The notes under the pieces: generated by a model
Databases searched by the model: none
The model's input: only the letters and a program-made list of their open reading frames with translations
What the model was told of the DNA's origin: nothing
Assembly: GCA_000165425.1 (NCBI GenBank)
Contig: CT868071.1
Coordinates: 118,787-138,786 of the forward strand
Direction of reading: 5' to 3'
DNA: 20,000 nucleotides
DNA from: Paramecium tetraurelia
Lineage: Eukaryota
Part shown: in pieces, positions 1 to 20,000 of the stretch
How positions within the stretch are numbered: position 1 is the stretch's first letter
Layout of the letters: each line of letters begins with the position of its first letter
Translations under genes and position numbers: made by a program

Positions 1-3000
1 TTATTGCTTAACCAAAACATCCTATTGTTACAGAAGATTGGACCCAATATTTTTTTTTGTATCTTCATTTGAAAATGAACCCTTATCAAGCATTTTTAAT
101 CCTGATTACGAATTGTCTTCAATTAAATTAAAATTTACCTTCCTCCTTTTTGTAAATGTAAGATGACTCCTACGAGGGTTGTTATTAGTTTTATTGATGT
201 TATTATTACGATTATATATTTTGTTGTTATTATTCTAATTTTTTCCTTTTCTCTTGTTCTTTTAATTCTGCTAATTTAATTTTGGTGAAATTTTGTTTTG
301 CTTATTTAAGGGCTGTTTTATATTTATAAAATTTTTCAAAAAATTTATCAAAAGGAACTTTTGTTTCAGCATAATAATTAGCAAGATCTTCATATTATGT
401 TTCAAGCTATTTTAATAAAATCTCAAAATTAGCTAGATCGGAAAGAATTTATTCATAAAAATTCTATAACCTCTCTTCTACCATATCTTGAATCGGAAGA
501 GACACTTTTGATTTTATGGCCTTATCAACATTTTTCGAATTTTTTTTTAGCTCGGTTAAATCAGCATTCAACTAAGTCAAAGGGGTTTTAGCTATATATA
601 TCTTAATAAATACCAGCCAATTCAATTTCTTCTAAATTCTCATCAACCAAAACTAATTCCTCTTTTAGATCTTCTTCCGCTTTTTCAATGATAAACATTA
701 ATAAGTTGCCTTTATTGTCAGTGGTTTTAACATCAGTTAATTTCTCCATCATATCAAATTTAAATCCATATGCACCACCTCTAGCTGATTATCCATTCAT
801 GTAATTTCCTGCAGCCAAAGCATATTCCATGAAAACTTTCGTATTCTTATCATTTTTTGTCACTGTCATTAAATGTTTGAATATATCAATTTTGGTTTAC
901 AAATCTTCTGCTAATTCTTTATAATTATATTTGAATTTCAACGATAATAGCCTAATTGATATTCTAAATTAATAACCTATAATCATATCCTTTTACTGAG
1001 CTAATATTTATACAAAATATGTCTGGTAAGGCTAAGTTTGATTAGTCCGAATCCTACCACATTACAACCTCTGTATCATTTGGCATTGCAGTAATTAAAG
1101 ATTCAACTATATTTGGTCTTAATACAGTTTCATCTAGTCTTACAATTTAGTTTAATATCAATACTGATAGAGACTTTCAACTATTAATTAATTTGACATT
1201 TTAAGTTTGCCTAGCACTATCTCTAGATTTTTCATTCTCTCCGGTCCTAACATTGAAATTTTCCCCGGCTTATTGGTTCCACCTTGAACATTGATATTGC
1301 TAGATGTTGGCTTTGCTGCAAATAAATTCTCAATAACATTGTAATCTAATTTTAATTTAGTATCATCGATTGATTCCCATATAGTATTTCTAATTTATTC
1401 CGGCTTTATAATCGTCCAGGGAACCTATTTTAACTATATATTAGGTTTATGTTTTTATTTCCCACCAAATTAAGGATCTGGGCCACCAGGAGGTCTTGGC
1501 CCAGGAGGAGGAGGTGGAGGAGGTGCACCACCAGGTGGAGGTCCTGGTGGTTTTGGCCCTCCTGGAGGAGGTGGAGGAGCTGGTGATGAAGCTCCAGTTT
1601 TAGCACCAAGTGGAGGTGGAGGAGGAGCAAGTGCTGATACAGATATTGTACCTGGAGGTGGAGGTGGTGGAGGAACTTGTGATATTTAAGGAGCAAGGGC
1701 GTTTGTTTAATTTTAACCTAGTTATGGTGAAAATGTATTCTATGCAATTATTGCTTAACTATTCAATTTCTTTTCTAAATTTTCTTTTTCTTATAGTGTT
1801 TGTTAAAGTTTTTCTTGAAGAATTTGTATATTAATTAATTGTTCTATAGAATAGGATAAGTAGGATACTTTTGCTTTCATCATCGAATTTATGAATTCCA
1901 TTCTCCATTACTTTTTAATTTTCTCTCATTTCATCAAATTTTTATGGATATTTTTTTTATTATTCTAAGAGAATGGCTTATTCTTCTATGATACCATGTA
2001 ATTTTGCCAGCTCATCTTAGTACTGCTCTATTGTTTTCAGTTCACTTTAAATTTTATTTGCTTATATTTTAACATAACTTGCAGAATTTACTTTTTCTAT
2101 CAATTATTACAATTCTTTCTTTTTAGCATATTTTTTTTTTATCAGTTTCTCATTTCTTGCTTATAGTTCTCTACATTCTTTATTTTTTTCAGTTAATTAA
2201 ATCTCTTTTGTAATTAGATTTTCATTCTACTCTTTTAATAATTGTTTAAATTCTATGAATAAGCAAAGATATAATTACTTTTTATTTCTTTGTCTTGATT
2301 GATGAATTTTTAATTTTAAGATTGCAACTCTTATTTGAGCTAATCTAATTACTGTCTCTAATCATCATTATAATCTGATTTGTAAGACAATCGTTGAGGA
2401 GTAACCTCTTATTCCAATTTTTGAGCCTTGGCTTATTGCATAATTGATAATTTCTCTCTTAATTGATTGACTTCATTTTCCAATTATTGAATCGTCTTCT
2501 GTTATGATTCACATTCTTATTGAAGTGTTCTATAGTCCTTATTTTTCGCTGCCAATTATTCAGTTAATTGAGATAAATTAGACTAATCTGATTTCAATTT
2601 TTTTTCCAAATCTCCTATTTTTTTCTGTAATACAGCCACAAATGCTTCATTAGTTATTTTCTTCGGATTCAGAGACTCAAGTTATGAAATTTCATTGCTT
2701 TCAAATTATTACTCATTTGGAAAATTATTTTAGTATTTGGAAATACCATCTGCAAAATCAGTAACATGTTAATTTCCTCTAATTTTAGATTCCTATTTAA
2801 TAGTTGAATTTGCTTTCCCCATTTCATCTTAGATTAAATTTAAATATTGAGGTGTAAGAAAAGTAGGTTTTAGATGTTTTGCTTACTATTTAACCTCTTG
2901 TTTAATTGGATCTTACATTTTTTGAGTAGGCATATCTTTATTATTCTCTAAAAATGCCTCAATTTAATCTTCTATAATTTTAATCAACTTTGAAAACTTT

Positions 3001-4108
3001 CCTATGTCATAACACTTTCTAGATTCTCTGTGATATAACATTGGCAATGTAATTTCTTCAGTGTAATTTGGATCAGTTATAAATTAGTGTTTTTACTTAT
3101 TTAACTCAATAATCTATTAAATAACAACTTCGAATCTTAGTTCATCAGCCTTGTATTCAAATTCTTCGATGTTATTGGTGATTATTTTATAAACATCAAC
3201 AATACCTGAAGTGATAAGCTATTGACGCATTCTTTTCTTCTCCATATCTTGAGTTGGAGATTCAATTAATGTTATGACAAATGAACATATGGAAGAAATC
3301 ATAAAAACATTTTTGCATTTTTTTAAGGTATTCAAAAAAAAGGTAAGTTCGCTGTCTGGGCACAATTTGTTCAGACTTTTTAGCACCAAATAATATCCTT
3401 CATCAGTTTGCCTACATAAATTAGATGCAATTTCTAATACTATGGTTGTCAATTCAACATGAATTGGGTGTAGATTTTTCAATATAATATCCATTGAGTC
3501 TGGGATATGCAACAGTTCCTATTAGTATTTTTCTATTTTCAAGAGCATTTCCAGTATGTTTAAGATTTGAATTTAATATAAGTAACAAGGAGGGTTCTTT
3601 TTATCAATTAATTATTGAGATTGTTTGTAAAATCTGAATAATTTTTCTAAGAGTAAATTTATACCATCATTAAATTGTTCTAATTAATCCTATTAATCAT
3701 AAATCTATAGATTTTTGAGATGCCTTCTCAACTATTCCAAATCTTAGAGAGTTGGGTTAGCCAATTTAGATTTAAAATAGTTTACATAATCTTTTGGTAA
3801 ATTTTATAACAAATTCTTTCCTGTAATGCTTTTATACTCATTCAAAATTAAACATTTGAAATCTAACTATTTTATTTCATATTACTTTAAGGAGTGCTTT
3901 AGAATTACTAAAGAAGCTTCGGCTCTACTTTCAATTCTTTTATTAAGTCAGATATCTAATGTTCAAGATCAATTGGTATTGCATTTTTCTAAATTGCCAT
4001 CAATTTTTTTGGATCCAAAATAAATCGTATTGTTAATTATGACTCCTTTATCTATGTATCAATGGATATTGGGGATATTAATTTCCCATTTTATATAGCA
4101 TTCCCCAT
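1..4108 (-). CDS. Formin (N-terminal region, coiled coil, FH1 polyproline, FH2); 3' end lies beyond the left edge of the window
   Basis: Code-6 translation from ATG 4108 (MGNAIQNGK...) stays open to base 1 after removing 7 GT-AG introns (3863-3885, 2253-2278, 1844-1868, 1139-1164, 952-976, 592-613, 117-138), giving 1313 codons. FH1 Pro runs lie at about 1480-1675. FH2 motifs: LKQVPWTII...TIWESIDD and LAAGNYMNGQSARGGAYGFKFDMMEKLTDVKT. Confidence 0.93.
1478..1675 (-). repeat. FH1 polyproline-coding (CCT/CCA)n low-complexity tract
   Basis: GC-rich GGA/GGT repeats on + read as VPPPPPPPG...APPPPPLG...APPPPPGGPKPPGPPPGGAPPPPPPPG on -. Confidence 0.9.
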
Positions 4109-4298
4109 TAAATTTTAAATTTAATTAATAATACCAAATGTTTGTTGTATAATATTAACATACTAAACTGAAAAATGATTCAAATTTGAATCTATTGATC
4201 ATCAACGTGTCTTCATAATAGTTCTAGAATTGGAAGCTATTAGATGATATGATGTTAAATAATAAAAATTAGTTTATATTATTAAGAATAATTATAAA
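4109..4298. promoter_or_regulatory. Divergent 190-bp intergenic region, probable bidirectional promoter
   Basis: Lies between head-to-head ATGs at 4108 (-) and 4299 (+). Promoter function is inferred from position only. Confidence 0.5.
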
Positions 4299-5728
4299 AT
4301 GGGAATTTCCTTGAACAAAAAATTCAAAGATGATTACGAAAAATTATTCTCAGACCATCCTGAATCAAATAAAGCAATTCAATTGTATCCAGCGTTTTCG
4401 CATGTTAAAATGTATGTAAAATGAAGTAACAGAGTTCACAATGATTGGTATCGGTTAGCCAAAGCAGAGTTCAATGGTCTACCTCATGAAACAGAAGCCT
4501 TTCTGCAGAAATGGAGATCGAGAGAACAACATCCTCATCTATTCTTGATCCATAAAATATTCACAAATGAGAGTAGTCGGGCAGTCATTTATTTGGATTT
4601 CCCAGAATCCGTAGTAACAGAACTTGATGAAGAAACCTTTCTACCACTTTTAGATGCAGTATTACAGATAATGTCAAAATGGTAGAAATAGAGTAAGACA
4701 TATTCTTACTTTGGATGCGATTCTGTTTATAAAGTAAATCCAAATATGCCAATAAATAGGTGAGATCCTTTGATGGATAAACCTACTATAAAATATTGGA
4801 TCCAATGCTACATCCATATCTTATTAAGTTCTATAGAAAGTGTTGGTTATAAAAAAACACTAAACAATTAGAGCAATTATTAGCCAAGTTTTATTTGTCT
4901 CCCATCTAATTGGAAGCCTTGAGTAAGAAGGTAGAATACCCTATTCATAATTTCTATAAGTCAGATGTGTTTTGTTTGGGTTTATATATTTATAAATGCC
5001 TAACGTAAGACGATGATTTATATGACCTAATTAATTATAAGGTTAAATTGGATAAAATTAGAAGCAATATCTAGGGTATGACATTCCAAAACTATGCAAA
5101 AATGATTTTATTGAATATGCTCGAAGAAAACGAGGAAGATAGACCAGATTTCATTTAGCTTGAACTTAAGTTTACACATTTTGCACCTGAAATCAAATAT
5201 AAAAGAATATTTCACAATATTAATTAAATGATTTTTGAAGAATCCTTATTACAAATAACTTAATTGGTAACGGAATAAAATAATGAATAAATTGTTCCTG
5301 AAGAAATATAGGGATTTAATTTTGATGATAGACTTGATTTTGAAAATCTACACTTTTCAATTTCATCTGAAACTAATCCGACAGCTGAAATTCATAAAAT
5401 GGTTGGAAAAGGGTTTCACTCATAGATGATATTGAATAACAATAGATAACAAAACTTTTAATTAGATGAAGGAGTTATGAGAAAAACAAGAATAGATTTA
5501 CCTTGCTTAGGATATGCTGATTTAAGTAACTGGAAAACTGCTGAAGGAATGTTTACAAAGGGAATGCTATAAGGATATGGTCGATTGACCTTTGTGAATG
5601 GAGATAAATTTGAAGGCTTCTTTATTAATAACAGAGCCAATGGAAAAGGTACATATTCTTTTCATGACAATCAATACTATAAAAAAGAAGGGACCTGGAA
5701 GGATAACAAATTTATTATCACAATTTGA
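4299..5728 (+). CDS. Kinase-like (probable pseudokinase) domain plus C-terminal MORN repeats, about 460 aa
   Basis: Introns 4412-4432 and 4734-4759 give 461 codons. Kinase C-lobe motifs: FYLSPIQLEAL, YKSDVFCLG, MLEENEEDRPDF. MORN-like repeats: EGMFTKGMLQGYGRLTFVNGDKFEGFFINNRANGKGTYSF...EGTWKDNK. Confidence 0.82.
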
Positions 5729-5756
5729 TAATTCTTTGAAAATAAATAGTATTATA

Positions 5757-6647
5757 ATGTTTATTATATATTTATTCTCAGTGGCACATGCTTACTTCTC
5801 CAAAAAACTTGCACATGATTTATATTTGTACACCAAAATAGCAGTTTGTGATACTCAATAAATAAAAGAATGGAATTGTGGATATTTTTGTGATCAGCAT
5901 CCTGATATGGATTCAATTAAAGTCATTGAAAGTAATAGAAATGGTGTTCTATCTTATGTTGGAATCAACCAAGCTGAAAATAGAATTATAGTCACATTTC
6001 GAAGTACGATTGTTAAAAACCTTAGGTACTTAAAATTTGCTTAATTTCATCAATGATTTGAAATTTATGAAATAAGATTACCCTTGCTATGATTGTAAAG
6101 TGCATTCAGGGTTTATGGAGAGTTATCTAGATATCAAAGAGGATTTATTAAAATAAGTGAATGAATTGTCAGTACTCAATCCGAAGGCATAATTAACAAT
6201 AACGGGTCATTCTTTGGGAGCGGCCTTGGCAACTTTGGCCGCTATTGATCTTACAAATATTGGACTATATATTCATACATTTTATATATTTGGGTATAGA
6301 TTTAAATCCCATTTTGTAGATCACCTAGAGTTGGAAACAAAGCTTTTGCAGAATATTTTAGTAAAAAAATAACTACCTAAGACAAAGCAAGAGTAACTCA
6401 CTTTTCGGATTTGGTTCCTCATTTACCCCCACAATCATTAGATTATATACATGCTGTTCCAGAGTTTTGGTTTAATCAAGATTTTAAGGAATATTAATAG
6501 TGTGAATATTCCTAGTTTGAAGATGATAAGTGCTCAAATTCTATGTGGAGTCATTCTATTAGAGATCATCGAGATTATTTTAATATTAAATATCGATGCA
6601 ATGACAGTTTTTATCAAAAGAAAACAAAAGAATAAATTATACTCTGA
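5757..6647 (+). CDS. Class 3 lipase (alpha/beta hydrolase), probably secreted, 280 aa
   Basis: Introns 6004-6025 and 6294-6319. Motifs IIVTFRST, CKVHSGF, TGHSLGAALA (GxSxG), FGSPRVGN, DLVPHLPP and C-terminal DH. Short hydrophobic N-terminus MFIIYLFSVAHA. Confidence 0.92.
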
Positions 6648-6799
6648 AATATTAAAATTTGTATTATATTAAATTAGCAATTTAAACAATAAATATGTTA
6701 GTTATTTGTTCTATTTTCCATATAATATTGTAAATTCACAGAAACATTAAAAGTTAAGATAAATTTAAATATTAGACTGCAAAAATTCTATAATCAATT

Positions 6800-7429
6800 T
6801 CATTAGTCAACCTCATTTAACACAAAATCAATTTAATCAATTCTTTAGGCACTTTCATTTTGCATTTTTAAGATAAGTGAATCATCATTATCTTCATCTT
6901 ATTGCTTTTACTAAGCAATATTTCCTGAAGAAATTGATTTAATCATAACTTAAGTTTTCATCCTTCTAGTCATTTTTCTTTTCTCAAGGAGTTCGTCTTA
7001 AAAATTGAGAGATTCTGTAATTTATTTTTCAATATTTTATTACACTTTATCGTATTCTTGGAGCAGTTGATTCATATTGTGAGTTTGATTTACCTCATTG
7101 TTTTATAATTCTTATTAAATCTTCAATTCATTTGCCTGAGTTTTTTTATAAACACTAAATCTCATCTTTTCTTAAATTTTGGAACCTTATTCAGGTAAGG
7201 CAAGTACCTTTTATTTCTTTAACAACTATATAGTCTCAGGTCTGCTAATTAAAAATTAGATTTTCTCAAGAAAATACTCTCTCATAGCGCACTTCTAATT
7301 ATCAAATATTTAAACAAAATCTTAGTAAATTTCTAACATTTTATTTACATGCTCTAAATTATAAAGTTTTTCATGAAATCTGGCTTCTAGTTATAATAAA
7401 ATTTTTAATGTATTATTATCTATTACCAT
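6800..7429 (-). CDS. Hypothetical protein, 209 aa, intronless
   Basis: Continuous 210-codon code-6 ORF, MVIDNNTLKILLQLEARFHEK...DFVLNEVDQ*, with coiled-coil-like composition. Confidence 0.75.
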
Positions 7430-7810
7430 TTTAATTGTAAAATAATATTTTTATTATTTCTAATATTCAACATACTTAAATCAAATATAGATTAGATATT
7501 CAAACTATAATTCTTTTTATATAAATAGCCAATAACAGCATAACAAAATCTACAGAATAGTGAATCTACATACTTATTAGATATAGAATACTTGAAATTC
7601 TAATAGTTCTCTGACTTTAATTTGTAATTTAAATTTATTCCAAACCCTTATGATTGTTCTTTTGTCTCATTTACAAAAAACTAAAGTCTTATGTTATTTC
7701 GATGTGAATCCATGAGGAGGCACAATTCAAACTTCCGCTGTTTTAATCAAATTGATGAATTAAATTGGTAGATGTAAATGAAGGATTTATATATTAAATA
7801 CATAAAAATA

Positions 7811-8232
7811 TCAACCAAAAACTTCTAAGTCAGAATAAGTGATGTATAAAAACCCATCCTCGGGATCTTTTTTCTTCTCATATATATCTATTAATTTGAC
7901 ATCTATTTAAGCATTAAATTAATTATACCCTCAGGGAGAAGTTGATTACCAATATGAAAATATAAGGATTGCTTAGGAGATATTTACAAAGTGTTTTTTA
8001 AGGTATCTCTAAACTAAAGTATGCGAAAACCTTTTGTGACTAAATATCAATATGATTAAGATCTCACTTACAATGATTTATTTAATTATGGCATTTTAGA
8101 TTTAGGATGTTTCTCTAAAATGACAGGAATCATTTCAGGATGTTGACTTAATTTTTATTTACATCTCATTTGTCTCTCTTCCAGACTATTCAATTCCTTG
8201 TACGATTTAAAATTGACCGATGCTTAAAACAT
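7811..8232 (-). CDS. ATG8: ATG8/LC3/GABARAP-family protein (123 aa); needs a non-canonical first intron, otherwise a pseudogene
   Basis: MFQASVNFKSYKELNSLEERQMRCKQKLSQHPEMIPVILEKHPKSKMPQLNKSL/YLVTKG...SLYFHIGNQLLPE/DVKLIDIYEKKKDPEDGFLYITYSDLEVFG*. Canonical intron 7903-7928. Segment 8048-8071 (GT..TG) must also be removed. Confidence 0.88.
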
Positions 8233-8311
8233 AATTGTTCTTTTTAATAAATTAATTAATTTTCCAATAATCAAAAGAAATTTTATAAAATATACAATAA
8301 TGGAATAAATG

Positions 8312-9359
8312 TCATGAGTTTATTTCTTCAATTACATTAATTGACTTCAAATAATTAATTTGCTCCTAACTCAATTGGTATCTCTAACCGTTTTAATCCA
8401 AGACATAAGAACCATTTGAAATCAGATAGCCATTGCTATCCAATTCATATTGTTGAATCTATTAATAATCACTCCTTGAATCATCAAGGGTCTTTTCTGA
8501 TATGGCAGACATCTGGCATTTATCTAGGAAATAGTTTAATTAACTTACATTTATTATTAATTTGTTGTTTAATCGGACTAGCTGTGTTTATGGGAGCAAG
8601 TTCTGGTTTGATTTCTGCAACCATTTGCTCAACTATATTTATGTTATTAGGTGATATTGTTTAGCTGAGATAAGAGGAAACTTCCTCATTAAACTATTAA
8701 AACCTCTTTAGATCTTAGCTGATAAAATTTGATTATGGTGTAGATATTTGAGATTTTTTTATGCCTTAAACCATTTCTGTAATTGCATCTAATTAAGTCT
8801 ATATTTTAATTTCTGTCTTATTTGTACTTTCAAGTATACTCTTTTTTAATTTCTCCATCATCGATTGGGTGTAAACTTGTGTCTTCTATTCTTAATTGAT
8901 TATTAATAACTATAATTCTCCCATCTTCAATTCTAATTGCTTAATTTTATCCTTAATTTGAACATCGTTGTTTAGTTATCCAATCCCAGAATCATACAAT
9001 TATTTTACGCTTTATTCATTACTACTCATTCTATCATTTAAGGATTTTATTTAAATTTGAAATTGTTCGTTTAAAGTGTTTTACTCATATTGCAATTAGA
9101 TTACTTATAATTTTAGTTTATCGAAGAGCTATTCTTAAGGTTTCTAGGATTCAAAACTATCCTGTGTTTTACCTGAGGGTAGGTTCTGATATAATTTATT
9201 TCTTATATATACATTTACGAATCGAATCTAACTACATGAATTGTGTTTCACTGGTCCTCGATTTTCCTTACCGACTGATTGCTAACGGATTTCGGATGGG
9301 TAATAAGTTGGAACAACTGGTTTCATGGTTCTTGCATAATTAATTGGGCCAGAATTCAT
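8312..9359 (-). CDS. Hypothetical coiled-coil protein, 340 aa, with a C-terminal DxNG-repeat motif
   Basis: ATG 9359 (MNSGPINYARTMKP...), one intron 8524-8548, 341 codons, ending YELDSNGYLISNGSYVLDQNGQRYQLSQEQINYLKSINVIEEINS*. Confidence 0.78.
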
Positions 9360-9455
9360 TTTATATTATAATTAACGAATAGATGATATATGATTAAATA
9401 TATTCAAAATCAACGTATTTCCATTATCACCTATTATTAGTAAATAAGAATAATC

Positions 9456-9892
9456 TCATTAATTAAGCAAATTTATTAAATCATTTGATATGAACTATTG
9501 AAACGAATACTTCCTCTTATTTTCAATTTATAAAGCTTCTACTAAGGCATTTAACGTAAATTTCAAAGATTGAAATATTATTTCATCATCAGATTAATTA
9601 TCATCATCCTGATTCTAAAATTATTTTGATGATATTTTACTCTTGGTCGAAGTAGTTGATCCTCTCCCTTTTGATGCATTATGATGTTGTCATTGTAACA
9701 TGGAAATGCACAAACTCTGTTTTGTTGCTTTAACTTTATGTAGGATTTTTGTTTAATTTTAATTGCTTTAAATTATTCTTTGCTTGCTTTGATTTCAGCA
9801 TAGTTAGAAATTTCTTTCACGTTTCTTTTTATTCCTTGCTTAATTTCTACTGTCGAGTAATTTGAGTCCTAATTATAAGGATTGCTTAACAT
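9456..9892 (-). CDS. Small hypothetical protein, 136 aa
   Basis: ATG 9892 (MLSNPYNQDSNY...), GT-AG intron 9615-9640, 137 codons, acidic NQDDDNQSDDE motif. Confidence 0.65.
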
Positions 9893-9987
9893 TATTAACT
9901 TTAAATTTGAATAAAATTTTTCCCACAATTTTGCTTTTATTTCAAATATTATATAATTATTAAATTAAATCTTTTATTTAATAATAA

Positions 9988-10303
9988 ATGGCAAGAGGTA
10001 CACCAGCAATCGGTAAAAGACATTAAAAGACTCATACATTTTGTAAAAGATGTGGTCGATAAACATTCCACATTTAAAAAAATAGATGTGCTTCCTGCGG
10101 ATATCCAGCGGCAAGATTGAGACTTTGTATACCCATCATTCTATACAATTATAGATAGTGGATGGGGAGAAAAAGTGGCTAGACGCAGATCAACAGGAAC
10201 AGGAAGAATGAGATACTTAAAATCTATTGCAAGAAGAGCAAAGAATGGGTTTAGAGCAGGAACTTAGGCATAACCAAAAGTTAATAAAACTTAAAAAAAG
10301 TGA
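9988..10303 (+). CDS. RPL37: 60S ribosomal protein L37 (eL37)
   Basis: [40 protein letters not shown]...RRRSTGTGRMRYLK with the C2-C2 zinc finger. Intron 10127-10154. Confidence 0.97.
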
Positions 10304-10476
10304 ATAATCATGCTTTTAAAAATAATGCATTAATTCTACATCATTTCTTTCCAAATATTCTTTTGAAATCCTGCTAGATTTCTATTTTGTAAAGTATACG
10401 TAATTGAATTGTCTATGTCTAATGTCATTAAAAAATTAAATCTTTAAAATTTAAATATTAATAAATAAATAAGATT

Positions 10477-11031
10477 ATGTCCACAAACAAAGAATAAATT
10501 AAGGCTGAACTTGACGAGAATAGAAAGAAATTAGCAGAAAAGTTTGGGTAAACCAAAATGGGCAGCACTTTGGCAAGAAGAAAGCATAAAAATGTTCATC
10601 AAACTCAAGTATAGAAAGGAATTAATCATATTAGATTAATGATGACAAGAAATTGAAATAAGTCATTAAGAAGTTTGGTGTCTAGCAATTAGGAAATATT
10701 GATGAAGTCAATTTTTTCAAGGATGATAACACTATAATCCATTTCTCAAAACCAGAAGTCCAAGCAGCTATTGGAAGCAATACATTTGCAATATTTGGAA
10801 ATCCAGAAACTAAAAAGTTTTAAGAATTGATGCCAGAGATTTTAAATCACATTGGACCAAACCAAATGTCTCTTCTTTAAGAATTAATGAAAGAAACTTA
10901 AAAGGTATGATATTTTAAATAAAAATTAGGAAAAAGTTGAAAAAATAGCCGAAGCTGATTAAAAAGACGAAGATGATATTCCTGTATTAGTATAGGGTTA
11001 AAACTTTGAAGAAGCAAGCAAGAAAGAATGA
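10477..11031 (+). CDS. BTF3: Nascent polypeptide-associated complex beta subunit (BTF3/EGD1)
   Basis: ARRKHKNVH...DDKKLKQVIKKFGVQQLGNIDEVNFFKDDNTIIHFSKPEVQAAIGSNTFAIFGNPETK...MPEILNHIGP...DDIPVLVQGQNFEE. Introns 10609-10634 and 10905-10929. Confidence 0.95.
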
Positions 11032-11119
11032 GTTAAATTATCATATATTATGTATATCGGCCATTAAACATAAGACTTATGAAATAAAACAAATTATATA
11101 TTTTTAATTTAATTAACAG

Positions 11120-12144
11120 ATGATTAATTTACCTGTTGATGTCGATGTCTAGATGATCCAAAAAAATAAGCTTTTCTAAAAATTTATGCAATAATAATAG
11201 CAGGAAACATAAGCATAAAACCCTCAAATTTAATAGAAAATACACAATAAATCCAATCATGATTCAATAGAGGATTAAAAATATTCTCACGAGAAAATGG
11301 AAGAAAGTTCTATCTATTAGGATTTTGCTAACTTTGCTAAAGCTACTAATTACAAGCAATCGTCACCTTATAATTATCATAAGTAGCAATTTCAATAAAT
11401 TCCATAATTGAATTAAAATTCTGGAAGCAATAATACTTAAGAAATAAAGGATTTATAATTGAAAAACAAATCGCTTCTTTAGTAGAATTCTATTTTATAG
11501 TAATCCTTGTTAGATCTTTAGCAAGCTATACATAGACAAACAATTGATTTAGATTTACAGAAAAATGAAATATTAAATTAAAAGAGAGTAGTTTAAGAAT
11601 AACAGATAGAGATAGAGTAATTGAAAAGGTAACTTTCAGAGAAAAGAAACAGTAGTTTAGAGAAAACCAGATAATTTGCAATTATTCAAACTCAATTAAT
11701 ATAATCAAACCAAATGGTAGAAAAACTTATTTCTTAATTGATGAATTAAGAATCACAATTAAGTGTAAATTTTTATGTTATCCATAGTTGTATCGACAAA
11801 CTTAGATTAATTTCCCAAAAATAGATAATTTATAATTGAATGTAGACTAAAATAAATCAAATTTGATAAATGCATAAAATCTTCTTAGCAATCCATCATC
11901 GGTAGCATAACCTTATTCAGCTCAATATCAATAACAATCATAATCATAAATGCCTCACAATACAACATAATAATAATAATAATAATAATCATAACAATCA
12001 TACCAAATACAATAATAATAGATTTAAATTTCATAGTAGTAATAAAATCCAAATCCTGTGAGTATGCCAACAAAATAATAGTTATAGTAGGATGCTGATA
12101 CATCGTATGAAAGATATTTAATGCATAAAAGAGGAAGACATTGA
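11120..12144 (+). CDS. Gln-rich coiled-coil hypothetical protein, 333 aa
   Basis: ATG 11120, intron 11765-11787, 334 codons, central heptad-like region and polyQ C-terminal region. Confidence 0.75.
11968..11988 (+). repeat. (TAA)7 microsatellite encoding polyglutamine
   Basis: Seven in-frame TAA codons inside the CDS at 11120-12144. Confidence 0.8.
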
Positions 12145-12212
12145 TTCTATTTGAATGATTTAGTTTATATTTCATTTATGAATTCAAATTATTTTTCATT
12201 ACTTTTATAAAA

Positions 12213-14396
12213 ATGAGTTTATAAACGAGATCAATGGAAAGAACATCAGCCGGCGAAAAATAACAAACTTGGCAATAATATAGAATTTTTATAGAGGAAA
12301 TGAATACATTAATTGGATCAGCTTTAGTGGAGGAATTTAGAAATGATAATGAAAACGATATTAATCCAAATATCATTGTTGGGAATGGAGAAAGTTTACC
12401 CAGAGGAGCTACTAAATTAATTAATGCTGCAGATCCAAAAGAATTAGGCCAAATAGTATTAGATAGTGATATTGTAATATTTCATCAGAATTATTGCAGA
12501 GCAGAATATGCTTATAAATTATTAAAGCATGGGTAATTCTAGTAGTCGAAAATCTTTATATTAATAAGTAATCCTCTGACATGGTCTACAACACCATTAA
12601 AAGATAGAAAAAATGATGAAACTGCTATGAGATAGTCTATGGGAGGGGATGCAGATGATCAACCATTTTTGAAAAAGTATGATAAATTTACAGAAAATGA
12701 TCTCCCTACAAGAAAAATACATTTCTTAGAAAGATTAAAGAATTTAGAGCAATAAATAATAGTTTGCGATAAACCTTAATTGCATGCATACGTAATAACT
12801 CCAGGGTTAGTATATGGAAATGGAGAGGATATTTTATATGACTTATTTAAAACTGCATGGATGACACCAGATGCAGAATTGCCAATTTATGGAGATGGAA
12901 ACAATATTATCCCTATGATTCATGTTAATGATTTAGCCAATATAGTAAATAAAACAGTTACATTAACCCCAAATGAAAAGTATATTTTTGCAGTTGATTA
13001 TGAAAATATGACTTAGAAGAAACTAGTAACTACTATTGCTAAATCTGTCGGAAATGGTCTTACAAAGAATGTCACAACTCCTACTGAAAAGATGTTAACC
13101 ATAAATATTTGGCTTAGACCAACCTAAGTATTTGAGTCAGAGGATCAATATATTGATGCTAAGAAAAACCCTATAATAATATGGCAATGCAAAGAAGGAT
13201 TTGCAAAAAATATTTTAAAAATTAGGGAACAGTTTAAACTCTATAGAGGTTTAGATACTGTTAAATTAATCGTGCATGGAGGAACAGCTTCAGGAAAATC
13301 AACCCTTTGCAAATAATTAGCCAACTTTTATAGAATTCCTCACATATAGATTAAACCCTTAATTTAAGAATTAATTGAACAATAATCTGAATTAGGAGAA
13401 TTAGTAAGGACTACTTTATAATAAGTAAAAGATCAAATGGTTGCAGAAGCATTAGCCATTTTTGAAGCTGAGAAGAAAAAGAAAAAGGTTCCTAAAGGTT
13501 AACCAGAACCTGTTTTTGATCCCTCGGGCATTTAACCAAGACTTCCTGACTCAGTCTTAATATAAATTTATAAATGGAGATTGGACTAAAATGATGCTTA
13601 AAATTTAGGCTATGTGTTAGATGGTTTTCCTAAAACATTAGAATAATATGAAAAATTATTCGTCAAAGAGGAAGGCTAACTCATTGAATCTATAAAACCA
13701 AAAGGTGTGATTTATTTAGAATACCCAGATGACTAATTAAAAGAAAGATCAAAATTAATTATTGATAATCCTAGATATACAGAGGAGTAAGTAGTCAAAA
13801 GACTGGCTAATTTTAGAAAGAACAATGAATAATTATTATAGTAATATGAGTAATTTGACATAAAACGAATCTCGGATCAAGAAAGTGCTTTTGAATAATC
13901 AAAGGATTTTATTACTAGAAATGGACCTATTTTAGTGTTGCAAGACGTTAAAGAGGAAGAGGTAGTTTAGATTGAAGAATAATAAGATGATTGCACACCT
14001 TCCCATTAGGTTTCTTCTCTTCAACAAGAAAAGGTTGCTGCTGTTTAATAATCATAAGTTCAATAATCCTAAGTAGGACCAAAAAAAAAAGGAGATTAAC
14101 TAAATGTAACTAATTAAATGTATTTTATTTTTAGAAGTCAATCAATGAAAGTAGATTATCAAAGGATAATAAAAAGTTAACAGATGAGCAAAAGCAAGAT
14201 CTTATTAGACAATAGGAAAGGGAACTTTTAGATTAACGAAGTCAACCTTTAAGACAATATTTGGCTGATAACGTTGTTCCATTTTTAACAGAAGGATTAA
14301 TAAATATATGCGAAAAACACCCTGAAAATCCATTATAATTTTTTAGCTGATTTTTTGGAATAAAAAGGAAATGAATTATAATAATTGGGGCAATGA
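12213..14396 (+). CDS. AK7: Adenylate kinase 7-like protein (NAD-epimerase-like N-domain, ADK domain, Dpy-30 motif); +1 frameshift near the 3' end
   Basis: YVITPGLVYGNGE...IYGDGNNIIPMIHVNDLA, P-loop HGGTASGKST, GYVLDGFPKT, Dpy-30 SQPLRQYLADNVVPFLTEGLINICEKHPENPLQ(F)LADFL. Intron 14106-14134. The T6 run at 14339-14344 has one T too many. Confidence 0.9.
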
Positions 14397-14573
14397 ATTT
14401 ATTATAAATAAAATAGTAATTATATTATTTTAATCCAATCAAATATCTTTATTTTAGAAATGAAAATAATAAGAAATATGAAAGGAAGCAGTATGGGATT
14501 GCACTTAAATTTGAATTTATTAATTTGGAAATATGGAAATATAATAACAATTATAAATATATTTTATTTGTTT

Positions 14574-15836
14574 ATGAGTAAAAAATATAAAGACATAAGG
14601 GCAAACTTTGTTTTTGAAGTTGCTCCTAAAAGTACTCACTAATCAAGCGATGAATAGGCTATGACAATAAAACAATCAGACCCAATAAAAATTGATAATC
14701 AGGAATAGGATGTGCAGGGAATGAGTTAATAACGATAATAAAATTTTGATGAGGAAAAGTTGAAATCGTATTAGAAAATGTTTGAAATGTGTCAACAATT
14801 ATATAATGACAAAGCTTAATTAATAGATGTATTATTGTATTTAATTAGAGACAGTCGATTAATAATAGAAATAAATATTAGAACTAGAGAGACAAATTAA
14901 TGGATATGAGAATTTGCAAGCAAATTATGAAAAGGAGTAGATGCAATTAAAAGAGGAATAATAACAATATATTTAAGAGATTGAAACATTGACATGTCAG
15001 TTATAAGTAGTGATGGACTAAAGATAGGATATAAATTAGATATAAAATAATTAGGATGAGACCTATGAATAATTAATGAATTTCATCTATAAGGAAAATC
15101 TTTCTGAGTTGATAAATGATTTGGATAAAAGTAATAAAAAGATGATTGTATTGTTTTTAGTAGAATATGTAAATTGTTGTTTTGATGGTTTAGTTAATTA
15201 ACTAATATGTGTAAAAAAAAAATCAGGAAGAAATCTACTAGATCCATATTTAAGACAATATTTAAATAATTTATGATTTATAAAGTAAAATTTAAGACCT
15301 TACTTATAATCCTTTCAGAATAACTACTCCTAAGAGTGTATTAAGCGACACTTTAAAATAGAGTAAGATGAGCAATAGTGCAAGCAATTTCCATAAAACT
15401 AGTAGTAATAATAATGTTGACAAGGAGGAATTGTAACAAAAGATTGGTATTATGATACTCTTAATTAGCTTCTTTAAAGCGTTAAGGAAAGCAGATAAAT
15501 TAAAAATGGCAAGAGTTTTGTGAAAATATTCTAAGAGAAAGGAATGAAGTAATAAAATACCACAAGAAATAAATTGAATCAATTAATGAGTAGAATATTG
15601 AATTAAAGAAGACTATCTCTGAAATTATACAATATTTGGGATAGAATTAATAAGACTTATGGATTCAAATGTTAGATATTAAATAAAAAATACAATTTAA
15701 GGTTATTGATTTGAGTAGAAGCGACAATGTCAATAAACTATTGGTGGAAGCTGAACTTAAACAATTATTCTCAATATAGGCGTAATTAAGAAGTCAATTA
15801 AATCGTAATAGACCGTTAAGAAAAGATTTATAATGA
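14574..15836 (+). CDS. Hypothetical coiled-coil protein, about 397 aa
   Basis: ATG 14574 (MSKKYKDIRANFVFEVAPK...). Introns 14829-14850, 15169-15193 and 15447-15468 give 398 codons. Confidence 0.72.
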
Positions 15837-15895
15837 ATTATATGCTAAAGAGATAATTGTTGAGTAGTATACGTGTTAATTTTTTATTTTAATTT

Positions 15896-17455
15896 ATGAG
15901 ACTTCTTCATTTGCTTAGACCAGCACTTTCTATCATTCCAGAAGTTCAAGAGCCAAGATTCCCTCAACCACTGAAGGTCAAAGTGCTCATTACAGGAATT
16001 ACTCTCTTTATCTATTTGATTTGCTGCTAAATACCATTATATGGTGTGTACCGTACCTCAGGTATTTTTTCAGGCAAAATGTATTAGGATCTGATCCATT
16101 CTATTGGATGAGAGTAATCTTGGCTTCAAATAAAGGGACTTTGATGGAATTGGGTATTTCACCAATTGTAACATCTGGAATGATTTTATAATTCCTAAGT
16201 GGAGTAGGATTTATTGAGGTTAATCATTCTGTTAGAGAAGACAAGGTATTATTCAATGCAGCATAAAAATGTAATTCTAATATCAAATTTTAGTATTGTC
16301 CTTTATTATGGCAATAGCTGAAGGAATGGCTTACATCTGGTCTGGTGCATATGGTGACATAAATCAAATTGGAGCAGGGAATGCCATTCTCATTTTGTTA
16401 TAATTAACATTTGCTGGTGTTATTGTTACAATGTTAGATGAAATGCTATAAAAAGGATATGGTACAATATAAAAATTTAAATCTTTTAGGATTGGGATCT
16501 GGTATTTCATTATTTATCGCAACTAATGTAAGTGAAAACATTCTCTGGAAATCTTTTTCACCTATTACATTGTCCACTGAAGCTGGAACTCAATTTGAAG
16601 GTGCAATTATTAATTTCTTTCATTTACTATTCACAAAATAAAATACACGTAAAATTAATGTAATTGTTTAGTTTAAGCACTTTATTATGCATTCTTCAGA
16701 GAATCAGCTCCAAATCTTAATAATTTATTAGCCACTCTATTTGTGATCTCATTGGTTATTTATTTGCAAGGTTTTAGAGTAGAAGTTCCATTAGCAAGCT
16801 AAAAAATTAGAGGATTAGTGTCATCACATGGAATTAAATTGTTTTACACCTCCAATATCCCAATGATTATTCAAAGTACTCTTGTTTAAAATGTTTATTT
16901 CCTTTCATAATTACTCTATAGAAGATTCAAAACCAATTTCTTTGTGAAATTGCTTGGTACATGGTAAGAGGCAGAATTCGGTGGTTAATCAGTACCTATT
17001 GGAGGATTGGCTTATTATATGTCACCATTAAGAGATGTTAAGGATATTATTAATGATCCAATTCATGCAGTTGTTTATGTGTTATTTGTTGTTTTTATGT
17101 GCGGTTTCTTTGCTAAATTTTGGATTCAAATTTCAGGAGAAAGTGCCAAAGATGTTGCTAGAAAATTCAAAGATGAATAAGTATTAATTAAAAATGAAAA
17201 AAGATTAAAATTAAAGGATTGAGAGAAGAATCAATGGTCAAATATTTATCAGGTTATATTCCAGTGGCAGCTTTTTGTGGAGGAGTTTGCATAGGATTAT
17301 TGACTATTGTTGCTGATATTTTGGGTGCTATAGGATCAGGTAAATTTTTAATTTTTATTAACTCAGGAACTGGAATTTTGTTGGCAGTAACAATTATTTA
17401 TGGGTATTTTGAAACATTTCATAAAGAAAAATCTGATAATCAATCCATATTTTGA
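15896..17455 (+). CDS. SEC61A: Protein translocon Sec61 alpha subunit, 469 aa
   Basis: [89 protein letters not shown]. Six introns: 16062-16087, 16271-16293, 16462-16489, 16649-16671, 17181-17203, 17340-17366. Confidence 0.97.
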
Positions 17456-18420
17456 TCAATAGCAGTTTATCTATATTTATGTATAAATCTTATAGTAATT
17501 TATTGAAAAAATGATATTATTTATGTTTTTGCATGATTAATTTAATATAGTTTGGATACTTGAACGTCTTTGACAAACTATATTTTCTAAAAATCGTCTA
17601 TATTTGATCGATTAAATATTCTATCCTCTTAACAAAAACCGAATAAGGAACCATATATCAGAAATTCAGTCATAGTTAGATATGCATTCGCAATTACTGA
17701 TGAATTATTAATTTAGAAATACAGTAATTCTTTATTTTAGTTTCCTCTTTTTTCAAGGTATTATTTATAATTGATTTTCTTAATTACACGATTTATTAGG
17801 CTATATGAATTCAGATAAATACAAAATTGATTCTATATTCAAATAATATTTATAAGTTCATGCATCATAAATGAATTGAAATAAATAATTATTTCTAATA
17901 CTGAGTTTTAATTTGATTATTAAAGTAATTTGAATCAAAAGGTTTTGCATATGTGATAATTTTATATTATTTTTATTTCCAAATATGGGATGGGAATACT
18001 TTAATTGATATCAAGGCTAGATAATTCAAACGAATTTGACTTCTATTATAAATAATTTCGGCTATTCTAAATTGCGAAAGAGCACGTTTTTAGTCTATTA
18101 AAGTCATTCACAAAAATATGCCCTATATAATTCTAATCATCTTAGATTTTCAATTTATGCTAAACTCTGTAATAAGGGATTAACAATATTCGTAGTTGTT
18201 TCCATGATTACTACAATTAAAGTATTTTCATTAAGCTCTTATTGATGTAGTGTAATATATTTAATTCTGCTGGCTGTTTCAAAGCGTTTAAAATTGCTGT
18301 GGTAGAGAGGAAACGATAAACCTTCTATTCTGTTAGACAATATCCAAACAAAATCTATATTATGAATTTTTATATAGAGAACATATAAAATTTGATTCAA
18401 ATTAATATTTAATAGAGTTA

Positions 18421-18620
18421 CAAGCTAGAATCTTCTGTATTTGTCTAAATTGCATAATTTATATGACTTCAAAAGCATCTTATATTTTATTCATTTTATA
18501 TATAAAATAATTTTCTATAAAGTATTTGCTAAGAAAGTATTCTTATTATAAATCTTTGCTGAAGTAATATCACTTTTCTGTATTATTCTTAATAGCTGAA
18601 TCATAATTTTCTAAAACCTT
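18421..18620 (-). pseudogene. Degenerate TPR-repeat gene relic
   Basis: The minus strand reads VLENYDSAIKNNTEK*YYFSK / ANTL / KMNKIQDAFE / NYAIQTNTEDSS across frameshifts and a TGA. This resembles, from memory, the Paramecium TPR unit ALENYDSAIQKNPENSDYY..KANTL.KMNRFEEAL. Confidence 0.5.
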
Positions 18621-18907
18621 CTCTCACAAATGAAGTAAGGACAATTGCAAACTACTTCTAAGCAAAGTCAGCAAGAAATGTTTGATCACTAATTAATAAT
18701 AATGTATCATAACTTCATCCAGGTGTTGAAATAAAATATGGTTGACCAAGCTTTTACAATACTTTATAAAAAATTAGAAGGTTTTGAGTATTTCAAAATT
18801 AAAAAATTTGATACTTCTTAACTATTCCCTCATTATTTTTTCGAATAATTTTACATTTAAAGGAGGGTATTTAACAAAATATTTTATTAATTAAATCACC
18901 TTAAATT

Positions 18908-19906
18908 ATGCATCATCAAATAAATGAGAATTGTGTCAGTTCTCACACTAACAGAAAGAAGACTAAAGTGTAGATATTAAATAAAATAAAAAGAGGGAGT
19001 TCAATGGACTTGTAATAAAGTCACTTTTCAATTAAATCAAATACCACGTAAACTGCATCTTCTAGCAATGAGATGAAATTAAGAAGAAGAAGTTTTTCTA
19101 ATTTTATTTCTAATTAATATTTAGATTCAATAGAAAAGAGCCAAAGAACTAAAAAGATAGTTTAAATCAGCTCTTTTATAAAAATTAGAAAGACCAAATG
19201 ATAGTAACTCATAATCAAATTAAAATAACTCAAAATAAAATAACCCAAATCAATAAAATGAGTTTGATGAGAAAGAGAATGATATTTGCAAAACGAGAAA
19301 AGATGAAGTAAAATTAGAGAATTTCAGAAGTTTTTAGTCAGATATTCTTTAGTTGGAAGCCTTGTATAATTGGCTTTCGAATTTGGATTTCAGGTATCTG
19401 CTCCTTTCTAACTTCCCCCTCTTCTAAGCTACTATATTGCTTCTTTGATCTTTTATAGAAGTGATCTGCAGGAACTATTTCTTCAATATGTGTAATTCTT
19501 TAAGAAGGATGAGTATTATACAAAATTAATGGATATGTAAAGTTAATATTTTCAATAACAACTCAATCATTAATGCTTTTCCTAACTTATATTCCATAAT
19601 GTTCCAAGGCGACAATATTTTAGCGAGGACATTTTTGTAGATTATCTGGATAAAATTATTGTTGGTATGAAATTAGATTATAAAATTCTTTTGGAAGATT
19701 TTATCACGTACTTTGAATTGTTTAACCTTTAAAAGAATAAAATAGCAGCATCTTTAAGCGATTTATATGCATTTAGAAAAAATGACATAGCATTCGGAAA
19801 TATACGATTTGTATCCTAATAAAAGGATGGATTGCTAATTGATTTTAAACAACCAATAGGAAAATTTTAAGATATATAATTTATAGAACATTTGGTTTTA
19901 AGATGA
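18908..19906 (+). CDS. Hypothetical protein, about 310 aa, with one apparent +1 frameshift (gene or young pseudogene)
   Basis: ATG 18908, candidate introns 19092-19124 and 19394-19428, long open 3' exon ending FIEHLVLR* at 19906. Spliced length is 3n+1, and removing one A at 19076-19078 gives NEMNQEEE/IQQKRAKELKRQFK. Confidence 0.55.
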
Positions 19907-19922
19907 CTTTGGCAAATAAGTA

Positions 19923-20000
19923 TCATAAACTGAACCATTCCAATATTTTTATAAATACCATTCTGAACCTCATAGTGAAAGGACTTTGATTTTGTCTCTT
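19923..20000 (-). CDS. Possible 3' end of a convergent gene extending beyond the window
   Basis: The minus strand reads ...RQNQSPFTMRFRMVFIKILEWFSL* ending 16 bp from the neighbouring stop. Too short to verify. Confidence 0.3.
   Translation of the reverse strand, partial: KRQNQSPFTMRFRMVFIKILEWFSL

What the first reader, a model, noticed from the sequence alone, without database searches (positions are those of the whole stretch)
8047..8071. ATG8 needs removal of a 24-nt segment with GT..TG ends that is also TA-bounded
Seen: the minus strand reads TCA TT[GTAAGTGAGATCTTAATCATATTG]A TAT TTA GTC. The donor GTAAGT is ideal, but the segment ends in TG rather than AG, and if retained it carries an in-frame TGA. 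The nearest usable AG acceptor (32-nt intron, or 28 nt from the second GT) shifts the frame and destroys the otherwise intact YLV...DGFLYITYS..FG. The same 24 nt, shifted by one base, can be excised between two TA dinucleotides (TTG|TAAG...TTGA|TAT) to give the same SLYLV. Inference, four options: a real GT-TG intron, a recent acceptor mutation (incipient pseudogene of a duplicated ATG8), a retained very short IES-like element (shorter than the usual ~26-bp minimum in P. aurelia, poor TAYAGYNR match), or an assembly error.
Basis: partly seen in the sequence, partly recalled or inferred. Interest (0 to 1): 0.7.

Follow-up and report, generated by a model that had tools for sequence, protein, structure and literature searches.

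The report
Conserved GT-TG intron in Paramecium ATG8
A Paramecium autophagy gene can only make its protein by splicing a tiny intron that ends in TG instead of the near-universal AG, and this odd splice site has been kept through ancient genome duplications, which suggests a hidden class of rule-breaking introns that current annotations miss.

Summary
An RNA-seq contig matching the window at 506 of 506 letters lacks exactly 8048-8071. That junction cannot slide and differs from the TA-TA excision product. Both paralogues in the genome also end this intron in TTG, with an AG 8 nt downstream, although intron interiors have diverged and synonymous sites are saturated. Six more distant ATG8 paralogues have a normal GT..AG intron at the same place. 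Downstream exons are under strong purifying selection in the TG-spliced frame. None of 13 database proteins from four sister species carries the junction; two stop exactly at TG|A. It resembles human TG-AG tandem acceptors, but here TG is the only productive site: the AG gives an 89-aa frameshift product in all three paralogues. Likely mechanism (inferred): the downstream AG licenses spliceosome assembly and the TG is chosen at exon ligation. Limits: one RNA contig from one run, no isoform ratios, AG dependence untested. I found no report of this in ciliates, and two Paramecium pipelines keep only GT..AG junctions.

The parts
8072..8232 (-). ATG8 exon 1 (161 coding nt from the ATG, ends in phase 2)
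   Evidence: Pfam ATG8 positions 2-34; RNA depth
8048..8071 (-). Intron 1, 24 nt, GT donor and non-canonical TG acceptor
   Evidence: left out exactly in RNA contig X20 record 5, 0 other letters; junction unique; TG end in both paralogues
8048..8049 (-). TG acceptor dinucleotide; with the next exon base it forms the TGA that stops the intron-retaining transcript
   Evidence: two other-species models stop at this codon
8040..8041 (-). Exonic AG 8 nt downstream of the TG (Leu56-Val57 codon border); putative helper or alternative acceptor, out of frame
   Evidence: present in 3 of 3 TG-intron paralogues and absent at that place in 6 of 6 AG-intron paralogues; its use gives an 89-aa product
7929..8047 (-). 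ATG8 exon 2 (119 nt, begins one base before the Tyr-Leu-Val codons)
7903..7928 (-). Intron 2, 26 nt, canonical GT..AG (internal control)
   Evidence: left out in the same RNA contig
7811..7902 (-). ATG8 exon 3 coding part, ends in Phe-Gly and TGA

Best explanation
The segment is a genuine spliceosomal intron with GT..TG ends in a functional ATG8 gene of Paramecium (P. tetraurelia by the named proteins of its paralogues). SHOWN: the TG junction exists in RNA (one contig); TG is conserved in three whole-genome-duplication paralogues; only TG splicing gives a full ATG8. INFERRED: it works like a TG-AG tandem acceptor. The U2 spliceosome defines the intron using the AG 8 nt downstream (GT-to-AG span 31-32 nt, still inside the 20-34 nt range), probably through U2AF35, and then ligates at the upstream TG, which gives the typical 23-24 nt length. 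AG use or retention yields non-functional products, so ATG8 output from this subfamily depends on TG choice. My odds: real GT..TG intron about 0.92; dependence on the downstream AG about 0.6 of that.
For:: X20 contig of 506 nt over 7647-8202, 0 other letters, gaps of 24 at 8048 and 26 at 7903, word depth 19; stranded raw reads of X24 have depth 0 at 8048 against about 6-10 in exon bins; of 16 possible 24-nt deletions tested (starts 8040-8055), only 8048-8071 gives that product, so there is no microhomology; paralogues C380 and C91 have 23-nt GT..TTG introns followed by the same 12 exon bases; downstream of TG, pN 0.09-0.10 against pS 0.54-0.83; in the AG-spliced frame dN/dS is 3.4-5.5, so that frame is not selected; with any acceptor allowed, the best ATG8 model uses TG in 3 of 3 clade genes (best AG model 54.7 vs 103.2 bits, 50.6 vs 89.9, none for C91), while in 6 of 6 other paralogues an AG intron is best or within 0.6 bit; 0 of 13 proteins from P. 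octaurelia, pentaurelia, primaurelia and sonneborni and 0 of 3 P. tetraurelia models carry the junction; P0003 and P0018 stop after 7 intron codons, which under code 6 fixes TG|A; the four junction codons are identical in all three paralogues (background 31 of 75 same-residue codons; 1 of 8 other shared Leu codons); human TG acceptors always have an AG within 28 nt; IL21 intron 3 has the same 8-nt spacing. U2AF1, U2AF2 and RBM17 orthologues are listed for P. tetraurelia.
Against: RNA support is one assembled contig from one run, whose organism label (C) differs from the main holders (A); identity with the window rests on 0 mismatches over 506 and 164 nt, the latter across a retained intron. 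X24's 58-nt reads gave no spliced read at any of 3 introns, and X19 and X1 had no piece over this gene. Contigs drop minor isoforms, so AG use was neither seen nor excluded. Splicing of the two paralogues was not seen in RNA. DNA of other species was not seen; their TG is read from annotated proteins. The conserved AG could be plain codon preference (TTA is 50% of 125 Leu codons sampled), and the TG clade is a single lineage. TG's margin over neighbouring non-AG cuts in the model test is small (0.2-2.2 bits).
Confidence: 0.88

Rival explanations
1. Real GT..TG intron, but AG-independent: the tiny-intron spliceosome picks the 3' end mainly by distance from the donor or branch point and tolerates TTG as a sole, constitutive acceptor. 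The downstream AG is incidental.
For: Only the TG form is seen in the RNA contig. The AG product is useless in all three paralogues. TTA is the commonest Leu codon. Parada et al. report that 24% of human non-canonical sites are constitutive (passage).
Against: AG kept at +8 in 3 of 3 paralogues and in 3 of 3 informative other-species models (P0005, P0007, P0008), absent in 6 of 6 canonical paralogues. In humans TG was never found as a sole acceptor. Three P. octaurelia/P. sonneborni models only show that the AG exists, not that it is used.
Confidence: 0.3
2. Retained or inefficiently excised IES-like DNA element (TA-bounded, 8047-8070).
For: The shifted 24-mer is TA-bounded and its removal restores the frame; the same holds in the paralogues.
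Against: The RNA junction is the GT..TG product, not the TA-TA product. Sizes of 23-24 nt are below the abrupt 26-bp IES minimum. The segment is present in the somatic assembly at all three loci and lies where canonical introns lie in six other ATG8 genes. Sixteen runs from 7 studies (3 of the runs flagged as a possible source of the assembly) hold a share of 1.00 of 251 sampled words of the unspliced stretch.
Confidence: 0.02
3. Pseudogene or decaying duplicate after an acceptor mutation, with leaky splicing at TG.
For: No AG model gives a full ATG8; database models are truncated or split. Paramecium has many ATG8 genes (22 reported), so loss would be tolerated.
Against: The TG predates two duplications with saturated synonymous sites, yet exons 2-3 keep an open frame with 3 of 69 second-position against 22-33 of 69 third-position differences. 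The gene is transcribed and spliced, and the downstream half is conserved in four other species.
Confidence: 0.02
4. Assembly error at 8049, or a reverse-transcription or assembly artefact in the RNA contig.
For: Base 8049 was not read directly in DNA: the long X1 contig was not listed and X24 has no depth there. One RNA contig only.
Against: The same base is non-A in two other contigs and by inference in two other species. Sixteen runs hold a share of 1.00 of the sampled words. No direct repeat at the junction for template switching, and the cut uses the GT donor homologous to canonical ATG8 introns.
Confidence: 0.03

Closest known systems
TG-AG tandem 3' splice sites in U2 introns (Szafranski et al. 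2007, PMC2374985; GNAS, RYK, IL21 and others)
   Same: GT donor, TG acceptor, pyrimidine at -3 and purine at +1, an AG within 28 nt (8 nt here, as in IL21 intron 3), deep conservation, no known orthologue with AG in place of TG.
   Different: Ciliate, 23-24 nt intron with no room for a separate pyrimidine tract; TG is the only acceptor that gives a functional protein and appears to be the major form; the AG partner is out of frame and lies in conserved coding sequence; use of the AG was not shown here.
Canonical Paramecium tiny introns (GT..AG, 20-34 nt)
   Same: Length, strong GTA donor, position and phase shared with canonical introns of six other ATG8 paralogues; the 3n-length copy carries an in-frame stop, as the rule against translatable introns predicts (PMC11334263 passage).
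   Different: Ends in TTG; excluded by the GT..AG filters of TrUC (PMC5485702) and of Saudemont et al. (PMC5663052).
Paramecium internal eliminated sequences (IES)
   Same: A one-base-shifted reading is TA-bounded.
   Different: Too short, kept in somatic DNA, and the RNA junction does not match TA-TA excision.
ATG8/GABARAP/LC3 family (PF02991)
   Same: Full ubiquitin-like ATG8 sequence with C-terminal Gly after TG splicing.
   Different: A Paramecium subfamily of three paralogues, all mis-modelled in public annotation at this intron.

Membership tests
TG-AG tandem acceptor (U2-type GT-TG intron) | GT donor and TG 3' end used in mature RNA | tested here: met
   one RNA contig, gap 8048-8071, 0 other letters
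TG-AG tandem acceptor (U2-type GT-TG intron) | TG is genomic and invariant, not an error or a masked AG allele | tested here: met
   3 of 3 paralogues; stop position in P0003 and P0018; share 1.00 in 16 runs; base not read directly in DNA reads
TG-AG tandem acceptor (U2-type GT-TG intron) | AG within 28 nt; pyrimidine at -3, purine at +1 | tested here: met
   AG 8 nt downstream, TTG|A in all three paralogues
TG-AG tandem acceptor (U2-type GT-TG intron) | The AG is also used as an alternative acceptor | tested here: inconclusive
   no AG-spliced piece, but contigs drop minor forms; two P. octaurelia models (P0005, P0008) use this AG, with unknown read support
TG-AG tandem acceptor (U2-type GT-TG intron) | TG use depends on the neighbouring AG and on the U2 spliceosome | not testable with these tools
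   needs mutagenesis; U11/U12 reported absent and U2AF1 present in ciliates
Paramecium IES | Bounded by TA dinucleotides | tested here: met
   8047-8070 reading
Paramecium IES | At least 26 bp | tested here: not met
   24, 23 and 23 nt against the 26-bp cut-off
Paramecium IES | Removed from somatic DNA leaving one TA; RNA shows that junction | tested here: not met
   present in the assembly at three loci; RNA junction is the GT..TG product
ATG8 family | PF02991 domain across the protein and conserved C-terminal Gly | tested here: met
   exon hits, gap-free junction alignment to 4 outgroups, paralogue model P0006 70 bits over cut-off 27 and 112 PDB sequence matches
ATG8 family | Lipidation and role in autophagy | not testable with these tools
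   no functional data
Pseudogene | Relaxed selection or frame decay downstream of the lesion | tested here: not met
   pN 0.09-0.10 against pS 0.54-0.83

The most novel reading that the evidence does not exclude
The TG acceptor is an ancient, selected splicing bottleneck: Paramecium sets the level of this ATG8 subfamily by switching between the productive TG and the dead-end AG or retention (for example under starvation or autogamy). It is the first seen member of a wider set of non-AG introns in ciliates, hidden because pipelines keep only GT..AG junctions.
Probability: 0.3. Interest if true: 0.85.

Novelty: new variant of a known kind. Interest (0 to 1): 0.7.

Why it matters
Paramecium introns are treated as GT..AG, and the published pipelines I read enforce that, so a non-AG acceptor kept through two genome duplications is unexpected, and it explains why all 16 database models found for this subfamily are wrong at this spot. 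In human TG-AG tandems the question of how TG is chosen is open. Here the whole intron is 24 nt, the outcome is all-or-none for a protein, and the AG can be removed by a silent change in a species where transgenes and RNAi are routine, so the two-step model becomes directly testable. It also argues for an unfiltered re-mapping of Paramecium RNA-seq for more such introns.

Tried and rejected
Raw-read junction counting failed: run X24 has 58-nt reads and gave 0 spliced reads at 3 of 3 introns; X19 and X1 had no piece over the gene. A metagenome scan for the exon-1 motif gave 1 hit, a bacterial-looking chance match. A genome pattern search for the same splice context gave 11 hits against 3 for the reversed control; 3 are the ATG8 genes, 7 of the other 8 were inspected and none showed a frame that needs a TG cut, and 1 had no locus. 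The first three-way DNA alignment used one paralogue in the wrong orientation and was redone. The Pfam search of the genome found 7 matches and missed the window gene; I saw 10 ATG8-like loci against 22 reported, so the paralogue survey is partial, and one locus (L010) with a different intron layout was left out of the 9-gene model test. No P. caudatum, P. bursaria or Tetrahymena orthologue appeared in 3 protein searches, so the origin of the TG cannot be dated further back. Three look-ups in earlier scan notes returned nothing. Literature searches listed no report of GT-TG introns in Paramecium or other ciliates; the library lacks most subscription papers, and ParameciumDB curation and the supplements of PMC2374985, PMC5663052 and PMC5485702 were not seen. 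No structure was predicted for the spliced protein, so its fold rests on sequence alignment.

Full report
Setting. The window is G000:C88:118787-138786 in a 72.1-Mb, 697-contig genome with about 27% GC, ciliate code and tiny introns. The database models of the two paralogues described below are named Paramecium tetraurelia. The finding lies in a three-exon ATG8 gene on the minus strand: exon 1 8232-8072, intron 1 8071-8048, exon 2 8047-7929, intron 2 7928-7903, exon 3 7902-7811.

Observation. Intron 1 begins GTAAGT and ends TTG. Retained, it stops translation after 61 residues at a TGA built from the TG and the first exon base. The next AG, 8 nt further on, gives a frameshifted 89-residue product. 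Cutting at TG gives a 123-residue protein ending in Phe-Gly that aligns with no gap at the junction to 4 of 4 outgroup ATG8 proteins.

RNA. I laid four runs on 7500-8900. One RNA-seq contig (run X20, record 5, 506 nt, word depth 19) covers 7647-8202 with no mismatch and lacks 24 letters at 8048 and 26 at 7903. Of 16 possible 24-nt deletions around the site, only 8048-8071 gives that product; the TA-TA excision differs by one base. The other runs add little. X24's raw reads are 58 nt and show no spliced read at any of three introns, though they lie on one strand only and have depth 0 at 8048 against 6-10 in exon bins, which argues against much retention. X19 and X1 had no piece over the gene. 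X20 bears a different organism label from the main holders; I take it to be the same genotype because it matches at 506 of 506 and 164 of 164 letters, the latter across a retained intron.

Conservation in the genome. A DNA search found two paralogues, on C380 and C91. Both have a 23-nt intron at the same place that begins GTA and ends TTG, followed by the same 12 exon bases, while the intron interiors differ. C380 and C91 are 75-91% identical over long collinear blocks, as expected of the recent whole-genome duplication. The window shares several collinear, more diverged anchors with them, which I read as the intermediate duplication (inference). A review dates the recent duplication to between 20 and 320 million years and calls the margins large (PMC11334263, passages). 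Synonymous sites downstream of the TG are saturated between the window and the pair (pS 0.82-0.83) and at 0.54 within the pair, while pN is 0.09-0.10; read in the AG-spliced frame the ratio inverts (dN/dS 3.4-5.5). The TG has therefore outlasted neutral turnover and the TG frame is the one under selection. In a test that allowed any acceptor dinucleotide and scored models against an outgroup ATG8 profile, TG came first in 3 of 3 clade genes, by small margins over neighbouring non-AG cuts (0.2-2.2 bits) but by about 40-50 bits over any AG model. In 6 of 6 more distant paralogues a GT..AG intron at the homologous place was best or within 0.6 bit. The TG is thus derived from a canonical acceptor in one subfamily.

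Other species. Three protein searches and three cluster look-ups gave 13 distinct proteins (14 accessions) of this subfamily from P. octaurelia, P. pentaurelia, P. primaurelia and P. sonneborni, besides 3 P. tetraurelia models and 4 distant metagenome ATG8s. None of the 16 subfamily models has the junction. They retain the intron, start at a Met in exon 2, skip to a later AG, or use the AG at +8. P0003 (P. sonneborni) and P0018 (P. primaurelia) end after seven intron codons at residue 61, as the window's own model does; TGA is the only stop in this code, so their introns also end TG before an A. Their downstream halves are annotated as separate genes with neighbouring accessions on contigs of the same length (P0021, P0020). 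P0008 is the 89-residue AG product. This is inference from annotated proteins; I did not see those genomes, and I did not check that canonical ATG8 genes are modelled correctly in the same annotations.

Mechanism. The layout matches the TG-AG tandem acceptors of Szafranski et al. (PMC2374985; parts 1-4 of 6 read): TG with a pyrimidine before and a purine after, always with an AG within 28 nt; IL21 intron 3 has the same 8-nt spacing. They propose that an AG is needed early, through U2AF35, and that TG can be chosen at the second step. Here the GT-to-AG span is 31-32 nt, within the 20-34 nt range of Paramecium introns, and the GT-to-TG span is 23-24 nt, near the 25-nt median. The AG is present in 3 of 3 paralogues, is implied in 3 other-species models, and is absent at that place in 6 of 6 canonical paralogues. 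The four junction codons are identical in all three genes against a background of 31 of 75. This is suggestive only: TTA is half of Leu codons and the clade is one lineage. P. tetraurelia has U2AF1, U2AF2 and RBM17/SPF45 orthologues (supplementary rows) and ciliates lack U11/U12 (section read), so the major spliceosome is the likely actor. In the window's lineage the TG|A also supplies the stop that makes retention of a 3n intron visible to NMD, which may help keep it; this does not apply to the 23-nt copies. Whether the AG product is degraded is unclear, since its stop lies only about 95 nt before the normal one and NMD is weaker near gene ends (PMC8997360, passages). Shown: TG junction in RNA, conservation, selection on the TG frame. 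Inferred: AG dependence, U2AF role, any regulation.

Rivals. An IES is ruled out by the junction, by size (abrupt 26-bp minimum, PMC3464196 passages) and by its place at a canonical intron position. A pseudogene is ruled out by selection on exons 2-3. An assembly error would have to recur in three contigs and two other species, and 16 of 24 listed runs hold a share of 1.00 of 251 sampled words of 7000-9400. An AG-independent TG acceptor remains open at about 0.3.

Novelty. TG acceptors are known in animals, so this is a new variant of a known kind. What differs is a ciliate tiny intron in which TG is the only productive acceptor and has been kept across duplications and species. Seven searches (listings and abstract starts seen) gave no report of it. 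Two Paramecium studies state that they keep only GT..AG junctions (PMC5485702 and PMC5663052, passages), and a ciliate ATG8 survey does not mention it in the passages shown (PMC5244887). Also seen as passages only: PMC4176328, PMC12862383, PMC13685798, PMC4787833 (nothing relevant), PMC5663052 again. Curated ParameciumDB records and subscription papers were out of reach, so prior notice cannot be excluded.

Verdict. Real, conserved GT..TG intron (0.88 for the explanation as stated at its core); interest 0.7.

Noticed in passing
window 7811-7816 (-) against L012 and L013: The window's ATG8 ends exactly at the conserved Gly, so it should not need Atg4 trimming, while the C380 and C91 paralogues carry four more residues.
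   Followed up: no
window 8524-8548 (-): A 25-nt intron of the upstream gene is spliced in the X19 contig but retained in a 164-nt X20 contig.
   Followed up: no
window 8232-8345: The upstream gene's stop (about 8312) and its RNA depth end within about 100 nt of the ATG8 start codon, leaving very little room for a promoter.
   Followed up: no
window 7647-7828: The X20 contig runs to 7647 while X24 depth stops near 7800: a longer 3' UTR form or read-through is possible.
   Followed up: no
G000 C13, C21, C52, C59, C75, C180, C358, C682: Eight further matches to the splice-context pattern (3 in the reversed control); seven inspected look like chance.
   Followed up: partly
window 7922-7928 (-), L012, L013: Intron 2 begins with GT, one variable base and TAAT in all three paralogues, more conserved than the rest of that intron; in C91 the donor is the weaker GTG.
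   Followed up: no
L010 (G000:C672:184260-184445): An ATG8-like gene with a different intron layout (an intron earlier in the N-terminal part, none at the junction studied).
   Followed up: no
P0003 and P0004: P. sonneborni seems to keep two copies of the window's lineage, whereas searches found one in G000.
   Followed up: no
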